A stretch of 64,000 nucleotides of DNA, taken from an uncultured Candidatus Binatia bacterium (GTDB lineage: Bacteria; Desulfobacterota; Binatia; Bin18). Location: contig OZ252051.1 in assembly GCA_965247985.1 (NCBI GenBank), positions 53,953-117,952 on the forward strand. The letters are read 5' to 3'. The notes beneath the pieces are model-generated. The model searched no databases and had not been told where the DNA came from. It saw only the letters and a list, made by a program, of their open reading frames with translations. This document shows positions 1-64,000 of the stretch, one piece after another (position 1 is the stretch's first letter; each line of letters begins with the position of its first letter). Made by a program: the position numbers and the translations under genes.

Positions 1-743
1 TCCGTCAGCGCGGCGGCGGCAATCGGGACATACATACCCCAATTCACCAGACGCTGACCCGGCGCAACCGCTCCGTCCAAGCCTGGCACAAAATAAAAAA
101 TACCGTGCCCGCCCGGATAGCCCAAACAGCGCACGCCGCTTGCGAGCGGCTGTGATTCCTCAAGTTCCTCTTCAAGCAGGAAGCCCCGCCACAAGACATA
201 GCCGGCATACCTCAGGGCGATATCGGGGAAGAGGCTACGCCGGCCCAGCGAGGTGTAGCCATCCGCACAGACCACTAGGTCAAATACAGACGCGGACCCA
301 TCGGCCAACTCCACCCGGACCGTTCCGTTGGGTTGCTGGTGTAAGGCCACGGCTCGCTGCCCCGAGTGATACACCATATCCGGCACGCGTTTGCGCAGGT
401 TTCTATACAACCCACCCCAGTTGAGCAAAGCCAAATTTGCGGGCTGGTCCCAGGCAAGATAGCCGTAGCGGCGCTCTTTTTCCGTGCGCCAGATACGCGT
501 GAAGGCATGACCGGCGAAGAAGGGGGTATCAGCATCAACGAGGTCGCGTTCAATGAAGGTGTCCATGACCGAGGGCGGAACGCCGATACCCGCTCCTCTA
601 TCCTTCAAGGTGTCGCCCGTGCGCTCTAAAAGCGTGACCTCGCAGCCTGACCGCAGCAGTTCGATCGCCGTAGTACAGCCGGCAATTGACCCTCCGATGA
701 TGCCGACTCGGAGTCCCTGTGTGAGTGTAGTGTTCGCTGACAT
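1..743 (-). CDS. FAD-dependent monooxygenase (flavoprotein hydroxylase family); C-terminus cut by window edge
   Basis: Minus-strand frame checked codon by codon: open from ATG 743-741 down to position 1. It is absent from the ORF track only because it has no in-window stop. N-terminal dinucleotide-binding motif GIIGGSIAGCTTA and later DLVVCADGYTSLGRR motif. GGAGGA Shine-Dalgarno 6 nt upstream of the ATG. Confidence 0.6.
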   Translation of the reverse strand, partial: MSANTTLTQGLRVGIIGGSIAGCTTAIELLRSGCEVTLLERTGDTLKDRGAGIGVPPSVMDTFIERDLVDADTPFFAGHAFTRIWRTEKERRYGYLAWDQPANLALLNWGGLYRNLRKRVPDMVYHSGQRAVALHQQPNGTVRVELADGSASVFDLVVCADGYTSLGRRSLFPDIALRYAGYVLWRGFLLEEELEESQPLASGVRCLGYPGGHGIFYFVPGLDGAVAPGQRLVNWGMYVPIAAAALT

Positions 744-912
744 GGCCCTCCTCCAGTGCGTTGTGTGGCAGTCCTCCCCTACCACAAGTTCCTATGGAAA
801 TCACTGTTTCTCCTGTATTCCTTGAAAAGAGGCAGATGTTTCCGTACTCTGGGCCGCAAGCGTTTGTATGTAATCCCCAGTCCGACTGGAACGGTAAACG
901 GAGAGCAACAGA

Positions 913-2070
913 ATGATGCAAGAGATACCGGCAGGAATCATTTCAGCCGACGGCCATGTGTGTGAGCCGGCCAATTGTTACATCGACTATATTGAACCAA
1001 AATACCGGGATGTCGCGCCGCGCATCGTTGAACAACCCGATGGCACGGACGCCTTTGTCGTTCACGGCATGAAGCGTCCGATTCCCCTGGGATTCATTGA
1101 CGGTGCCGGCTTCACAGTCACGGAACGCAACAACCGGGCGGCAAAAATCAGGTTCCCGGATATTCGCGAGGGAGCCTACGGCGGCCAGGCGCGAATTCCG
1201 TATATGGACCAGGACGGGATTGCGGCTGAAGCCATCTACGCCTCCATTGGGATGGGTCTGTGCATGCACCGCGACCCGGACTATAAGAACGCCTGCATGT
1301 TGGCCTATAACCGTTGGTTACAGGCCATGTGCAGCGAAGCGCCGAACCGCATCCTGGGTCTGGCCCAGACCGCGGTTTTGAGCGTGGACGGTGCGATTGA
1401 GGATTTCCGGCGCGCCAAGGACATGGGCATGGTCGGTATGATGATGCCCGGTCGGCCCATCCATGAAGACTATGATCACGCCGACTACGATGCCCTGTGG
1501 GAGTGTGCAACGGACCTGGGACTGCCGATCTGTTTTCATATTCTGACCTCGCGTGAGGGCAGCCTGAACATGCCGCATCGCGGCCATGAGATGAATAATT
1601 TTCTGGGCATCATCCGGGCGGTTCAGGATGTGGTCGGCCTCCTGGTCCTGGGTGGTGTTTTTGAGCGTCATCCGCGCTTGAAACTTGTGTGTGCCGAGGG
1701 CGACGCCGGCTGGATGCCGCACTATATGTACCGCATGGATCACGCCGCCAGGATTAACGCCGAGGGTGGGATTATTGACGGCCTGTCAAAACTGCCCAGC
1801 GAATATATCAAACGCAACGTATGGATGACTTTCCAAGATGATCCGACCGCGTTTCATGCGGTCGATATCATGCCGCATCAGCAACTGCTGTGGGCCAGTG
1901 ATTTTCCGCATACGGATTCAACCTGGCCACGCTCTCAGCAATTATTGGCCGACCACGCGGCCCATATCACAGAGGAGCAACGCCAGGATATTATGCGCGA
2001 GAACGCCGCCAAGCTGTTCAATCTGCCGGCGGGCAAGAAGTCGTGGCGGATGCACGAGGCTCCGGTGTAG
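913..2070 (+). CDS. amidohydrolase-2 family metal-dependent hydrolase/decarboxylase (ACMSD/LigW-like), paralog 1 of 4
   Basis: 385-aa ORF. N-terminal ISADGHVCEP motif typical of PF04909-type enzymes. GGAGAG RBS upstream. Paralogous to CDS 21365, 45400 and 48487. Confidence 0.8.
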   Translation: MMQEIPAGIISADGHVCEPANCYIDYIEPKYRDVAPRIVEQPDGTDAFVVHGMKRPIPLGFIDGAGFTVTERNNRAAKIRFPDIREGAYGGQARIPYMDQDGIAAEAIYASIGMGLCMHRDPDYKNACMLAYNRWLQAMCSEAPNRILGLAQTAVLSVDGAIEDFRRAKDMGMVGMMMPGRPIHEDYDHADYDALWECATDLGLPICFHILTSREGSLNMPHRGHEMNNFLGIIRAVQDVVGLLVLGGVFERHPRLKLVCAEGDAGWMPHYMYRMDHAARINAEGGIIDGLSKLPSEYIKRNVWMTFQDDPTAFHAVDIMPHQQLLWASDFPHTDSTWPRSQQLLADHAAHITEEQRQDIMRENAAKLFNLPAGKKSWRMHEAPV

Positions 2071-2087
2071 GGGAACCCTCACCCTGA

Positions 2088-2143
2088 CCCTCTCCCAGCG
2101 GGAGAGGGGACAAAAGGTAGGGGCAACCCCCTGTGGTTGCCCG
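2088..2143 (+). repeat. CCCTCTCCC-agcg-GGGAGAGGG hairpin followed by a second hairpin GGGCAACC-N6-GGTTGCCC; copy a of the CCCTCTCCC family; terminator-like between convergent genes
   Basis: Perfect 9-bp inverted repeat at 2088-2109 immediately after the stop at 2070. Second 8-bp stem at 2121-2143. Flank CCCTCACCCTGA shared with the copies at 46655 and 58290. Confidence 0.5.
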
Positions 2144-2171
2144 GTCCCCCGTCGGTGAGGGGAAATCCACT

Positions 2172-3512
2172 CTACGCCTTCGGCTGCAAGCCGAGGTCTA
2201 CCAGCGGAGTCCGGTCCACGACCGGCATACGTCTTGTCCCCGGAGTGAGTTTGACCGAGCCGGGTATGCGGGTGAATGGATCGACCAGATCGATTTCCTT
2301 GGCGTATTCTTTGACCGCGGGAATGACCTCTTGGCCAAGCAGGCGGATGCTGGTCAGGCGATCTTCATTGCTGATGGGGCCTTGGACCTGGAAGCAGGCG
2401 AAGGTGCCCGGTCGCAGCACCCGGATCATGGTCTTGATTTTCTCAATGACCGTCTTGGGCGAGCCGACGATCATCAGATAGTCATCCTGGGCGCGTTTAT
2501 ACGACTTCTCCAGTTTTTGGCGGACCTCGCCGAGGTCGGTACTCTTCTTCTTCCGGCCCTGCTGGGCTTCTTTGAGCCGGTCCGAATCAACCCCGACCCA
2601 GCCACCGCTCGGCCGCTGGGCGAGCAGGCGGATGGCATTTTTGGAATTATAGCCCGGCGGTAAGGTGTGTTCCGGTCTGGAGAATGCACTTGCTCCACCG
2701 CCCCATACAAAGCCTTTGCCCAGCTCTTGCGCTTTTTCATCCGTCTCCGCACAGAACACACCTATCAAATAGGCGAAGTTCTCGGTGCTGGCCTGATAGC
2801 CGTTTTCCGCCGCGGTATCGGCATAATAGTCCAGCAAATCGCAGGTCGGACTCAGGGCCGTTACCAGGGCGAGATAGGGGTAATTATGCTGGGCGGCCCA
2901 ATGCACGGTCTCGGGACTCAGCACCCCCGGAATCCACATTTGCGGATGCGGTTTTTGGTAGGGTAAGGCCCACGGGTTCACGTGGCGATAGTGAAAATGC
3001 TTACCTTCGTAACGCCACGGGCCGGGTTTGGTCCAGGCCTGAATAATGAAATCGTGGGCTTCGTTGAACATCTCACGGTTATAGGCTGGGTTGGCATTAT
3101 TAAAGAACTGCTCGCTGCCAGCGCCGCGCACCCAGCCGGTGACTAAGCGACCACGCGAGATCAGATCGATTTCCGCCAGCTCTTCCGCCATCCGGAGCGG
3201 ATGCTTCAGAACAGGCAGCGGGTTACCGATCAGGACGATCTTGGCTTTGCTGGTAATGCGCGCCAGGATGGAGGCCTCAACATTCATGACGCTGCCCATG
3301 CAAAAAGGGTTGCCATGGTGCTCGTTCAGCATGAGCGCATCAAAGCCAACTTCTTCGGCATAGCAATATTCGTCCAGAAAGAAGTTGTAGTCATCAGCCG
3401 CCTTTTCGCGGTCAAAGCGTGCGTTGGGCAGGGCAAAGAAACCTCGGTGCTCAAGCACTTCGTCTTCGTTTATCCACCGATACGGTCGCTCAGTAAAATA
3501 GCCAAATAGCAT
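2172..3512 (-). CDS. luciferase-like monooxygenase (LLM) family flavin-dependent oxidoreductase
   Basis: 446 aa. LLM hallmarks (NEHHGNP, TIM-barrel regions, large insertion). RBS GGAGAG upstream. Confidence 0.8.
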   Translation of the reverse strand: MLFGYFTERPYRWINEDEVLEHRGFFALPNARFDREKAADDYNFFLDEYCYAEEVGFDALMLNEHHGNPFCMGSVMNVEASILARITSKAKIVLIGNPLPVLKHPLRMAEELAEIDLISRGRLVTGWVRGAGSEQFFNNANPAYNREMFNEAHDFIIQAWTKPGPWRYEGKHFHYRHVNPWALPYQKPHPQMWIPGVLSPETVHWAAQHNYPYLALVTALSPTCDLLDYYADTAAENGYQASTENFAYLIGVFCAETDEKAQELGKGFVWGGGASAFSRPEHTLPPGYNSKNAIRLLAQRPSGGWVGVDSDRLKEAQQGRKKKSTDLGEVRQKLEKSYKRAQDDYLMIVGSPKTVIEKIKTMIRVLRPGTFACFQVQGPISNEDRLTSIRLLGQEVIPAVKEYAKEIDLVDPFTRIPGSVKLTPGTRRMPVVDRTPLVDLGLQPKA

Positions 3513-3541
3513 ACCCGTCTCTCCTTCTCGTCATTGTCCTG

Positions 3542-3596
3542 AAATGAGTAAACGTACCAACATCTGCATATCTGTTGAGAGCGCGTTTATTTATTT
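3542..3596. promoter_or_regulatory. palindromic leader element, copy A (GAAATGAGTAAACG...core CCAACATCTGCATATCTGTTGAGAGCG...CGTTTATTTATTT)
   Basis: Lies 30 bp upstream of the LLM start at 3512. Right arm degenerate and overlaps the enoyl-CoA hydratase stop codon (3591-3593). Same core as copies B and D. Confidence 0.55.
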
Positions 3597-4376
3597 AAAT
3601 ACAGGCTTCCGTTTTTCCACAAACGCCCGGGCCGCCTCTTTGGCATCCTCGCTCCCCGTCAGCTCGTGCGTCATATTTTGCTCAAAGCGATACCCATCGC
3701 GCAGATCCATGAATTCAATCGCATTCATGGCATGTTTGGCAAGCCGGATGGCCAGCGGACTTTTGTCGGCAATCACTTGGGCCTGGGCGCGGGCTTCGTC
3801 CATGAGTTGCTCCGGCGGAACAACTTTTTCAACAATGCCCCGACGGTATAACTCCTGCGCGCCGATCCGCTCTCCCGTGTACATCATCTTGCGGGCTTTA
3901 TAGACACCAAAGAGGCGCTGGGTATGGCGACCGCCCCCCAACAAACCAACGTCGATTTCGGGCAGACCCAGCAGCGCCCGTTCTGACGCAATCAGCATAT
4001 CGCACGATGCTACCAGGGCCAGCCCTCCACCCAGAGCCGGGCCATTGATCGCGCCGATGACGGGGACGGAACATTCCAGAATAGAATGAAAAGCTTCGCG
4101 GGCCGCCCGCGAGTGGGCCCACATGGCTCCGTGACGCGGCTGTTGTGCGCCGTCATCCAGCGAGCGCGAACGCGCCTTCATATCCGCGCCGGCGCAAAAA
4201 CATTTCCCCGCCCCGGTAAAGATGGCCACCCGGACATCGGGACGATTATTCAGTGCATCAAAGGCGGCTTGAATCTCGTCAAACATCTGCCGATTCATGG
4301 CATTCACGGGCGGGCGATCAATTGTGACCGTGGCAATATAGTCTCTGATATCGGTTTTAATGCTTTCGGCGTCCAT
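3591..4376 (-). CDS. enoyl-CoA hydratase/isomerase (crotonase) family
   Basis: Crotonase signature VAIFTGAGKCFCAGADMK. Start preferred at ATG 4376 (MDAESIK...) with AGAGGTG RBS. The track ORF extends to 4403. Confidence 0.85.
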   Translation of the reverse strand: MDAESIKTDIRDYIATVTIDRPPVNAMNRQMFDEIQAAFDALNNRPDVRVAIFTGAGKCFCAGADMKARSRSLDDGAQQPRHGAMWAHSRAAREAFHSILECSVPVIGAINGPALGGGLALVASCDMLIASERALLGLPEIDVGLLGGGRHTQRLFGVYKARKMMYTGERIGAQELYRRGIVEKVVPPEQLMDEARAQAQVIADKSPLAIRLAKHAMNAIEFMDLRDGYRFEQNMTHELTGSEDAKEAARAFVEKRKPVFK

Positions 4377-4445
4377 ACACACCTCTTGATTCTTGAAGCG
4401 CACTGTACTGCAAGTTTGGAGCGATGTCGATGATTCCCAGGCCCG

Positions 4446-4811
4446 CTATCGCGGTGTTCTTTCCCTCTTCTCGTTTGCTTTCCGGGTCTGCCGGGGCAGG
4501 GTAAAGAGATCAACACACCACCATACCCCACTCACGGGCAGCGCCAGCAGCCCGACCACAAGAGGAAGGCTTGGGGAGGGGATGGTGAGCACAAGATTCT
4601 GCCACAGCCTCGGCAGCGCTAGACCAATGACAAGGGGGATACTCGGCGAAGGAAGAATGAGCACCTGTGTGAGGGCCCAAAGTCCGGCCCAGGTCGCAAG
4701 CAGAAAAAAGACACCCTTCAACGGTTTTCCCAAATAGATCGTATGCAGGCCAACAAGGCCAAAAAGACTCATGGCAAAGAAGAGGTATGCCCAGCCAAGC
4801 GACTTCTTCAT
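4446..4811 (-). CDS. TM2-domain small membrane protein with internal tandem repeat
   Basis: GLHTIYLGKPLKG matches the TM2 (GxHxFYLG) motif. Two hydrophobic segments. Internal repeat ILPSPSIPLVIGLALP / TIPSPSLPLVVGLLALP. Confidence 0.5.
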   Translation of the reverse strand: MKKSLGWAYLFFAMSLFGLVGLHTIYLGKPLKGVFFLLATWAGLWALTQVLILPSPSIPLVIGLALPRLWQNLVLTIPSPSLPLVVGLLALPVSGVWWCVDLFTLPRQTRKANEKRERTPR

Positions 4812-4958
4812 CTTTTTCGTCCAGAAACGGATAGCGAACCCATCGTAATCGGTCAGAGGATAAAGGCCAAGGCGTAGCCGCGTGTGGTGCTTCTCGCCGT
4901 GTTCTGTTAGAGCACATTGCAGTCGCGTTTGCGTAGAGAGTCAGTCGAATAAGGAGAG

Positions 4959-5732
4959 GTGCTTATGCCAGGACGACTAGCGGATAAGGTCGCATTAATT
5001 ACAGGCTCCGGCGGTGGACAGGGACGGGCCGCCGCGGTGATGTTCGCCCAAGAAGGTGCAAAAGTCGTTGTCACAGACATTAAAGTCGAGGGCGGCAACG
5101 AGACTGTAGAACTGGTCAAAGCGGCCGGGGGAGACGCGGTGTTTCAAGAGACCGATGTCTCAAATGCAGCCGATATCAAAACGGCTGTTGACCGTGCGGT
5201 CGAGGCGTACGGGAGTTTACACATCATGTATAACAACGCGGCTGTCCTGCATAAGCACGACACGACCGTCACCAACCTTGAAGAGGAGATGTGGGATTTC
5301 GTTCTGAATGTGAATCTCAAGAGCGTCTACTTGGGCTGTAAATATGCGATTCCCGAAATGACCAAGGTCGGGGGTGGATCGATTATCAACGTTTCTTCGT
5401 TGGCCGGGATCCTGGGCGTTGGTAATGTCCATGCGTATACTGCTGCTAAAGGGGGCGTGGTTTCGCTGACCAAGGCGATTGCGACGGCCTATGCTTCCAA
5501 GAACATTCGTTGCAATGTCATGTGTCCCGGTGCTGTGGATACGCCGATGATGGCCCACGTTCTCCATAGTTCCAATCCCAAACGCCTGGAACGCGTGGCC
5601 AAGAGCCACCCGCTTGGTCGTGTGGGCACGCCAGAAGATGTTGCGTCCATGGGACTCTTTCTGGCCTCGGATGAGTCGTCATGGGTCACTGGTTCGGTGT
5701 TCACGGTTGACGGGGGATATGCAGCCCAATAG
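4959..5732 (+). CDS. SDR family NAD(P)-dependent oxidoreductase
   Basis: TGSGGGQG Rossmann motif near the N-terminus and a classical SDR layout. Paralog of CDS 27325. Confidence 0.9.
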   Translation: MLMPGRLADKVALITGSGGGQGRAAAVMFAQEGAKVVVTDIKVEGGNETVELVKAAGGDAVFQETDVSNAADIKTAVDRAVEAYGSLHIMYNNAAVLHKHDTTVTNLEEEMWDFVLNVNLKSVYLGCKYAIPEMTKVGGGSIINVSSLAGILGVGNVHAYTAAKGGVVSLTKAIATAYASKNIRCNVMCPGAVDTPMMAHVLHSSNPKRLERVAKSHPLGRVGTPEDVASMGLFLASDESSWVTGSVFTVDGGYAAQ

Positions 5733-5767
5733 GTCATGAGTGTTACGAAAGCGAAAGGAGAGACTGG

Positions 5768-7156
5768 ATGCGGAGCGAGCCCAGACATCTTGAACATCTG
5801 CTCGGCCTGAGCGTAGGACTTGTCAGCCTTATTGGTTTCAGCCTCTTTTTTTGTTTGCAGCCCCTCTGGGCTGCGGAAGACCAGAACGGGCGGCCGGGGA
5901 GGACGTGGAAAGCGCTGGCTGAACTCTCTGAAGAAGAACGGATGGCTATCGATATGGCGCAGGACACGCCCCGCGATGCGAATATCCCGTATCTGCCGGC
6001 CGAAGCCTATCCGTTTCGCCCTCCCTACACGGCTGAGGAAATGGGCTTTCGCGGCATGGAATTCCCGCATATGCCGCGCTGGAACTGCGTCCAGGTCGAA
6101 GACATGGGGCTGCTGACTCCCAGTGGCTCCCTGTCCAGTTCACAAATTCTCGTCCTGGTTCATTATCGAAAACCCGAGGGTCTGATTGGACACCTGACCG
6201 CCCAACCGGGGGAACTGTTGACGCACTGGCTGACGCAGGATTTATCTCCACCTGAAAATTACGGCAATCAAATGCTCTTTATGACCTACCGGACCGACCG
6301 GGAGAAGCGCACCAAGGCCGACCTGTTTGGCTATTCGCCGGCCATCCGCCGGGTGCGTCGCTTCCCGCAACCCCAGCGCGAAGACAAAATGGCCACCTGG
6401 CCGATGACGTTTGATGACTCGCTCGGGCGCGACGCCTGGGAGTTTTCGTGGCGCGTACTCGGAACCGATACCCTGACCGAGACGGTCCGCTTTCCGAAAA
6501 CGCGCCCGATCATCACCCTGGCGACCGCGGAGGGCATCTTTACCGACGTTCCCGTCCAAGACCTGAAAATAATGGGAGACAAATATCCGCACTATCAGCC
6601 GGATGGTGGCGTGCGCACCTACGTCCTGGAAGCCCGTCCAAAGTCGGATTGGCTGCCGGATTATTACGCCAGTAAGGTCCTGTATTGGTTAGAGCAGCAC
6701 TATTTCTATCCGCTGCGGATAGAGGTCTACGGGCAGCAGGATGAGCTTATCTTTGTTGAGGAGCGGATTACCCAGATGATGAATCCGAACCTCGGGGAGC
6801 GTGGCTATCACAACCTGATTGCGGTCTGGTGGGACGCCCAGGCCGACTATTATGGCTACACCCTGCACGATGCCATGCAGGTCAAAGAATGGTCACAGAA
6901 AGATGTGGACGTATTCTTCTCACCCGACTTCATGCGGCGAGGCTGGTTCCCCGCGCCCTTAAAGACTCAGGCTGTGATCCGGACTCCAGAGGAATTCTTT
7001 TTACGTCCGCATTTATACAAGGATAAATTTTCGCAAGAGCGAAACTTGCAGTTGTCCTCTACAATCGAAGCGCGCATTCGCGCCCAGGATGCCGCCGGAC
7101 AGATTGTCTTTGGAGAAGAGCAGGAATTCGTCAAGACGAGTATCGCACCGAACTGA
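5768..7156 (+). CDS. secreted protein of unknown function (weak, unverified resemblance to DUF1329/LolA-like lipoprotein-sorting fold proteins)
   Basis: 462-aa ORF with a clear N-terminal signal peptide (LVSLIGFSLFFCLQPLWAAED). Normal codon usage. No catalytic motif recognised. Confidence 0.55.
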   Translation: MRSEPRHLEHLLGLSVGLVSLIGFSLFFCLQPLWAAEDQNGRPGRTWKALAELSEEERMAIDMAQDTPRDANIPYLPAEAYPFRPPYTAEEMGFRGMEFPHMPRWNCVQVEDMGLLTPSGSLSSSQILVLVHYRKPEGLIGHLTAQPGELLTHWLTQDLSPPENYGNQMLFMTYRTDREKRTKADLFGYSPAIRRVRRFPQPQREDKMATWPMTFDDSLGRDAWEFSWRVLGTDTLTETVRFPKTRPIITLATAEGIFTDVPVQDLKIMGDKYPHYQPDGGVRTYVLEARPKSDWLPDYYASKVLYWLEQHYFYPLRIEVYGQQDELIFVEERITQMMNPNLGERGYHNLIAVWWDAQADYYGYTLHDAMQVKEWSQKDVDVFFSPDFMRRGWFPAPLKTQAVIRTPEEFFLRPHLYKDKFSQERNLQLSSTIEARIRAQDAAGQIVFGEEQEFVKTSIAPN

Positions 7157-7164
7157 AGCGCGCT

Positions 7165-7911
7165 CTAATCAGCCAGGGGCTTGAAGCCGCCAAAAATCGC
7201 AAAATTCAGAAACTTCCAATAGCAGTCCACAATCGTGAAGCCGGCCTCTCGCCACCAGTGCAGCTGAGGCTCCAGCGGAGCGATGTGGCTGCTGTGTCCC
7301 TTGGGACGCTGCATGGCGGTCCGTACCTGGCGAATTTCTTCGAGCGAGTGCAGCTCTCCTGTCTGCTCCCGGACGTGCTGCTGGATAACCCGATCAGCCA
7401 AGGGCGTGAACTGGTCGCGTAATGCAGGGTCTCCGGCAACCACGTCATTGTTGAGGAACAGACCGCCAGGCTGGAGCAGATTGAACACTTCAGCACATAA
7501 TTGTCTTTTACGACTGTCAGTCAGGTGATGCAGCGCAATGGCTGAGACTGCGGCATGAAACGGTCCGGGCAGATCGGCGTGCCAGGTGGGATCAGCCAGA
7601 TCGCGCAGAAAAAGTTCGACGTGCGAGCCATACTTGCTGAGGCGGGGCTCAGCATGCTCGTGCATGGCGGTCGAGCCGTCAACCCAGGTGACCGTTGCGT
7701 GTGGATAGTAGGAGAGAATCGTCTCTGTGACCGCACCATAGCCTGCGCCTAAATCGAGCACACGGATCGGTTCATCAGCCGACCAAGGGAAGAGGTCGAG
7801 CAAGGTATTGAGTTGCTCAAAGCGCTTCGGAATCAAGAGCGCGCTCCGCTGTACAAAATAGTCAACTTTGTCTTGGTCTCCCCAGCCACACAGGGTATCA
7901 GGCTCGGCCAT
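7165..7911 (-). CDS. class I SAM-dependent methyltransferase
   Basis: Motif I VLDLGAGYGAVT. 248 aa. Convergent with the upstream gene (8-bp gap). Confidence 0.8.
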   Translation of the reverse strand: MAEPDTLCGWGDQDKVDYFVQRSALLIPKRFEQLNTLLDLFPWSADEPIRVLDLGAGYGAVTETILSYYPHATVTWVDGSTAMHEHAEPRLSKYGSHVELFLRDLADPTWHADLPGPFHAAVSAIALHHLTDSRKRQLCAEVFNLLQPGGLFLNNDVVAGDPALRDQFTPLADRVIQQHVREQTGELHSLEEIRQVRTAMQRPKGHSSHIAPLEPQLHWWREAGFTIVDCYWKFLNFAIFGGFKPLAD

Positions 7912-8083
7912 TGGTCTCCCTCCCGTACAGTCTCGACGGAATACATATCAAAAGGAGTCGGTCTCAGTTGTATCACACGTGTAGTTGAGGTGGTATGACG
8001 CATACCGAGGGGAGTCATCATGTGGCACGGTCCCGAACGGCTAAGCCGCAAGTCGACCGGTAGAAGCACAAAAGGAGGGAGCC

Positions 8084-9877
8084 ATGATCGTCTCAGCGCG
8101 TAAACAATACAAAGTCACCACCGAAGAGAATGTTCCCATGAAAACACGGGATGGGATCACGCTGTATGCCGACGTGGTCCGACCAGACTCAGACGCGCGT
8201 TTCCCCGTCCTGCTGAGCCGCACCCCGTATGGCAAAAAGGGTTCCGCCGACCCCAATGGCCTTAATGCCTCGTATGCGCAGTATGGCTATGTCTTTATTA
8301 CCCAGGACTGTCGCGGCCGTTTTGAATCCGAAGGAGAGTACGACACCATCTTTCAAGAAGCCGCCGACGGCTACGATGCCGTCGAATGGGCCGCCCGCCT
8401 GCCGTGGTCGAACGGCCGGGTAGGGACGACCGGCCAGTCCTATTTGGGGCTGACGCAGTATCTGATTGCCTGTAACGACCCCATGCCGCCATCCCTCCAG
8501 TGTATGGCGCCAGTTTCATCCTCAGCTGACTATCATGCCAGTTGGATCTACCAGACCGGCGGGGTGTCAAAGTGGGGCTGGATGGTGCCGTACGCCATCT
8601 TCAAGGGCCTCAATACGCTCAAGCGCCAGGGGCGCAGAGACCTCATGGAAAAGATGAAGGAGTATGTCGAAGACGGCGAGTTAGCCGGCGTGCGGACGAC
8701 CCGTTGGGGCTTGAACGCCTTCACCCCCCTGACCGACGAGTGGTATCGCCACCTGCCCATCAAGGATTGGGGTGAACTGCTCAAAGAAACCGCGCCCTAC
8801 ATGGCCGAGCATATCGCCCATGCTGACGATGGAGAGTATTGGTACCGGGCCAATGTGAACCGCTTTGCGGAGACGATCAGCACGCCAATGCTTCATGTCA
8901 CCTCGTGGTATGACACGTTTGCTGAGGGTGGGCCGGCCGCGTATCAGAGCATCACTACGCGGAGTCAGTTTGCAGTCGCCCGAACCGGTCAACGGCTGAT
9001 CATCGGACCGTGGGGCCATCTCTTGCCCTATACGACGCCGACTTCGCGCGGCGCAGGTGATATCGATTTTGGTCCGAACGCCTTGATAGACCTGAATGAA
9101 ACCTTGTTGCGCTGGTTCGATTATTGGCTCAAAGACGTAGACAACGGAATTATGGACGAGCCGGCAGTCAACATCTTCACTCTGGGGGAGAACCGCTGGC
9201 AGCACCTGTCCGACTGGCCACCCCCGCATATGCGCCAGGTGCGCTACTTCCTGCACAGCGACGGTGGGGCAAACACTCTCAATGGGAATGGGACCCTCTC
9301 AACCGTGCCGCCTAGCCAGGAACAAGTAGACACGTATGTCTATGATCCTGACAATCCAGTTCCGTCACTGGGCGGCAATAACCTAGCCGTAGATATGGGC
9401 GTCCAGGATCAACGCCCGGTCGAAGAACGTAATGATGTCCTCGTCTATACCTCCGAACCGCTCACCCAGGCGCTGGAAATCACCGGACCGGTGTCAGTGA
9501 CGTTGTGGGCGGCGTCTTCAGCCGTTGATACGGACTTTACGGCCAAGCTTATTGACGTCCATCCGGACGGCTATGCCCAGAATCTGCTCAATGGGATCAT
9601 CCGCGCCCGCTATCGGGACTCCGCGGCCACGCCCACATTGGTGGAAGCGAACAGGCCGTATCAGTTTACGATTGATTTATGGGCGACGAGCAACGTCTTC
9701 CTGCCGGGCCACCGCATTCGACTGGAAATCAGTTCCAGCCATTTCCCGGAGTTCGACCGCAACCTGAATACGGGCGAGCCGTTTGGCGAGGGAACACAGG
9801 GAGTGACAGCCCAGCAGACGGTGTTCCATCAGGAAGACCGGGCGTCCTCTGTCCTGCTACCGGTGATTCCCCGATAG
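8084..9877 (+). CDS. CocE/NonD family alpha/beta hydrolase (X-Pro dipeptidyl-peptidase S15-like)
   Basis: N-terminal KTRDGITLYADVVRP...PVLLSRTPYGK and nucleophile elbow GTTGQSYLG. 597 aa with a C-terminal beta-sandwich region. Confidence 0.85.
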   Translation: MIVSARKQYKVTTEENVPMKTRDGITLYADVVRPDSDARFPVLLSRTPYGKKGSADPNGLNASYAQYGYVFITQDCRGRFESEGEYDTIFQEAADGYDAVEWAARLPWSNGRVGTTGQSYLGLTQYLIACNDPMPPSLQCMAPVSSSADYHASWIYQTGGVSKWGWMVPYAIFKGLNTLKRQGRRDLMEKMKEYVEDGELAGVRTTRWGLNAFTPLTDEWYRHLPIKDWGELLKETAPYMAEHIAHADDGEYWYRANVNRFAETISTPMLHVTSWYDTFAEGGPAAYQSITTRSQFAVARTGQRLIIGPWGHLLPYTTPTSRGAGDIDFGPNALIDLNETLLRWFDYWLKDVDNGIMDEPAVNIFTLGENRWQHLSDWPPPHMRQVRYFLHSDGGANTLNGNGTLSTVPPSQEQVDTYVYDPDNPVPSLGGNNLAVDMGVQDQRPVEERNDVLVYTSEPLTQALEITGPVSVTLWAASSAVDTDFTAKLIDVHPDGYAQNLLNGIIRARYRDSAATPTLVEANRPYQFTIDLWATSNVFLPGHRIRLEISSSHFPEFDRNLNTGEPFGEGTQGVTAQQTVFHQEDRASSVLLPVIPR

Positions 9878-9931
9878 GAAACCGGACAGCGCGAAACGAA
9901 TAAGCGAAAAGCCGACTGGAGTGCACTGACC

Positions 9932-11026
9932 ATGCGAGCCTTGGTTATCGGCGGGACCGGACCGACCGGTCACTTTATCGTGAATGGATTGATTGCGCGC
10001 GGATTCGAGGTATCCATCCTGCACACGGGTCGCCACGAAGTGGATGAGATTCCCGAATCCGTGGTCCACATTCATACCAACCCGTTTGATGAGCAGGCGT
10101 TCACGCATGCCCTGGGTGATGCCCATTTTGATGTCACCCTCGCCATGTACGGCCGCTTACGGCGGGTGGCTGAGATTATGGTTGGCCGGACGGAGCGATT
10201 TATTTCGGTCGGTGGGGGCCCTGCCTACCGGGGCTTTATGAACGCGGATATGGTCCATCCGCCGGGACTGCCTGTCCCCACTGGGGAGGATGCAGTCAAG
10301 ACTGCGAGCGAGGCAGAAGACGGCAAAGGCTACCGGGTGTATCGCTCGGAAGAAGTGGTTTTCAAACACCACCCGAATGCTACGCATTTTCGGTATCCCC
10401 AAATCTATGGCGCCTATCAAGTCGTTCCACGCGAATGGTCCATTGTCCACCGCATCTTGGACAAGCGGCCTTTCATCATCCTCCCGGACGACGGCTTATC
10501 GCTGAATCACTCCGGCGCTGCGGCCAATGCCGCTCACGCCCTGCTGTTGGCCGTGGATCAACCCGAGGTTGCCGCCGGGCAGGTGTATAACTGTGGCGAT
10601 GAGCATGTCTTAACCTTAAAGCAGGTCGTGCAATTGTGTGCCGAAGCGCTCGGTCACGAGTGGGAGATTATTTCGATGCCGTACGATCTGGCCGTCAGCG
10701 CCAGACCGTTAATATCACAACCCTGGACGACCCACCGGATGTTTGATCTCACCAAAATCAAATCAGAGCTCGGCTATCGGGATATTGTCTCGCCAGTTGA
10801 GGGCATCAAACAGGCGGCGGTCTGGTTACGCGACCATCCATTAACATCTGGGGGGCGGGAGGAAACGATGCTGCAAGACCCGTTTGACTATGCGGCTGAG
10901 GATCGCTTAGTCGCTGCTTGGAAGCGGGCCGTGCATTCGATTCCGAAAGATTTGTTCCGGCAAGAGCCGGGCTATACCGCATCCTATAGCGGACCGGGCG
11001 GCTCTCAGCGCAAAGGCAGTTGGTGA
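9932..11026 (+). CDS. NAD-dependent epimerase/dehydratase family protein (extended SDR / NmrA-like)
   Basis: N-terminal VIGGTGPTGHFIV Rossmann motif. 364 aa. Confidence 0.8.
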   Translation: MRALVIGGTGPTGHFIVNGLIARGFEVSILHTGRHEVDEIPESVVHIHTNPFDEQAFTHALGDAHFDVTLAMYGRLRRVAEIMVGRTERFISVGGGPAYRGFMNADMVHPPGLPVPTGEDAVKTASEAEDGKGYRVYRSEEVVFKHHPNATHFRYPQIYGAYQVVPREWSIVHRILDKRPFIILPDDGLSLNHSGAAANAAHALLLAVDQPEVAAGQVYNCGDEHVLTLKQVVQLCAEALGHEWEIISMPYDLAVSARPLISQPWTTHRMFDLTKIKSELGYRDIVSPVEGIKQAAVWLRDHPLTSGGREETMLQDPFDYAAEDRLVAAWKRAVHSIPKDLFRQEPGYTASYSGPGGSQRKGSW

Positions 11027-11051
11027 GAACGTGCGGGCACGGCTTCACTTC

Positions 11052-12674
11052 CTATTCTGAATCCGGGAGTGACCAAGGTACGTCTGCCCAGGTGGGATGG
11101 GTCCAGCCATCAAGATCGTAGTGGCTCATGCACTCGTCGACCATAGCTTTCATCGAGGCATTCAGACCCGAATGCTCGGCTGCCTGATAGGTCTCGACCC
11201 GATTGGCTTCATAACCGCCGGCGAAGTTACGCTCGTGGGCCTCTGTGCGACCAGCGAACTCGGTCAGAAACAAATCCCAGATCACGCGCAGGAGTTTCAC
11301 CCGTTCTTCCGCTGTGGCGGTGGCCCCTTTCCAGTAACGGTCAAGTAACGGACGAGTGGCAGGGTTCTTAAAATCCCGGGCCGAGGAGGGGATCTGGATC
11401 AGGTTGCCGGACAACAGGTTCTGGAATATGGTCCGCGCCTTAGTGAAAGTATCGCCGTAAATATTCCGCCATTGGAGCGCATACTCGGTCTTTGGCAGCA
11501 GATAGCCTCCCGGCCCCGGCTCGGCATCCGCCGCCATTGCCGTGGACAGGGCCCAGATGTTGTGCCGCATGCCGAGCAACTCACCGATCACCGATTGTAC
11601 CTCACGCTTACCGGTCTTCTGCTGCATTTCGGTCGCCTGGAGCAGTAAGCCGCAGATAAAGTCGAGCTTGACCGCCGTCCGAGCCGCAGCGTGGAAGGCA
11701 AACCGCTGGGCAAAGCCACGCGGGAAGAGGCCGTTCACAACCGCGGGATTGCGGTACACGGTCACGTCTTCCCAGGGGATAAACACATCATCGAGCACAA
11801 TACTCAAGTCAGACTCGTCAAACCGGCTGGAGAGCGGATAGTCAAAGGGGGAGCCGATTTTTTTGGCCAGATGTTCGTAGGAATACCGGCCCATGAAGGT
11901 GAGACCGGGGGCATTGAAGGGCACGAAGAAGCCAATGGCGAAGTCTTCTTCGCCCTCAACCAGCCCAGCCGGCTGGATATATTGGCTCATATAGGTGACA
12001 TGGCTGAAGGCGGCCCCGGTGGAGACCATGCGCGCCCCACGCACGACAATGCCATCGTCGCGCTCCTTAACGACGTGCATATAGACATCACGCTGCTCGG
12101 CCGGCGGTTTTGAACGGTCACCGGCTGGATTGACCAGGCTCAGATTGACGAACATGACTTCGTCGGCAATCTTCTCATACCAACGCTGCACGTTCGGACC
12201 GTACTCGCCATAAAAATCCACATCCCCGGCCAGCGTTCCGACCAACGCAGCCTTATAGTCAGGTCCGCGCGACAGGGTGCCCCAACTCAGGCGGGCCCAC
12301 TCGGCGATGGCATCCCGGGCTTCGAACAGGTCTTGATGCGTCCGGGGGAGTTTGTAGAACTTGTGTGAACGGGCCCCCCGCTCCGTCACATACGTCAAGA
12401 GATCATGCTTCTCCGGGTCGTGGAGCGTGTCGTACATGCGGGCATACGAGCGGGCGCTCGTGGCAAAGGCTGGGTGGGTGGTGACATCCTTGACCAATTC
12501 ACCATCGAAGTAGATGACCCGTCCGTCACGCAGTCCGGCGAGAAATTCCTCGCCGGTTGGGGGCTCGCGGACGACTTGGGGCGAGGCAGTGGCGGACTGG
12601 GGTAGAGCCTGACCGTTGCCGCTGGGATTGTCCTGGGGTGTCAAGAGCGGCGCCTTGGGTGTCGATTGTTGCAT
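11052..12674 (-). CDS. 4-hydroxyphenylacetate 3-monooxygenase oxygenase-component (HpaB) family two-component flavin monooxygenase, with ~39-aa Q/P-rich N-terminal extension
   Basis: Colinear with E. coli HpaB from TGEEFLAGLRDGRVIYFDGELVKDVTTHPAF through YDYPLSSRFDE to the C-terminus. 540 aa. Substrate unknown. Confidence 0.9.
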   Translation of the reverse strand: MQQSTPKAPLLTPQDNPSGNGQALPQSATASPQVVREPPTGEEFLAGLRDGRVIYFDGELVKDVTTHPAFATSARSYARMYDTLHDPEKHDLLTYVTERGARSHKFYKLPRTHQDLFEARDAIAEWARLSWGTLSRGPDYKAALVGTLAGDVDFYGEYGPNVQRWYEKIADEVMFVNLSLVNPAGDRSKPPAEQRDVYMHVVKERDDGIVVRGARMVSTGAAFSHVTYMSQYIQPAGLVEGEEDFAIGFFVPFNAPGLTFMGRYSYEHLAKKIGSPFDYPLSSRFDESDLSIVLDDVFIPWEDVTVYRNPAVVNGLFPRGFAQRFAFHAAARTAVKLDFICGLLLQATEMQQKTGKREVQSVIGELLGMRHNIWALSTAMAADAEPGPGGYLLPKTEYALQWRNIYGDTFTKARTIFQNLLSGNLIQIPSSARDFKNPATRPLLDRYWKGATATAEERVKLLRVIWDLFLTEFAGRTEAHERNFAGGYEANRVETYQAAEHSGLNASMKAMVDECMSHYDLDGWTHPTWADVPWSLPDSE

Positions 12675-12715
12675 GGCTTTCTCCTTTTGAGTCGATACGA
12701 TGAGAGGCTAGTGGT

Positions 12716-13855
12716 TCAGTAGTCAGCCCGGAGCGTCCGCAAGTCTCCCATGGTTTCCCCATCCCAGTTTTTCCGACAGCCGATCAATGGCAACACCCGC
12801 TCGCCAAAGGTCCGAATCCCGGCGACCCAGTCTGGCCAGCAGAACAGCATGCCTTCAATATTGTGGTCCTCAGCAATTCGGTCGATCTTTCGAGCGACGG
12901 TTTCATACGAACCGATAAGGACAGGCACGTTCATAAACACCATATTCCCGGTCTCAATGTCTCCGGCCAGTAAGTCTGCATCAGCACTGGCATCTTCATT
13001 CCGGAACTGGCCCGATGTCCCACCCTTGACCGTGTCCAGACTCGCCGAGTAGACCAGCGACTTGATGGCCGCTATATCGCCACCGGCTACAATATCTGAG
13101 GCTGTCTGCCAGGCCCGGTCGTCGGTTTCTGCGGCGACAATTTGAAACAAGCCGTAGGTGCCCACCCGCGTATCGTACTTTACGCCGGCTTGCTTGAGGC
13201 CGGCGGCGATAGTATGCAGCCGTTCGGGTGCGACCATCGCAAAACTGTGGCCACCAATCTGAGAGACAAAATCTTGTCCGGCGCTCGACTGCCCCGCCGA
13301 GACAAGGGGAATCTCGTGGGTGGGAGTGGGCAAACACTGACAGTCATCCAAATCAAAGTAGGCACTGTGGTGGGTCATGGTCCCGTCTGTCCACAAGGTC
13401 CGCAGCACGTGTACGTAGTCGAGCGCATACGCATAGCGTTGCGCGTAATACGCATCCCCGCGCCACAGACCCATCTGGGCATACTCAGGCTTATTCCAGC
13501 CGGTGACAATATTGAGCGCGACCCGACCACCGCTAATATCGTCCAGGGTTGCCATGGTGCGCGCCACATAAGCCGGGTGAAGCGCAAGGAGCGATGCGGT
13601 CGGAATCAAGCCGATCCGCTGCGTTACTGTGGCTAGGGCTGAGGTCAGTGAAAACGACTCCAGGCACCCATCCCAATATCCCGTCTCGCCACCAAACCCA
13701 CGAAATTTCATCATTGATAATACGAAATCGAATCCGAGACGCTCGGCTGCAAGGGTAATATCTCTGTTCAGCTCCCAGGTTGGCATATACGGCGGAATCG
13801 CCTTGCTCATGATATAGCCATTGCTGCCGTTCGGCAGAAAAATTCCAAACTTCAT
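12716..13855 (-). CDS. RutA-like (pyrimidine monooxygenase family) LLM flavin-dependent monooxygenase
   Basis: Strong colinearity with RutA (MKFGIFLPNGSNGYIMS.., LSMMKFRGFGGETGYWD, DDISGGRVALNIVTGWNKPEYAQMGLW). Start preferred at ATG 13855 preceded by GGAGG. The track ORF extends to 13990. Confidence 0.8.
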   Translation of the reverse strand: MKFGIFLPNGSNGYIMSKAIPPYMPTWELNRDITLAAERLGFDFVLSMMKFRGFGGETGYWDGCLESFSLTSALATVTQRIGLIPTASLLALHPAYVARTMATLDDISGGRVALNIVTGWNKPEYAQMGLWRGDAYYAQRYAYALDYVHVLRTLWTDGTMTHHSAYFDLDDCQCLPTPTHEIPLVSAGQSSAGQDFVSQIGGHSFAMVAPERLHTIAAGLKQAGVKYDTRVGTYGLFQIVAAETDDRAWQTASDIVAGGDIAAIKSLVYSASLDTVKGGTSGQFRNEDASADADLLAGDIETGNMVFMNVPVLIGSYETVARKIDRIAEDHNIEGMLFCWPDWVAGIRTFGERVLPLIGCRKNWDGETMGDLRTLRADY

Positions 13856-14040
13856 AGGATGCCTCCGTGAGGAGAACGTTGGCCCAACCTGAATCGGTCT
13901 GAGCGACACCTTTGCCTGAGTACGGCTCTGCATCAACCCACTTTCTGCCCCCATAGCACCCTGCCTGGTCCTGTCAACATTAGGGGCCATCGCTCAGGCT
14001 AGATACCCCGACACACGCTACATATAGAGTCAGTAGGTCG

Positions 14041-14113
14041 GATTAGCAAAGTGTAATCCGACAAGGACGGGAGGTCGGGTTACGCCTACGGCTAACCCGA
14101 CCTACAAGGCGAC
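14041..14113. repeat. nested palindromic element GTAGGTCGGATTA...TAATCCGAC / GGTCGGGTTA-N10-TAACCCGACCTAC (two adjacent hairpins)
   Basis: Seen directly in the intergenic spacer between two tandem minus-strand LLM genes. A diverged second copy lies at 51015-51047. Confidence 0.45.
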
Positions 14114-14165
14114 ACATAATGGTGAATTGCCCGAGCCTACGGAACTTCATCCCTCGTCGAGGATG

Positions 14166-15395
14166 CTATATATAGTGTGGTAGGACTTCCTCGCCGACTT
14201 TTCGGATGGCGCGTTTGACTTCTTCAAGCGGCAGCAGCCCCTGGTCGCCCTGCCAGATAAACCACTCCGGATTGCCCGCTTCGATCAGTTGATCCATAGC
14301 GCGACGGATATCACTCGTTGTTCCGGCCAGGGCAAAGTTCGCGTCGATCATCCGTTCGGGCGTGGCTTCGGAGGCCGGCAGCGGACCCTCGCCATATTTT
14401 TTGTTGTCCGCCTCGGTGCGGAATGCCTCCAGAAAGCCGAAATGGTAGAAAAAGTTCTGGAAGCCATAGCCACAGAAGCCGGCCGTCAGCATCTTCTTGG
14501 CCGCCTCTTGGGTATCTCCGGGGTAAATCGCGCGCAGCACGCCGAGCGATTTACCGAACTCCAGGGCGCGGCCTGCGGTCTTGGCTTCTTCGACATGGGT
14601 CTCGGCGAAAAAACGTACCTGGTCGTGGTCGGAAATGAACAGGGTCGGCACGATGTTCTCCCTGGCACACCACCGAACGGTTGCCTCGCTCATGGAGAAG
14701 GCTTGGAAGAGAGTGGGATGGGGCTTCTGATACGGCTTGGGCACGATGTCGATCATCTGGACCCGCCCGTTTTCATCGATCTCGCCCGGAGAGCCGTGTT
14801 CGCGCGTCCATTCGTGGGCCTGCCAGGGAGTGCCTTCCTCATAGGGATACGGATACTCGTAGTGCTTGCCCTTGAAACGAAAGGGTTCGTCTTTCCAGGC
14901 CAGTTTCAAAATCTGAAAGACCTCTTCAAACGCCTCGCGATTGCGGACATCGATGTCGCTCTGATCGCTGACCGTCGCGCCGATGTGAATCTTCTGCGCC
15001 ATGGGGTTGAGCCAGCGAGATTGATAGCCACGGGCAAAGCCGACGTGCGTGCGCCCTTTGGTGAGTTGGTCGAGCCAGGCAATCTCAAGGGCGAGCCGCA
15101 GCGGGTTCCAGCCCGGCAGGACGTAGCCGATGGGACCAACCTTGAGCGTTGAGGTCTGGTGAATCACATATTGGGTCAGCACGGGCAGACTCCCGATTTC
15201 CATGCCTTCGGTATGCAGATGGTGCTCGGGAAAGGCGACTCCGGTGAAGCCCAGGTCTTCCACCATACGCGCAATCTCGGCGACTTCATCGAACATTTTT
15301 TGCCAGCGCTCGGTGTGGTGGGCAATGGGTCGGAGGTCTTTCCGTTCTTGGGGAGTGGCCGGAATGGACGGCAGACAAAAATACATGAACTTCAT
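14166..15395 (-). CDS. LLM family flavin-dependent oxidoreductase
   Basis: 409 aa. LLM core with an insertion. Related to CDS 2172. Confidence 0.8.
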   Translation of the reverse strand: MKFMYFCLPSIPATPQERKDLRPIAHHTERWQKMFDEVAEIARMVEDLGFTGVAFPEHHLHTEGMEIGSLPVLTQYVIHQTSTLKVGPIGYVLPGWNPLRLALEIAWLDQLTKGRTHVGFARGYQSRWLNPMAQKIHIGATVSDQSDIDVRNREAFEEVFQILKLAWKDEPFRFKGKHYEYPYPYEEGTPWQAHEWTREHGSPGEIDENGRVQMIDIVPKPYQKPHPTLFQAFSMSEATVRWCARENIVPTLFISDHDQVRFFAETHVEEAKTAGRALEFGKSLGVLRAIYPGDTQEAAKKMLTAGFCGYGFQNFFYHFGFLEAFRTEADNKKYGEGPLPASEATPERMIDANFALAGTTSDIRRAMDQLIEAGNPEWFIWQGDQGLLPLEEVKRAIRKVGEEVLPHYI

Positions 15396-15492
15396 ACGGG
15401 ATCTCCTTCTTGATGAGCGTCTCCTTACTTACAGGACCAGCGGGAATGCAGCAATTCTTCAAGCGGAGGGGATGTCCTGGAAGAGGCCATCT

Positions 15493-15837
15493 CTACAGTA
15501 TCATTTTGACACTCGGAATATGCTTGAGGCTGCTGAATATGGTCTTCCGCTCTTCTTCACTTTTGACGTGAACGGAGAGATTAAACGACGTATACTTTCC
15601 TGTCCGACTGTGGCGGGATTCACTGAACTGATATTCGAACGCCTCAAGCATAACGACGATGCTATCCGTTATCTGCGCTGTATCAGAACCAATTATCTTG
15701 AACGACCACGTGCAAGGATATTCAATTTTCGGCGAGTCCAAATAGTCCTCCTGTATGTCCTCATCCTTGTCGAGCACTGCGATGTGAGCTAAGACGCTAG
15801 CAAGTCCGGCTGGCTCAACTGATTTAATGAACTTCAC
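15493..15837 (-). CDS. DUF493 / YbeD (UPF0250) family protein with ~35-aa N-terminal extension, in low-GC islet
   Basis: C-terminal 80 aa align to E. coli YbeD (EYP..FKIIG...SRTGKYTSFNLSV...VKMIL). Local GC ~45% versus ~59% in the flanks. Confidence 0.65.
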   Translation of the reverse strand: MKFIKSVEPAGLASVLAHIAVLDKDEDIQEDYLDSPKIEYPCTWSFKIIGSDTAQITDSIVVMLEAFEYQFSESRHSRTGKYTSFNLSVHVKSEEERKTIFSSLKHIPSVKMIL

Positions 15838-15884
15838 GAAGTGATCCTGGCTGTGACTGAATTTTTACACAAGGGGGGACTCAG

Positions 15885-16409
15885 ATGACACAACCGCTGC
15901 ACACCGTTCGTCAGTTAGCCTATGTGGTTAGAGACATGGACGCTGCGCTCAAATACTGGGTGGATGTTCTGAAGGTGGGGCCATTCTATTTGTTTGAACA
16001 TTGTCCACTCAAAAATCAGCGCTACCGAGGCAATCCCTCGAATGTGGATGTGACGTTGGCCCTGGGAAATAGTGGCGCCCTCCAAATCGAACTGATTGTT
16101 CAACATAACGCTGAGCCATCCGTCTACAAAGAGTTCCTGGACGCCGGTCGGGTTGGCGTCCATCATTTCGGCCTCATGCCCGAAGACTACAAAGCAACCT
16201 ATGCCCAGTATAAGGAGCTGGGCCATGAGGCCGCGTTTGAGTGCACGGTGGGCAATGCCGAACTGGTGTATTTTGACACGGTCCAAACCATCGGTCATTA
16301 TACCGAACTGTGGGACAATAACGCTGTCTTCAAGGATTTGTTTATGTTAGTTGAGAACGCGGCCAAAGACTGGGACGGCAAAGACCCTGTCCGACCGGGA
16401 CCGTTATAG
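15885..16409 (+). CDS. VOC family protein (glyoxalase/bleomycin-resistance/extradiol dioxygenase fold)
   Basis: 174 aa with two beta-alpha-beta-beta-beta modules. GGGGGA RBS upstream. Confidence 0.75.
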   Translation: MTQPLHTVRQLAYVVRDMDAALKYWVDVLKVGPFYLFEHCPLKNQRYRGNPSNVDVTLALGNSGALQIELIVQHNAEPSVYKEFLDAGRVGVHHFGLMPEDYKATYAQYKELGHEAAFECTVGNAELVYFDTVQTIGHYTELWDNNAVFKDLFMLVENAAKDWDGKDPVRPGPL

Positions 16410-16423
16410 AGAGATGCAAAGGA

Positions 16424-16444
16424 CCCTCTCCCAGAGGGAGAGGG
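16424..16444 (+). repeat. CCCTCTCCC-aga-GGGAGAGGG hairpin, copy b; terminator-like after the VOC gene
   Basis: Perfect 9-bp stem beginning 15 nt after the stop at 16409. Confidence 0.45.
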
Positions 16445-16500
16445 GAAAAAGACCCAAGTAAGACCAACGTCAGAACAATACAGGAGAACAGGAGGAAGTT

Positions 16501-17388
16501 ATGCATTGGCAAGTAGGCGACACCAAAATCACGAAGATTGAGGAAATCGTATATCCGGAATTTTCGGATGTGCTGCCGACCGCAACACCCGAGGTCGTGA
16601 AACAGGTCGAGTGGCTCTTTCCCCACTTTGTCACGCCCGAAGGCATGCTCTCCCTGAGCATTCATTCGCTGATCGTGGACACGCCCGGTGCGACCGTGGT
16701 GGTGGACACCTGCATCGGCAACGGCCGCAACCGCGCCCCCATGGACATCATGAGCAATCTGTCCACCTCGTTCTTGGATGACATGAAGGCGGCCGGTTAC
16801 GACCCGGACGGCATTGACTACGTCATGTGCACCCACCTGCATCTTGACCATGTAGGCTGGAACACGCAGATGGTTGACGGCAAATGGGTCCCGACATTTC
16901 CGAACGCGTCCTATCTGATGGATCAGAAAGAGCTGGAGCTGTTTGGCAATATTGACGACGATATGATCGCCAGCCTGCCGGCCGATGCGGTCGACTTCTT
17001 CAAGATTCAACAACGCGTGTTCGAGGACTCCATGAAGCCGGTTTTTGACGCCGGTCTGGCCAAGTCGATCGACGCGCCGACCACGATTTGCGAAGGGGTC
17101 CGGCTGATTCCGACGCCGGGTCATACGCCCGGCCACTGCTCGGTCGTGGTTGAGTCCAATGGCGCGGCGGCCATGATTACCGGGGACTTCATTCACCATC
17201 CGATCCAGTTCCACGACCCGAATATCTGCACTCCGTTCGATATCGACAACACTATGGCGCTGGCAACCCGTTGGCGGACCTTTGAGCAGTTTGCGGATAC
17301 GCCGACGCTGATTATCGGCACCCACTTTGCCGGACCAAGCGCCGGCAAGCTGGTCCGAGACGGCGCCGGCTATCGTCTGGACGTCTAA
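16501..17388 (+). CDS. MBL-fold metallo-hydrolase (lactonase-like)
   Basis: HLHLDHVGWN (HxHxDH) motif. 295 aa. AGGAGGAAG RBS. Confidence 0.85.
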   Translation: MHWQVGDTKITKIEEIVYPEFSDVLPTATPEVVKQVEWLFPHFVTPEGMLSLSIHSLIVDTPGATVVVDTCIGNGRNRAPMDIMSNLSTSFLDDMKAAGYDPDGIDYVMCTHLHLDHVGWNTQMVDGKWVPTFPNASYLMDQKELELFGNIDDDMIASLPADAVDFFKIQQRVFEDSMKPVFDAGLAKSIDAPTTICEGVRLIPTPGHTPGHCSVVVESNGAAAMITGDFIHHPIQFHDPNICTPFDIDNTMALATRWRTFEQFADTPTLIIGTHFAGPSAGKLVRDGAGYRLDV

Positions 17389-17390
17389 TC

Positions 17391-17447
17391 AGGATTAAAG
17401 GATTACAGGATTATCCTGATAAAGGGTGGGTCCTCCCGGACCCACCT
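17391..17447. terminator. convergent-gene spacer with 3 x AGGATTA direct repeats, palindrome CAGGATTATCCTG and 9-bp stem hairpin GGTGGGTCC-tccc-GGACCCACC
   Basis: Lies between the MBL gene (+, ends 17388) and the aldolase gene (-, ends 17518). Seen directly. Confidence 0.35.
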
Positions 17448-17517
17448 TACTCCCGGGCCCATCTTACTCTCGGACCAAGCCACGGCCCGGCTTTCCTTGC
17501 GTCTTGCCGCGTTGAGT

Positions 17518-18255
17518 TCACTCCAGGAAGGCGGGAGCCTCACGCTTGAGTATCCGCTTGATGGCGTCCAGATGAAGGGCGGCTTGTTGGCGGTCCGTTT
17601 CAAGCTGCTCACACGTGTGACGACACACCTGGTCAGAGACCCGTTTGAGCGGCAAGCCTGTTGAGTGGGCCAGCACCTGAACCATGCACGCCCGCTCCAG
17701 GTAGTATAAATCGTCGAACGCGGTTGCCACGTCCGGCCCGGTCACAATCACGCCGTGGTTGGCCAGAAACAACACCTTCCCTCTGGTCAACTTGTCCCTG
17801 AGCCGCTGTCCTTCGGCCTCGTCCAGGGCGAGACCGTTATACTCCTCTTCGTACGCCACACCATCATAGAAGCGTAGCGCATTCTGACTGATCCATTCGA
17901 GACGACCGCCGTCGATTGCGCACAGGGCGGTCGCATACGGCATGTGGGTGTGGAGCACACACCGGGCAGACGGGTTGCCGAAGTGAATCTGAGAGTGAAT
18001 GAAGAACGCCGTGGGCTCAACCTTCCACTTCCCTTCGATCACGTGGCCGTCCGGGTCAACGATGAGCAGGTCACTCGTCTGTAGCTCGGACCAATGAATG
18101 CCTTGGGGATTGAGCAGAAACCGGTCGGTCGTACCTGGAACGACAAGACTGAAATGATTACAGATACCCTCACTCAGCCCGAGCCGGTCTGCCCAGCGCA
18201 GCACCGCGGTGAGGTCAATGCGTGCCTGCCGAAGGGCTTCAGTATGCGTATCCAT
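17518..18255 (-). CDS. class II aldolase/adducin family protein
   Basis: 245 aa. Conserved metal-binding histidines (HTHMPYATA). Confidence 0.85.
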   Translation of the reverse strand: MDTHTEALRQARIDLTAVLRWADRLGLSEGICNHFSLVVPGTTDRFLLNPQGIHWSELQTSDLLIVDPDGHVIEGKWKVEPTAFFIHSQIHFGNPSARCVLHTHMPYATALCAIDGGRLEWISQNALRFYDGVAYEEEYNGLALDEAEGQRLRDKLTRGKVLFLANHGVIVTGPDVATAFDDLYYLERACMVQVLAHSTGLPLKRVSDQVCRHTCEQLETDRQQAALHLDAIKRILKREAPAFLE

Positions 18256-18394
18256 ATTGTTCCTCGCTATGCTTATGCTATCTCAACAAGTCAAGGTTAA
18301 TAAAGTTGCAACGTCCATACATGGGCTACTTGGATAATCTTCATTATGCTGACGCATTGCCTGCCACTGACTCGAATGCTAGCATATTGCAGTC

Positions 18395-18622
18395 ATGGCA
18401 GCTTTAACGATTCGTAACCTTTCGCCGGAGGTTATTCAATCTATAAAACTTCTCGCACAACGCAATCATCGTTCTATGGAGCAAGAAGTCCGCGAGATGA
18501 TTGAGCGCTACGTTGGAGACAGGCTTTCGGCAATTGAGCAGATTAAGCGTTCGTGGGATTCTCAAAGTCGATCACCATCGGCCCAGGAAATTGATTCCTG
18601 GATCCAAGAAGGACGGCGGTGA
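18395..18622 (+). CDS. vapB: type II antitoxin, ribbon-helix-helix (VapB/FitA-like)
   Basis: 75 aa. N-terminal LTIRNLSPEVIQSIKLLAQRNHRSMEQEVREMIE RHH pattern. 4-nt GTGA overlap with the downstream PIN gene. Low-GC islet. Confidence 0.65.
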   Translation: MAALTIRNLSPEVIQSIKLLAQRNHRSMEQEVREMIERYVGDRLSAIEQIKRSWDSQSRSPSAQEIDSWIQEGRR

Positions 18623-19032
18623 GAGTCGTTGTAGACACGAACGTCATTGCCTACTTTCTCCTCGGCACTCAGCCTTTCCGTCAAGAGTGCGATACGTTCT
18701 GGCGTACGATTGAAGAACCTGTGGCACCCACTTCATGGGAAGCGGAACTCACGAATGTTTTATGGATGGCTGTTCGCACAAAAGTCATACCTCTTCCAGA
18801 AGCACTCCATAAGCTCGATTTGGCAGCAACACTTGGTATACGCGCCGCGCCGATACATAGTTTATGGTATGGTGCTCTCGTCCGTGCCTCTTCAGCGAAT
18901 ATAGCAGCCTATGATACGCTTTTTGTTGAGCTCGCCGAGCGACAGGGATGTCTTCTCGCAACCTTTGACAAGCGGTTATTGCAAGCCTTTCCGAAAATTG
19001 CAGTGAGACCGAGGTCGGTAGCAACGTCCTAG
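18619..19032 (+). CDS. vapC: PIN-domain ribonuclease toxin VapC
   Basis: VVDTNVIAYFLLG N-terminal PIN motif. 137 aa. GTG start overlapping the antitoxin stop. Confidence 0.8.
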   Translation: MRVVVDTNVIAYFLLGTQPFRQECDTFWRTIEEPVAPTSWEAELTNVLWMAVRTKVIPLPEALHKLDLAATLGIRAAPIHSLWYGALVRASSANIAAYDTLFVELAERQGCLLATFDKRLLQAFPKIAVRPRSVATS

Positions 19033-19102
19033 TGGGGCCCCTGCTCAAGTAGCGTGCGCTACGCGCACGGAAACTTTAGAGTTTAGAAAGAGTTTCAGCA
19101 CC

Positions 19103-19309
19103 ATGCCAACTAAGGCCTACGATACATTCCTGCTTGAAGAACTTCGAGATCCAGAGACTGCGGCGGCATATCTCTCTGCTCTCTCTGCGGCAATAGAAGA
19201 TGGCACGGGGGACGAGTTTCTCATTGCCCTCCGAAATGTTGCCGAAGCCCACGGTGGACTTGGAGTCTTAATCCGCAACAGCGAATATCAACCGGCAAAG
19301 TATGTATAA
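19103..19309 (+). CDS. truncated 'addiction-module antidote' family protein (N-terminal half only; HTH part missing)
   Basis: 68 aa. MPTKAYDTFLLEELRDPETAAAYLSALSAAIEDG resembles the N-terminal region of TIGR02684-type antidotes. No partner killer gene is present. Confidence 0.35.
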   Translation: MPTKAYDTFLLEELRDPETAAAYLSALSAAIEDGTGDEFLIALRNVAEAHGGLGVLIRNSEYQPAKYV

Positions 19310-19337
19310 AATGCTTTCCGTTTAGGGTAGGTCCCCA

Positions 19338-19367
19338 CCCTCTCCCGGAGTACCCGGATGGAGAGGG
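19338..19367. repeat. CCCTCTCC-N14-GGAGAGGG hairpin, copy c (longer loop)
   Basis: Lies between convergent genes 19103(+) and 19395(-). Confidence 0.4.
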
Positions 19368-19394
19368 CAGGCTAGCGAGTCTTCAACAAGGAAA

Positions 19395-19817
19395 CTACGG
19401 GTCAACCCGGGCTGAGGCGTAGCCGCTGACGACTTCGACCCCGTCTTGATTGACGGTCGAGACATCCAGATCAACGATGTGACCACCTTCTTCTTGACGG
19501 ATGGCCTTTACTGTGGCTTTGGCGGTGAGGGAGTCGCCCGGCCAGACTTGGCGGGTGAAGCGCACCCCGTATTGGGTGAGGCGACCGTCGCCCACATAAT
19601 TGGTCAGCATCTTACCGGTCATGCCCATCGACAGCATGCCGTGGGCAAAGACGGACGGATAGCCGGCCACTTTGGTGACAAAGATTTCATCGGTATGGAC
19701 CGGATTGTAGTCGCCCGACGCGCCCGCGTATTGGACGAGTTGGGTGCGTTTGAGGTCTTCGACCACTTGTTCTTCGTGCGTATCTCCGACTTTCAATTGA
19801 CTTGCTAATAATGCCAT
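19395..19817 (-). CDS. MaoC-family (R)-specific enoyl-CoA hydratase/dehydratase (hotdog fold)
   Basis: 140 aa. YAGASGDYNPVHTDE hydratase-2 motif. Confidence 0.85.
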   Translation of the reverse strand: MALLASQLKVGDTHEEQVVEDLKRTQLVQYAGASGDYNPVHTDEIFVTKVAGYPSVFAHGMLSMGMTGKMLTNYVGDGRLTQYGVRFTRQVWPGDSLTAKATVKAIRQEEGGHIVDLDVSTVNQDGVEVVSGYASARVDP

Positions 19818-19827
19818 AGCTTCCCTC

Positions 19828-20322
19828 CTACTGATCTACCGGACGCTCCGTTTGGACCCCAACGCTGCGGGCGGTGACAACGAGATCGCCGTTCTGGTCG
19901 CGGTACTCGGTAACGGTCTCGGAAAAGAGCAGCTTGCCTGAACGCTTGCCCTGCTTTTCCCATTTCTTACCCGGTTTTACCGTGGCGGTCAGGACATCGC
20001 CCGGTTTGGGATGGCGGTGGTATTCATAGTGCTGCTCGGCGTGCAGGCCGCCCCCGCCGCCGCCCCCCCCGCTGCTACCTTCCTTTTTCACGCCCGTGGG
20101 TTCTTTGCCCGAGCCGAACCACGGCGTGCCTAGTTTGGGGCGCAGAAAATAGTCGGGATCGAATTGGGCGCTCGCCTGGACAAAGGTCGGCGGAGCAATG
20201 ACGGACCCAGGCTCGGTGGTCTTGGCGTACTCTTCGTCAGCATAAATCTCGTTATAATCACCCACGGAACGAGCAAACATGAGTATATGGCTCGCTTCGA
20301 CGGGAAATTTTTCAACTGCCAT
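19828..20322 (-). CDS. MaoC-N / FAS1-like hotdog dehydratase partner subunit, with G8 insertion encoded by a C8 homopolymer
   Basis: ARSVGDYNEIYADEEYAK hotdog N-like motif. Adjacent to the MaoC gene (HadAB-like pairing). Start preferred at ATG 20322 with AGGAGA RBS. Poly-Gly SSGGGGGGGGL. Confidence 0.7.
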   Translation of the reverse strand: MAVEKFPVEASHILMFARSVGDYNEIYADEEYAKTTEPGSVIAPPTFVQASAQFDPDYFLRPKLGTPWFGSGKEPTGVKKEGSSGGGGGGGGLHAEQHYEYHRHPKPGDVLTATVKPGKKWEKQGKRSGKLLFSETVTEYRDQNGDLVVTARSVGVQTERPVDQ

Positions 20323-20350
20323 TGGTGTATCTCCTTTTGTGATTAGTGAT

Positions 20351-20409
20351 GGGTGGGGCGGGGTATACACAGGCTCCCCACCCCGGCCCTCTCCCACGAG
20401 GGGAGAGGG
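20351..20409. repeat. double hairpin GGGTGGGG-N17-CCCCACCC + CCCTCTCCC-acga-GGGAGAGGG, copy d
   Basis: Intergenic between two minus-strand genes, downstream of the dienelactone hydrolase gene. Confidence 0.45.
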
Positions 20410-20417
20410 GGATTGAG

Positions 20418-21158
20418 CTAGTTACTGAGATGTTTGCCGTAGAACATCAGCACGCGGTGCCACATGTCCTGGGCCGGTACTGGGCGATAGCTCTCCCGAT
20501 AATCGGCAAAAAAGGCATGTCCGGCGTTGGGATACATGCGCATCTCATACGTCTTGCCGTGCTTGTCGAGTTCTTCTTTAAGACGCTCGGCGTGTTCTGG
20601 CGAAGGGTTAGGATCTTCTTCGCCAAATAAGCCAAACAAGGGGCAGGACAGATCTTTGACCAGGTCAATAGGAGAGGTAGGACGGGTCGGCGGGAAATCG
20701 TCTTGGATGATAAACCCGCCGGCAGAATCCACCGCGGCATCAAGATTTTTACTCGTGCAGCCAAACATCAGCGTGTAACGTCCACCGGAACAAAAGCCAA
20801 TAGCGCCAACTTTCCCGTTGGAGTCGGACTGGCCCTTGATATACCGGGCCGCGGCGTCCAGGTCGGCCATGGCCTGAGAGTCCGGTACGGAGAACATCAC
20901 TTTGATCACATCGTTGATATCGCTCGGGTCGGGATTGCCTTCGCGCGTATACATATCCGGCGCCAGCGTAATATAGCCTTCGCGGGCAAAACGGTCGGCC
21001 ACGTCTTTGATATGATCGTTTAAGCCAAAGGCTTCCATAATGACGATCACACCGGGGTGCGGACCATCTGTGGTTGGCTGGCTCAAGTACGCATTGACTG
21101 GCGTATCGCCCTGGCCAGGATACTGCATCATACTGGATTGAACTTCCGGTGGTCTCAT
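20418..21158 (-). CDS. dienelactone hydrolase family protein
   Basis: 246 aa alpha/beta hydrolase with a DLH-type N-terminus (PGVIVIMEAFGLNDH) and nucleophile CSGG. Confidence 0.85.
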   Translation of the reverse strand: MRPPEVQSSMMQYPGQGDTPVNAYLSQPTTDGPHPGVIVIMEAFGLNDHIKDVADRFAREGYITLAPDMYTREGNPDPSDINDVIKVMFSVPDSQAMADLDAAARYIKGQSDSNGKVGAIGFCSGGRYTLMFGCTSKNLDAAVDSAGGFIIQDDFPPTRPTSPIDLVKDLSCPLFGLFGEEDPNPSPEHAERLKEELDKHGKTYEMRMYPNAGHAFFADYRESYRPVPAQDMWHRVLMFYGKHLSN

Positions 21159-21312
21159 GACTTCATCCCTCCTCTATGGATAGTGAGATTATATTACCGG
21201 GAGCATATGTCTTGCCCCTGTCGGTTTCAAGTCTTGTGGGTACAGCGAAAGAGGAGAGCGCAGCTTGTGACCATACAGAGAAGGTGGTAGGACGCAAGGC
21301 AACGTATTGCGC

Positions 21313-21349
21313 TGAACCGATGAACCGATGAACCGATGAACGAATGAAC
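21313..21349 (+). promoter_or_regulatory. tandem octamer array TGAACCGA x3 + TGAACGAA + TGAAC, 16 nt upstream of the amidohydrolase-2 start
   Basis: Seen directly. Perfect 8-bp period. Followed by GGGAGGG RBS and ATG 21365. Confidence 0.5.
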
Positions 21350-21364
21350 TAGGGAGGGACGAAA

Positions 21365-22474
21365 ATGAGTCGCACCTATAACGTTATTGATTCAGACGGT
21401 CATGTTTTAGAACCGCCCAATTTTTGGGCCGACTATATTGAACCGGCATACCGAGACCGCGTGCCCGAACTGATTGTTGATACAGACGGCAAAGAGCGCC
21501 TGCGTATTGAAGGTCGCGTACTGGGAGGACAAAAAGGCTTGGGCTTTGCCGGTGCCATTGGCGCCCGCGATGGCAATGCCTCGACTGACATTAAGTACGT
21601 AGAGGGTCGTCAAGGCGGGTTTGATCCACACGCGCGTATACCGGACATGGAACTGGACGGCATAGACGCCGTTTTTCTGTATCCCACCCTCGGCCTTTTT
21701 TCTGGAGCTATAGAAGACGTACCTCTCGCTGCGGCCACCTGCCGAGCGTATAACCGCTGGCTGGCCGATTACTGTAAGCCCTACCCCGACCGGCTTTTTG
21801 GCGTAGCCATGCTGCCGATGCAATCCATCGAGCTGGCGATTGAAGAAATGCGCTACGCTCGGAATGAACTTGGGATGCGGAGCGGCTTTCTGCGTCCGAA
21901 CCCGTATAACGACCGCATGCTTGGTCATAAGGATTACGATGTATTCTGGGCCGAAGCCCAAGAGCTCGACTTTGCCATCGGCGTTCACGAAGGTACCGGC
22001 GGCATGCCGGCCGCGGGGGCCGACCGGTTTGAGGAGCTTGCCCCTCGGCATATTGTTTCTCATACCGTGGAAATGATGCTGGCGAGTTTGAGTATTATCT
22101 GGGACGGTGTATGCGAGCGTTTTCCGAAGCTGCGCATTGCGTTCTTGGAGTCAGGCGGTGGCTGGATTGCCCCTTGGCTGGATCGTATGGACCGCCATTG
22201 CGACGATCATGGGGTGTTCACGGATTCGCCCCTCACCCTGCTCCCGAGCGAATACTTCAAGCGCCAGTGCTGGATTTCGTACGAACCGGTTGAGGGCAGC
22301 TTGGCCCATCTGGTTGATTATATTGGCGCTGAAAAGATTCTGTGGGCAACCGATTATCCGCACCCGGATGGCTTCTTTCCTGGGGCTCCCAAAATGATCG
22401 CGGATAAACTATCGGATGAGAACAAACACAAGGTGTTGGCGGAGAGTGCGAAGCAGTTTTATGGGCTGAGTTAG
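21365..22474 (+). CDS. amidohydrolase-2 family protein, paralog 2
   Basis: IDSDGHVLEPPNFW N-terminal motif. 369 aa. Confidence 0.85.
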   Translation: MSRTYNVIDSDGHVLEPPNFWADYIEPAYRDRVPELIVDTDGKERLRIEGRVLGGQKGLGFAGAIGARDGNASTDIKYVEGRQGGFDPHARIPDMELDGIDAVFLYPTLGLFSGAIEDVPLAAATCRAYNRWLADYCKPYPDRLFGVAMLPMQSIELAIEEMRYARNELGMRSGFLRPNPYNDRMLGHKDYDVFWAEAQELDFAIGVHEGTGGMPAAGADRFEELAPRHIVSHTVEMMLASLSIIWDGVCERFPKLRIAFLESGGGWIAPWLDRMDRHCDDHGVFTDSPLTLLPSEYFKRQCWISYEPVEGSLAHLVDYIGAEKILWATDYPHPDGFFPGAPKMIADKLSDENKHKVLAESAKQFYGLS

Positions 22475-22480
22475 TTTGTT

Positions 22481-22505
22481 GCAGGGTGCCTCCTGTGCAC
22501 CCTGC
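22481..22505. terminator. 9-bp perfect hairpin GCAGGGTGC-ctcctgt-GCACCCTGC between convergent genes
   Basis: Begins 7 nt after the TAG at 22474. No clean U-tract. Confidence 0.35.
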
Positions 22506-22685
22506 GCCTTAGTCCGTCGCAGCCGAATCGGGCACAAAAAAGACAAACGTGCGGGCTTCAATACTTTCTCTGGCCAGCACGTCCGGCGGACTGTTCGGGT
22601 CGTCAAAGCCGGTATGGGCGGTAAAGCGTGCCCGCCCGTCATTCAGCGCGGTGTTTCTCAAATCCTATTGGCTCACTTTGATGTC

Positions 22686-23141
22686 TCATGGCAAGGGTGC
22701 GAAATGCATGCTGATAATCATCCACGCGCCATCGACTTGCGCGTACGTCAGCATATACTGCCCAGGAGTCGTGCTTGTCCGCTCTCCTTTGATCTGAGTC
22801 GTGAGCTGATAATTCCCCCATGCCACTCCAGTCGCTCTGGTGATTCGATATTTCGGATATACGATTTCGAGCACGGCAGACTCATGTTCATCGAAATACT
22901 CTTGCACGGCCTGTCTGAATGCCTCCTTGCCCTCGATGGGAAACGGCGAGTACAGTCCATACAGGACGATACCTTCGTGAGCAGTGGCAACAGCCGCGTC
23001 AAGGTCGCCGGTATTGAGGGCTTTCATCTCGGAGTTGAAAGCAGCAATGAGTGCCTCGCGTTCCGATTGGCCGAGGGCCGGAGACACACCGCTCAGCAAG
23101 AGGCTACAGGTGCAGACCAGGCATATGCGTAGAAGAGTCAT
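22686..23141 (-). CDS. secreted NTF2-like (SnoaL/DUF4440-like) protein, paralog 1
   Basis: Start chosen at ATG 23141 (MTLLRICLVCTCSLLLSGVSPALG signal peptide). The track ORF is over-extended into the leader. ~152 aa. Confidence 0.6.
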   Translation of the reverse strand: MTLLRICLVCTCSLLLSGVSPALGQSEREALIAAFNSEMKALNTGDLDAAVATAHEGIVLYGLYSPFPIEGKEAFRQAVQEYFDEHESAVLEIVYPKYRITRATGVAWGNYQLTTQIKGERTSTTPGQYMLTYAQVDGAWMIISMHFAPLP

Positions 23142-23174
23142 GCTCAGCGCGTTCCCGCTTCTTTGTCCGCTCCG

Positions 23175-23230
23175 GAAATGAGTAAACGCGCCAACATCTG
23201 CATGTCTGTTGAGGGCACATTTACTCATTT
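23175..23230. promoter_or_regulatory. palindromic leader element, copy B (GAAATGAGTAAACG-cgccaacatctgcatgtctgttgagggca-CATTTACTCATTT)
   Basis: 34 bp upstream of the NTF2-like start at 23141 and 10 bp after the stop of the upstream NTF2-like gene. Confidence 0.6.
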
Positions 23231-23239
23231 TTGCCCTCA

Positions 23240-23701
23240 TTATAGCGACGAGAAGTCCAAGGCAACGACCAGCCATTTGCCTTCCTCCTTGGCATAGGTA
23301 AAGGTGTAGCGTCCATGCAGTATTCTCCGCGGACCAACCCGTGGTTGCTCTCGCACGGTATAATGTCCCCACGCCAGCCCACTCGTTTCGATAACAAAAA
23401 ATTTCGTGTTGACAGAATTCCATTTGACATAATCATGGTTCGTAAAATACTCCTGCACGAGTTGTTGAATGGCGGCTTTCCCTTCGACTGCAAAGGGAGA
23501 CAACGTACCGAATAAGACAACATTCTCGTGCGCTGTCGCCGTGAAAGCAGTTGGGTCTTGTCCATTGAATAATCGGATATCAGCCTCAAAAGACTGTTGG
23601 ATGTCAGTCAGGTCATCTGCCCGGACAGACACGCCTCCAAACAGCAGGCTGATTCCCAGCAGGCTGATTCCCATGACGAGACTGCGGCGTAAACCACTCA
23701 T
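23240..23701 (-). CDS. secreted NTF2-like (SnoaL/DUF4440-like) protein, paralog 2
   Basis: 153 aa. Signal peptide MGISLLGISLLFGGVSVRADD. Similar to CDS 22686 (e.g. FGTLSPFAVEGKAAIQQLVQEYF versus YGLYSPFPIEGKEAFRQAVQEYF). Confidence 0.65.
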   Translation of the reverse strand: MSGLRRSLVMGISLLGISLLFGGVSVRADDLTDIQQSFEADIRLFNGQDPTAFTATAHENVVLFGTLSPFAVEGKAAIQQLVQEYFTNHDYVKWNSVNTKFFVIETSGLAWGHYTVREQPRVGPRRILHGRYTFTYAKEEGKWLVVALDFSSL

Positions 23702-23801
23702 ATCACCTCTCCAGCTCTCTTCTTCGATATGTCCATTCCGGTGTCAAGCCTCTGCCCCGCCTCTCAGCGGCTCGGCAGCGTGCTCCGTATGGATTGACCT
23801 C

Positions 23802-23856
23802 AAAGAGTAAACGTGTACAACAGCTTGGAATCAGTGAAGGACACGTTTACTCTTTC
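23802..23856. promoter_or_regulatory. palindromic leader element, copy C (variant: arms AAAGAGTAAACGTGT / ACACGTTTACTCTTT, different 24-nt core)
   Basis: Perfect 15-bp inverted arms. In the divergent spacer 100 bp upstream of NTF2-like paralog 2 and 176 bp upstream of the tandem CoA-transferase. Confidence 0.55.
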
Positions 23857-24031
23857 AATCCCCGGACAGGGATACTATCCCAGGTTCCGGCAAGAGAGCA
23901 AACGGACCGTCAGCCCGGAACCGAGAAAAACAGTAGGAAATTCGCTCGATTAGTGTTAGAGAAACGTCTTTCGACCCAGACCGGGAAAGATGCCGGAGCC
24001 GTCCTATCCGCTCTGGCAAAGGAGGGAGTTT

Positions 24032-26434
24032 ATGCAGGGTCTCGAAGGTGTCAAAGTTCTGGAACTCGGCCATCTTGCTTCGGCGGCATATGCGACAAAA
24101 CTCATGGCTGACCTTGGAGCGAACGTCGTCAAAGCCGAAGAACCAGGCGGCGACCGGGCCCGTTGGCGCGGGCCTTTTCCAGGCGGCACAGCAGACCCGG
24201 AGCAGAGTGGTCTCTTTTTATCCCTCAATACCAATAAGCGCAGTGTCACGCTTGATTTTGCACCCGAGAAAGACCAACTCTCCCGGCTCGTGCAGTGGGC
24301 AGACATCCTGGTCCATAATTACGCGCCGCCGCGCATGACCGAGTTGGGCATTGATTATCCGACCTTTCGAGAACTCAATCCCCGGCTGGTTATGTGTTCG
24401 ATTACGCCATTTGGCCTGACCGGTCCGTATACACACTATAATGCCTATGACATCACCGTTGCCAATGCCGGCGGCTGGGCCTGGTTGAGCCCTGGGGCCT
24501 CAGACTATCCAGAGTTGCCACCCCTCAAAGCGTATGGCCAGCAGACGGAATTCCAGGGCGGGCTGGCTGCCACGGTCGCCACGCTGGGCGCGTATTATCG
24601 GGCGTTGGAAACCGGGCGCGGGGAGCATATTGATCTAGCCGTTCAAGCCTATGTGTCCTCCTTCATGGAACAGAGCTTCGTCCATTATACGTATGGGAAG
24701 AAAGTCGCTTCACGCCTGGGCAAGCGGCTGCTGTATCCGTGGGGGATTTATGAGTGTCAGGATGGCCTCATCTTTGTGGTGACCGTGGAAGAAGACCAAT
24801 GGGAACGCCTGGTTGACCTCATGGATAACCCGGAGTGGGCAAGCTGGGAGATCTTTCAAAACGCGATAGAGCGGGCCAAGAACCAGGACGTGCTCAAAAT
24901 GTATCTGGATGAGTGGTTCAAGCAGCAGAAAGTGTATGAACTGTTTCGGGCCGGCCAAGAGCGACGCATCTGTTTTGCTCCGGTTCAGAGCATGCGTCAG
25001 TTGGCTGAAGACGAGCACCTGCACGCGCGCAAGTTTTTTGTGGAGGTGGAACATCCGAAGGCGGGTACGTTGACCCATCTCGGCCCGCCCTACCAACTGC
25101 GCGAGCCATGGTGGCAGATTCGTCGCCCCGCCCCGCAGTTGGGCGAACATAACGCCGAAGTCCACACCGAACTCCAAAGCATAGCGCCGCCCCCCACTCC
25201 CCAACCCCCAACCCCCAATCCCGCTCTTCCCTTAGCCGGCGTGCGGGTGACTGATTTTACCTGGGTCTGGGCCGGTCCGTTTGGCACGATGCACCTGGCG
25301 CACCTGGGCGCTGAGGTGGTTAAGGTTGAATCACACGCCCGGGTGGATATTAGCCGCCGGCTGCCGATCTACCCGGAGGGTATGAAAGGCGGGGTGAATC
25401 GCTCCGGCATTTTCAACGAGTGGAGCATGGGCAAGAAAAGCCTGCTCCTCAACGTCGCCAAACCTGAGGGCATGCGGATTGTCAAAGAACTCATCAAGAA
25501 GAGTGATGTGGTGGTGGATAATTTTGCGACTGGCGTCATGGACACCCTTGGTCTCAATTACGATGATTTGAAAAAGATCAAGCCGGATATCATTGTTGCT
25601 TCGATCTCAGGTTTTGGCCATTCCGGCCCGCAGAAAAAATATATGGGCTATGGTCCGGCGATGGCTCCGGTCAGCGGTTTATCGTCCCTCACCGGCTATA
25701 AGGATGGCTCGCCGCAAGAGGTCGGGATTTCGTATGGCGACCCGAATAGCGGCATTCACGCCGCCGCGGCAATCTGCGCCGCGCTGGCCGCTCGACAACG
25801 CACCGGCCACGGCCAGTATATTGATGTGTCGCTGTTTGAGGCCGTGGCCGCCCTCGTGTCCGAGGGCTGGATGGACTACGTCATGAACGGCAGCCAGCCA
25901 GAGCGCGACGGCAACCATGATTCCCTCATGGCTCCGCATAACTGCTTTCGCTGTGCCGGCGAGGATGCCTGGGTGTCGATCGCGTGTGGCTCGGACGAAG
26001 AATGGCAAGCTCTGTGTCAGGCGATTGGCCAGTCCCAACTCAGCCTTGATACACGGTTCAGTACCGTTCCCAATCGGAAGGCGAACGAAGACGAGCTGGA
26101 AAAACTGCTGACCGAGTGGACCAGCCAACGCGACCGCTGGGAAGTGACGCAGATCCTCCAAGAGGCCGGTGTGGCCGCCTTTCCAGCGATGAGCGCCGCT
26201 GATCTTGCGGAAGATAAGAATCTGGAAGCGCGCGGAGCGTTCTCGCGCCTGCCCCATCCGGAAGTCGGCCCCCGCCTCCATATGGGTATCCCCTGGTTAC
26301 TGACCGAATCCCCCAACGGCGTCCGCACACCGGCTCCGTTGCTCGGCCAGCATACGGACGAGGTGATGCAGGACGTGCTGGGATATGCGCCGGAAGAAAT
26401 TATACGGCTCAAAGAAGAAAAGGTGCTGGATTAG
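24032..26434 (+). CDS. tandem-fused family III CoA-transferase (two CaiB/BaiF domains joined by a Pro-rich linker)
   Basis: Two complete CaiB/BaiF-like units: GVKVLELGHLASAAYATKLMADLGANVVKAEEP... and AGVRVTDFTWVWAGPFGTMHLAHLGAEVVKVESH.... Linker PPPTPQPPTPNPALP. Start preferred at ATG 24032 after AGGAGGGAG. Confidence 0.85.
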   Translation: MQGLEGVKVLELGHLASAAYATKLMADLGANVVKAEEPGGDRARWRGPFPGGTADPEQSGLFLSLNTNKRSVTLDFAPEKDQLSRLVQWADILVHNYAPPRMTELGIDYPTFRELNPRLVMCSITPFGLTGPYTHYNAYDITVANAGGWAWLSPGASDYPELPPLKAYGQQTEFQGGLAATVATLGAYYRALETGRGEHIDLAVQAYVSSFMEQSFVHYTYGKKVASRLGKRLLYPWGIYECQDGLIFVVTVEEDQWERLVDLMDNPEWASWEIFQNAIERAKNQDVLKMYLDEWFKQQKVYELFRAGQERRICFAPVQSMRQLAEDEHLHARKFFVEVEHPKAGTLTHLGPPYQLREPWWQIRRPAPQLGEHNAEVHTELQSIAPPPTPQPPTPNPALPLAGVRVTDFTWVWAGPFGTMHLAHLGAEVVKVESHARVDISRRLPIYPEGMKGGVNRSGIFNEWSMGKKSLLLNVAKPEGMRIVKELIKKSDVVVDNFATGVMDTLGLNYDDLKKIKPDIIVASISGFGHSGPQKKYMGYGPAMAPVSGLSSLTGYKDGSPQEVGISYGDPNSGIHAAAAICAALAARQRTGHGQYIDVSLFEAVAALVSEGWMDYVMNGSQPERDGNHDSLMAPHNCFRCAGEDAWVSIACGSDEEWQALCQAIGQSQLSLDTRFSTVPNRKANEDELEKLLTEWTSQRDRWEVTQILQEAGVAAFPAMSAADLAEDKNLEARGAFSRLPHPEVGPRLHMGIPWLLTESPNGVRTPAPLLGQHTDEVMQDVLGYAPEEIIRLKEEKVLD

Positions 26435-26628
26435 TATACGTCCCAATGCTGCAAGAACACTAACCCCTGGAGTGACCCCACCGCTACCCTCACCCCACGG
26501 TCATGAGGGATAAAAATAGGCTTGCGCTCAATTCGGACAGGCAGCCCTACCAACTCCCGGTCTGCCAGCACCACCCCCAGATACGAATTGGGCGAATGAT
26601 AGATTGTATAGTTGGTAACAGTCAGCAT
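26431..26628 (-). CDS. hypothetical small protein (weak AbrB/MazE-like pattern); uncertain
   Basis: Track ORF 26431..26754 overlaps the GNAT 3' end. The shorter start MLTVTNY... avoids the overlap. No support beyond an open frame. Confidence 0.2.
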   Translation of the reverse strand: MLTVTNYTIYHSPNSYLGVVLADRELVGLPVRIERKPIFIPHDRGVRVAVGSLQGLVFLQHWDVY

Positions 26629-26684
26629 TTCGGCTTTTTGATGTTCAATGGGCCACGGCGCCAGCAGTGTTGCCCAACCGGTTA

Positions 26685-27209
26685 TTATCCCACCACCTTT
26701 TTCTGCGACACCCACTCTTCTGCGGTCAGTGCCCACCGTTCGTGATCGCGCCAACGTCCCGCCACCTTTAAGTAGCGGGGCGAGAACCCTTCTTGCCGAA
26801 ACCCGAGCCGTTGCACCAGATGAAGGGAGGCCTCATTATCCGGCTGGATGTTAGCCTCCAGCCGATGGAGCCGTAGTCTACGGAAGGCGTGGGAGATCAC
26901 CGCGCGCAGTCCCGCTGTCATATAGCCCCGCCCGTTGTGTGGGACAAATGCATAATAGCCCAAATATCCAGAGCAAAACGTTCCCCGGACAATTTCGTTA
27001 ATGTTGATGACTCCCGCAAGTTCATTCGCCTCGGTCCGCACCTAGTTGCCCACATGGGCAGACTGTTTGAGCCGCTTGAGATAGGCTTCAAACGCGTCAA
27101 CCGTTCGCGGCGGGGCCGCCCAATGACGGTGTAGCTTCCGGCCTTTAGCCACCGCGGTTAGAAACTCGTCTCGGCGGCGCCGCGATGGTCTCTCAAGAAT
27201 GTCTCGCAC
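26685..27209 (-). pseudogene. GNAT (RimJ/RimL-type) N-acetyltransferase interrupted by in-frame TAG (27044-27042) directly abutting a GTG
   Basis: Downstream part carries motifs A/B (YLGYYAFVPHNGRGYMTAGLRAVISHAF...LHRLEANIQPDNEASLHLVQRLGF). The same frame upstream of the TAG reads ILERPSRRRRDEFLTAVAKGRKLHRHWAAPPRTVDAFEAYLKRLKQSAHVGN, a GNAT N-terminal-like sequence. Confidence 0.45.
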
Positions 27210-27324
27210 TGTCTGAGTCTCCCGTCTCGTCTGTGCGTCACTCTAAATGTTTTCTTGCCCGCAGCAAGCGAAACCGTGTAAGACATAAGCATACCGCAGA
27301 TAAAGGGTCAAAAGGAGGAGCACC

Positions 27325-28086
27325 ATGGCAGGCGTATTAGCGGGAAAGATTGCGTTGATTACCGGAGCCGGTTCAGGGATTGGGCGCGCCTCAGCCCTCG
27401 CCTTTGCGCGAGAGGGCGCAAGCGTGGTGGTCAGCGATATTGTTGCTGACGGGGGCGAGGAAACTGTACAGCTCATTCAGGCGGCGGGAGGAGAGGCCCG
27501 CTTTCTTAAAGTCGATGTATCTCAAGCCACTGAGGTTGAGGGGCTCATCACCCAGATCGTCGAAACGTACGGACGCCTTGACTGTGCCTATAACAACGCG
27601 GGGGTCGAAGGTGAAAACGTGTTGACCGCTGAAACCAGCGAAGAGGGCTGGGATCGCACTATGGCGATTAATCTCAAGGGCGTCTGGCTGTGTATGAAAT
27701 ATGAGATTCTCCAGATGCTCAAGCAGGGCGGCGGGTCTATTGTGAACACCTCTTCGTCCTATGGCTTAGTGGGCGGTTACCGTCTGCCAGCCTATATCGC
27801 CAGTAAGCATGGCGTGGTCGGTATTACGCGCGCGGCTGCATTAGAATACGCGCAGAGCGGTATCCGCGTGAACTGTGTCTGTCCGGGCGCGATTGAGACG
27901 CCAATGGTCAGTCGGCTGACCGAGGGTCAGCCCGAGATGGCCGACAAGATCGCAGAAATGGAGCCAGTCGGCCGGATGGGCCAGCCGGGAGAAATCGCGG
28001 AAGCCGTCGTCTGGCTCAGCTCAGACGCCGCCTCATTTGTGACCGGCCATGCTATGGCGGCAGATGGCGGCTGGCTGGCCCAATAG
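27325..28086 (+). CDS. SDR family NAD(P)-dependent oxidoreductase
   Basis: TGAGSGIGRA motif. 253 aa. AAGGAGGAG RBS. Paralog of CDS 4959. Confidence 0.9.
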   Translation: MAGVLAGKIALITGAGSGIGRASALAFAREGASVVVSDIVADGGEETVQLIQAAGGEARFLKVDVSQATEVEGLITQIVETYGRLDCAYNNAGVEGENVLTAETSEEGWDRTMAINLKGVWLCMKYEILQMLKQGGGSIVNTSSSYGLVGGYRLPAYIASKHGVVGITRAAALEYAQSGIRVNCVCPGAIETPMVSRLTEGQPEMADKIAEMEPVGRMGQPGEIAEAVVWLSSDAASFVTGHAMAADGGWLAQ

Positions 28087-28338
28087 TTTACGGCAGAACC
28101 AGAGCGGTAGGTCCTATATGAGATTTTACAACTCTAGCTAATCTAACGAATCGTCAGCTCTACTCCTGGCTAACCGTCTAGCATTGCTGAGCGCTGCACC
28201 GCTGCTGCGATCTGTTGAACCAGAGCACTGACTGATTGGAACCCAGCCGCAATCAAGTCAGAACTGTCTTTGAACTGACGTGAGAGCTCTCGGTAGAACT
28301 CGTGCGCCCACGCAGCGGGTGTCGATTGTAGCCGTTCG

Positions 28339-28773
28339 TTATCTCTCTCCTGGTTCAATCCTCTTGAAGTAAACCAACTCTGGATCGCCTTCGTCGAGGT
28401 TTTCAATAGTCCCACTGCGTTGATAATCGAGCTTGGCCAGGAGAGCTTGCATTGGTTTGTTTGATTGGTTCGTAGAGGTAAATAACTTAGGCGAATCACA
28501 CACGGACTCGATGTACTGCATCAAGTCCGAGCCGATCCCTTTTCTTCGATAGTCAGGATGAACAACAAGCAATGCGACAAACCCACAGCCAAAGAAGTGA
28601 TAATTCGGCATCATATACCCAATAATCTCTCCATCTACGTCGTAAACATGGCATTCACCCTGCTCCGCCGATTTGTGGATGAAGTGTAGCCGCTGAGCAT
28701 CAGTTTCAACAATCGGATCGAAGGCGAGGATCGTATCGACATCACTCGCTGCGGCTACTCTTATTCTTCCCAT
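28339..28773 (-). CDS. GNAT family N-acetyltransferase
   Basis: 144 aa. Motif A RRKGIGSDLMQ. Low-GC islet. Confidence 0.7.
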   Translation of the reverse strand: MGRIRVAAASDVDTILAFDPIVETDAQRLHFIHKSAEQGECHVYDVDGEIIGYMMPNYHFFGCGFVALLVVHPDYRRKGIGSDLMQYIESVCDSPKLFTSTNQSNKPMQALLAKLDYQRSGTIENLDEGDPELVYFKRIEPGER

Positions 28774-28811
28774 ACGATCTAATCGCCTCTAGGAAAAGCG
28801 TCTAGGCTTTC

Positions 28812-29258
28812 TCACCTCGTGACAGACTGGATTCTGAATGTCTTCCCTGATCGTCCAAGCATCCTCTTCCATCTCTCCATGTCCGTAACATTCTCGGTCA
28901 CCAATTCTGCGTTCGCTCGCACCGCACACAGGGCAATCAAAATATCATTGATATGATCCCGCGGTTCCACCTCTCCATACTGTTGCTGATAGCGAGCAAG
29001 AAGCACCCCGCTTAAGACCCAGTCGTCATGGTTTGGGGTCACCATATACCCTCGTCTTACGAATGCCTGGCTGATGCCATCGTAGTTCCTCTTATCGGCT
29101 CGTGTCCGTGCTCCCGCATAGAGCTCTTGCATAACCACCGAGCTCAAGCGTGCTCTGCCAGTGCGAAGCGCCTGTTGGAATAGCGCCTCATCCGCTTCTC
29201 CCCGAATGATGGGGATTAATACGGAAGAGTCGAAGAGGAGAGCGCGGCTCTGCGCCAC
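28812..29258 (-). CDS. vapC: PIN-domain toxin (VapC-like)
   Basis: 148 aa. N-terminal LLFDSSVLIPIIRGE PIN pattern. Immediately downstream of the RHH antitoxin gene. Confidence 0.75.
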   Translation of the reverse strand: MAQSRALLFDSSVLIPIIRGEADEALFQQALRTGRARLSSVVMQELYAGARTRADKRNYDGISQAFVRRGYMVTPNHDDWVLSGVLLARYQQQYGEVEPRDHINDILIALCAVRANAELVTENVTDMERWKRMLGRSGKTFRIQSVTR

Positions 29259-29263
29259 GATCC

Positions 29264-29479
29264 CTACCCCTTCTTCACACGTTGATAGACATCCCGGAGG
29301 GTTCCTCGGTGACGGAGTTGTTGCATATGTTTCGTGACCTCCTCTGCAAAAAGGCGGTCAGCAATAGCAATCCGGATCGCCTCAGATTCACTTTTTGCCT
29401 TTAACTGCTTGACTAGGCGCTGCACCTGCTCCTCTTCCAGCATGACATTCTTACGGGTCAGCGCAACAGCACGATTCAT
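29264..29479 (-). CDS. vapB: ribbon-helix-helix antitoxin (VapB/CopG-like)
   Basis: 71 aa. N-terminal KNVMLEEEQVQRLVKQLKAKSESEAIRIAI RHH pattern. 5-bp spacer to the PIN gene. Confidence 0.65.
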   Translation of the reverse strand: MNRAVALTRKNVMLEEEQVQRLVKQLKAKSESEAIRIAIADRLFAEEVTKHMQQLRHRGTLRDVYQRVKKG

Positions 29480-29582
29480 AAGCTCTCTCCTACGTATGAT
29501 TTTTCAATTTATTACACACTATGGAGATGATCAAGCGGAGATGCCGGGCGAGCACAGCGTCACTCGACATCTTCGTACTTTG

Positions 29583-30080
29583 TTAGACAGTCTGCTCAAC
29601 AGAGAAGTTAAACTGAACGCGCCTACCGTCCCGGCCTTGCACCTCCCGCACTTGGGGTGGCCCGCTCGTAACGGCCTTGATGCACGATTCCCAGAACTGA
29701 ACGGCAGCAACGTTCCGAGTGTGAATTTGCAGCTCCCACTGCCCAGGAAACCGCTTCCAGAGCGCGCAGACCGCACGCCGCCCAATGCCGAGGCGTCGCC
29801 TCTCAGGTTTGATGTAGAACTCCGCAAGTTGGTGGACGGCAGACCCAGTGGAGATCGGGTCTCGTATGAGGGCAAACCCTACGGTGTGGCCTCCGTGCTG
29901 AATGATGAAGGCATGCCGACCGGGCTCGGACCAATAGGCGTCGAGGTACGGGCAGGAGGCCGAGGTGGTCGCACCGCTGGGAACATCTCGATGGTTGCTG
30001 AGTTCGAGCAGGTATTCGTCGAGTAGCGAGTCTATCAGGTCAGCATCGGAACTGCCCGCTACCACGAGTTCAATCTGCAT
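29583..30080 (-). CDS. GNAT family N-acetyltransferase
   Basis: Motif A ERRRLGIGRRAV. Start preferred at ATG 30080 with GGAG RBS. Confidence 0.7.
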   Translation of the reverse strand: MQIELVVAGSSDADLIDSLLDEYLLELSNHRDVPSGATTSASCPYLDAYWSEPGRHAFIIQHGGHTVGFALIRDPISTGSAVHQLAEFYIKPERRRLGIGRRAVCALWKRFPGQWELQIHTRNVAAVQFWESCIKAVTSGPPQVREVQGRDGRRVQFNFSVEQTV

Positions 30081-30123
30081 ATAAGACAGAACTCCTACTT
30101 TCTTTGAATGGATATATATCCCC

Positions 30124-30531
30124 TCACCCAAACCGTACTACCGTCTCAGGGCTGTGCGCCACCACGGAGACAATTTGCCAGTTGTCGTCTGTCTTGCGTA
30201 GTGTGTAGGTCGCGCCGAGCCGCTCTAGCTCTTCGCCGGTTTTCGTATAGCGTACGGCCAGACCGCTGAGGAGCGCGATACGGTCTGTCATCTCTTTGAT
30301 CTGAATATTCGTAACTTCGCTCCGCCCATAATTCCGGCCTTTGAGATCTTTAATAATCTGCGCGAAGAGCTTTTCAATCTCTGCTTCACTTGAAAGCAGG
30401 GTCACACCTTGGTCTGCGATGAACAGACACGGAGCACAGTAAAAAGGCACCATCGCCTGGGCTTCACCGGTATGAAAGGTGTCGAGATAGCGCGCGTAGA
30501 ACTGTTTAATTGCCTCTTCTTGGTTTGCCAT
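30124..30531 (-). CDS. NTF2-like / SnoaL-like (ketosteroid-isomerase fold) cytoplasmic protein
   Basis: Start at ATG 30531 (MANQEEAIKQFYARYLDTFHTGEAQAM). ~135 aa. No signal peptide. Confidence 0.6.
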   Translation of the reverse strand: MANQEEAIKQFYARYLDTFHTGEAQAMVPFYCAPCLFIADQGVTLLSSEAEIEKLFAQIIKDLKGRNYGRSEVTNIQIKEMTDRIALLSGLAVRYTKTGEELERLGATYTLRKTDDNWQIVSVVAHSPETVVRFG

Positions 30532-30533
30532 TG

Positions 30534-30809
30534 TTATGCTTTTCCTTTCTGCATGTGTGGACTGGTTGATTGCTCCAACTGCGTTAAATAGGCAAGCGCG
30601 TGGGCGTTGGTGTGTCCACACATCTCTACGCTCGGGCGCAGGTTACGGCAGACTGCCGGGCGTTCTGGCCGGCCAAATAACAGACACCGATTGTTCGTAC
30701 TGAGGTGTAGACAGCGGACCCCAGCCGGTTTGCCCTGCGGCATGCCTGGCAACGGGGATGAAATAGACGGGGCGATACAACATGCTCCGCAGCCAACGCG
30801 ACACTCCAT
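30534..30809 (-). CDS. YkgJ/UPF0153-family Cys-cluster (putative Fe-S/Zn) protein
   Basis: CRVGCGACCIAP plus downstream C...C residues fit the CxxCxxCC family. Start preferred at ATG 30809 to leave a divergent spacer to coxM. Confidence 0.55.
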   Translation of the reverse strand: MECRVGCGACCIAPSISSPLPGMPQGKPAGVRCLHLSTNNRCLLFGRPERPAVCRNLRPSVEMCGHTNAHALAYLTQLEQSTSPHMQKGKA

Positions 30810-30881
30810 ACGTATTCCCGTCACTTGCTCAACGTTGCACCCTTTACCACCTTCACCGAGCCGGATACAAGCCAGAGCAGG

Positions 30882-31757
30882 ATGAAGCCGCCCCCGTTTG
30901 CCTATCACGCTCCAGCTAACCTCGAAGACACCTTCGATCTCCTGGAGCGCTATGGAGACGACGCAAAGGTGTTGGCCGGCGGCCAGAGTCTTATGCCGTT
31001 GCTGAATTTCCGGCTGAGTTATCCGTCTGCGTTAATTGATATTAACCACGTGGTGGGCCTGTCGTATCTTCAGCAAAAAGCTGGGCAGATCCGCATTGGC
31101 GCGTTGACCCGACAGAGAACGATTGAGTTTTCAGAACTGGTTCGCCGCCAGCTTCCGCTACTGTATGAGGCAACCACGTTGGTTGGGCATCTGCCCATCC
31201 GTACACGCGGCACCATAGGCGGCAGCCTAGCCCATGCTGACCCCGCCGCAGAGTATCCAACTGTCGCCCTGGTTTTAGACGCTGAACTGGTCCTTCAGGG
31301 GCCGAACGGACAACGAGTTCTCCCTGCCGAAGAATTTTTCGTGAGCTATCTGACTACAGCACTCGCTCCAAACGAAGTCTTAACCGAAATCCGCTTTTCA
31401 CCCTCCCCGCGGACAAGCGGCTGGGCGTTTGAAGAGTTTGCCCGGCGGCATGGAGATTTTGCCGTTGTTGGCGTGGCAGGAGTGATTGATACGGACGGCG
31501 AGCAGTGTCGGACAGCGCGTTTGGCTGCCGCTGGAGTCGGGCCAACACCCATTCGCCTCCGCGCCGCAGAACACATCCTGATGCACGAGGGAGTCACTGA
31601 GCAGGCCGTTCAGCGTGCAGCAGCCAAAGCAGCCGAACTCGTTGAACCCGATAGCGATATCCACGCGTCAGCCGATTTTCGACGGCATTTAACCCAAGTG
31701 CTGACTCGGCGTGCGATTAAGCGGGCAATACAACGTGGCCAGGAGCGAAGTGCGTGA
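30882..31757 (+). CDS. molybdenum hydroxylase FAD-binding medium subunit (CoxM/XdhB-like)
   Basis: FAD-binding PCMH layout (KVLAGGQSLMPLLNFRL, GTIGGSLAHADPAAE). Start preferred at ATG 30882. 4-nt overlap with the next gene. Confidence 0.85.
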   Translation: MKPPPFAYHAPANLEDTFDLLERYGDDAKVLAGGQSLMPLLNFRLSYPSALIDINHVVGLSYLQQKAGQIRIGALTRQRTIEFSELVRRQLPLLYEATTLVGHLPIRTRGTIGGSLAHADPAAEYPTVALVLDAELVLQGPNGQRVLPAEEFFVSYLTTALAPNEVLTEIRFSPSPRTSGWAFEEFARRHGDFAVVGVAGVIDTDGEQCRTARLAAAGVGPTPIRLRAAEHILMHEGVTEQAVQRAAAKAAELVEPDSDIHASADFRRHLTQVLTRRAIKRAIQRGQERSA

Positions 31758-32263
31758 GCGAGCCAAACGAGAGCAGCCAGATCAGACAGATCACGCTCAG
31801 CGTAAACGGCACGGAGCGCAGGGGGCAGGCTGAGCCACGCAAACTGCTGGTTGATTTTCTGCGTGAAGACCTTGGTCTGACGGGCTCTCATGTCGGCTGT
31901 GAACACGGCATCTGCGGGGCGTGTACGATTCTCATCAATGGCGAAGCCGCCCGCTCGTGTTTGATGCTGGCAGTTCAAGCCGATGGAGCGGAGCTGATGA
32001 CCGTCGAGGGCTTAGCCAAAGATGGCACACTCCATCCGCTGCAAGAAGCCTTTTGGGAACAGCATGGACTCCAGTGCGGATTCTGTACGCCAGGTATGCT
32101 CATGACCGCGTATGATTTGCTGCAAATGAATAAGACACCGAGCGAGGAGGAAATTCGTGTGGGATTATCGGCGGTGCTGTGTCGCTGTACGGGCTATCAG
32201 GGGATTGTGCAGGCTGTTCGGGTTGCGGCGGAGAAGCTCAAGGCTCGTAGGGGGAGTCAGTGA
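31754..32263 (+). CDS. (2Fe-2S)-binding small subunit of molybdenum hydroxylase (CoxS-like)
   Basis: CEHGICGACT and GLQCGFCTPGMLM cysteine clusters. 169 aa. Confidence 0.9.
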   Translation: MSEPNESSQIRQITLSVNGTERRGQAEPRKLLVDFLREDLGLTGSHVGCEHGICGACTILINGEAARSCLMLAVQADGAELMTVEGLAKDGTLHPLQEAFWEQHGLQCGFCTPGMLMTAYDLLQMNKTPSEEEIRVGLSAVLCRCTGYQGIVQAVRVAAEKLKARRGSQ

Positions 32264-32338
32264 GTCTAGGGCAGAAACCCACCCCGGCGCTACGCGCCAC
32301 CCCTCCTGGGAGGGGACTTTTTGGACTGAGGAAGTAGT

Positions 32339-34702
32339 GTGGAAGAGTTTACGCCAAAACTAGTTGGCGCGCGGGTCAAGCGGCGGGAAGATCGGCGTTT
32401 GCTGACCGGCCAGGGCGCGTATGTCGATGATCATCATCCGCCGGGTATGCTCCATGCAGCCTTTCTGCGCAGCCCGTATGCCCATGCGCGGATTACACAG
32501 CTCGATACTTCAGCAGCACGGACGCTTGAGGGCGTTGTTGCAGTCCTCACAGCCAAAGACCTCGTCCCGCTGGTCAAACCGGTGCGCGCTGCCTCGAAGA
32601 TGCGCGAGTACAAAGAGACCAGCTTTCCGCCTTTGGCTGTTGAGAAGGTGCGGCATGTTGGTGAAGCACTCGCCGTGGTTGTGGCTGAAAGCCGTTATAT
32701 CGCCGAAGACGCGCTTGAATGGATGAGCGTTGAATACGACCCGCTCCCTACGGTTGCCAACGCCCAGGACGCAGCCAAGCCGGATGCTCCTATTCTGCAC
32801 GCGGAAGCCGGGAGTAATGTCCTCTTGTCTCGCGAATTTGCCCGAGGCGATGTTGATGCAGCGCTAGAAGGCGCGGCGGTACGGGTGCGTGATTGTTTCC
32901 GTTTTCGGCGTCATGCCGCAGTGTGCATGGAAAATCGTGGCTGCCTGGCTGACTATCATCCCGGTACGAGTGAGCTGACGCTCCGCTCCGCCACTCAATG
33001 TCCGGGCTTGCTCCGCGACGCCCTGGCTGACCTGTTGGATATGCCCGAGCACTGTATTCGGGTGGTTGCCGCTGATGTGGGGGGCGGGTTTGGGGCCAAG
33101 TCTTCCCTCTATCCTGAAGAGATTACCCTGTGCGCGGTCGCCCGCCTGCTGGAACGGCCAATTAAGTGGATCAGCGACCGGCAGGAAGACCTCAAGACTT
33201 CGACCCAGGCCTGGGATGAAATCGTTGATGCCGAACTGGCCTTACAGGCCGACGGCACGATTATTGGTCTCAGAGCGGATGTCACCACGGATATTGGCGC
33301 GTACTCAATTTATCCCTGGACGGCCACGGTTGAGCCGATCCAGACCATCAGCTTTCTGTCCGGCCCGTACCGGATGCCACACTACCGCGGGCGCAATCGC
33401 GGCGTGGCCACGTGTAAGGCCCCGATGGGACCGTATCGTGGGGTGGGCCGTCCGATTACCACCTTTGTACTGGAAAGTCTGATGGACCGAGCCGCGCGCC
33501 GGCTGGCTCTGGACCCGGCCGAACTACGGCTCAAGAACTATATCCGGGCCGACGAATTTCCCTATAAAACACCGTCCGGCCTTGTGTGGGATCAGGCCAG
33601 CCTGACCGAGTGCATGCAAAAGGCGCGGGACGTGCTGGATCATGACACGGCCAAACGCTGGCGTACCCAAACGCGCGCAGAGGGGCGCTGGGTCGGCATT
33701 GGCTTTGCCACCTATATTGAACTGACCGGGGTCGGGTCGGCGATTCCGGTCTCGCCAGGGATGCCGATTGCGACCGGGACGGAGGCCGCGTTTCTTCGAG
33801 TCGATCCTGCTGGGACTGTCACCGCAACATTCAGCGTAGCCCCGCAAGGTCAGGGCCATGAGACGGCGCTGGCTCAGGTTGTGGCGGATGCGCTGGGCGT
33901 TTCCTTTGACAGCGTGCGGGTGATATGCGGCGACACCGCGCTCGCCCCGCAGGGGACGGGCACGTATGCCAGCCGCAGCGCGGTGTTAGCCGGCGGCGCA
34001 GCCATACGCGCCGGCCAGTCGCTCAAAGAAAAGGCGCTGAAAATTGCCGGCCACATGATGGAGAGCAATCCGGCTGATCTGGACATGCGGGACAGCCAGG
34101 TTTTCATACGCGAAAAGCCGGAACGTAGTCTGCCATTCCGCGCTGTCGCCAAGACGGCCTATGCCGGGCTGCGGCGGCTGCCCAAAGACATGGAACCGGG
34201 GCTGGAGGTCACACGCTTCTACGATCCGTTCTTTGGGACGGCTTCAAGCGCCACCCACGTTGCGGTCGTGGAGGTCGATACCGAGACGTATGCCGTCACA
34301 ATCAAGCGCTATATTGTGGTTGAGGATTGCGGCCGGATCATTAATCCGCTCATCGTTGAGGGCCAGGTCCGCGGCGGCGTGGCCCAGGGCATTGGGGCCG
34401 CGTTGTATGAAGAAGTGGTGTACGACGAAGAAGGGCAACTGCTGACCGGTTCGCTTGTGGACTACTTAGTCCCGACCGCCTCCGAACTCCTGCCCATAGA
34501 AGTCCATCACATTGAAACGCCCTCCCCCACCACGCTGGGCGGATTTCGCGGCATGGGCGAAGGCGGCACCATCGGCGCGCCGGCAGCTATTGCCAACGCG
34601 GTCTCCGACGCGCTGGCTCACCTGGGCATAGAGATCAACGAGATTCCGATTACACCGGATAAATTGTTTCGGCTGGTGCGGGCGGCGGAAGGGACACCTT
34701 GA
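32339..34702 (+). CDS. molybdopterin-binding large subunit of xanthine-dehydrogenase-family Mo hydroxylase (CoxL-like, not canonical form-I CODH)
   Basis: 787 aa. N-terminal KRREDRRLLTGQGAYVDD. Active-site loop PYRGVGRP rather than the VAYRCSFR of form-I CO dehydrogenase. C-terminal GEGGTIGAPAAIANA. Confidence 0.9.
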   Translation: MEEFTPKLVGARVKRREDRRLLTGQGAYVDDHHPPGMLHAAFLRSPYAHARITQLDTSAARTLEGVVAVLTAKDLVPLVKPVRAASKMREYKETSFPPLAVEKVRHVGEALAVVVAESRYIAEDALEWMSVEYDPLPTVANAQDAAKPDAPILHAEAGSNVLLSREFARGDVDAALEGAAVRVRDCFRFRRHAAVCMENRGCLADYHPGTSELTLRSATQCPGLLRDALADLLDMPEHCIRVVAADVGGGFGAKSSLYPEEITLCAVARLLERPIKWISDRQEDLKTSTQAWDEIVDAELALQADGTIIGLRADVTTDIGAYSIYPWTATVEPIQTISFLSGPYRMPHYRGRNRGVATCKAPMGPYRGVGRPITTFVLESLMDRAARRLALDPAELRLKNYIRADEFPYKTPSGLVWDQASLTECMQKARDVLDHDTAKRWRTQTRAEGRWVGIGFATYIELTGVGSAIPVSPGMPIATGTEAAFLRVDPAGTVTATFSVAPQGQGHETALAQVVADALGVSFDSVRVICGDTALAPQGTGTYASRSAVLAGGAAIRAGQSLKEKALKIAGHMMESNPADLDMRDSQVFIREKPERSLPFRAVAKTAYAGLRRLPKDMEPGLEVTRFYDPFFGTASSATHVAVVEVDTETYAVTIKRYIVVEDCGRIINPLIVEGQVRGGVAQGIGAALYEEVVYDEEGQLLTGSLVDYLVPTASELLPIEVHHIETPSPTTLGGFRGMGEGGTIGAPAAIANAVSDALAHLGIEINEIPITPDKLFRLVRAAEGTP

Positions 34703-34723
34703 AACTCTGCCCTCGACGCTTGC

Positions 34724-35062
34724 TCACACACGTTCGTGTAATTCCTCTCGGACAACCTGTCGGACAGCGTCGAGCACGGATTGCTGTTTGATATGGTCTA
34801 CGAGCGCCTCATTGATAAGGGTCTGGTAGTTCCCTCCCCCAGCGGCATTGACGATACCTCTGAAATAATCGAGGACTGCGTTGTCTAAGCGAATGGTAAT
34901 CTTTGTTTTACCCGCTTGGCTTGCTCCAAGTTTTTTTGCCGTCTGAGGATGTGCCTTCGACAAGGGCTGCATTGCCCGGAGCTGCGCATCGGTCAGCGGA
35001 GGAATTTCGATATCTTTATCCTTCGTACTTCGCATATTCTTGCCAATAGAATCTCGCTTCAT
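34724..35062 (-). CDS. brnA: BrnA antitoxin
   Basis: C-terminal KITIRLDNAVLDYFRG...NYQTLINEALVD typical of BrnA/COG3514. Overlaps the toxin gene. Low-GC islet. Confidence 0.7.
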   Translation of the reverse strand: MKRDSIGKNMRSTKDKDIEIPPLTDAQLRAMQPLSKAHPQTAKKLGASQAGKTKITIRLDNAVLDYFRGIVNAAGGGNYQTLINEALVDHIKQQSVLDAVRQVVREELHERV

Positions 35063-35300
35063 ACTTCTCCGCCTTTCGCGCTGAGATCAGATGTATGCTG
35101 TCTTCCTCTATTATATGCACAACAACGAGTACTTGAGCGCCGAAGAGCCCCATACTGACAAAGCGTTGTTCGCCATAATCCTCACGAGTGTCTTCAACAG
35201 TAGTGACGAAGCCGTCAAAAATCAGAGCGGCATCAGCAAGCGCAACACTGTGTTTCGCCAAATTTTGAGCGGTCTTACGCGAATCCCAGGTAAAGTCCAC
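35016..35300 (-). CDS. brnT: BrnT ribonuclease toxin (DUF497)
   Basis: MDFTWDSRKTAQNLAKHSVALADAALIF..ISARKAEKYE colinear with BrnT. 94 aa. Confidence 0.75.
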   Translation of the reverse strand: MDFTWDSRKTAQNLAKHSVALADAALIFDGFVTTVEDTREDYGEQRFVSMGLFGAQVLVVVHIIEEDSIHLISARKAEKYEARFYWQEYAKYEG

Positions 35301-35357
35301 TCCTTAAAGGTATGGCTATTTGTCCATACATTCAAGAGGGTATAGTTTGCTCACGCC

Positions 35358-36116
35358 TCACATCCGTAAATACGAAGCGCCATTCACATCGACAATGGTC
35401 CCGGTTGCAAAATTTGCTTCGCCTGAGGCGAGGAAGGCGACTAGGGCGGCCACCTCTTCCGGCTTGCCCACGCGGCCTAATGGGCTTTGCTGACGGATGG
35501 CGTCGCCTCGGGGACTGGCCAGAATGGACGCGGACATATCGGTTTCTACAAAACCTGGCGCGACAACGTACACAAAGATGTTATGCGGAGCGAAGGCTTG
35601 GGCCAGAGATTGGCTCATTGCATTGAGTGCGGCCTTACTCGCCGCGTAGGCAGGCGCTTTGGGCGTTCCCCGAAAAGCCCCCCGTGAGGAAATATTCACT
35701 ATTTGCCCTCCGCCGTTTTCTGCCATATGTCGGGCGGCCCAGAACATCACATTGGCCGGTCCGACCACGTTGGTGTCGAGCGAGCGCTGCCACACGTCGT
35801 TCCACACCTCGTACTCAACTCGGAGCGGCGGCTGCCACTCGTTGATCGCGGCGTTGTTCACAACAATCTGTAGCCCGCCCATCTGGTTGATCACAGCAGA
35901 CAGCATCTCTTCCACGGCTTGTGCGTCGGCAATATCGGCTTGAAAGATCTGGTGGGAGCCTTCGGGTAGGGCCGCCAGAGTATGCTCGGCAGCTTCGTGG
36001 TTTTGATTGTAATGAATGGCAATACGCGCTCCCTCTTGCGCCAGCTTGAGCGCAACGGCTCGACCGATACCCCGTGACGCGCCCGTCACGAGTGCCACTT
36101 TCTCCGATGTAACCAT
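35358..36116 (-). CDS. SDR family oxidoreductase (FabG-like)
   Basis: Start at ATG 36116 (MVTSEKVALVTGASRGIGRA) with AGGAGA RBS. The track ORF is N-terminally over-extended. Confidence 0.85.
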   Translation of the reverse strand: MVTSEKVALVTGASRGIGRAVALKLAQEGARIAIHYNQNHEAAEHTLAALPEGSHQIFQADIADAQAVEEMLSAVINQMGGLQIVVNNAAINEWQPPLRVEYEVWNDVWQRSLDTNVVGPANVMFWAARHMAENGGGQIVNISSRGAFRGTPKAPAYAASKAALNAMSQSLAQAFAPHNIFVYVVAPGFVETDMSASILASPRGDAIRQQSPLGRVGKPEEVAALVAFLASGEANFATGTIVDVNGASYLRM

Positions 36117-36135
36117 ACACGTCTCTCCTTGTGTG

Positions 36136-37209
36136 CTATGCGGCTTGTGCCTCACGCTCAGCCACAAGCGCCCGGATTCTCGGGATGAGTTCTTGGCCAA
36201 ATTCCGTTACGTCATGAAACGGATCAAATCCACGGATGAGCACACCGCGCATGCCCAAGTCGTAATAGGCGGCGATGGATTCTGCGACTTGCTCAGGAGT
36301 CCCGACCAAGGCCGTGGTATTACCGCTTGCCCCGGAGATCTTCACGAGGCCCATCCACAGGCGTTCATCATAGACCTCTTGCTCGTCAGCCAACTGGGTC
36401 AGGCGACGGCTAAACTCGGCTTCGACCTTAAGGGGTAATCGAGGGCTAGATTCTTCTAAACGAGCCAGGATCCCACGCGCTTTGTCCCACGCTGCTCCCT
36501 CAGTCGGCGCAATAATCGGTCGGAGAGACACATTGAAACGGGGCTGGCGGTTATACCGTGCCGCTTCTGCGGAGATACGGTCTATCATGGCTTTCACCGA
36601 GGCTCGCGGCTCGCCAAAGAGGGCATACACATCAGCATGCCTGGCTCCAACCTGAACCGCAGCATCAGAGGCCCCACCAAAATAGATGGGTACATGGGGC
36701 TGCTGGGCGGAGCGGACTTCAGAGAAAGCTTTCTTGACTGAGTAATAGCGTCCTTCAAAGTTGAATGGCTTGTCAGCCGTCCACATCCGGCGCAGGATCT
36801 CCAGATATTCTTCTGTCCGTACATAGCGCTCATCATGACTGAGCCAGTCACCGTCACGTTGTTGCTCAGCATCGGCTGTACCCGAAATGATGTGGAGCCA
36901 CAGCCGTCCGCCGGTCAGCGTATCGCACGTGGCAGCCGTCCGCGCGGCGAGGGTCGGCATGACAAAGCCAGGACGGTGGGCGACTAGGAAGTTGAGCTGT
37001 TCGGTGTGGGCGGCAGCGTATTGGGCAACCTGAAAGCCTTCGGCAGAGGAGGACGTGTAACCGACTAATACGGAGTCAAAACCGGCGTGCTCATGCGCTT
37101 GGGCAAAACGGCGTAGGTATTCTCGATCAATACCACCCCCAATGACGTGCACCGTGGCTCCACCACCCGGTGGGGCCACGCCGATCATACCAAGAATATT
37201 CATGGGCAT
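36136..37209 (-). CDS. LLM family flavin-dependent oxidoreductase
   Basis: 357 aa LLM fold. Confidence 0.85.
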   Translation of the reverse strand: MPMNILGMIGVAPPGGGATVHVIGGGIDREYLRRFAQAHEHAGFDSVLVGYTSSSAEGFQVAQYAAAHTEQLNFLVAHRPGFVMPTLAARTAATCDTLTGGRLWLHIISGTADAEQQRDGDWLSHDERYVRTEEYLEILRRMWTADKPFNFEGRYYSVKKAFSEVRSAQQPHVPIYFGGASDAAVQVGARHADVYALFGEPRASVKAMIDRISAEAARYNRQPRFNVSLRPIIAPTEGAAWDKARGILARLEESSPRLPLKVEAEFSRRLTQLADEQEVYDERLWMGLVKISGASGNTTALVGTPEQVAESIAAYYDLGMRGVLIRGFDPFHDVTEFGQELIPRIRALVAEREAQAA

Positions 37210-37465
37210 ACGACACCCCTTACTTTCTTTCCTGACGTTCCTGACGAATCAAATAGGCACACCGGAGACAGATCAATGGCGCTTTGGACGGCCGACTTCT
37301 TCACGCAGGTCTTCATAGACCACAAATCCACGCTCCAGCAGCTTATTTAGTTGTTTCAACTCCACAACGGAAGAGTGCGATTCGTCCATGCTTTCTTTGA
37401 TAGTCCTCTTCCGGGTGCTGGAGGGCACTAAGGCCACCAGCCGCCACTGGCGCTGTCCTATTGTG

Positions 37466-38311
37466 TTAATCTCGCTCAGCAATCCAACGGACCATGGCCC
37501 GAAATTTTTCCGCTCCGTCCTTGAGTGTGACTGCAACGTCGGTGAGGTCGTCGTAGTAGGTTTTCTCAGAGTTCTCTTCTAATGCCAGGCCGGCCCGGTA
37601 GCTGTCGAGCGCCCCGCGTTCGAGCAGGTTCTTATAACGTTTCACCATGACCGGGTGGTTCTGCGACATGAGCCGTGCGATGTTCAGACTCTCACGATCA
37701 AGTTCTTCGTTGGTTGCGAATACACATTGTACCAGCCCCCAGTTAAAAGCGAGTTGGGCGTCGATCGGATACGCCGCCATTGTTGCCAGCTTAGCGTTGT
37801 TCATACCACACACCTGGGCAAGCCGCTGTGAAATGCGCCGTCCAGGGTGTACGCCGTATTTGGCGTGATTGTCCATAAAAACCGCCCGCTCTGAAGCAAG
37901 AAGCACGTCGCAACACAGCGCGAGTTCAAAACCGCCCGTCACCGTTGGACCATTGACCGCACCAATGATCGGAAAGGGACACTCCCACATTGCCCGAAAC
38001 GGGTCGCCGGCAGGCGTGATGCTCCCTTCCAGATACTCATCGAGCTTTCCGATATCGAGCCCAACGGTGAACGCACGGCCCTCGGCGCGTAATATGACGG
38101 CTCGGACTCTGTCGTTATTCGGGTCAGGATTGCGCAGGGCAGTAATGCCGTCGAAGGCTTCTGCGATAGCGCGCATAAAGCCACTGCTGAGTACGTTGAA
38201 CTCCTGCGGATTATTCATTGTGACGACAAAGAGTCCCTCGCCTCCGTTCACTTCGTCTACGAGGACGCTCTCGTTGTCGCCGTAGCTGGCAATGCGTGTT
38301 CGATCGGTCAT
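37466..38311 (-). CDS. enoyl-CoA hydratase/isomerase (crotonase) family
   Basis: AVILRAEGRAFTVGLDIGKL and oxyanion-hole GAVNGPTVTGG. 281 aa. Confidence 0.85.
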   Translation of the reverse strand: MTDRTRIASYGDNESVLVDEVNGGEGLFVVTMNNPQEFNVLSSGFMRAIAEAFDGITALRNPDPNNDRVRAVILRAEGRAFTVGLDIGKLDEYLEGSITPAGDPFRAMWECPFPIIGAVNGPTVTGGFELALCCDVLLASERAVFMDNHAKYGVHPGRRISQRLAQVCGMNNAKLATMAAYPIDAQLAFNWGLVQCVFATNEELDRESLNIARLMSQNHPVMVKRYKNLLERGALDSYRAGLALEENSEKTYYDDLTDVAVTLKDGAEKFRAMVRWIAERD

Positions 38312-38481
38312 TTCATCACCTCCTGCTTCCTGCAGATAATCGGCCCAAAGTTTTGGTCCCAGCGTGAAAGTCTGAGTTGTAGAGGGAATCGGAGAGACGA
38401 AAAAGCCCGGATATCCATCAACGGCAGGGACATGGGCCGCTTATGGGTTAGACACATCAGGGGAGGCAGGCTATTTCATTA

Positions 38482-38505
38482 GGGATTAGGGATTAGGGGT
38501 TGGGG
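38482..38505 (+). promoter_or_regulatory. telomere-like TTAGGGA repeats forming a canonical G-quadruplex motif (G3-N4-G3-N4-G4-N2-G4) ~50 bp upstream of mrpA
   Basis: Seen directly: aGGGattaGGGattaGGGGttGGGGa on the coding strand of the mrp operon. Confidence 0.45.
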
Positions 38506-38553
38506 ACTCATGGCCCTTGCTAAGTTTGTTCTGTAATCAGTAAGCATGGTGAT

Positions 38554-41316
38554 GTGAACGGCGTGCCTGGATTCCTCCTTATCAGCCTGATTCTCCTGCC
38601 CTTACTCGGCTCGCTGGTGGCCTGGCCGGAGCGGTGGCGCCGGCGTTTGGCGCCGGCCTATAGCCTCGTTCCGATTCTTCAACTGCTGATCGTCAGCTCA
38701 TTCTGGACAACGGTCCAGGCCGGAGAGGGGATTCAGTGCTCCTGGCCGTGGGCGCCGAGCCTGGGGCTGTATCTGAGTTTCAGTCTGGACGGCCTGAGCT
38801 GGCTCTTCACCGGTCTGATCTCGGGTGTGGGCGTGTTCGTTTTTGTCTATGCCGCGTTCTACATGGCTGACGACCCCACGCTGTCACGCCTCTACCGTTT
38901 GCTGCTCTTGTTTAACGCCGCCATGATGGGCGTTGTGCTGGCCGACAACCTGGTCTTATTGCTGGTTTTCTGGGAGTTGACGAGCGTCTCGTCTTTTCTG
39001 CTCATCGGTTTTCGCTCCCATCGGGCGGCGGCGTGTGAAGGCGCGAGCAAGGCGTTTGGTCTGACGGCGATTGGCGGCCTGGTCATGCTGTTCGGCATTT
39101 TGGCTGTGTATGCCGAGCACGGGACCTTCGAACTGTCGGTCCTGATTGCCAACTCCACCCCCATATCGACGGCGGCGGGACTGTGCTTCCTGGCTGCTGC
39201 TTTCACCAAGTCGGCTCAGTTTCCGTTCCATATCTGGCTGCCGTCGGCCATGGAGGCACCCACCCCGGTGAGCGCCTATCTGCATGCCGCCACCATGGTC
39301 AAAGCCGGGCTGTATCTGATTGCTCGGCTGACACCGTTATTTGCGGACGACCCCACCTGGTCGGCCACGGTGACCAGTGTGGGTACGGTCACCCTGGTGT
39401 GGGGAGGCGTGTTAGCCTGTAAGCAGGTTGATCTCAAAGCCTTGCTGGCTAACTCAACCGTGAGCCAACTGGGTTTGATCGTCCTCCTCCTTGGCCTGCA
39501 AACCGAAATCGCGCTCTTTGCGGCCGTCCTGCATATTCTCAACCACGCGGCGTTCAAGGGCGCGCTGTTTCTCACGGCCGGGACGGTCGAGCACGAAGCG
39601 GGGACACGCGACCTGCGTCAACTTGGCGGCCTGCGTCCCCTCATGCCGGTCTTAACTGCGGCGGCGACATTGGCTTCACTGTCCATGGCCGGCCTGCCGC
39701 CCTTAGGCGGCTTCCTGAGTAAAGAATTATTCTATGAGGGCGTCCTCGAAGCGGACCTGCTGCTAACGATACTGGTCGTCGCCGCCAGTTGTCTGACTTT
39801 TTTGTATTCTTTCATTTTCTTTCACGGGACGTTTTTCGCCCCGGCCTTACATCCACACCAGCAACATCATTCCTCCCCTCATGCTGAACAGCACTCCACG
39901 CTCGGTCTGATTGCACCTATTGTCGTTCTGAGCGGCTTGGCCGTGCTATTCGGGCTCGTCCCCAGTCTGGCTGAAGCACTGGTTACCCCAGCTTTTACCG
40001 TTATTCACGGTGCTCCACCCCAACTTCATCTTGCCTTGTGGCACGGCCTGACGCCGGCCCTGGGGTTGAGTGCGCTGACGGTTGTCCTTGGTGGCAGCGC
40101 CTTTTTGCTGCGGCAGCGTTTTCTTGGGGCCATACGCGAGCGGCAGGCCGCGTATTCGTTCAACCGGCTGTACGCAGACAGTCTGACCGGCTTCACCCGC
40201 CTCTTTCAATGGACACGGGCGCTGTACATGACCGGCTCGGTGACCGACTATGTCCGCTATCTCCTGGTCGCTCTCATTGTAGGGCTCAGTCTTCCATTAT
40301 GGCATTTCTTTGCGGTAACGCCGCTCCGGGTGGACATGGGGAACATGGTTCTCCCGGAATACTATGAGCTGGGACTGGCCGGGCTGATGGCGGGTGCCGG
40401 GGTCATGTGCTGCCGGGTCTACTCGCGTATTGTCCTCGTGCTGACGCTCAGCCTGGTCGGCGCGCTCATGGCGATTTTCTTCGTGCTCTTCAGCGCGCCG
40501 GACTTGGCCTTAACCCAGGTCCTGGTAGAAGCGGTCGGCCTCGTCCTGTTTCTCCTGGTCCTGCGTTACTTCTCGATCATGGTCGTTGTCCCTCAGCCAC
40601 ACACCTCATATGCGCGCGGGCTCAATATCGGGATTAGTGTGGGTACAGGTCTCCTGGTCAGCGGGCTGCTTTTTGCTGCTACTGTCGGCCCCTCGCTCCC
40701 CTCCCCTATTCCGTCCTATTATCTGTCGAACAGTCATCTCCTGGCCGGTGGACAAAACGTAGTCAACGTGATCCTGGTTGATTTTCGTGGCTTTGATACC
40801 ATGGGTGAGATTACGGTGTTTAGCGTTGCCGTCTTTGGTGTCTTTGCCATGGTTGAGCTGGGCGTCCGTGGGCAGCGCCCCTTGGGAACCATTCTTGTCT
40901 CCTTCCCCTCGCCTATTCTCCAGTCGTTTGCCCGGCTCACCCTCCATCTCATGCTGGTCTTTGCCATTTATTTGTTGTTGCGCGGCCACAATGCGCCGGG
41001 TGGCGGGTTTATCGCCGGTGTGCTCACCGCAGTGGCGATTACGTTTCAGATGATAGCTTTTCATGTGGAATCCTTCTCACAGGACATGCCCTGGAATCCG
41101 CTCCGCATGGTCGTGGTCGGACTCCTGCTTGCCGCCGGTACCGGTCTTGGCTCTTTACTCGTTGGCTATCCGTTTCTGACCAGTGCGATTGGCCATTATA
41201 CCTTTCCGCTGCTCGGTGAGGTTGAACTTGTCACCGCCATGGGTTTTGACATTGGTGTATACTTGGTCGTGGTCGGGACCTCGCTTGGCATTATTCGCAC
41301 TATTGCCGAGGATTGA
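38554..41316 (+). CDS. mrpA: Na+/H+ antiporter Mrp/Mnh subunit A (fused MrpA+MrpB, NuoL-like)
   Basis: 920-aa polytopic membrane protein with an NuoL/MnhA core and a C-terminal MrpB-like extension. GTG start. Confidence 0.9.
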
Positions 41317-41319
41317 CAC

Positions 41320-41652
41320 GTGGAATTCGTTATTATCAGCGTGATCGGCATCCTGTTTGGCTGTGGGACGTATTTGATCTTGCAGAAGCATTTATTGCGG
41401 GTGATCGTGGGCTTGTCGTTGTACTCACACGGGGCCAATCTCGCGCTCATGGTCTCAGGAGGTCTGAATCAGGGCAATCCTCCTCTGCTCACGACCGAGG
41501 CGCCGTACGTTGATCCGCTCCCCCAGGCGTTAGTCTTAACCGCGATTGTGATCAGTTTTGGTATGACCGCATTTGCAACGGTCTTAGCCTTTCGGGTCAG
41601 ACAAGTGTACGGGTCGGATGCAGTTGATGAATTAGCTGGGGGAGAAGAGTGA
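41320..41652 (+). CDS. mrpC: Mrp antiporter subunit C (NuoK-like)
   Basis: 110 aa, 3 TM. 3-bp spacer after mrpA. Confidence 0.85.
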   Translation: MEFVIISVIGILFGCGTYLILQKHLLRVIVGLSLYSHGANLALMVSGGLNQGNPPLLTTEAPYVDPLPQALVLTAIVISFGMTAFATVLAFRVRQVYGSDAVDELAGGEE

Positions 41653-41686
41653 GGGGGCTCGGGGGAGACTTCCCCCGTGAAAACAC

Positions 41687-43192
41687 ATGATGCCTCCAGA
41701 CTTGTTCGTCCTCTTTATTATGGGTCCGGTTGTCACGGCAGCCTTTTTAGCAGCTTTTCATAAACGGAACGTATTTCAGCGTGGGGTGAGTCTCAGCGTC
41801 AGTCTGGGGCTGTGGGGGCTGTCCGTCGTGGGTCTGCTCTCTCTGTTGCAAGACGGCCAGCAGGGGATTGTCGTGCTGCGGATGGGCAACTGGGCCGCGC
41901 CTTACGGCATTATCCTGGTTGCCGACGTACTCAGTATGACTATGGTCGTCCTGACCATGACGGTTGCGGTTGCCGTGGTGGCCTTCTCGCTGCGAACGGT
42001 TGAGCAAGCGTATCAGGAGCATTTTTATTACCCACTCTTCTTTATTCTCATTATGGGTGTGAACGGTGCCTTTCTCACTGGAGATTTATTCAATCTGTTT
42101 GTCTTTTTTGAAGTGTTGCTGATCGCGTCGTTTGCGCTCCTAGCCCTTGGCTCACAACCGGGCCAACTGCGAGAGACGGTCAAATACGTGGTTATTAACC
42201 TGATCGCCTCGACCTTTTTTCTGATCAGCCTGGCCGTGCTGTATCGAACGATGGGCACGCTCAATATGGCGGACCTGGCCTATAAGATTCAGATGACGTC
42301 CGGGGAGCTGGACCCGACGCTGACAATTTTGGCCCTGGTCTTCTTGTTTGTGTTTGGCACCAAGGCGGCAATCTTTCCGCTCTATTTTTGGCTGCCCGGA
42401 CCGTATTTCCAGCCCGCAGCGGGATTGAGTGCGTTTTTTGGTGGGATTCTGACCAAGGTGGGCGTGTATGCCATCTTCCGCACATTTACGCTGATCTTCC
42501 GTCATGACCCATCCATGACCCATGAACTCCTGCTTATTCTGGCTGCCCTGACTATATTACTGGGCGTCTTTGGCGCGTTGTCCCAGATGGATATGAAGCG
42601 CATTTTGTCCTACCACATCATCAGTCAGATCGGCTATCTCATTCTGGGTATAGGCTTGTTTACGCCTCAGGCGTTGGCCGGCGCCCTCTTTTATATGGTG
42701 CCGTACGTACTGGCGAAGTCGGCACTCTTCTTGATTGCTGGCGTCGTGCAGGAGGCAACCGGCTCGACCCACCTCAAAGCGGTGGGTGGTCTGCAATCCC
42801 ACTCAATACCCTTGAGTATTCTCTTTTTACTGGCAGCATTGAGCCTTGCCGGTATTCCTCCGTTAGCTGGGTTTTTTAGTAAGTTTATCGTATTACAGGC
42901 AGGTATGGAGATTGGTCGCTACGGCTATGTCGGCATTGGGCTCTTGGGTGGCCTCCTGACTTTGGCCTCTATGCTCAAAATCTGGAATGGAATCTTCTGG
43001 GGCGAAGAAGTAGGCGACCGCCGGCCAGTGTCGCTCCAACCCCTCTTCCCCGGTGTTGTCCTGCTCGTCTTTTTCATTGTTGGGATCGGGTTGTTTCCAG
43101 GTGTACTGTACAGCGTGACTAAGGTGGCCGCCGCACAAGTCTATGATCCGCGTGTATATATTGCTGCGGTCTTGGGACCAGACGTCTTTTGA
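41687..43192 (+). CDS. mrpD: Mrp antiporter subunit D (NuoN/NuoM-like)
   Basis: 501-aa polytopic protein of the proton-pumping antiporter family. Confidence 0.9.
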   Translation: MMPPDLFVLFIMGPVVTAAFLAAFHKRNVFQRGVSLSVSLGLWGLSVVGLLSLLQDGQQGIVVLRMGNWAAPYGIILVADVLSMTMVVLTMTVAVAVVAFSLRTVEQAYQEHFYYPLFFILIMGVNGAFLTGDLFNLFVFFEVLLIASFALLALGSQPGQLRETVKYVVINLIASTFFLISLAVLYRTMGTLNMADLAYKIQMTSGELDPTLTILALVFLFVFGTKAAIFPLYFWLPGPYFQPAAGLSAFFGGILTKVGVYAIFRTFTLIFRHDPSMTHELLLILAALTILLGVFGALSQMDMKRILSYHIISQIGYLILGIGLFTPQALAGALFYMVPYVLAKSALFLIAGVVQEATGSTHLKAVGGLQSHSIPLSILFLLAALSLAGIPPLAGFFSKFIVLQAGMEIGRYGYVGIGLLGGLLTLASMLKIWNGIFWGEEVGDRRPVSLQPLFPGVVLLVFFIVGIGLFPGVLYSVTKVAAAQVYDPRVYIAAVLGPDVF

Positions 43193-43204
43193 ATGCGGAG
43201 TTGA

Positions 43205-43699
43205 TTGAGAGCCCTCATTATGGTGACTCGTCTTTTTTTCAATATCATTCTGGCTTTCGTCTGGTGCTTGCTGCAAGGCGAGATATCCTTGCGTCAGTTC
43301 ATGATTGGCTCTCTGGTCGGCCTCTTGGCCATGCTGTTCTTCCCACGCTCCTTTCACCAAGAGCGGCGCTATTTCCGTAAGGTCACGCTGAGCGTGCAAC
43401 TCGTATTCTTCTTTGTGAAGGAACTCCTGATTGCCAATTGGACGGTGGTCAGACAGGTCCTGGCTCCTGAACTCAAAATACAGTCCGGCATTGTTGCCTA
43501 CCCATTGTCATTGCAGAACGATGTCCTGATTACCTTGCTGGCAAATATGATTACCCTGACGCCGGGAACGCTATCGGTAGAGGTTGCTCCAGATCGGCAG
43601 TTTTTATTTATTCACTTTCTTGATGTCGATGATGTGGAGGAAGAAATCCGCATCATTAAAGACGGATTTGAACACTATCTCCTGCTCATTGCCCAATGA
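43205..43699 (+). CDS. mrpE: Mrp antiporter subunit E
   Basis: 164 aa. Operon position and MnhE-like N-terminus. Confidence 0.75.
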   Translation: MRALIMVTRLFFNIILAFVWCLLQGEISLRQFMIGSLVGLLAMLFFPRSFHQERRYFRKVTLSVQLVFFFVKELLIANWTVVRQVLAPELKIQSGIVAYPLSLQNDVLITLLANMITLTPGTLSVEVAPDRQFLFIHFLDVDDVEEEIRIIKDGFEHYLLLIAQ

Positions 43700-43998
43700 T
43701 TACGCCATTTGTCTCTGCCGTCGTGTTAGTCGGTATCACGCTCTCGGTCTTACTCAGTGCGTATCGCGCTCTCCGTGGTCCCACGATTCCCGACCGGGTT
43801 GTGGCTCTCGATAATATTTCGACCAATCTGGTTGCCGCCATTATTGTTGTTTCGATCCGTGCTCAGAGTGCGATGTATATCGATGTTGCCCTGGTGCTCG
43901 CCATTCTCTCCTTTTTAGGAACGGTCGCAGCAGCCAAATATCTTCTTGGAGGAACGGTTATTGATGGAAGTTCCTTACACACTCGACGCCCTCGTTAG
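43696..43998 (+). CDS. mrpF: Mrp antiporter subunit F
   Basis: 100 aa, 3 TM. 4-nt overlap with mrpE. Confidence 0.75.
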   Translation: MITPFVSAVVLVGITLSVLLSAYRALRGPTIPDRVVALDNISTNLVAAIIVVSIRAQSAMYIDVALVLAILSFLGTVAAAKYLLGGTVIDGSSLHTRRPR

Positions 43999-44320
43999 TA
44001 TCCTCTTACTCATCGGCTTGTTTTTTCTCCTGACCGGGACCTTTGGCTTGTTACGGCTGAAGGATGTCTACACGCGCATGCACGCAACGAGTAAGAGCAC
44101 GACGTTTGGAGTGGCTGGGATGGTGCTGGCGGCGCTGTTCTACCTTCGGTATTTGGGGCTGTCCTCCGGCCTGAAAGAGTTTCTGATTGTTATCTTTCTC
44201 TTTCTGACCGCCCCGGTTGGGGCGCATATGATCGCCCGGGCCGCCTACCGTACGGGCGTTTCGTTATGGCAGGGCGGCGTGGTGGATGATTTTAAGAAAT
44301 GGCTGGACGAAAATCAGTAG
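43964..44320 (+). CDS. mrpG: Mrp antiporter subunit G
   Basis: Start at ATG 43964 after GGAGGAA. 118 aa, 3 TM. Last gene of the operon. Confidence 0.75.
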   Translation: MEVPYTLDALVSILLLIGLFFLLTGTFGLLRLKDVYTRMHATSKSTTFGVAGMVLAALFYLRYLGLSSGLKEFLIVIFLFLTAPVGAHMIARAAYRTGVSLWQGGVVDDFKKWLDENQ

Positions 44321-44348
44321 GGCCGCGGTCCGGCCCAAGTCCAGACGT

Positions 44349-45371
44349 TTAGTGCAGTCCCGGCATCACTTCTCTGGCAAAGAGTTCCATCGAGCGTTGG
44401 CTCTTCACCGGGTCGAGGCCGGGGAGGTGCATGCCAAGGACGAGATGCGTCGTGCGCACATCTTTTGTAAACCGCTCAATCTCACGCCCGATTTCTTCTG
44501 GGGTGCCGATCATAGGGCTGGCAAGCAATTGCTCAGGATTCTTACGTAATTCGGCAGGAGACGGCACTTGGCTGAACTGCTCAGCGCCGGGAAAGTCTTT
44601 TGCCTCGGACAGCCAGCGGCCATACCAAGTCAGCATATAGTGCAGATGGTCTTGGACTTCATCCCAGGCTTGAGCGTGGCTTGGGGCGGCATACGCCCAG
44701 CGCAACTGCGCCGCATGGTAATCTTTGGGATCGCGACCATGCTGGCGCAGCGCGGCATCATACGCTTCCTGGGCTTCTGAGGCCCCGCCACCGAGAAAGT
44801 GACAGCCCATGCGGGCGGCCCGCTCAATCGCCTTTGGCGCGTTAGCACCGATCCACAACGGCGGGTGTGGGCTCTGAGCTGGTTTGGGCTCAAGCCGAAT
44901 CTCTTTCAACTGATAGTGCTTGCCTTCATAAGAGAAGGGGTCTTGGGTCCATATGCCCCGGATGACCTCAACTCCTTCCTCCATGCGCGAGCCGCGCTCC
45001 TTGCGCGGGATGCCATAGCCTGCAAACTCGGCAGGGGTATAGCCCTGCCCCAGGCCCATGTCAAAGCGCCCATTGGAAAGGATATCCACCGTTGCTGCAT
45101 CTTCAGCAACCCGCACGGCATTGTGCAAGGGTAAGAGGAGAAGAAATGTACCAATACGCACCCGACTCGTCATAGCGGCAAGCGCCCCAGCAATCGGCAG
45201 CAGCGCAGGTGAGTAGCCGTCTTCGGCAAAGTGATGTTCAGTCAGCCAAATCGTGTCATAGCCGAGTTCCTCGGCGAGCTGAGCCTGACGCAATTGCTCA
45301 GCATAGAACTGGGTAAACGGTTTGCGCCATTGGGGGGGATTCCGAAAGGGAAAGAGTAAACCGATATCCAT
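44349..45371 (-). CDS. LLM family flavin-dependent oxidoreductase
   Basis: 340 aa LLM fold. Convergent with mrpG. Confidence 0.85.
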   Translation of the reverse strand: MDIGLLFPFRNPPQWRKPFTQFYAEQLRQAQLAEELGYDTIWLTEHHFAEDGYSPALLPIAGALAAMTSRVRIGTFLLLLPLHNAVRVAEDAATVDILSNGRFDMGLGQGYTPAEFAGYGIPRKERGSRMEEGVEVIRGIWTQDPFSYEGKHYQLKEIRLEPKPAQSPHPPLWIGANAPKAIERAARMGCHFLGGGASEAQEAYDAALRQHGRDPKDYHAAQLRWAYAAPSHAQAWDEVQDHLHYMLTWYGRWLSEAKDFPGAEQFSQVPSPAELRKNPEQLLASPMIGTPEEIGREIERFTKDVRTTHLVLGMHLPGLDPVKSQRSMELFAREVMPGLH

Positions 45372-45399
45372 AAGGCCCTCCTTTTACCTTTTCCTCACC

Positions 45400-46539
45400 C
45401 TAACCAGCTTCGTTCAAATCAATATTGTACAGCCGGGTGACATTCTCACAAACGACTTTTCTTTTTACCTCTTCACTTGTACCTTGGAAGTTCCGTTCCA
45501 CGGCTTCGCGCGATCGCGGCCAAGTAGCCATGAGATGGGGATAATCGCTCGACCACATATAGTTGTCCGTACCAAAAAGGTCACAGTTGCGGACTCCGAC
45601 CTCATCATCGATAAATGTTGCATACACCTGGCGGCGGAAATATTCGCTGGGCAGCATGCTCAGCTTGACGCCCTGCCAGGTACCAAGTTTCACCGAACCA
45701 AGCTTGTGAAACGCCATATCTGCCCGAGCCAGGAAGTGTGGCACCCAGCCAATATCATTCTCAGCAGAAACAATTTTGAGATTGGGGAAGCGCTCTAATA
45801 CTCCGCCAAATATTAGGCTGGTGAATGTTCGTTGCACTTCATGTGGAATACTCATCACGCGCAGGAACAGATTAGAATCATAGCGGCTCTCTTTGCCATG
45901 TCCTGTTCCGAGGTGCAAACTAAGCGGCATCCCCAATTCCTGCGCCTCCGCCCAGAACGGGTCATAGAGACTGTCCGCGTAGTCCTGCCCTTCAGGGGGA
46001 GAACACATAATGAGAGCGCCTCGTAACCCCAGCTTTGCGCTCCGTCGCAGTTCCGTAATCCCCGCCTCAATATCCAGCAAAGAGATCATGGCTAAGCCCA
46101 GCAGGCGTTTCGCATCATACTGGCACAGTTCAGCCAGCCAGTCGTTGTAGACGCGGAAGAGTTCACGCTGAAACGGCTCGTCTAACAATCCAAACAAACG
46201 GAACCCCAGCGTGGTGTAGATGACCTCGGCCTCAACGCCATCGAGTGCCATGTCTTTGAGACGTGGGGCAGCCTCCCAGCCACCGGGCAGGCCATCGTCA
46301 TAATTCGTAGCTTTTTGGAACTCGTTGTACTCGCTCGGGTCCTTGCCCGCGGCAAAGGTCAGCGAGGCCGGTCGCGGCTCCAGTCCCTCACACATAAACC
46401 ACTCGCCCTTGAGATTACCAGGGTTTGTCATAACCTGCGGCGCGCGGTCACGAAACTGAGTATTCATCCGCTCAACCCATAGCTTACGTGGTTCAATAAC
46501 GTGCGAATCGGCGGAAATCATCATACCCTGTTCTGCCAT
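45400..46539 (-). CDS. amidohydrolase-2 family protein, paralog 3
   Basis: ISADSHVIEPRKLW N-terminal motif. 379 aa. Confidence 0.85.
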   Translation of the reverse strand: MAEQGMMISADSHVIEPRKLWVERMNTQFRDRAPQVMTNPGNLKGEWFMCEGLEPRPASLTFAAGKDPSEYNEFQKATNYDDGLPGGWEAAPRLKDMALDGVEAEVIYTTLGFRLFGLLDEPFQRELFRVYNDWLAELCQYDAKRLLGLAMISLLDIEAGITELRRSAKLGLRGALIMCSPPEGQDYADSLYDPFWAEAQELGMPLSLHLGTGHGKESRYDSNLFLRVMSIPHEVQRTFTSLIFGGVLERFPNLKIVSAENDIGWVPHFLARADMAFHKLGSVKLGTWQGVKLSMLPSEYFRRQVYATFIDDEVGVRNCDLFGTDNYMWSSDYPHLMATWPRSREAVERNFQGTSEEVKRKVVCENVTRLYNIDLNEAG

Positions 46540-46677
46540 TATGAGTCCTCCTTTCGATCGCTGCCTCCCTAACGAATCCCATAAAATCGGGGGCAGAGTT
46601 TCTACCCGGCCCCCGTGCGAAAGATCGGAATGGGGGAGCGTACGCTCACACCATGACCGAACACTCCCTCAGCCTAG

Positions 46678-46700
46678 CCCTCTCCCACGAGGGGAGAGAG
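46678..46700. repeat. CCCTCTCCC-acga-GGGGAGAGAG hairpin, copy e
   Basis: Flank CCCTCAGCCTAG matches copies a and f. Intergenic between tandem minus-strand genes. Confidence 0.45.
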
Positions 46701-46723
46701 AATCTGTGTGTATTGCTAATAGC

Positions 46724-48457
46724 CTATAACTGATTACATCGGATTAACTTACCCGGCAGCGCTCCGGTGGACTGGCCGTCCTCGAAGCTCACATCCCCGT
46801 TGACCATGATCCAGCGGTAGCCCTCTGCGCCTTGCACACGACGCCAGTTGTTGGGTGGTACATCGTGGAGGATTTCAGTTGGCTTAACAGCAAGCTTTTC
46901 GAGATCGTAGACCAGAATATCAGCCGCCAGGCCTTCCCGCAGACAGCCACGATCCTTGAACCCCGCCGTCCAGGCCGGCAGATAGCTCAGGTGATAGTGG
47001 GCCTGTTCCAGCGTAATGGTCTCTGTATCCCGCACCATCCAGGTCAGCAGATCCGTGACATACGCACCCAGGGTCTGGAACTTGGTGTGCGCACCGCCAT
47101 CGGAAAAGCCGGCGACCGTACGGTGGCTTAAGAGCTCCTTACAGTACTCAGGCTTCTGGTTCCGCATCGGGGTGAGCCATTCGGTCTTCCAGTTGTCGGC
47201 TGCTGAGATATCAAGGAGCACATCAACAGCATGCTTGTTCTCTTCCCGGGCAATGTCTCCCACCAACCGATCCCGGTACTTATTTCTCAGCTCCTCGTTG
47301 TTCACCCCTCTACACAAAAAGGTGGCGATGTCACCCAAGGCTCTGGGCTGCTTGGTCCGATCATACTCAGCCTTCATAGACGCCCGCAGGTCGGGGTTGG
47401 CGAGCTTTGTCTTCCGCTCCTCTTCGGTTCCTAACGTCGCTTCCCGCCACGCATCCACATTGTCAAAGAGGTTCCATTCGTCCGAGAACGAAAAACGGAA
47501 ATCGAGGCGCTTCGTCAAGCCGTGCGCCACCAACGGTACACCCTTCTTATTGTATTCGTCCACCACACTCAGCATGGTGCGGAATATTTCCGGCTTCTCA
47601 TCGGTCACTAGCACCGCGTTAAAGATGAGTGGATGGGTTGCCAATTCGGCTAGCTGCCCACCGAAACTCATATCCCGCCGGTTGCCCTCCAGACCTTCAT
47701 CAATGGCGCCAGAGTTCTGCGCAAACTGGATGGTACCGTGGTCATGCTTACTCATGCCCTTGGCCAAGGCCAGATAAAATTCATCTGACATCATGTCCGA
47801 GACCATCAGCGTGCCATCATAGTCCCGCTGGACCGAAGCTCCATAGCCGGTTAAGCGCTGGGCTGCCCAGCCGTTAGCGCCGACTGCCATCGCTTCATCC
47901 ATGATCTGGAGGATTTGATTCATCTCGGTGTCGTTCGGCTGGCGGCTCTTGGCTTGGTCCCAGCCACCCATCACATAGCTCACCAGCGGGGTGACAGGCA
48001 CCAGCTGGATCATGTTGATGCCTTTGGGCAGCCGATCGATGTGATCCATCCATTGCGGAAAGGTCTCCCAGGAGAAAGGCATCGTGGCCTTCATCGCATC
48101 AAACGGAATCGCTTCGTTGCGCTCCATCGAGTACATCGAGCGGTCCGCGTCCTTCTGGTGCACAGGCGCAAAGCCAAACCCACAGTTCCCATTGGTGACC
48201 GAGGTCACGCCGTGCCAGCTGCCTATGGTGCAATAGGGGTCCCAGTGGAGCGGGGCATCATAGTGAGCATGCAGGTCAACTGCCCCTGGAGCGACGATCA
48301 TCCCCGAGGCATCAAGGACTTTTGCGCCATCGTTGGTGTTAATCTTGCCGATTTTGGCAATCTTGCCATTTGTGATGCCGATATCAGTCTTGAGCGGCGG
48401 CATCAGCGTACCATCAACAACCGTTCCGCCTTTAATGACGGTATCAAACTGTGGCAT
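46724..48457 (-). CDS. D-aminoacylase / N-acyl-D-amino-acid deacylase family amidohydrolase (amidohydrolase-3)
   Basis: 577 aa. N-terminal DTVIKGGTVVDGT...APGAVDLHAHYD metal-binding HxH. Confidence 0.85.
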   Translation of the reverse strand: MPQFDTVIKGGTVVDGTLMPPLKTDIGITNGKIAKIGKINTNDGAKVLDASGMIVAPGAVDLHAHYDAPLHWDPYCTIGSWHGVTSVTNGNCGFGFAPVHQKDADRSMYSMERNEAIPFDAMKATMPFSWETFPQWMDHIDRLPKGINMIQLVPVTPLVSYVMGGWDQAKSRQPNDTEMNQILQIMDEAMAVGANGWAAQRLTGYGASVQRDYDGTLMVSDMMSDEFYLALAKGMSKHDHGTIQFAQNSGAIDEGLEGNRRDMSFGGQLAELATHPLIFNAVLVTDEKPEIFRTMLSVVDEYNKKGVPLVAHGLTKRLDFRFSFSDEWNLFDNVDAWREATLGTEEERKTKLANPDLRASMKAEYDRTKQPRALGDIATFLCRGVNNEELRNKYRDRLVGDIAREENKHAVDVLLDISAADNWKTEWLTPMRNQKPEYCKELLSHRTVAGFSDGGAHTKFQTLGAYVTDLLTWMVRDTETITLEQAHYHLSYLPAWTAGFKDRGCLREGLAADILVYDLEKLAVKPTEILHDVPPNNWRRVQGAEGYRWIMVNGDVSFEDGQSTGALPGKLIRCNQL

Positions 48458-48486
48458 AATACCCTCCTTGTTTTTAATAATGTTAT

Positions 48487-49602
48487 TCAGACTTCAATAC
48501 TGTACAGCTTCGCCGCCGTGTCGTGCACAATCTTACGACGGTCGGTTGCTGAGAGCTCATTGAACGTCGCATTAATGAAGTCCTGAGAATGCGGCCAGGT
48601 CGCAGCCGTATGCGGATAGTCTGACGACCACATGGCATTGTCCGGACCATAGATGTCAAGCGTCCGGATAAACAACGGCTCATTAATAAAGGTCGCATAC
48701 ACCTGACGCCGAATATAGTCGCTCGGCTTGAGGCTCAACTTCGCCGTCGTTCCCATAGAGCCTAACCGCCCGTGTATGAGATCCATACGCCACATAAAAT
48801 ACGACATCCAGGCTACGTCGTTCTCAGCCGAAACGATCTTTAGTTTGGGAAAACGCTCCAGGACACCGCCCAGGACAAAGACAGCCAAGGACCGCTCGAC
48901 CTCGTGGTACAGCGTGGTGGCCTGGAGGGCCAGGTTGCCGCTAAAGAAATCGACTCCTGTACCCTTTCGGCCCGTCAGGATGTGTAGCGAGAGAGGCATG
49001 TTGAGATCTGATGCCGCCGCCCAGAATGGATCATAGTCGGTATGGCTGTACGGCCGATCGGCCGGCGCCTCGGCCCAAATCATCGCTCCTCTAATGCCTC
49101 TTTTGGCGCAGCGCTCAAGCTCTTTTACCCCGGCATCAATATCTTCCAAGGTAATAAGCCCGAGCGGCAGAAGCCGTTTCGGATCATGGCTGCAATACTC
49201 TACCGACCAGTCATTATACGCGCTAAAACAGGAGGACCGCAGTTCTACATCGTCCAGCATGTACAGCGGCATACCCATGGAGGTGTAGATCGCCTCGGCA
49301 ACCACACCGTCACGGTCCTGGTCTTTCAGCCGAGCGGCTGGATCCCATACACTAGCTGGAGCCTGATCCATGCCTTTTTTGTTATGTTCAGGTAGATCCT
49401 TTGACGGTACGCCCGCACCAAAAAACGCAGCCACCGGAAAGGGCGTAATATTCTCGCAGACAAAATACTCGCCCTCTTTCCCGTTGAGGTCTTTCACCGT
49501 ATGCGGAGCCTTATCTCGAAACTTCTTATCGATCCGCTCCTTCCAGATGTTTGTGGGTTCTACGAAATGTGAATCCGCCGAAATAACACCATACTCTGCC
49601 AT
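48487..49602 (-). CDS. amidohydrolase-2 family protein, paralog 4
   Basis: ISADSHFVEPTNIW N-terminal motif. 371 aa. Confidence 0.85.
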   Translation of the reverse strand: MAEYGVISADSHFVEPTNIWKERIDKKFRDKAPHTVKDLNGKEGEYFVCENITPFPVAAFFGAGVPSKDLPEHNKKGMDQAPASVWDPAARLKDQDRDGVVAEAIYTSMGMPLYMLDDVELRSSCFSAYNDWSVEYCSHDPKRLLPLGLITLEDIDAGVKELERCAKRGIRGAMIWAEAPADRPYSHTDYDPFWAAASDLNMPLSLHILTGRKGTGVDFFSGNLALQATTLYHEVERSLAVFVLGGVLERFPKLKIVSAENDVAWMSYFMWRMDLIHGRLGSMGTTAKLSLKPSDYIRRQVYATFINEPLFIRTLDIYGPDNAMWSSDYPHTAATWPHSQDFINATFNELSATDRRKIVHDTAAKLYSIEV

Positions 49603-49721
49603 AAAACACCCTCCTTGTTTGGGATGGTTAATGTATCAAAAACTCCCCTAGAACCTTCTAGTGCTGCTACGATACGGTGTCTTACTCGATTTTTGCAAGA
49701 GATTTTTAGGAGCGTGTGTAC

Positions 49722-49752
49722 AAAAAAAGGACAGTCCTATCGAGCTGTCCCT
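49722..49752 (-). terminator. rho-independent terminator (minus strand: GGGACAG-ctcgatag-gaCTGTCC + T7)
   Basis: Stem-loop followed by a 7-T run on the minus strand, downstream of CoA-transferase gene 49783..50976. Confidence 0.55.
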
Positions 49753-49782
49753 TTCTGCGCGTTAAGAGCATTGGGTGAAGCG

Positions 49783-50976
49783 CTAGATCAGCCCTGCGTC
49801 TCGCATAGTCGCGATAGCCTGGGCGTCATAGCCGAGTTCCGTCAAGACCTCGGTACTATGCTCGCCGAGCAGGGGCGCAGGCCGTAGCGGGACATCCGAA
49901 GCCGACAGTTTGATGGGATTGCCGGCCATGGTGTACGTTCCGCGCGTGGGATGATCGAGTTCGAGAATCATATCCCGTTCACGTAAATGTGGATCATGCA
50001 TGACTTCGCCCGTGTCCTGACACGCCCCGCACGGCACCCCAGCCTCGGCCAAAATCCGCATGACTTCATGTTTCGGTTTTTTCGAGGTCCACGCTTCGAT
50101 AAAGGCGTTCACCTCAGCGCCGCGCTCAACCCGGGCCTCGGGAGTGTGATAGCGCGGGTCGTCAATCAGGTCTTCCCGTTGTATGGCGCACAGCAAGGAG
50201 TCCCACATCTGCTGCTGAGCAATAATGAACACATAGTCGTTGGGCCCTCCGGGGTGGCAACGATACGTCGTGGCCGGGACAAAGGCACCGAGTTGATTGC
50301 CGCTGCGTTCAACCGGCTTGCCATAACGCTGGTGGTCGCGCAGGCTGACCCGAACCAGATTTACCACCGCGTCCTGCATGGACACTTCGACCTGTTGGCC
50401 GACTTCGGTGGTGTGGCGCTGCATGAGAGCAGCCAGGATGCCGATGACGCAGTGCATGCCCGTGCCTGAGTCTCCCACACATGACCAGGTGACGGTTGGC
50501 GGATTTTCAGGAAAACCGGTCACGCTCATCGAGCCGCCCATCGCTTGAGCGACGGGTTCAAAACTCTTGAACGAGCTATACGGCCCATACGAACCAAAGC
50601 CTTTGATACTGGCATAGACAATACGGGGATTCAGGTGTTTGAGGGTGTCATAGCCAAACCCAAGCCGTTCCATGGTGCCGGGTCCGAAGTTCTCCAGCAC
50701 GACATCGGCGGTTGCCACCAGTTTTTGAAAGGCTTGCTTGCCCGCCGGTTGTTTGAGGTCAAGCGCCAGGCTGCGCTTGTTGGCATTGAAAAAAAGGAAA
50801 AACAGACTGTCCGTCCCAGGCTGGTCATTCAGACTCACGCGGGCGATATCACCCCGTCCAGGCGGTTCGACCTTGATCACATCCGCCCCAAGCCAGGCTA
50901 AAATTTGGCCACACGACGGGCCAGCCTGATTGTGGGTCAGGTCCAGCACCCGGATACCATTAAGCGCAGTGCTCAT
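49783..50976 (-). CDS. family III CoA-transferase (CaiB/BaiF)
   Basis: GIRVLDLTHNQAGPSCGQILAWLGADVIKVEPP N-terminal signature. 397 aa. Confidence 0.9.
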   Translation of the reverse strand: MSTALNGIRVLDLTHNQAGPSCGQILAWLGADVIKVEPPGRGDIARVSLNDQPGTDSLFFLFFNANKRSLALDLKQPAGKQAFQKLVATADVVLENFGPGTMERLGFGYDTLKHLNPRIVYASIKGFGSYGPYSSFKSFEPVAQAMGGSMSVTGFPENPPTVTWSCVGDSGTGMHCVIGILAALMQRHTTEVGQQVEVSMQDAVVNLVRVSLRDHQRYGKPVERSGNQLGAFVPATTYRCHPGGPNDYVFIIAQQQMWDSLLCAIQREDLIDDPRYHTPEARVERGAEVNAFIEAWTSKKPKHEVMRILAEAGVPCGACQDTGEVMHDPHLRERDMILELDHPTRGTYTMAGNPIKLSASDVPLRPAPLLGEHSTEVLTELGYDAQAIATMRDAGLI

Positions 50977-51014
50977 TGTCTCATTCTCCTTTCTTCATCT
51001 GTTCAGCGAGTCCC

Positions 51015-51047
51015 GTAGGTCGGATGAGCCGCAGGCGTAATCCGACA
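51015..51047. repeat. GTAGGTCGGAT-N13-TAATCCGACA palindromic element, second copy
   Basis: Shares both arms with the element at 14041-14070. In the 80-bp spacer between tandem minus-strand genes. Confidence 0.4.
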
Positions 51048-51057
51048 CCGCTGGCTA

Positions 51058-51888
51058 TCAATCCGACAGTCGTTGTCGGTATGCGGTCAGGTCCTCGACG
51101 GTCACACCATCCGGCGGAACGAGTTGATAATGCTTTTCCGAAACTACTCTCACGTCGCCACTCGTCCGCTCAAACTCAAAGAGTACAATCAGGTTGTCCC
51201 GCATGGATTGCACTCCAACGGGTCGGCATATAAGGGACGGGAGTCTATAAGCACACAACTCCATGTCTTGCTCAATCTGGACTCTATTGAGCATGTCCCT
51301 TTCTCCCTTGGCTTGTACAGGTACGACGTAATGAGAGCCGCCCTTGTCCACGCCCACGTATATCTCATCCGTCTCTACTTGGCCCATGTTAGGCACAGTC
51401 GTCCTGAGATGGTTTTGGAGCGAATAGCAGGCTATCCCCAAGAAGATGTCAATCAATCGGTTGTAACGAAGGCGCGTCAGGACAGCCTGCTCATCGTTGA
51501 ACGCATATTTCTCGATTATTCCGGGAGTTGAGTCTGGGACCTTAGTCACCGCAAGGTTCGGGTTAGGAATGAGCGGCCTGTCGGCCACCAGGACAAATTG
51601 GTATCGACTCCGCCCTGCGGGACGAATGATCCAGGTTTCCCCAGCGGGAGCCTCGGCAAGAATGCTGGACGGGAGCGCCTTTCGGTATCTGAAGCTGTAG
51701 ACCACGTCGCCCAGATTCTTGGGAAGCTGGATATTCAGTTCAGATGCGAACGTGACGATATCTTCTCGCTCGAATGCTACCGCTCGTTGTCCAGATTGAT
51801 ACTTGGCTTGGAAAATCGCCTCAATGATCGCTGCATAGCGGCTCTGGGACGGAATAGTGTACCCCCTCTCGGTCAGTGACCCGGCCAT
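51058..51888 (-). CDS. hypothetical protein; candidate restriction endonuclease partner of the adjacent DNA methyltransferase
   Basis: 276 aa. Start overlaps the MTase stop by 16 nt. Possible degenerate PD-(D/E)xK-like patch ...TDEIYVGVDKGGSHYVVPVQAKGE.... No known family recognised. Confidence 0.4.
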   Translation of the reverse strand: MAGSLTERGYTIPSQSRYAAIIEAIFQAKYQSGQRAVAFEREDIVTFASELNIQLPKNLGDVVYSFRYRKALPSSILAEAPAGETWIIRPAGRSRYQFVLVADRPLIPNPNLAVTKVPDSTPGIIEKYAFNDEQAVLTRLRYNRLIDIFLGIACYSLQNHLRTTVPNMGQVETDEIYVGVDKGGSHYVVPVQAKGERDMLNRVQIEQDMELCAYRLPSLICRPVGVQSMRDNLIVLFEFERTSGDVRVVSEKHYQLVPPDGVTVEDLTAYRQRLSD

Positions 51889-53222
51889 TCGAGTAAAACA
51901 ACTTCTTCCCGAAGCTGCTCGCCGGTCGCAGTTGACAGCCGGGTCCGAAACAAGTCAATGCCGGTGACGGTGTAGTTCAACGATTGCGCCAGTTCGGCAA
52001 GCAGCCGTCCCGTACGAATCATGACCCGCAGATACGACGCCTGGTCGCCCACCACATAAGCGAGTCGCGCCCCCGGTTTGAGGACGGGCCGGAGGGAAGC
52101 CAGATGGCGTACCATACCGCCAAAGTATAGCCGAGTGACGCGCGGATAGAGCCGCTCGAAGCCGGAGGTTTTTCCCAACTCAACCCGACGTTGCTCAATG
52201 GCCTCGGCGATATTCCGTATTTCGACGTTGTCTGCAACCTCAAGATCATCCGTATCCGACTTGTACACACCTCTCGTATTGGATCTGACCAAGTCCTGCT
52301 TCAGTGACCGCAATTCCTGTTTGTCTCGTATCAATCCGAGAATGACAGATTCCAAGCGCGTCGTGCGCGTATAGTCCTTCTCGTTTGGGTAGGGCGGGGA
52401 CGTGATGACTGCATCGACCGATTGCGGCTCCAGAATCCGATCAATCTGTCGGGAGTCGGCCTTGATGACGTGAGCGGTAACGTCAGCCCGGTCTCCGACG
52501 AGACCAAAGTCACTTGCCATGGACCGGACACGGTCAAGCCAGGCCTCGAAGACTGGAGCGTCCTCCTTAATCCTCCCAACCCCCACTTCCGGGCCGAACT
52601 TCAGGTTGCCGATACGCTGTACCAAAGCGCTGGCCAGTGCGAGACGGCCGTATTGCTGCACCTGCCGGTCGCCCTGTCGGTCAATCGTGTCCAGCAACAG
52701 CAAGGTCTTATGCAGGGGAAGCGGACTGATTGAGTTCTTTAATAGCAATTTCAACTGCTCAGGACGCAGTTCGGCCAGCGGTGGATGTTCCGGTTCAGCG
52801 GCGGTAAACAGCGGGGAGTCGGTCCATTCATCCATGCCCTGTTGTTCCAGAGTCTTTCTCGCTGACGTGACGACCTGCCCGGCATAGTCCAAAAGTCTGG
52901 TGCGATTGACCGACCAATCGACTTTCACCGAGCTTGCGAAGTGTGCCATAGGGTTCGACTCGATTCCGACACTCCGAATGCCGAGTTTCTTACACTCAAC
53001 CAACGTGGTGCCGGTTCCACAGAAGGGGTCGAGAACCGTCTCGGAGGGGCAAACGCCAAATCGTTCAAGATAGTCACGGACCAAGTGGGGTGGGAATGAC
53101 AGCACAAACCGATACCAGTCATGAACCGGCCGGTCTTCGGGCCGGAGCTTGTTCTGGTCATTCCGGGCACCGCTCGTATTGGGAAGCCTCTCAGTCGCTA
53201 TTGGCATCGGTATTGAGTTCAA
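51873..53222 (-). CDS. site-specific DNA amino-methyltransferase (N4-cytosine or N6-adenine; alpha-type motif order I...IV)
   Basis: Motif I LDPFCGTGTT near the N-terminus. Motif IV ITSPPYP ~210 aa later. 449 aa. Confidence 0.8.
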   Translation of the reverse strand: MNSIPMPIATERLPNTSGARNDQNKLRPEDRPVHDWYRFVLSFPPHLVRDYLERFGVCPSETVLDPFCGTGTTLVECKKLGIRSVGIESNPMAHFASSVKVDWSVNRTRLLDYAGQVVTSARKTLEQQGMDEWTDSPLFTAAEPEHPPLAELRPEQLKLLLKNSISPLPLHKTLLLLDTIDRQGDRQVQQYGRLALASALVQRIGNLKFGPEVGVGRIKEDAPVFEAWLDRVRSMASDFGLVGDRADVTAHVIKADSRQIDRILEPQSVDAVITSPPYPNEKDYTRTTRLESVILGLIRDKQELRSLKQDLVRSNTRGVYKSDTDDLEVADNVEIRNIAEAIEQRRVELGKTSGFERLYPRVTRLYFGGMVRHLASLRPVLKPGARLAYVVGDQASYLRVMIRTGRLLAELAQSLNYTVTGIDLFRTRLSTATGEQLREEVVLLEWPGH

Positions 53223-53242
53223 CAGAGTTTTGAGGATAGCAT

Positions 53243-53593
53243 TTAGGCCAACGGAATAAACAACGACTTTCTGGGCTGGCCGTTGACCGCTCGGCTGATA
53301 TGTCCCTGGCCGGTGGTATCCTCGGCCAGAAGAATCTCGCCCGTACCCAGAACGCGCTTCGTGCCGTCACCAATCTCGATTTCGACCGCACCCTCAAGCA
53401 TGACCACATATTGCCGCCGCGGCGCGTTGTGAAAATCGAGGTCATAGTCTCCGCCCGTTTCTCGAAAGATGACGCCGGTTGCCGGAATCAGCTCAGAGAG
53501 CTGTCCCACTCCGCCACCGTCTTTGAGCGGAATCTCGACATCCTCAAAATGTGATTGGTTATCTGGACCCGTATAGATGCGGGTGACTTTCAT
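53243..53593 (-). CDS. cupin-domain protein
   Basis: Start at ATG 53593 after GGAGG. 116 aa with a cupin beta-barrel pattern. The track ORF is over-extended. Confidence 0.6.
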   Translation of the reverse strand: MKVTRIYTGPDNQSHFEDVEIPLKDGGGVGQLSELIPATGVIFRETGGDYDLDFHNAPRRQYVVMLEGAVEIEIGDGTKRVLGTGEILLAEDTTGQGHISRAVNGQPRKSLFIPLA

Positions 53594-53750
53594 GCTGGGC
53601 CTCCTTTCCACAAGCGTTCTGAACTGTATGACACAGCCCCGTTGAGTGTCAAATGATACCGGATTTTCCGACCTGGACAGGGCTAGCGCCCATGACTTAT
53701 AGTGATGCGGCTGTAATGAAAAAAGACCGGCGAAGGTAGAGGAGAACACG

Positions 53751-54833
53751 ATGCGCGCAGTAGTGATGCTGAACCATGAACTGACGGTTGAAGATATTCC
53801 CGTCCCGGAGCCCGGCCCAGGCGAAGTCCTGGTCAAAACTTTGGCCTGCGGGATTTGCGGCTCAGACCTGCACGCGCTGAAGCATACGGAGAAGCTGGTG
53901 GAAGTATCGGAGCGTTCCGGTGGGGTTTTTAATATGGACCTCAGCCGTGGAATCGTCATGGGCCATGAGTTCTGTGTCGAGGTCGTCGATCACGGGCCGA
54001 ACACACAAAAAATGCTCAAGGCCGGGACGCGCGCAGTTTCCATGCCGATCCTCATTCGGCCAAGCGGTGTCGAGACGGTCGGCTATTCAAATGACAACCC
54101 AGGCGGCTATGGGGAGTATATGCGCCTGAGTGAAAAGCTGTTGCTCGCAGTCCCGAACGGCCTGCCCACGCCCAAAGCCGCCCTGACCGAACCCATGGCG
54201 GTTGGCCTGCACGCGGTTGAAATGGCCCGCCTGGCAAAAGACGACGTACCCTTGGTCATCGGCTGCGGACCAGTCGGCCTGGCCGTTATTGCGTCGCTAC
54301 GGATGAAAGGTGTGCAGCCCATTATTGCTGCGGATTTCTCCCCCCGTCGCCGCCAACTCGCAGAAGCCGTGGGTGCGGATATTATCATTGACCCTGCCGA
54401 GCAGTCGCCGTATACCAGTTGGCAGGAAGCTGCGGTCTGGGCTGATCCGAGTACGGCTCCGCCTCAGCCGCCCTGGGCTTCCGGTCCTCCGCTACGTCCG
54501 GCAGTCATGTTCGAGTGCGTCGGCGTGCCCGGAATCATTGACCAGATTATGACCGCGGCCCCGCAAGGCACGCGGATTGTCGTCGTTGGCGTCTGCATGG
54601 AGAAGGACAGCTTTGAGCCGATGTTCGGCATCAATAAGGAACTCAATCTCCAATTCGTCTTGGGCTATAGCGGAGAAGAATACGCGTCCACGCTCCACCA
54701 TATTGCGGACGGGGCACTCATGACCGATCCGCTCATTACAGGAACGGTTGGCGTGGCAGGCGTCCCCCAGGCATTTCAGGATTTGGACTCGCCGGAACAC
54801 CACGCCAAAATTATTGTGGAACCCTGGCACTAA
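53751..54833 (+). CDS. zinc-dependent alcohol dehydrogenase (MDR) family
   Basis: CGICGSDLH catalytic-Zn motif, GHEFCVEVVDHG, Rossmann GCGPVGLAV. 360 aa. Confidence 0.85.
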   Translation: MRAVVMLNHELTVEDIPVPEPGPGEVLVKTLACGICGSDLHALKHTEKLVEVSERSGGVFNMDLSRGIVMGHEFCVEVVDHGPNTQKMLKAGTRAVSMPILIRPSGVETVGYSNDNPGGYGEYMRLSEKLLLAVPNGLPTPKAALTEPMAVGLHAVEMARLAKDDVPLVIGCGPVGLAVIASLRMKGVQPIIAADFSPRRRQLAEAVGADIIIDPAEQSPYTSWQEAAVWADPSTAPPQPPWASGPPLRPAVMFECVGVPGIIDQIMTAAPQGTRIVVVGVCMEKDSFEPMFGINKELNLQFVLGYSGEEYASTLHHIADGALMTDPLITGTVGVAGVPQAFQDLDSPEHHAKIIVEPWH

Positions 54834-54853
54834 GATTTCAGGAGGAGGACAGC

Positions 54854-55492
54854 ATGGCTGATATACAGAATTGGACCCTACGGGGAGACTGGTTTGATGT
54901 GTGCAGTTGCGATATCGCCTGTCCGTGCGAATTTGCCCAGCCGCCAACAAACAATCACTGTGAGGGAGTCCTGGCCTACCATGTCCGAGAAGGGATGTAT
55001 GGTTCAACCCGTCTCGATGGGCTGAATATCATTGCCGTCGCCAGCTTTAGTGGCAATGTATGGGCTGGTGAGGCAAAAATTTCACTTGGACTGTTTATTG
55101 ACGAGCAAGCCGATGGGCAACAGCGCGAGGCGCTTCAACTCATCTTTTCCGGGCAGGCCGGCGGATTTATGGGCGGTTTTGCTCGCTCGATCGGTGAGGT
55201 CCGCGGTATTGAGTTTGTGCCTATCACTTTTGATATTGCCGACGATCTTGCTTTTTGGAAGGCGGAAATCCCGCAGAAAGTCACGGCCTTTGCCGAGGCG
55301 CTGACCGGACCGACCACACCGAAAGGGAAACGGGTGCAGTTGCTGAATCCACCGGGTTCCGAAGTTGGACCCGGCCAAGTCGCCACCTGGGGCAAAACGG
55401 TTGACAATCGGGTCAACGCCTACGGCTTTGAGTGGGATTGGGCAGACAAATCGAGTAAGCACATTCCTTTTGACTGGAGTGGACCAGCATAG
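54854..55492 (+). CDS. DUF1326 family protein
   Basis: N-terminal WFDVCSCDIACPCEF Cys-cluster characteristic of DUF1326. 212 aa. AGGAGGAGGA RBS. Confidence 0.7.
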   Translation: MADIQNWTLRGDWFDVCSCDIACPCEFAQPPTNNHCEGVLAYHVREGMYGSTRLDGLNIIAVASFSGNVWAGEAKISLGLFIDEQADGQQREALQLIFSGQAGGFMGGFARSIGEVRGIEFVPITFDIADDLAFWKAEIPQKVTAFAEALTGPTTPKGKRVQLLNPPGSEVGPGQVATWGKTVDNRVNAYGFEWDWADKSSKHIPFDWSGPA

Positions 55493-55563
55493 GGGGGTAT
55501 GCCGTGCCCGTACTGTCGCTTCTCTGGAACTGCGGAAATATTACTGAATATCTATACCGAAAT

Positions 55564-55596
55564 GGCGGGAGAAGGCTCATGAGTACTTCCCCCGCC
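55564..55596. terminator. imperfect 11-bp hairpin GGCGGGAGAAG-N11-CTTCCCCCGCC between convergent genes
   Basis: Seen directly. No U-tract. Confidence 0.3.
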
Positions 55597-55650
55597 ACCG
55601 GAAGGAGGAAGAAAGAAGGAAGGATAAAGATTCAGACGGTTCAACGCCTG

Positions 55651-56358
55651 TCAGTATTCAACCTGCCGCCCAGCTATCTCGGACAAATATTCAACTTTCT
55701 CTAAAAAAGCCTGGGCTCCTCCAGACGTCCCTTTGGTATTCATCTGAAAGCCAAATCGACTGATTGGGGGAACAACAGTGTAACCAAACTGAGTTCGGAA
55801 GGCCTGGTCCAAATCAAATTCAGTCACAACACGCTTCCCCACCGGCACCCCACACGGTGTACAGAAATATCGTCCGCCGGTTTTATAGTAATTCCCGGTA
55901 TACGCCCGATTTACCTGTTCCTTTTCTCCTAAGAAGAGGCCGATAAAATACGGGGCATTAGGGACAAAGAGCGAGCCGCTCTTTATTTTTTTTGTCCCAA
56001 AGGTTGTCATAACCGCAATAGGGACCGCGGTAATCCCATTGCTCCAATCCGCCCCGCGTGGATAGCGTTCGACACCCCAATGAATACGAATTCGCTTGAC
56101 CTGGGACAAATACAAGGGCAGCTCGAACAGCCCTCCTTTTTGTCGGGAGGTCTGTAATACGAGTCGATTGTTTTTGAAGCGCGGCTGTAAATCTTCTGCA
56201 TCAAGGCGAAAGGTAAATCCTTGCTGCTTCAACCATCCATCTGCCGGACCGTCTGGGTGGCCGGAGAAATCAATCGTATGCAGAGGAGCTGCCAGAGCAA
56301 CGGCCTCAGAGAGTCCACACCACAGCAGACACACGCACAGAATTCTGAGAGTCCACAT
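55651..56358 (-). CDS. secreted hypothetical protein (possibly DUF3047-like; unverified)
   Basis: Start at ATG 56358 (MWTLRILCVCLLWCGLSEAVALAAP signal peptide). ~235 aa. The track ORF extends into the leader element. Confidence 0.55.
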   Translation of the reverse strand: MWTLRILCVCLLWCGLSEAVALAAPLHTIDFSGHPDGPADGWLKQQGFTFRLDAEDLQPRFKNNRLVLQTSRQKGGLFELPLYLSQVKRIRIHWGVERYPRGADWSNGITAVPIAVMTTFGTKKIKSGSLFVPNAPYFIGLFLGEKEQVNRAYTGNYYKTGGRYFCTPCGVPVGKRVVTEFDLDQAFRTQFGYTVVPPISRFGFQMNTKGTSGGAQAFLEKVEYLSEIAGRQVEY

Positions 56359-56399
56359 CACACCACAACGATTACGGGTAGGTGTCTGCATATTTCTCC

Positions 56400-56455
56400 A
56401 AATGAGTAAACGTGCCAACCTCTGCATGTCTGTTGGAGGGCGCGTTTACTCATTT
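56400..56455. promoter_or_regulatory. palindromic leader element, copy D (AAATGAGTAAACG-tgccaacctctgcatgtctgttggagggcg-CGTTTACTCATTT; perfect 13-bp arms)
   Basis: 42 bp upstream of the secreted-protein start at 56358. Confidence 0.6.
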
Positions 56456-56489
56456 TGCAAGGTCTAACCGTTTATCTTGATGCTGAGTA

Positions 56490-56517
56490 GTAGGGGCGAA
56501 AAATCTTTCGCCCCTAC
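56490..56517. promoter_or_regulatory. perfect 12-bp stem-loop GTAGGGGCGAAA-aatc-TTTCGCCCCTAC in the divergent leader region upstream of LLM gene 56630
   Basis: Seen directly. Confidence 0.35.
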
Positions 56518-56629
56518 CCGTCCTGCGTATGTATTGCTGACTTGACGACGGCCATATTCCAGTCGAGAATGACTCGCGGTCGTATCACGCAAACACTACG
56601 TCGTATGGGTATGATAGAGGAGAACAAAT

Positions 56630-57622
56630 ATGGCTCAAATTGGTCTTGCTTTGGCGGGCGGTATGGCGCCTACCGATATTGTTGATTGTGTCAAATATGC
56701 AGAAGAGCAGGGCTATACTTCAGCCTGGTTTGCGGAAGGGCATGGCGGAGATCAGTTTTCTGTTCTCACCGCCTGCGCCCTGGCAACCCAGCGCATACAG
56801 CTCGGAACGAGTATTAGTAGTATTTTCGTGCGCAGCGCGCCGACTATTGCCATGGCGGCCGCGTGCGTTGATCATTATTCTCAGCAGCGCTTTATTTTGG
56901 GCTTAGGCTCAAGTCACAAGGTTCAGGTCGAACCGGAACATGGCATCCCGTATGGTCAGCCAGTCCAACGCATGCGCGAAACGGTTGAGATTATCCGCAC
57001 CCTTCTGCGTGAGGGAGAAGTGTCCTATCAAGGCGAGGTACTGACAATTGAGCGGTTTGATCTGTGGTTTCAGCCCGTCCGCCCGGAAATTCCGATCTAT
57101 ATATCAGCCGTCTTTCCGCAGATGCTCCAAGCCTGTGGGGAGCTCGCACAGGGGACTATTCTGGTGTGGAGTGCCCCAGAAGCAGGCACGCTGGCCGCTG
57201 AAAATATCGCGATTGGTGCGAGCCGAGCCGGACGCAAGGTCGAAGATGTTGACGTTGTCTCACTCCTGCCGATGAGCGTGGCCCAGGACCACCACGAAGC
57301 CCTGGAGCGCCTGCGTCCCCTGGTCGCTTTCTATGGTGGATTCTTTCCGCGTTATAATCGCTCAATGGCTGAGCAAGGATTTCCCGAGGAAGCCCAAGCT
57401 ATTCGAGAGGCATGGCAGAAGGGGGACCGGCAAAAGGCGATTCAACTTGTTCCTGACCTATTGATTGAAACGCTCAGTGTCGCAGGGACACCGGCCGAAT
57501 GCCGAGAACGTATCGAAGCCTATCGTCACTCAGGCATCGTGCACCCTGTTATTTTCCCAGTAAGTGACGGCCCGACCGGGAAGCAGCACGTTATGGAGGC
57601 GGTGCGGGCCTGTGCGCCCTGA
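56630..57622 (+). CDS. LLM family flavin-dependent oxidoreductase
   Basis: 330 aa LLM fold. GAGGAGAA RBS. Confidence 0.85.
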   Translation: MAQIGLALAGGMAPTDIVDCVKYAEEQGYTSAWFAEGHGGDQFSVLTACALATQRIQLGTSISSIFVRSAPTIAMAAACVDHYSQQRFILGLGSSHKVQVEPEHGIPYGQPVQRMRETVEIIRTLLREGEVSYQGEVLTIERFDLWFQPVRPEIPIYISAVFPQMLQACGELAQGTILVWSAPEAGTLAAENIAIGASRAGRKVEDVDVVSLLPMSVAQDHHEALERLRPLVAFYGGFFPRYNRSMAEQGFPEEAQAIREAWQKGDRQKAIQLVPDLLIETLSVAGTPAECRERIEAYRHSGIVHPVIFPVSDGPTGKQHVMEAVRACAP

Positions 57623-57797
57623 CCTATGGCGTACGGTTAAGAAAAGTGAAGAGAAGACATCCCCTCCTGGGAGGAATTATATACGAAAGTGTAACCAGGC
57701 ACGAGGCTAGTGAAGAGGTCTGGAGGTCCCTATTGCATTAAGGAAGTGCTGTAGGGAATCGGATGGGATTCTTCACACCGTGCCTCCGGCACCACCT

Positions 57798-58046
57798 TTA
57801 TTTGGGGACGGTTCGTTCGATCAGGGTTCTGAGCGCTAACATCGACTCTTCATGTTGTTGGTTGAGCTGCGTAGTCCGTTCATTCCCTGTCTTTTCTATA
57901 CGCTTCAGCCCGTAGAATATTAGTCCACATTGCAGGAGGCCAACGACGCCAGACACGATAACACCCGCAATCTTCGCCCAGTGCGGTTGATTGGCGACCC
58001 GAAGTGCTGCAACGGCGTGTCTAGCAAGTTCTTCGTATTCAGCCAT
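57798..58046 (-). CDS. hypothetical small membrane protein
   Basis: 82 aa with one hydrophobic helix. GGAGGGGAGAGG RBS. Confidence 0.3.
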   Translation of the reverse strand: MAEYEELARHAVAALRVANQPHWAKIAGVIVSGVVGLLQCGLIFYGLKRIEKTGNERTTQLNQQHEESMLALRTLIERTVPK

Positions 58047-58074
58047 ACCGTGCCTCTCCCCTCCCTGCTTAACA

Positions 58075-58096
58075 CAAAAAAATAGCTGTAGCTATT
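58075..58096 (-). terminator. putative intrinsic terminator (minus strand AATAGCT-ac-AGCTATT + T7)
   Basis: 7-bp perfect stem followed by 7 T on the minus strand. AT-rich stem, so weak. Confidence 0.35.
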
Positions 58097-58298
58097 ACAG
58101 TATGGAATCATGATTGGGCGCAAACCGAGTGGAAGCTAACCCCTTTTCCTTCGCTCTCCGCCATATCACTCCATGTATGAAATTCTTTGCCCGTTGACGC
58201 AAATTAAATTATACAACGGTCGGCACGGGCCGCGTTTCGACCACCTGTAACTCCGACAGCCGGGAGGGTTGTTCAGTGTCGGAGACCCCCTCACCCTA

Positions 58299-58321
58299 GC
58301 CCTCTCCCTCCAGGGGCGAGG
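58299..58321. repeat. CCCTCTCCC-tcca-GGGGCGAGGG hairpin, copy f
   Basis: Flank CCCTCACCCTAG matches copies a and e. Downstream of CoA-transferase 58364. Confidence 0.4.
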
Positions 58322-58363
58322 GAATAAAATTCGTTGCCGTTCGCCGAGGAGGCGCTGAACGCC

Positions 58364-59602
58364 CTAGCGCGTCAGCGAGGGGAAAAGCGGCTCGGTGCTG
58401 ATAATGCCCTCGTCAGCGAGCCGCTGCATCTCCTCTTTCGATAAGCCCAGCAGGCTGCCAAAGACATGCCCATTGTGTTTGCCGAAGCTTGGGGCAGGCC
58501 GCCGGACGACTGAAGGCGTATCGGAAAATTGAGGGACGAAGCCCGGATAGAAGTGCGGCCCGGTTTCCTCTTTCTCGATCGTTAACAGAAACTCACGCGC
58601 GGCCAGGTGCGGGTCACTCAGCACCCCGGCACCAGACAGCACGACTCCGGCGGCTACGCCTACTTCTTGCAGACTTTCCATCATCTCAGTTGCGTCATGC
58701 TCCTGTGTCCAGGCGGTCAGATGTTGGTCGAGTTCGTCCTCAGCCGCCTTTCTCCCGTGCGCCGTTCCGAACCGACCGTTTTGAGTCCAGGCCGGATTCT
58801 CCAGGACGCGACATACATTGCGCCAGTCCTCGTCTGACGTAGCCGCAATCGTTAGCCACTCATCTTCACCCTGGCACGGATAACAGCCGTGGGGCGCCAT
58901 GGTGGGGTGACGATTGCCCAGGCGCTTCTGAGAGCGACCATTGATGGTGTACTCCAGCAGAGCGGCAGCATTGAGCGGTAAGAGTCCCTCAACGTGGGAC
59001 AGATCAATCGAGACCCCTGCACCGCGCCGTTCTTGTTCAAATGTACCAACCAACGAAGCGAAGCAGGCGTTGAGAGCAGACACCGGATCGCCGATAGCGT
59101 TGCTGAGCATTTGGGGTGGGCCATCTTCATACCCACTGACCCCCGTAATCCCGGCCATGGCTTCGGTTGTTGTGCCAAACCCGAGATATTCGCTCTCCGG
59201 ACCACTATTGCCAAAGGCGGGCAGCGTGACCATCACGAGTCGAGGGTTGACCGCTTTCAAGGTGTCAAAGTCAATGCCGAGTTTTCGCAAACTCCGAGGC
59301 GGATAGTTGGCAACCAATACATCACTGATACCCACCAAGTCGCGAAACAGTTCTCGTCCCCGCGGGTGGGTGAGTTCAAGCGCAATGCCATATTTATTCC
59401 GATTCACCGTATTAAACGTTGGTGACTGCTCGTAGGGCTTGCCTCCATCTTCTGTGACCTCAGGGGCGGCTCCGCGCCACCAGTCCATATGAGATGGGGA
59501 TTCAACTTTAATGACTTCCGCGCCAAAGTCAGCGAGCAGACAGGTCGCCAACGGACCGGCCCAGCCATTGGTTAAATCCACAACTCGTAGCGGCTTTGTC
59601 AT
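58364..59602 (-). CDS. family III CoA-transferase (CaiB/BaiF)
   Basis: Start at ATG 59602 (MTKPLRVVDLTNGWAGPLATCLLADFGAEVIKVESP) with GGAGA RBS. Confidence 0.9.
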   Translation of the reverse strand: MTKPLRVVDLTNGWAGPLATCLLADFGAEVIKVESPSHMDWWRGAAPEVTEDGGKPYEQSPTFNTVNRNKYGIALELTHPRGRELFRDLVGISDVLVANYPPRSLRKLGIDFDTLKAVNPRLVMVTLPAFGNSGPESEYLGFGTTTEAMAGITGVSGYEDGPPQMLSNAIGDPVSALNACFASLVGTFEQERRGAGVSIDLSHVEGLLPLNAAALLEYTINGRSQKRLGNRHPTMAPHGCYPCQGEDEWLTIAATSDEDWRNVCRVLENPAWTQNGRFGTAHGRKAAEDELDQHLTAWTQEHDATEMMESLQEVGVAAGVVLSGAGVLSDPHLAAREFLLTIEKEETGPHFYPGFVPQFSDTPSVVRRPAPSFGKHNGHVFGSLLGLSKEEMQRLADEGIISTEPLFPSLTR

Positions 59603-59631
59603 ACGCTTTCTCCTGTCGCTTGATATCATTG

Positions 59632-60846
59632 TTAGTTGATTGCGCCCGCGGCCCGCAGGCGTTGCAACTCAGCGTTGGTATATCCCAGCTTTTCACCAAG
59701 AACGCTCGCCGTGTGCTCCCCGACACGGGGGGCGCGACGGAGGCTGAGGATAGGCTCTCCACTTTCGCGGGACGGTGGGCCGGGTATGGAGACGGTTCCT
59801 CCTCCGGGACGCTCGATCTCGATAAACGCCTGACGCTCTTTGAGTTGGACCCATTCAACGACTTCTTGGGCAGAAGGGATAGGCGACAACGGAATCCCTC
59901 GTGCTTGCGCAGCATGATAGATGTCCCACTTCTTCCGTGCACCCATCCACGGAATAAGCGCAGCGTGCAATTCATCGGCGCACATTGCCAGGGTCGGGAT
60001 GCTCTGAAAGCGTGCATCGCTCGCTAAGTCGGGACGTTCAACCAGTTCGAGCAAGGCAACGATTTGATGCGGCAGGCCGGCATGGACGCCAACATACCCG
60101 TCCGCACACGGCAGAGTGACCAGATTCGGAAAAGCCGCATGGAACTGCTTCCCCGAACGCTGTCGGACAAAGCCTGAATAGGAAAACGCAACAAAGTCGT
60201 ACAGAGATGTTGCCACCAGGGCCTCCTGAATGGATACCTCAACGTGTTGGGCCGCGTTTGTTGCATTACGGTTCCGGACGGCCTGTAGAGTTCCGATGGC
60301 GGCGTACAACCCAGCCACGTATTGGCCGAACGCACCACCAGGCTGGACTGGAGGACGGTCTTGTTCACCCATTGGATAGGTCCAACTGCCCAGGGCAAAG
60401 GCCACACTGTCGGTCATACGATAGTCACGGTAGGGACCGGATGAGCCGAAGTTGGAGATGGCAACACTCACTACCCGTGGATTTGCAGCCCGAAGCACCT
60501 CTTGACTCAAACCAAGGCGCTCAAGTGTTCCCGGCCGAAAATTCTCAACGACAACATCAGCCTGTTCAATCAGGCGGAGGGTCGCCGCGCGGCCCTGTTC
60601 GTGCTTGAGATCAATCGCCACTGACTGTTTGCTGGTATTCAAAAAACAAAAGAGTCCGCTATTCTCGTGCCCAGGCTGAGCGTCAAAAAATGGGGGGAGG
60701 CTCCGCCCCCCTTCGCCGCGTACTGGCGGTTCAATTTTGATGACCTCAGCCCCATAGTCGCCGAGTAATTTTGTACAATAGGGCCCCGCAATATAGTGGG
60801 TGAGGTCAACAACTCGAATGCCACTCAAGGCACGTTCCAGGGACAT
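59632..60846 (-). CDS. family III CoA-transferase (CaiB/BaiF)
   Basis: GIRVVDLTHYIAGPYCTKLLGDYGAEVIKIEPP. 404 aa. AGGAGG RBS. Confidence 0.9.
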   Translation of the reverse strand: MSLERALSGIRVVDLTHYIAGPYCTKLLGDYGAEVIKIEPPVRGEGGRSLPPFFDAQPGHENSGLFCFLNTSKQSVAIDLKHEQGRAATLRLIEQADVVVENFRPGTLERLGLSQEVLRAANPRVVSVAISNFGSSGPYRDYRMTDSVAFALGSWTYPMGEQDRPPVQPGGAFGQYVAGLYAAIGTLQAVRNRNATNAAQHVEVSIQEALVATSLYDFVAFSYSGFVRQRSGKQFHAAFPNLVTLPCADGYVGVHAGLPHQIVALLELVERPDLASDARFQSIPTLAMCADELHAALIPWMGARKKWDIYHAAQARGIPLSPIPSAQEVVEWVQLKERQAFIEIERPGGGTVSIPGPPSRESGEPILSLRRAPRVGEHTASVLGEKLGYTNAELQRLRAAGAIN

Positions 60847-61061
60847 GCAGAACCTCCTTTATGCCAACACTCAAGGAAGATATCAGTATTGGTCATCTGC
60901 AGCGCGGCTGTCAAGATTCGCCCGCTTCAATTGTGACGACCGTGTTCCCGCTCTCAGCATATGACGGATTGACGAAGGGGGGAGTTCCCTCTATACACTG
61001 CTGGGGTAAACACACGCCTGCACGAGGAGGCATAGGATTGAGGCGTGCAGAGAGGACTCGA

Positions 61062-61298
61062 ATGATTATTGACTCAGAAACCTTCGGCGAAATAGAAAGT
61101 GCCGTGACCCAGGCGACCCAGGGGATAGGTTCTGCCACTCAGCTTGTCAAAGGACTCGGTCCCCAAACCGAAGAGGCCCGCACCTATATTGGCCGCTTGC
61201 TCAATCAGATCCTCGAAGTCCAGGTCTATGTTCAACGCGCGAGCGCGGTTCTTGATGCGGTCAAAGAAGCAAATCAAGAAGAGTCGTCCCGCCAGTAA
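61062..61298 (+). CDS. hypothetical small helical protein
   Basis: Internal ATG 61062 with GAGAGGA RBS chosen over the over-extended track ORF. No family recognised. Confidence 0.25.
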   Translation: MIIDSETFGEIESAVTQATQGIGSATQLVKGLGPQTEEARTYIGRLLNQILEVQVYVQRASAVLDAVKEANQEESSRQ

Positions 61299-61474
61299 GA
61301 GGAACATTCGCATCGTCTTGCTCTGTTTTACGCCGCGCTCTTGGGCGCGCGCTCCTTCTTTTCGTCAGGCACGCGTCCATCCTTCCATAGATTTTCCCTC
61401 AACGTCTGGTCCAATGCCTCCCAGAGGATTCATCTGGCTGAGGAATTGGGATATAGTAAGATTCCGCTCGCGCT

Positions 61475-62065
61475 ATGAACAATAAAATTTTGCACATCCG
61501 TGACCGGCTCTCGAATCATAACCCAGCGCCGGTCGATATTGACGCACCTATGCGGGCTGCGGTGGCTCTACTCCTACAACCACGCCCCGATGATGTGTAC
61601 GTTCTCTTCATCCATCGTGCGCACCATCCACACGACCCGTGGTCTGGACACATGGCCTTTCCCGGGGGCCGTCATGAACCGGAAGATCCCGACCTCCTGG
61701 TCACGATCCAACGCGAGACACACGAAGAGGTTGGGATTAGTCTTGATGATCATGGCGAATATCTTGGCCGTCTTGCCGAAGTGCAAGCCATGGCCCGCGG
61801 AAAACGGACTGGCATGATTGTGTCCCCGTTTGTCTATCTCGTCTCTCAGGAAGCCCGCCCGGTCCCTGACCCAGTTGAAGTACAGGACATCATTTGGGTG
61901 CCGCTGTCGTTCATGCAACAAGACGGTGTGGAACAGATCGTCCAGCGCAATCTTCAGGCTGGATCGACCGCTCAGGTCCCGGCGCTACTCTACGGCGGGA
62001 AAACTATCTGGGGCTTAACCTACCGTATGCTGCGAGGATTTTTGGAACTCATTACCGAGTCGTGA
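61475..62065 (+). CDS. NUDIX hydrolase, CoA pyrophosphatase (NudL/PCD1-like)
   Basis: Nudix box GGRHEPEDPDLLVTIQRETHEEVGI preceded by LFIHRAHHPHDPWSGHMAFPGG, which matches the CoA-diphosphatase signature. Confidence 0.8.
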   Translation: MNNKILHIRDRLSNHNPAPVDIDAPMRAAVALLLQPRPDDVYVLFIHRAHHPHDPWSGHMAFPGGRHEPEDPDLLVTIQRETHEEVGISLDDHGEYLGRLAEVQAMARGKRTGMIVSPFVYLVSQEARPVPDPVEVQDIIWVPLSFMQQDGVEQIVQRNLQAGSTAQVPALLYGGKTIWGLTYRMLRGFLELITES

Positions 62066-62079
62066 GGGGAGGAAGAGCG

Positions 62080-62403
62080 ATGCAGCGAAAAAAAGTTCCT
62101 GAAGAGGTAGAGGAGCCCCTTATCCCAAAACCTCCGGTCACCCACACGCCGCACTTCGTCCGTTGCAATATTACCGGCCCGGATGGAAAAAAACGGTCGG
62201 GCTGGGAAATGTGGTTGGGTGAACACTGTTTTGGTCGTTCAGATCAAAAAGAAGCGCTGCTGCAAAGTCTTGAACGTCAACTCCAACCACCCCAGTCTTT
62301 CCATTGGCGAGTAGTACACCGTCAGCGTCTCGAACGTGCTCGCGCAGCACAACCGCAAGACGAGAGTGGTCCGCCGGAAGAAAGAGTGGGGGAGACACGC
62401 TAG
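62080..62403 (+). CDS. hypothetical protein
   Basis: 107 aa starting 15 nt after the Nudix stop with GAGGAAGAG RBS. No family recognised. Confidence 0.3.
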   Translation: MQRKKVPEEVEEPLIPKPPVTHTPHFVRCNITGPDGKKRSGWEMWLGEHCFGRSDQKEALLQSLERQLQPPQSFHWRVVHRQRLERARAAQPQDESGPPEERVGETR

Positions 62404-62420
62404 CCTTCCTCAGTCCTGTC

Positions 62421-63248
62421 TCAGAGCACCTCATGTAAAAACTCGTGGACCACGTTGATAAACCCGTCTGGGTTATCGAGCATGACATGGTGGTAGGTGT
62501 TCGGCACTTCGACCCAGCGACTGTTGGGCAAACCAGCACACAGACGCTCTAGTTTCTTCGGAGTGAGGACCGGGCTATGCTGAGCCTTCACAACAAGTGT
62601 GGGACAGCTGATACGCGAGAGTAAAGACCAGCCATTAATAGGCTCCCGAAAGAGGGTACGGCGGTCAAGCTTGGCCGTCCATTTCCCGTCCGGTAGTTCG
62701 GTAAATGCAAAAGAAGCCAGGTAACGCAGTTTGTCTCCTGAGACAAGGGATTCACGCGGGAATACGCGGAAACGAGTAATGGCTTCCTGAAATGAGTCAA
62801 AAACTCTGGCTGATTTTTCCCCAATACCGCGCAGTAGTTTGACTGCTGCTTCAGGGTATCCGGGCTCGATATCCACAAGAATCAAAGCATCAAGCGCTTG
62901 GGCGTGCTCAGCCGCATAGATGAGGGCATTATGTCCGCCCATCGAGTGACCTAACAGAACATGGCGTTCGATACCCAGAGTGTGGACCAGCTGGTGGAGA
63001 TCATCGACATAGTGCTGGGTGCTATAGGCCGGCGGCTTCGCGTGCTGGCTTTCGCCGTGACCACGCCAGTCCGGGGTGAGAACACGAAAGGACTCGGTAA
63101 AGGCCGGCGCAATAAAGTCCCACCAGCGCGCGTGGGCCGATCCGCCATGACACAAAATGAATGGTGGCTTCCCTGCGGTACCCCAATCGAGGTAATGCAG
63201 GCGTATATCGTTGATAGTGACAAAATGAGACTGGGGTTGTTGGGGCAT
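62421..63248 (-). CDS. alpha/beta-fold hydrolase
   Basis: HGGSAHARWWD and nucleophile elbow GHSMGG. 275 aa. Confidence 0.85.
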   Translation of the reverse strand: MPQQPQSHFVTINDIRLHYLDWGTAGKPPFILCHGGSAHARWWDFIAPAFTESFRVLTPDWRGHGESQHAKPPAYSTQHYVDDLHQLVHTLGIERHVLLGHSMGGHNALIYAAEHAQALDALILVDIEPGYPEAAVKLLRGIGEKSARVFDSFQEAITRFRVFPRESLVSGDKLRYLASFAFTELPDGKWTAKLDRRTLFREPINGWSLLSRISCPTLVVKAQHSPVLTPKKLERLCAGLPNSRWVEVPNTYHHVMLDNPDGFINVVHEFLHEVL

Positions 63249-63294
63249 GCGCTAGGACAACAGGGTAGGGGCGCAGCATGCTGCGCCCCTACGG

Positions 63295-64000
63295 TTACGC
63301 CCCACTCTTCTCCAGAATCGCCTTTACCACTTTGGCTGGCGACATAGGCAGCTCGGTCATACGCACACCAGTTGCCCGGTAAATGGCATTGGCAATCGCA
63401 GCAGGTGGCGGGATGATCGGCACCTCGCCGACTCCACGAATCCCGATGGGATGGCCGGGATTGGCCACTTCAACCAGGAGCGTTTCGATCATGGGCAGGT
63501 CGAGACAGGTGGGCATGCGGTAATCCAGAAAACCAGTATTCCGCATGGTCCCCTCTTCATCGTAGAAATACTCTTCATTGAGCGCCCAGCCGACACCTTG
63601 GGCCACGCCGCCCTGAATCTGGCCTTCGACATAGCTGGGATGGACGGCTTTGCCTACATCTTGAGCAGCAGTGTAGCGCAGAATATCGACTTTCCCGGTC
63701 TCGGAATCGACTTCCACATCAACGACATGGGCAGCAAAGGCGGGCCCAACACCGCGCGGACGGACGGACGCGCGGCCCATAACCGGACCACCAGCACGGG
63801 GGAGCTTTGGCGCGATCTCTTTTAAGCCCATTGACTCGTGGCCATTGTTCGTACAGGAGAGCACACCATCCTGGTACACGACTTCTTCCGGCTTGACTTT
63901 CCAGACTGTGGCCGCCCGCTGCTTCAGTTGTCCGACCGCATCTTGGGCAGCTTCATACACGGCAAGACCGGTTGCAAAGGTCACCCGACTTCCGCCGGTC
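63295..64000 (-). CDS. molybdopterin-binding large subunit of a second xanthine-dehydrogenase-family Mo hydroxylase; only the C-terminal part is in the window
   Basis: C-terminal GVGEVPIIPPPAAIANAIYRATG and EGQIQGGVAQGVGWALNEE motifs. The ORF runs off the 3' window edge. Confidence 0.8.
   Translation of the reverse strand, partial: TGGSRVTFATGLAVYEAAQDAVGQLKQRAATVWKVKPEEVVYQDGVLSCTNNGHESMGLKEIAPKLPRAGGPVMGRASVRPRGVGPAFAAHVVDVEVDSETGKVDILRYTAAQDVGKAVHPSYVEGQIQGGVAQGVGWALNEEYFYDEEGTMRNTGFLDYRMPTCLDLPMIETLLVEVANPGHPIGIRGVGEVPIIPPPAAIANAIYRATGVRMTELPMSPAKVVKAILEKSGA

Follow-up and report, generated by a model that had tools for sequence, protein, structure and literature searches.

A conserved pair of predicted exported NTF2-like genes in Binatia, and the dispersed palindromic repeat that probably reached it independently

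Why would two neighbouring paralogous genes each be preceded by its own copy of the same palindrome? The question is raised by two minus-strand genes, here called gC and gB, in a stretch of 64,000 nucleotides from an uncultured Candidatus Binatia bacterium (hereafter the window). A preliminary description of positions 22686-23701 had presented them as tandem duplicates encoding secreted proteins, and had proposed that the duplication included, or later recruited, a regulatory element. Copy B of the palindrome lies within that range, and copy C outside it. The reading we consider probable has two halves that stand together: gC and gB form an old, conserved cassette for exported proteins, and the palindromes are members of a dispersed, non-autonomous mobile repeat that arrived independently. 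The features on which the argument turns are collected in Table 1.

Table 1. Genes, predicted signal peptides and palindrome copies in the window.
Feature	Coordinates	Strand	Description and basis
gC, type-1 exported (predicted) NTF2-like protein (DUF4440)	23240..23701	-	153 aa; ORF, Pfam and AF2
gC signal peptide (predicted)	23618..23701	-	Residues 1-28, MSGLRRSLVMGISLLGISLLFGGVSVRA followed by DD; n/h/c layout, conserved hydrophobic leader
gB, type-2 exported (predicted) NTF2-like protein (SnoaL_3/DUF4440), paralogue of gC	22686..23141	-	151 aa; BLASTP and Pfam
gB signal peptide (predicted)	23070..23141	-	Residues 1-24, MTLLRICLVCTCSLLLSGVSPALG followed by QS; heuristic and same layout in type-2 orthologues
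Element copy A	3542..3596	-	One arm degenerate; nhmmer, 69.7 bits
Element copy B	23176..23230	-	55 nt, gC-gB spacer, 35 nt upstream of gB start; arms 17 nt, 88% complementary
Element copy C	23802..23855	-	54 nt, 100 nt upstream of gC start; arms 15/15 complementary
Element copy D	56400..56455	-	8 nt upstream of a 246-aa exported-protein gene (55651-56391, -); pattern match
Empty site	43176..43182		Orthologous position filled in L030, L069 and L098; flank mapping, filled/empty alignment

Both open reading frames are present, the peptides quoted from them (FGTLSPFAVEGKAAIQQLVQEYF and YGLYSPFPIEGKEAFRQAVQEYF) are found in the sequence, and BLASTP aligns the two products over their full length at 35% identity (E 3e-32), which bears out their description as tandem paralogues. 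The genes are separated by a spacer of 98 nt. A 245-aa ORF at 22686-23423 was set aside as an upstream over-extension of gB, the start at 23141 agreeing with that of the orthologue in L015, another Binatia species (MTLLRISLV). Homologues of gC form 75 clusters.

The two proteins had also been placed among the NTF2-like families DUF4440 and SnoaL, and here the Pfam scores exceed the curated cut-offs. Against DUF4440 (PF14534, gathering cut-off 25.2 bits) gC scores 35.1 bits and gB 36.8 bits; against SnoaL_3 (PF13474, gathering cut-off 22 bits) gB scores 38.2 bits and gC, below the cut-off, 16.3 bits, so that gC is assigned to DUF4440 and gB to both families. Neither protein reaches the 33.95-bit cut-off of NCBIfam TIGR02246 (SgcJ/EcaC family oxidoreductase), their scores being 17.3 bits for gC and 21.6 bits for gB. 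Some JGI homologues have been given this name.

The AlphaFold2 (AF2) model of gC, which the preliminary description had suggested as a check, is confident (pLDDT 90.2) and takes the form of the NTF2-like alpha+beta cone: three helices (residues 27-45, 49-53 and 74-86) are packed on a curved antiparallel sheet, with long strands from residue 56 to residue 151. When this model was compared with the PDB by Foldseek, the top 50 matches were all NTF2-like or cystatin-like proteins, at a probability of 1.00. The best of them, 3h51 (TM 0.70-0.76, rmsd 2.0 Å over 121 columns, 21% identity), is also the sole clear PDB match by sequence profile (E 9e-10). This Xanthomonas “CaMKII association-domain-like” protein, the nearest solved structure, has the cone fold in common with the window proteins, which differ from it in their predicted export and in always occurring as two diverged types side by side. 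Residues conserved in the gC/gB family are N45, H57 (or D), Y84, W110, Y113, R130, Y131, Y135 and W142. Characterized enzymes such as LinA and BaiE, together with putative scytalone dehydratases, are matched at fold level only (11-19% identity), and the earlier statement that these proteins have no defined function stands. No particular activity is indicated for either protein, and a catalytic assignment is not possible.

Export is predicted for both. An in-house heuristic for Sec-type leaders asks for a basic n-region, a hydrophobic h-region some 10-15 residues long, and small residues at positions -3 and -1. Both N-termini show this layout, and their small-residue cleavage motifs read VRA before DD in gC and ALG before QS in gB. 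All 33 aligned homologues have a hydrophobic N-terminal leader whose pattern is kept and whose sequence varies; 26 of them pass the strict heuristic, and the other seven fail it, having either an acidic residue close to the start or an incomplete N-terminus. In the AF2 model of gC the signal-peptide region has a pLDDT of 61-69 and the domain 90 or more. The signal peptides claimed for both proteins are hence upheld as predictions from sequence, and given such Sec-type leaders in a diderm lineage, gC and gB should work in the periplasm.

How old is the pair? A type-1 gene is directly followed by a second DUF4440/SnoaL_3 gene in all nine genomic contexts examined (the window, L015, L118/L119, L120, L121/L122, L123, L125, L126 and L127). 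The neighbours of the cassette vary from context to context, and one of the nine, L121/L122, belongs to Methylomirabilota (GCA_037024555.1) and so lies outside Binatia. Among five contexts that were compared, members of one type share 41-88% identity and members of different types 29-38%, and the gB orthologues that adjoin type-1 genes in L015, L118, L120, L121 and L123 are 44-74% identical. As orthologous type-1/type-2 pairs are found in another phylum and among unrelated neighbours, the gC-gB duplication is, on these comparisons, ancient, with a split that predates the spread of the cassette across phyla. Moreover, since the adjacency and order of the two types never vary in these contexts although their neighbours do, the two proteins most probably work jointly. 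One possibility, proposed from gene adjacency, is a hetero-oligomer whose cone-shaped pockets would bind a small hydrophobic molecule or convert it. A third conserved gene, following the cassette, was also considered and rejected: the small ORFs in L118, L121 and L123 are mutually unrelated, and unlike the 50-aa ORF of the window. The fixed pairing of diverged NTF2-like types, both predicted to be exported, defines a small and tractable “two-subunit” family that is worth a structural and biochemical look.

A palindrome of about 55 nt does lie upstream of each gene, as had been noticed, with copy B before gB and copy C before gC. The pattern GAGTAAAYG-N15-35-CGTTTACTC matches the window three times (copies B, C and D) and never in 100 shuffles of it, while nhmmer finds a fourth, degenerate copy A between genes identified by Pfam as encoding an enoyl-CoA hydratase (3591-4376, minus strand) and a luciferase-like monooxygenase (2172-3512, minus strand). 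Folded as RNA, the three intact copies reach -25 to -28 kcal/mol, with z about -4 to -5 (copy C, -25.4 kcal/mol and z -3.99; copy B, -27.7 kcal/mol and z -3.98); copy A folds no better than shuffles. The predicted exported protein beside copy D has no Pfam or NCBIfam match.

Each paralogue thus has an upstream copy in the same orientation, an arrangement that would follow if the duplication had copied a leader along with the gene, copies B and C being paralogous remnants of one ancestral regulatory element. This explanation is virtually untenable. The paralogous proteins are only 35% identical, and their split is older than the cross-phylum spread of the cassette. Copy B is 91% identical to copy D, which stands at an unrelated gene, and only 76% identical to copy C. 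Copy B is absent from the orthologous spacer of L015, which measures 65 nt, and an orthologous copy of copy C is found in that species at 3802-3849. Copy C is in turn precisely absent from L002, a contig with 98.2-98.6% identity across about 6 kb; at the junction there, GGATTG runs directly into GAGGTCAAT. Cassettes elsewhere have spacers of 20-89 nt, and the element is absent from the other cassette loci searched (nine loci, 56.6 kb). Co-occurrence in other genomes, which had been suggested as a check, speaks against a leader belonging to these genes, the element being dispersed at unrelated ones. From this pattern of similarity, presence and absence, copies B and C arrived separately, and neither came with the gene duplication. 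The other half of the earlier proposal, that the element was recruited later, is compatible with independent insertion, and the regulatory role that came with it is only putative.

What, then, is the palindrome? It is one discrete unit of 54 nt, AAAGAGTAAACGTGTCC-N20-GGACACGTTTACTCTTT, in which perfect inverted arms of 17 nt enclose an asymmetric core of about 20 nt. Position by position, the arms of 77-99% of 149 distinct copies form a Watson-Crick pair. At least 115 stretches were matched by a pattern scan of one genome per species; among the matches listed, all but two single hits fall in Binatia MAGs or in one chromosome labelled Thermodesulfobacteriota. Using nhmmer, 159-168 places were found in about 0.9 Mb of Binatia DNA, with one extra copy per 16.4 kb. 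The density in the window (4 per 64 kb) is the same as in this wider Binatia DNA, from which some 300 near-identical copies per Binatia genome are estimated. Most copies (122 of 156) lie outside called genes, and some are found within the rpsP-rimM-trmD-rplS, fabH/fabF and pheT regions. A literature search returned nothing relevant on Binatia or Binatota repeats.

The copies also come and go. Filled and empty orthologous sites could be paired in 33 cases, with about 14 independent sites whose flanks are 80-97% identical and whose boundaries are exactly AAAGAG...CTCTTT; at a single site of this kind, insertion and precise loss are indistinguishable. No target-site duplication is seen in the filled/empty alignments, and 2-nt direct repeats border 5 of 116 sites, where about 7.6 would be expected. 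Of 56 orthologous pairs, 10 differ by an in-place inversion of the core, as between L017:3605 and L079:5928, where the flanks are 25/25 identical on both sides, and core orientation is unrelated to gene direction (41 vs 32). No transposase or other mobilizing gene was recognized in the DNA examined. Closely spaced copies have no transposase between them, and phmmer/jackhmmer searches with E. coli RayT, run on ORFs of at least 70 aa in 984 kb (about 1% of the genomes), gave no hit below E = 3. The cores show no replication-strand bias, their orientation being associated neither with local GC skew (p 0.42) nor with the strand that holds most genes (p 0.63). A run of plus copies occurs on one chromosome, OZ244620.1, and not on the others. 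The flanks hold only a weak symmetric preference, KGCY..RGCM, of about 0.2 bit.

The palindromes are best read as a REP/MITE-like mobile repeat of Binatia. The element behaves as a non-autonomous mobile unit, gained or lost as an exact 54-nt block whose core can flip between the arms. Once transcribed, it should form a stable hairpin of 15-17 bp in the 5′ leader or between cistrons, and this hairpin may, if REP elements are a guide, alter the stability of the mRNA or the ratio in which gC and gB are expressed.

The placement and conservation of the copies nevertheless hint at a function in addition to selfish spread, and might be read as the mark of a cis-regulatory site, either the operator of a dimeric regulator or a 5′-UTR RNA switch, serving a large regulon in which envelope or exported proteins abound and which includes gC and gB. 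A gene start is adjoined by 113 of 120 intergenic copies, at a median distance of 33-38 nt from the start codon; signal- or membrane-type N-termini are about 3-fold enriched in the adjacent genes (23% vs 8%, p 3e-4, by a crude heuristic), and three of the four window copies precede predicted exported proteins. The arms are 95-96% identical between orthologues and the flanks 82-86%, and the core carries CCTCC, which is anti-Shine-Dalgarno-like, in one orientation and GGAGG in the other. We still hold a regulatory site to be unlikely, in view of the exact gain and loss of whole blocks instead of gradual site turnover, the hundreds of near-identical copies per genome, and their occurrence within ribosomal-protein and fatty-acid operons. 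The random orientation of the core extends to exported-protein genes (12 sense, 8 antisense), copy C differs between 98%-identical contigs whose gC proteins are identical, and Rfam families at gathering thresholds gave 0 matches over the whole window. The stem has G-T and A-C mismatches in symmetric numbers (for example 19 vs 15 at position 14), so that a strand-specific RNA signal is absent. Its double changes (A-T to T-A 16 times, T-A to C-G 20 times) resemble markers of subfamilies, and covariation therefore does not discriminate between the constraints of RNA, single-stranded DNA and a dimeric protein.

Could the element be chiefly an intrinsic, possibly bidirectional, terminator or attenuator that separates gC from gB and from the upstream genes? 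Its hairpin is stable and stands between AAAGAG and CTCTTT, with an A-tract and a T-tract on its two sides, and as the neighbouring gene ends at a TAA inside the arm in 32 of 89 cases, it often stands directly after a stop codon. We judge this role very unlikely. An intrinsic terminator calls for a G+C-rich stem, a loop of 3-8 nt and a following T-run, but the element has a loop of about 20 nt, a stem base rich in A/T and no free U-tract, and a terminator scan of 22450-24100 makes no call at it. Convergent gene ends, the expected place for terminators, enclose only 7 of the 120 intergenic copies, while others sit 8-26 nt before start codons inside operons that need read-through. A promoter composed of a -35-like TAGACA in the core and a -10-like TACTCT in the arm was likewise considered and rejected: it is not called by the sigma-70 scan, TAGACA is missing from many core variants, and core orientation is independent of gene direction.

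Inversion of the core invites a further reading, which we find most improbable, of the palindrome as a domesticated leader, invertible in place and acting genome-wide as a heritable switch whose two states would tune translation or the stability of mRNA, with a preference for genes of exported or membrane proteins, gC and gB included. Recombination or template switching between the 17-nt arms would flip the 20-nt core, and the loop would then show either CCUCC or the Shine-Dalgarno-like GGAGG a few nucleotides upstream of the ribosome-binding site.

Seen as a mobile repeat, the palindromes of the window should not be taken for an operator or riboswitch common to these genes, and a dispersed repeat at the level of the phylum alters how all the remaining copies in the window are to be understood. 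As a compact and abundant marker of uncultured Binatia, present or absent at strain level, the element could serve in strain typing. Its unusual traits, namely the lack of target duplication, the in-place inversion of its core and its position 8-40 nt before start codons, make it a candidate for the study of hairpin-dependent mobility.

How does it compare with known mobile palindromes? REP and REPIN sequences are repetitive extragenic palindromes mobilized by RAYT transposases (PMC2817692, PMC3116915). The Binatia element is, like them, a short, lineage-specific extragenic palindrome with hundreds of copies per genome, more than 100 being characteristic of such repeats; it has the REPIN layout, a hairpin of two inverted arms around a short spacer, and its copies are intergenic, including within operons, and present or absent at orthologous sites. 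It differs in that its arm consensus AAAGAGTAAACGTGTCC, with 41% G+C in a background of 57.6%, is not G+C-rich and has no 5′ GTAG-type head, in that a single arm is not itself a palindrome, and in that the copies are found preferentially in spacers close to gene starts and seldom between convergent genes.

A second comparison is offered by bacterial MITEs, for example the Correia/NEMIS elements (reviewed in PMC3184786). As in these, a non-coding unit has conserved terminal inverted repeats (the 17-nt arms) and a variable centre, shows discrete insertion polymorphism with exact ends (the 33 pairs, as well as copy C in L001 vs L002), and lies close to gene starts, where expression could be altered. 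Typical MITEs measure about 100-400 nt, and the Binatia element, at 54 nt, is much shorter; moreover, it makes no target-site duplication and has no known parent insertion sequence with the same ends. Elements of the IS200/IS605 type, finally, are single-strand “peel and paste” elements that have non-autonomous derivatives and cause no target duplication. The Binatia element departs from them in having no conserved target tetranucleotide beside it, only the weak flank preference, and no detectable replication-strand bias, and TnpA was not found in the DNA examined. It resembles them in its insertion and seamless loss without target duplication, and a dependence on DNA hairpins, such as theirs, is plausible for it.

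The two adjacent minus-strand genes, gC and its paralogue gB directly after it, encode proteins with 35% identity in an end-to-end alignment (E 3e-32) and are themselves 60% identical in DNA; both peptides quoted in the preliminary description were found in this region, on the minus strand between 22686 and 23701. An ORF of 245 aa that a mechanical ORF list gave as gB was rejected, being over-extended upstream of the real start. A Pfam search of both proteins and an AlphaFold prediction had been proposed as checks. In the former, gC matched DUF4440 (35.1 bits, cut-off 25.2) and gB matched both SnoaL_3 (38.2 bits, cut-off 22) and DUF4440 (36.8 bits), all within the NTF2-like clan and above the curated cut-offs; both scored below the cut-off of NCBIfam TIGR02246 (SgcJ/EcaC), the name given to homologues by some sources. 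The AlphaFold2 model of gC, made with 33 homologues, is a confident NTF2-type cone (pLDDT 90.2) whose residues 1-30 are helical and of low confidence, as expected of a signal peptide. Foldseek against the PDB returned only generic NTF2-like proteins for gC, the best being 3h51, an uncharacterised Xanthomonas protein (TM about 0.70-0.76, 21% identity) that is also the sole clear sequence-profile match, followed by LinA, BaiE and putative dehydratases at 11-19% identity. The NTF2-like fold of both proteins is confirmed, and an enzymatic assignment is not possible from these fold and family matches. At the N-terminus each has a basic stretch, a hydrophobic stretch and a small-residue cleavage motif, as Sec signal peptides do (VRA/DD and ALG/QS), which makes export probable. 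The initial reading of the pair as secreted NTF2-like paralogues is supported, and can be refined to that of an ancient conserved cassette.

A search with gC of a 5.8-billion-protein collection yielded 75 clusters, nearly all of about 150 aa, in which the aligned homologues carry an N-terminal hydrophobic leader and then a conserved mature domain beginning D-D-L-A-D. The genomic contexts of eight homologues were fetched, and the syntenic Binatia locus L015 (OZ242288.1) was added from the DNA scan. In 9/9 contexts (the window, L015, L118/L119, L120, L121/L122 from a Methylomirabilota genome, L123, L125, L126 and L127), a type-1 gene such as gC has a second DUF4440/SnoaL_3 gene (type 2, 143-163 aa) 20-89 nt downstream of it; the other surrounding genes differ between contexts, and no conserved third cassette gene was found among those compared. 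In a pairwise matrix of five contexts the types split cleanly: type-1 proteins share 47-88% identity with each other and type-2 proteins 41-74%, while type 1 and type 2 share only 29-38%. Since identity is higher within than between types, the genes duplicated before the cassette spread to these lineages, and the two types have since stayed adjacent in an unchanged order. They are therefore read as functioning together, and gene adjacency suggests, most simply, a periplasmic hetero-oligomer. The neighbours in the window are of an acyl-CoA-type catabolic kind (a double family-III CoA-transferase, amidohydrolase_2, dienelactone hydrolase and MaoC-type dehydratases), a neighbourhood conserved in close relatives only. 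The CoA-transferase gene, divergent from gC here and in L015, encodes an 800-aa protein with two family-III domains (two Pfam stretches, 696.7 bits). Neighbours recur inconsistently elsewhere: a PNPOx_N-family gene in three contexts (L118, L120 and L126), and GYD in three others (L121, L125 and L127), with DUF3303 in two of these.

Features of the window, and sites of the palindromic element that are filled in one locus and empty in another
Feature	Position	Strand	Remark
gC	23240-23701	minus	153 aa
gB	22686-23141	minus	151 aa; true start ATG 23141
Copy A	3542-3596		nhmmer only; left arm degenerate
Copy B	23176-23230		pattern search and nhmmer
Copy C	23802-23855		pattern search and nhmmer
Copy D	56400-56455		pattern search and nhmmer
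gC leader	23702-23801		L001/L002 2846-2957
CoA-transferase gene	24032-26434	plus	800 aa
Gene next to copy D	55651-56391	minus	246 aa
Filled/empty site	L036:4091		vs L063; junction CCTG/ATCTCG
Filled/empty site	L027:742		vs L086
Filled/empty site	L105:7801		vs L060
Filled/empty site	L077:2090		vs L067
Filled/empty site	L030:1114		vs empty site 43176-43182 of the window

The palindrome that precedes each gene belongs to a family with the consensus AAAGAGTAAACGTGTCC - TCCAATAGACATGAGATGCT - GGACACGTTTACTCTTT, made of two nearly invariant 17-nt arms around an asymmetric and more variable core of about 20 nt, and unmatched in Rfam. In the window, a pattern search matched copies B, C and D (0 matches in 100 shuffles), and nhmmer found no copies beyond A-D. 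Folding energies are -25 to -28 kcal/mol for copies B, C and D (z -4 to -5); copy A does not fold better than shuffles. The preliminary description gave each gene its own regulatory element, either copied along with the gene or recruited later. A palindrome does stand upstream of each, but own regulation and co-duplication are unsupported. In L015, syntenic with the window and 81-85% identical, copy C stands at the orthologous site, and the gC-gB spacer, of 65 nt, is without copy B. L002, another contig from the same metagenome, matches the window at 98.2-98.6% identity along about 6 kb, with no difference in the gC protein; copy B is there, and copy C is exactly lacking (junction GGATTG/GAGGTCAAT). 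Copy B shares 91% identity with copy D, at an unrelated gene, and only 76% with copy C. Co-occurrence in other genomes had been proposed as a further check; in nine cassette loci elsewhere (56.6 kb) no copy was found. Hence the duplication did not bring the elements along, and copies B and C came to occupy the two spacers independently and recently in evolution. L015 (1372-1419) and the locus L042 also carry an element between the dienelactone-hydrolase and amidohydrolase genes, exactly where the window has a (CCGATGAA)n tandem repeat of about 3-4 units (~21304-21351). The gC leader, from copy C to the start codon, is hypervariable, with different segments of about 55 nt and deletions among contigs (L001, L002, L015) otherwise 81-98% identical.

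A scan of 185,579 species, each represented by a single genome, with the pattern GAGTAAAYG-N24-34-CGTTTACTCWTT matched at least 115 stretches, with about 12 expected by chance on the author's own estimate. Among the matches listed, all bar two single ones lie in Candidatus Binatia MAGs or on chromosome OZ219926.1 ('Thermodesulfobacteriota'), and several are on complete chromosomes of 4.6-5.2 Mb. OZ219926.1 (L033, L034, L068, L070, L072, L091, L108) carries many copies, some at filled sites orthologous to those of the Binatia MAGs, and probably comes from a Binatia relative that was given another taxonomic label. On the 8-kb scan loci nhmmer located the element at 159-168 places; additional copies come to one per 16.4 kb, a density equal to that of the window, or about 300 per genome.

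The 120-nt flanks of every copy were placed on the other loci, giving 124 orthologous pairs with the element at both sites and 33 with it at one only. At about 14 independent sites, with flanks 80-97% identical, the difference is an exact block AAAGAG...CTCTTT. No target-site duplication was found at 116 de-duplicated sites: 2-nt direct repeats number 5, where about 7.6 would be expected, and there are practically none that are longer. The flanks have a weak symmetric composition preference and nothing more; at one site a deletion between ACGCGC microhomologies has left a solo arm. Between species, the core is inverted in place in 10/56 orthologous pairs filled at both sites, with arms and flanks unmoved (as in L017:3605 vs L079:5928, where 25/25 flanking positions are identical on both sides), which points to the 17-nt arms as sites of recombination or template switching. 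Because the core flips in place, its orientation is unrelated to the adjacent gene (41 vs 32 in co-directional spacers), to GC skew and to gene-strand majority; with this randomness, and with no call by the sigma-70 scan, a unidirectional promoter is unlikely. On OZ244620.1, 13/14 copies sampled between 700 and 2640 kb share one core orientation, a run that, on this small sample, the other chromosomes lack. Copies also lie between housekeeping genes (rpsP, a KH-domain gene, rimM, trmD, rplS, fabH/fabF, pheT). A gene-specific leader fits neither these copies, nor the exact blocks, nor the in-place inversion. The element fits a REP/REPIN- or MITE-like non-autonomous element; no mobilising gene, and no homologue of E. 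coli RayT, was found in the 984 kb of loci searched, only about 1% of the genomes.

Between orthologues, the arms are 95-96% identical, against 82-86% for the flanks and 88% for the core. At least one gene start adjoins 113/120 intergenic copies, and only 7 of the 120 lie between convergent genes. This rarity at convergent gene ends, a loop of about 20 nt and the lack of a call by the terminator scan make a transcription terminator unlikely. The median distance to the start is 33-38 nt, and for many copies it is 8-26 nt, which puts them directly before the ribosome-binding site; with start codons so near, most copies would be transcribed within a leader or inter-cistronic spacer. In the Binatia loci, the TAA inside the arm (GAG TAA ACG) is the stop codon of the neighbouring gene in 32/89 cases. 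At L043:6233, filled where L114 is empty, the original TGA stop has given way to a TAA created at the insertion junction. Genes predicted by a crude gene finder overlap 34/156 copies. Where a gene start lies within 150 nt of a copy (113 Binatia loci among L003-L117, and the window), signal- or membrane-type N-termini are about 3 times as frequent, at 23% vs 8% after orthologue clustering (p 3e-4), by a crude heuristic with some false positives. Beside copy D, the start codon of a gene lies only 8 nt after the element, its GGAG ribosome-binding site abutting the arm; the 246-aa product has an N-terminus resembling a signal peptide and matches nothing in Pfam or NCBIfam.

Arm conservation, the bias to gene starts, the use of the arm's TAA as a stop codon and the enrichment of signal- or membrane-type N-termini make a functional role of the element possible. 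Once transcribed, it would form a 15-17-bp hairpin in the leader or inter-cistronic RNA, and, as the REP elements of E. coli operons suggest, the likeliest effect would be on mRNA stability or processing, and at this locus on the gC:gB ratio. No earlier description of repeats in this phylum was found in the literature, and the element's lack of target duplication, in-place core inversion, position just before the ribosome-binding site and bias to exported-protein genes would make a whole-genome study rewarding. It is nothing categorically new, but a new family of a known kind, that of small dispersed mobile palindromes, in an uncultured phylum.

Follow-up and report, generated by a model that had tools for sequence, protein, structure and literature searches.

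Two overlapping genes on the reverse strand of the 64,000-nt stretch of Candidatus Binatia DNA analysed here (the window) raise the question of whether they form a type II restriction-modification (R-M) system, as the first-pass annotation had proposed, and whether the second gene encodes a restriction enzyme of a new kind. The upstream gene (positions 51873..53222, minus strand), defined by its ORF, profile matches and homologues, encodes a 449-aa DNA amino-methyltransferase (MTase) with alpha-type motif order. The downstream gene (51058..51888, minus strand) encodes a 276-aa protein which a PADLOC profile, homologues and an AlphaFold (AF2) model point to as a type II restriction endonuclease (REase). 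Profile matches, gene linkage, gene fusions and the structure model all support the proposal, and on these grounds the two genes very probably make a type II R-M pair composed of an MTase and a restriction endonuclease. Two features expected of this class were found: adjacent MTase and REase genes (with PADLOC MTase_II and REase_II matches, respectively) and joint movement of the two genes.

Layout and mobility of the cassette

The two genes, in the order M then R and followed by a short 3′ tail, make up a mobile cassette of ∼2.2 kb (51004..53235, minus strand) whose edges were determined by blastn. In comparison with five Candidatus Binatia loci (L002 and L008–L011) identity of 88–90% was observed only across window positions 53235/53222..51055/51004, and the flanks of the cassette have no similarity to these five loci. 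The homology to relatives runs from ∼13 nt ahead of the MTase start to a point shortly past the REase gene. The first-pass annotation had described an overlap of 16 nt between the MTase stop and the start of the next gene; the overlap is indeed exactly 16 nt (51873..51888, minus strand), and its sequence, ATGGCCGGGTCACTGA, is the start of the 276-aa REase ORF (ATG) and contains the TGA stop of the MTase. The same −16 overlap is present in L002, L008, L009, L059 and L068; in other relatives the M and R genes overlap by 13, 4 or 1 nt or are separated by a small gap. A third gene, such as a small helix-turn-helix controller gene (C-protein), was not found within the cassette homology; the 115-aa ORF located upstream has no Pfam match and is absent beside the cassette in relatives.

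The MTase and the REase each have thousands of homologues at 55–93% identity, an indication that both ORFs are real genes. The linkage between them was assessed in both directions. With the REase as the starting point, 80 genome loci spanning more than 15 phyla were compared, and 78 of them have an alpha-type MTase as the immediate upstream neighbour; with the MTase as the starting point, 67 of the 77 loci compared, all from metagenomes, have the REase as the next gene downstream. The possibility of an orphan MTase conserved without the partner, raised in the first-pass annotation, finds little support in these counts, as the MTase is rarely solitary (7 of the 77 loci have no REase homologue at all, and three more have a truncated or divergent REase). 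At five loci the two genes are fused in frame, with fusion-length proteins of 612–735 aa, and one genome carries two copies of the cassette that are 96.8% identical. Judged from these sequence comparisons, the M-R cassette is an ordinary mobile one, widespread in many bacterial phyla. Cultured bacteria are among the carriers, for example Calothrix sp. NIES-4105, Leptolyngbyaceae UHCC 1019 and Paracoccus seriniphilus DSM 14827.

A REP-like hairpin, GTCGGAT-N14-ATCCGAC (51019..51046, no strand assigned; RNA fold energy −19.9 kcal/mol), is situated 12 nt past the REase stop. Copies of this hairpin flank the cassette in L002, three are present in L008 and one in L010, and a second copy within the window (14074–14101) has its stem kept by compensatory changes. 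Probably the hairpin ends or stabilises the transcript, or else it serves as a hotspot for insertions. Elsewhere in the window, a strong AT skew at 38–45 kb was considered as an oddity and turned out to be simply an Mrp antiporter operon.

Does the copy in the window work? In the homology with the five Binatia loci we found no conserved promoter inside the cassette, and since this homology extends no further than ∼13 nt ahead of the start codon, expression would depend on flanking DNA. There is also no obvious Shine-Dalgarno sequence at the start codon of either the MTase or the REase. These observations, along with the 7 solitary MTases and 2 truncated REases among the 77 MTase loci of relatives, could be taken to suggest that the copy is a remnant, either decaying or silent, with one or both genes unexpressed or inactive, and that the locus is an orphan methyltransferase or has no function. 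We regard such decay as improbable, given that both ORFs are full length with all conserved motifs intact, that five related genomes have intact M-R pairs 88–92% identical to this one and that the 16-nt overlap is preserved.

The restriction endonuclease: family and predicted fold

According to the first-pass annotation, the 276-aa protein had no recognisable family. This view had to be abandoned: the PADLOC-DB REase_II model PDLC03404, which represents a REBASE-derived family, matches the protein over its full length (E-value 1.2e-110, 366.9 bits, aa 15–271 aligned with positions 3–259 of the 260 in the profile), although the REase has no Pfam, NCBIfam or PDB sequence matches, and no member of the family has a solved structure. 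The matching family is a nuclease family, so the concern that the partner could belong to a non-nuclease one is answered. The PDLC03404 model comes without an enzyme name or recognition sequence. In public records the protein goes by ‘endonuclease’ or ‘hypothetical protein’ and nothing more specific, and plasmid annotations are equally uninformative. In the literature on pB1019, on PaeR7I/XhoI and on the Orlowski–Bujnicki classification (supplements aside) we found no usable sequence link to the REase. The homologues of the REase fall into 1163 clusters at 50% identity and are 55–90% identical across more than 15 phyla. Few type II restriction enzyme families of environmental bacteria are as abundant or as conserved as this one, and such strong conservation is unusual for a restriction enzyme. 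Therefore, the suggestion of a novel restriction endonuclease stands with respect to restriction endonuclease and falls with respect to novelty, the family being very large, widespread and modelled by PADLOC.

The AF2 model of the REase (pLDDT 94) has two parts. The N-terminal winged-helix-like domain (∼aa 14–102; 51583..51849, minus strand) is the presumed DNA-recognition module; the C-terminal PD-(D/E)XK nuclease core (∼aa 114–257; 51118..51549, minus strand) has the alpha-beta-beta-beta-alpha-beta core fold of the superfamily. The weak PD-(D/E)xK-like patch noticed earlier proved to be the conserved motif E172-x-D174…Q192-x-K194. The putative catalytic strands with this motif, E172-x-D174…Q192-A-K194 (51307..51375, minus strand), are near-invariant in A1, an alignment of 51 REase sequences in which the numbering is one lower (the start codon was omitted from the query). 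Residues D174 and K194 are nearly invariant, and E172 and E133 are further conserved acids. The latter residue (51490..51492, minus strand), also near-invariant in A1, belongs to a conserved DEQ motif and is located in helix 132–141 of the model, on the helix ahead of the beta-sheet; E133 is a candidate for the third acidic residue. Position 192, canonically D or E, is occupied by Q in this protein; family members have either Q (the majority) or E there. To judge by this conservation, the variant catalytic motif ExD…QxK is plausible. The REase belongs to the PD-(D/E)XK restriction endonucleases, in a large family that PADLOC already models.

Several known proteins can be compared with the REase. 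SdaI, a type IIP enzyme combining a winged-helix domain with a PD-(D/E)XK domain, has no detectable sequence similarity to it and only weak structural similarity; the ExD…QxK motif is a further difference from SdaI-like type IIP enzymes. The closest solved structures are not those of restriction enzymes but of resolvases, Cas4, NucS and Dna2. Combined with the uninformative names in public records, this would fit a PD-(D/E)XK protein with some other role in DNA processing (repair or recombination) that happens to be encoded beside an orphan MTase. Small stand-alone minimal PD-(D/E)XK nucleases such as the archaeal Holliday junction resolvase Hjc and YraN/UPF0102, which are structure-specific or of unknown function, have neither a winged-helix domain nor an MTase partner, unlike the REase here. 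We find a repair or recombination role highly implausible in view of the full-length match to a REBASE-derived type II REase profile, the near-obligate linkage to a DNA MTase in both directions and the in-frame M-R fusions, and also in view of what is observed in a sister branch of the family.

Homologous REases of this sister branch, ∼50% identical to the REase here over 93% of its length, are encoded on ColE1-type plasmids of Klebsiella (e.g. K. pneumoniae pB1019, NC_019988) and Salmonella (e.g. S. enterica p724-3), on a Paracoccus plasmid and in Cryobacterium and S. meliloti. Like the cassette in the window, the sister-branch pairs are compact mobile cassettes with M followed by R and a short overlap (8 nt there); the partner there is a C5-cytosine MTase of 416–441 aa (with a vsr gene alongside in Paracoccus), whereas here it is an amino-MTase with SPPY. 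The family thus has two unrelated MTase classes as partners with the M-then-R order kept, which argues against a role in repair, as does the gene content of the ColE1 plasmids: these are 4–5 kb in size, and next to the M-R pair they carry nothing but genes for mobilisation, a small ORF for replication initiation and short hypothetical ORFs. A plasmid of comparable size, pCS36-4CPA, was considered as a carrier of the same system and was rejected, as it holds a different, EcoO109I-like system. Gene sizes and MTase types brought up HgiBI/HgiEI, Sau96I, AvaII, XhoI/PaeR7I and PvuI/XorII as conceivable counterparts of the pair, and we claim none of these. With the REase taken as a restriction enzyme, there is a slim chance that its architecture (a winged helix with ExD…QxK) recognises a site, or recognises it by a mode, not described for any characterised enzyme.

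The methyltransferase and the methylated base

The length of the MTase, 449 aa, is counted from a TTG start at position 53222; counted from a conserved ATG at 53207 it would be 444 aa, the length most often seen among the MTase homologues. The public MTase call P0325 is 100% identical, and the gene limits given here correct a public call of the MTase that is truncated to 358 aa. As the first-pass annotation had stated, FCGTGTT is present near the N terminus and SPPY ∼210 aa later: motif I (SAM binding), FCGTGTT, occupies aa 67–73 (53004..53024, minus strand) and motif IV (catalytic), SPPY, occupies aa 275–278 (52389..52400, minus strand), 208 aa apart. Both are conserved among homologues from the loci, with DPF(C/A/S)G(T/A/S)G found in 79 of 83 and SPPY in 81 of 83. 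The order of motifs is that of alpha-class exocyclic-amino MTases, i.e. motifs X and I, a target-recognition region and then motif IV ∼200 aa downstream. The match to Pfam PF01555 covers only aa 38–91, which align with the motif X/I segment in the C-terminal part of the profile (161–213 of 221), as expected for the permuted (alpha) motif order. The PADLOC MTase_II model PDLC03224 matches the MTase with E-value 2.2e-40, and the homologues are 57–93% identical. Solved MTases yielded no full-length similarity; only the motif-I region aligns (e.g. 2zie, E-value 1.9e-6).

Which base does the enzyme methylate? Motif IV of the form S-P-P-Y/F is typical of N4-cytosine MTases, and D/N-P-P-Y/F of N6-adenine MTases. 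M.BamHI and M.PvuII are N4-cytosine MTases that have SPP(Y/F) as motif IV and serve as the protective half of type II systems. The MTase here has in common with them an FxGxG motif I, the SPPY motif IV and the protective role; M.PvuII is a beta-type permutation, whereas the MTase here has the alpha-type order. The pairing of the sister branch with C5-cytosine MTases implies that it is cytosine methylation that blocks this REase family. SPPY together with the sister branch suggests N4-methylcytosine as the product of the MTase, an assignment that we consider rather likely. It is less easy to accept that the enzyme makes N6-methyladenine, a change that would leave the rest of the R-M reading as it is. 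The base specificity of amino-MTases is not reliably readable from motif IV alone, PF01555 spans both N6 and N4 enzymes, and adenine MTases such as CcrM account for the weak NCBIfam matches of the MTase. Still, the near-universal SPPY among the homologues and the C5-cytosine partners of the sister REase branch, once accompanied by vsr, make adenine methylation unlikely.

Candidate recognition sites and proposed mode of action

Counts of palindromes in hosts were inspected for traces of the recognition site. CTCGAG, the XhoI/PaeR7I-type site, does not occur in the window (15–19 occurrences expected) and is observed 6 times versus 48 expected in the Binatia loci and the window combined, all of these being carriers of the system; in several hosts CTCGAG counts are normal. 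No palindrome is more depleted than CAGCTG, the PvuII-type site, in either host set (0.35 and 0.30), both of which consist of carriers only. CTGCAG, GTCGAC and GGGCCC are depleted as well. In the methylome literature mentioning CTCGAG we found no link to the REase family. CTCGAG and CAGCTG are no more than leads for the recognition sequence.

In the mechanism that we propose, the cassette would be a functional-looking M-then-R operon. The product of the first gene is predicted to be a SAM-dependent exocyclic-amino DNA methyltransferase with motifs X and I in its N-terminal part, a variable middle region of ∼200 aa presumably used for target recognition and SPPY in the C-terminal half. Most likely it would methylate cytosine at N4 within a short palindrome and in this way protect the host DNA. 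The REase start, lying 16 nt before the MTase stop, makes translational coupling probable, and through it the REase may be produced in a set ratio to the MTase. With its winged-helix-like DNA-binding domain and its PD-(D/E)XK core, in which E133, E172, D174, Q192 and K194 are the likely metal-binding or catalytic residues, the REase would probably act as a homodimer and cut the unmethylated site in incoming DNA.

For the locus itself, the analysis assigns a function to a gene publicly named only ‘endonuclease’ or ‘hypothetical protein’, with little significance beyond annotation. The family, being widespread and well conserved and having partners from two MTase classes, is a reasonable target for a Pfam/NCBIfam model and for structural work. 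The recognition site, if learned, would be of practical value for transforming Candidatus Binatia and other hosts, and the swapping between m4C-type and m5C-type MTases could make this REase family a model for R-M re-pairing.

A methyltransferase gene overlapping an endonuclease gene

The methyltransferase (MTase) gene on the minus strand at 51873..53222 encodes a protein of 449 aa if translation begins at TTG; the conserved ATG at position 53207 would instead yield 444 aa, the commonest length among homologues. The motifs FCGTGTT (aa 67–73) and SPPY (aa 275–278), which the first-pass annotation had placed at the N terminus and ~210 aa later, are both present with a spacing of 208 residues, and SPPY is kept in 81 of 83 homologues. 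The Pfam profile PF01555 (N6_N4_Mtase) matches aa 38–91 only, through its C-terminal part (positions 161–213 of 221, E-value 5.7e-14), as is expected when motifs X and I are N-terminal and motif IV lies far downstream, the alpha-type order. PADLOC assigned the protein to type II methyltransferase models (best PDLC03224, E-value 2.2e-40), and its PDB sequence matches cover the motif-I region only. To judge from the sequence, the protein is an alpha-type DNA amino-methyltransferase. Two public annotations, on contigs of 4.48 and 4.40 Mb, give the MTase as 358 aa, 80% of the query (P0325, 100% identical, and P0380, 91%). This length implies a start near Met92 with loss of motifs X and I; neither entry has a precomputed Pfam hit, and the shorter call looks like a gene-calling artefact.

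The MTase gene ends with ...GAATGGCCGGGTCACTGA, and the ATG of the restriction endonuclease (REase) gene (51058..51888, minus strand, 276 aa) lies inside that string, so that the overlap is exactly the 16 nt noted before; the first-pass annotation is right in all that it read directly from the sequence. Searching from the REase (tblastn), we found an alpha-type MTase immediately upstream in 78 of 80 genome loci, both exceptions being contig ends that cut the locus; gene calls added four more contexts with the same pair among unrelated neighbours. The rival possibility, an orphan MTase, was tested without bias by searching from the MTase, which gave 77 metagenome loci with sufficient downstream sequence. 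The REase follows immediately in 67, and the MTase stands without a REase homologue in seven, where unrelated genes come next; the remaining three have a truncated REase (two loci) or a divergent, convergently placed member of the REase family (one locus). This last protein (L139, 2517–3359, minus strand) is ~30% identical and carries EAK, not QAK.

The two genes always lie close together: they overlap by 16, 13, 4 or 1 nt or are separated by at most ~30 nt, and in five loci (L043, L047, L051, L057 and L061) a single reading frame runs through both. An HMMER scan likewise contained fusion-length proteins of 612–735 aa with a C-terminal REase domain (P0148, P0154, P0157, P0163 and P0192); such fusions would represent a single-chain, type IIC-like form derived from the module. 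By every testable criterion, the sequence evidence supports the earlier proposal that MTase and REase form a type II restriction–modification (R-M) system.

A large endonuclease family with a predicted PD-(D/E)XK core

The first-pass annotation had regarded the REase as family-less and possibly novel. Its sequence has no match in Pfam, NCBIfam or PDB sequence searches; in PADLOC, aa 15–271 align end-to-end with positions 3–259 of 260 of PDLC03404, a type II restriction enzyme (E-value 1.2e-110), which contradicts that view. A word-indexed search gave at least 8,000 homologues, the best 120 at 66–93% identity; HMMER, run exhaustively over representatives at 50% identity, yielded 1,163 clusters (E-value ≤ 0.001), and scanning one genome for each GTDB species gave at least 592 loci. 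Among the matches listed in this last scan the closest are Candidatus Binatia MAGs (86–90% identity). Other hosts include Latescibacterota, Dehalococcoidia and other Chloroflexota, Nitrospinota, Spirochaetia, Verrucomicrobiota, Acidobacteriota, Planctomycetota, Armatimonadota, cyanobacteria (including Calothrix sp. NIES-4105), Chlorobaculum and Burkholderiales. This is a very large family, and its conservation from phylum to phylum is unusually high. Its members are publicly named only ‘endonuclease’ or ‘hypothetical protein’; it is without a Pfam or NCBIfam model, a solved structure or a public name, and PADLOC already models it from REBASE.

An AlphaFold2 model built from an alignment of 51 REase sequences (mean pLDDT 94, pTM 0.88) has an N-terminal helix/strand domain (~aa 14–102) and a C-terminal alpha/beta domain (~aa 114–257). 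Structure comparison likens the N-terminal part to winged-helix domains (MCM8 WH, E2F-4), with SdaI and FokI further down the list. Foldseek with the model returned nothing at E-value ≤ 0.001; its matches of better probability are, as in the first comparison, Cas4-family and NucS proteins. Near-invariant alignment columns are D132-E133-Q134 in a helix, E172-x-D174 in one strand and Q192-A-K194 in the next, position 192 being Q or E in the family (we use the verified protein numbering; alignment and model numbers are lower by one, as their query lacked the start codon). The weak PD-(D/E)xK-like patch noted at first is real and corresponds to the conserved core E172-x-D174/Q192-A-K194. The model predicts a winged-helix plus PD-(D/E)XK enzyme, with a variant active site as its putative catalytic core.

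Mobility and surroundings of the cassette

In blastn comparison with five Binatia loci, 88–90% identity extends from window position 53235/53222 to 51055/51004, and the flanks match nothing. A Binatia chromosome, OZ242288.1, carries two cassette copies ~127 kb apart, with 96.8% identity across 2.2 kb; the flanking contexts of these copies (L010 and L011) differ. Such boundaries point to a mobile cassette, in which there is no third gene, controller protein or integrase and whose GC content is that of its surroundings. Since the homology begins only ~13 nt ahead of the MTase start codon, no promoter travels with the cassette. The ORF upstream (53243–53959, minus strand, mechanically 238 aa) probably begins at an internal Met and is then ~115 aa long (53243–53590); the shorter product has no Pfam match and is absent from relatives' loci. 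The ORF stops 18 nt ahead of the TTG of the MTase, so that the cassette may be driven by read-through from this ORF; at 53652–53623 (minus strand) there is a sigma-70-like site.

Several cassettes are followed, just 3′ of the REase stop, by a REP-like extragenic hairpin, GTCGGAT-N14-ATCCGAC and then CTACGGGAC; in L002 copies lie on both flanks. Copies occur in the window at 51019–51046 and 14074–14101, the second keeping its stem by compensatory changes (GTCGGGT...ACCCGAC), and in relatives' loci L002 (6441–6482 and 8829–8881), L008 (4434–4469, 7508–7541 and 8022–8056) and L010 (10823–10870). The hairpins are possible markers of an insertion hotspot, or may serve as transcript-end elements.

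The window locus is not a defence island: it sits among genes of metabolism (a family III CoA-transferase, amidohydrolases and an alcohol-dehydrogenase-like ORF). A strong AT skew of −0.2 to −0.38 over ~7 kb at 38554–43699 is an ordinary feature, due to an Mrp-type Na+/H+ antiporter operon whose membrane proteins (Proton_antipo_M, MnhB, MbhD/E, MNHE) use T-rich codons. Relatives' cassettes lie near defence-like genes of a kind not neighbouring the window cassette, such as an AAA_15/AAA_21 ATPase with a 200-aa partner (L002, 10716–12493) and an Eco29kI-family restriction enzyme gene (L006, 10222–10729).

Candidate recognition sites and exchange of methyltransferases

CTCGAG is absent from the 64-kb window (15 expected by a fourth-order Markov model, 19 by base composition), one of only five missing hexamers, the other four of which contain CTAG; the window and five Binatia loci together have 6 vs 48 expected. 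Strongly depleted in the window, too, are CTGCAG (2 vs 18 expected) and GTCGAC (3 vs 16.5). Taken with the absence of CTCGAG, this suggests that several hexamers of this genome are, or once were, under restriction pressure. Among system-carrying hosts, in which alone ratios were computed, CAGCTG is the most depleted palindrome in both independent sets (0.35 and 0.30), CTCGAG standing at 0.43 and 0.50; the number of CTCGAG sites is normal in several hosts (e.g. L012, L013, L015, L025 and L054). CTCGAG and CAGCTG are leads only.

One sister branch of the REase family shares ~50% identity with the window protein and sits downstream of C5-cytosine methyltransferases, which are 52–55% identical to each other over their full length. 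Members of this branch occur on small ColE1-type plasmids in Klebsiella, Salmonella, Escherichia, Enterobacter and Citrobacter (e.g. pB1019 and p724-3), on S. meliloti KH46 pSymA and on one plasmid each of Cryobacterium and Paracoccus, with a vsr gene ahead of the C5 MTase in Paracoccus. The REase family thus alternates between two MTase classes, C5-cytosine and SPPY amino. The SPPY motif is linked to N4-cytosine specificity in the literature on MTase motifs. From the pairing of one REase family with either class we infer protection of the site by cytosine methylation, with N4-methylcytosine as the product of the window MTase. A large, conserved and unnamed REase family with two MTase classes and natural M-R fusions is mildly notable, and would not surprise a specialist.
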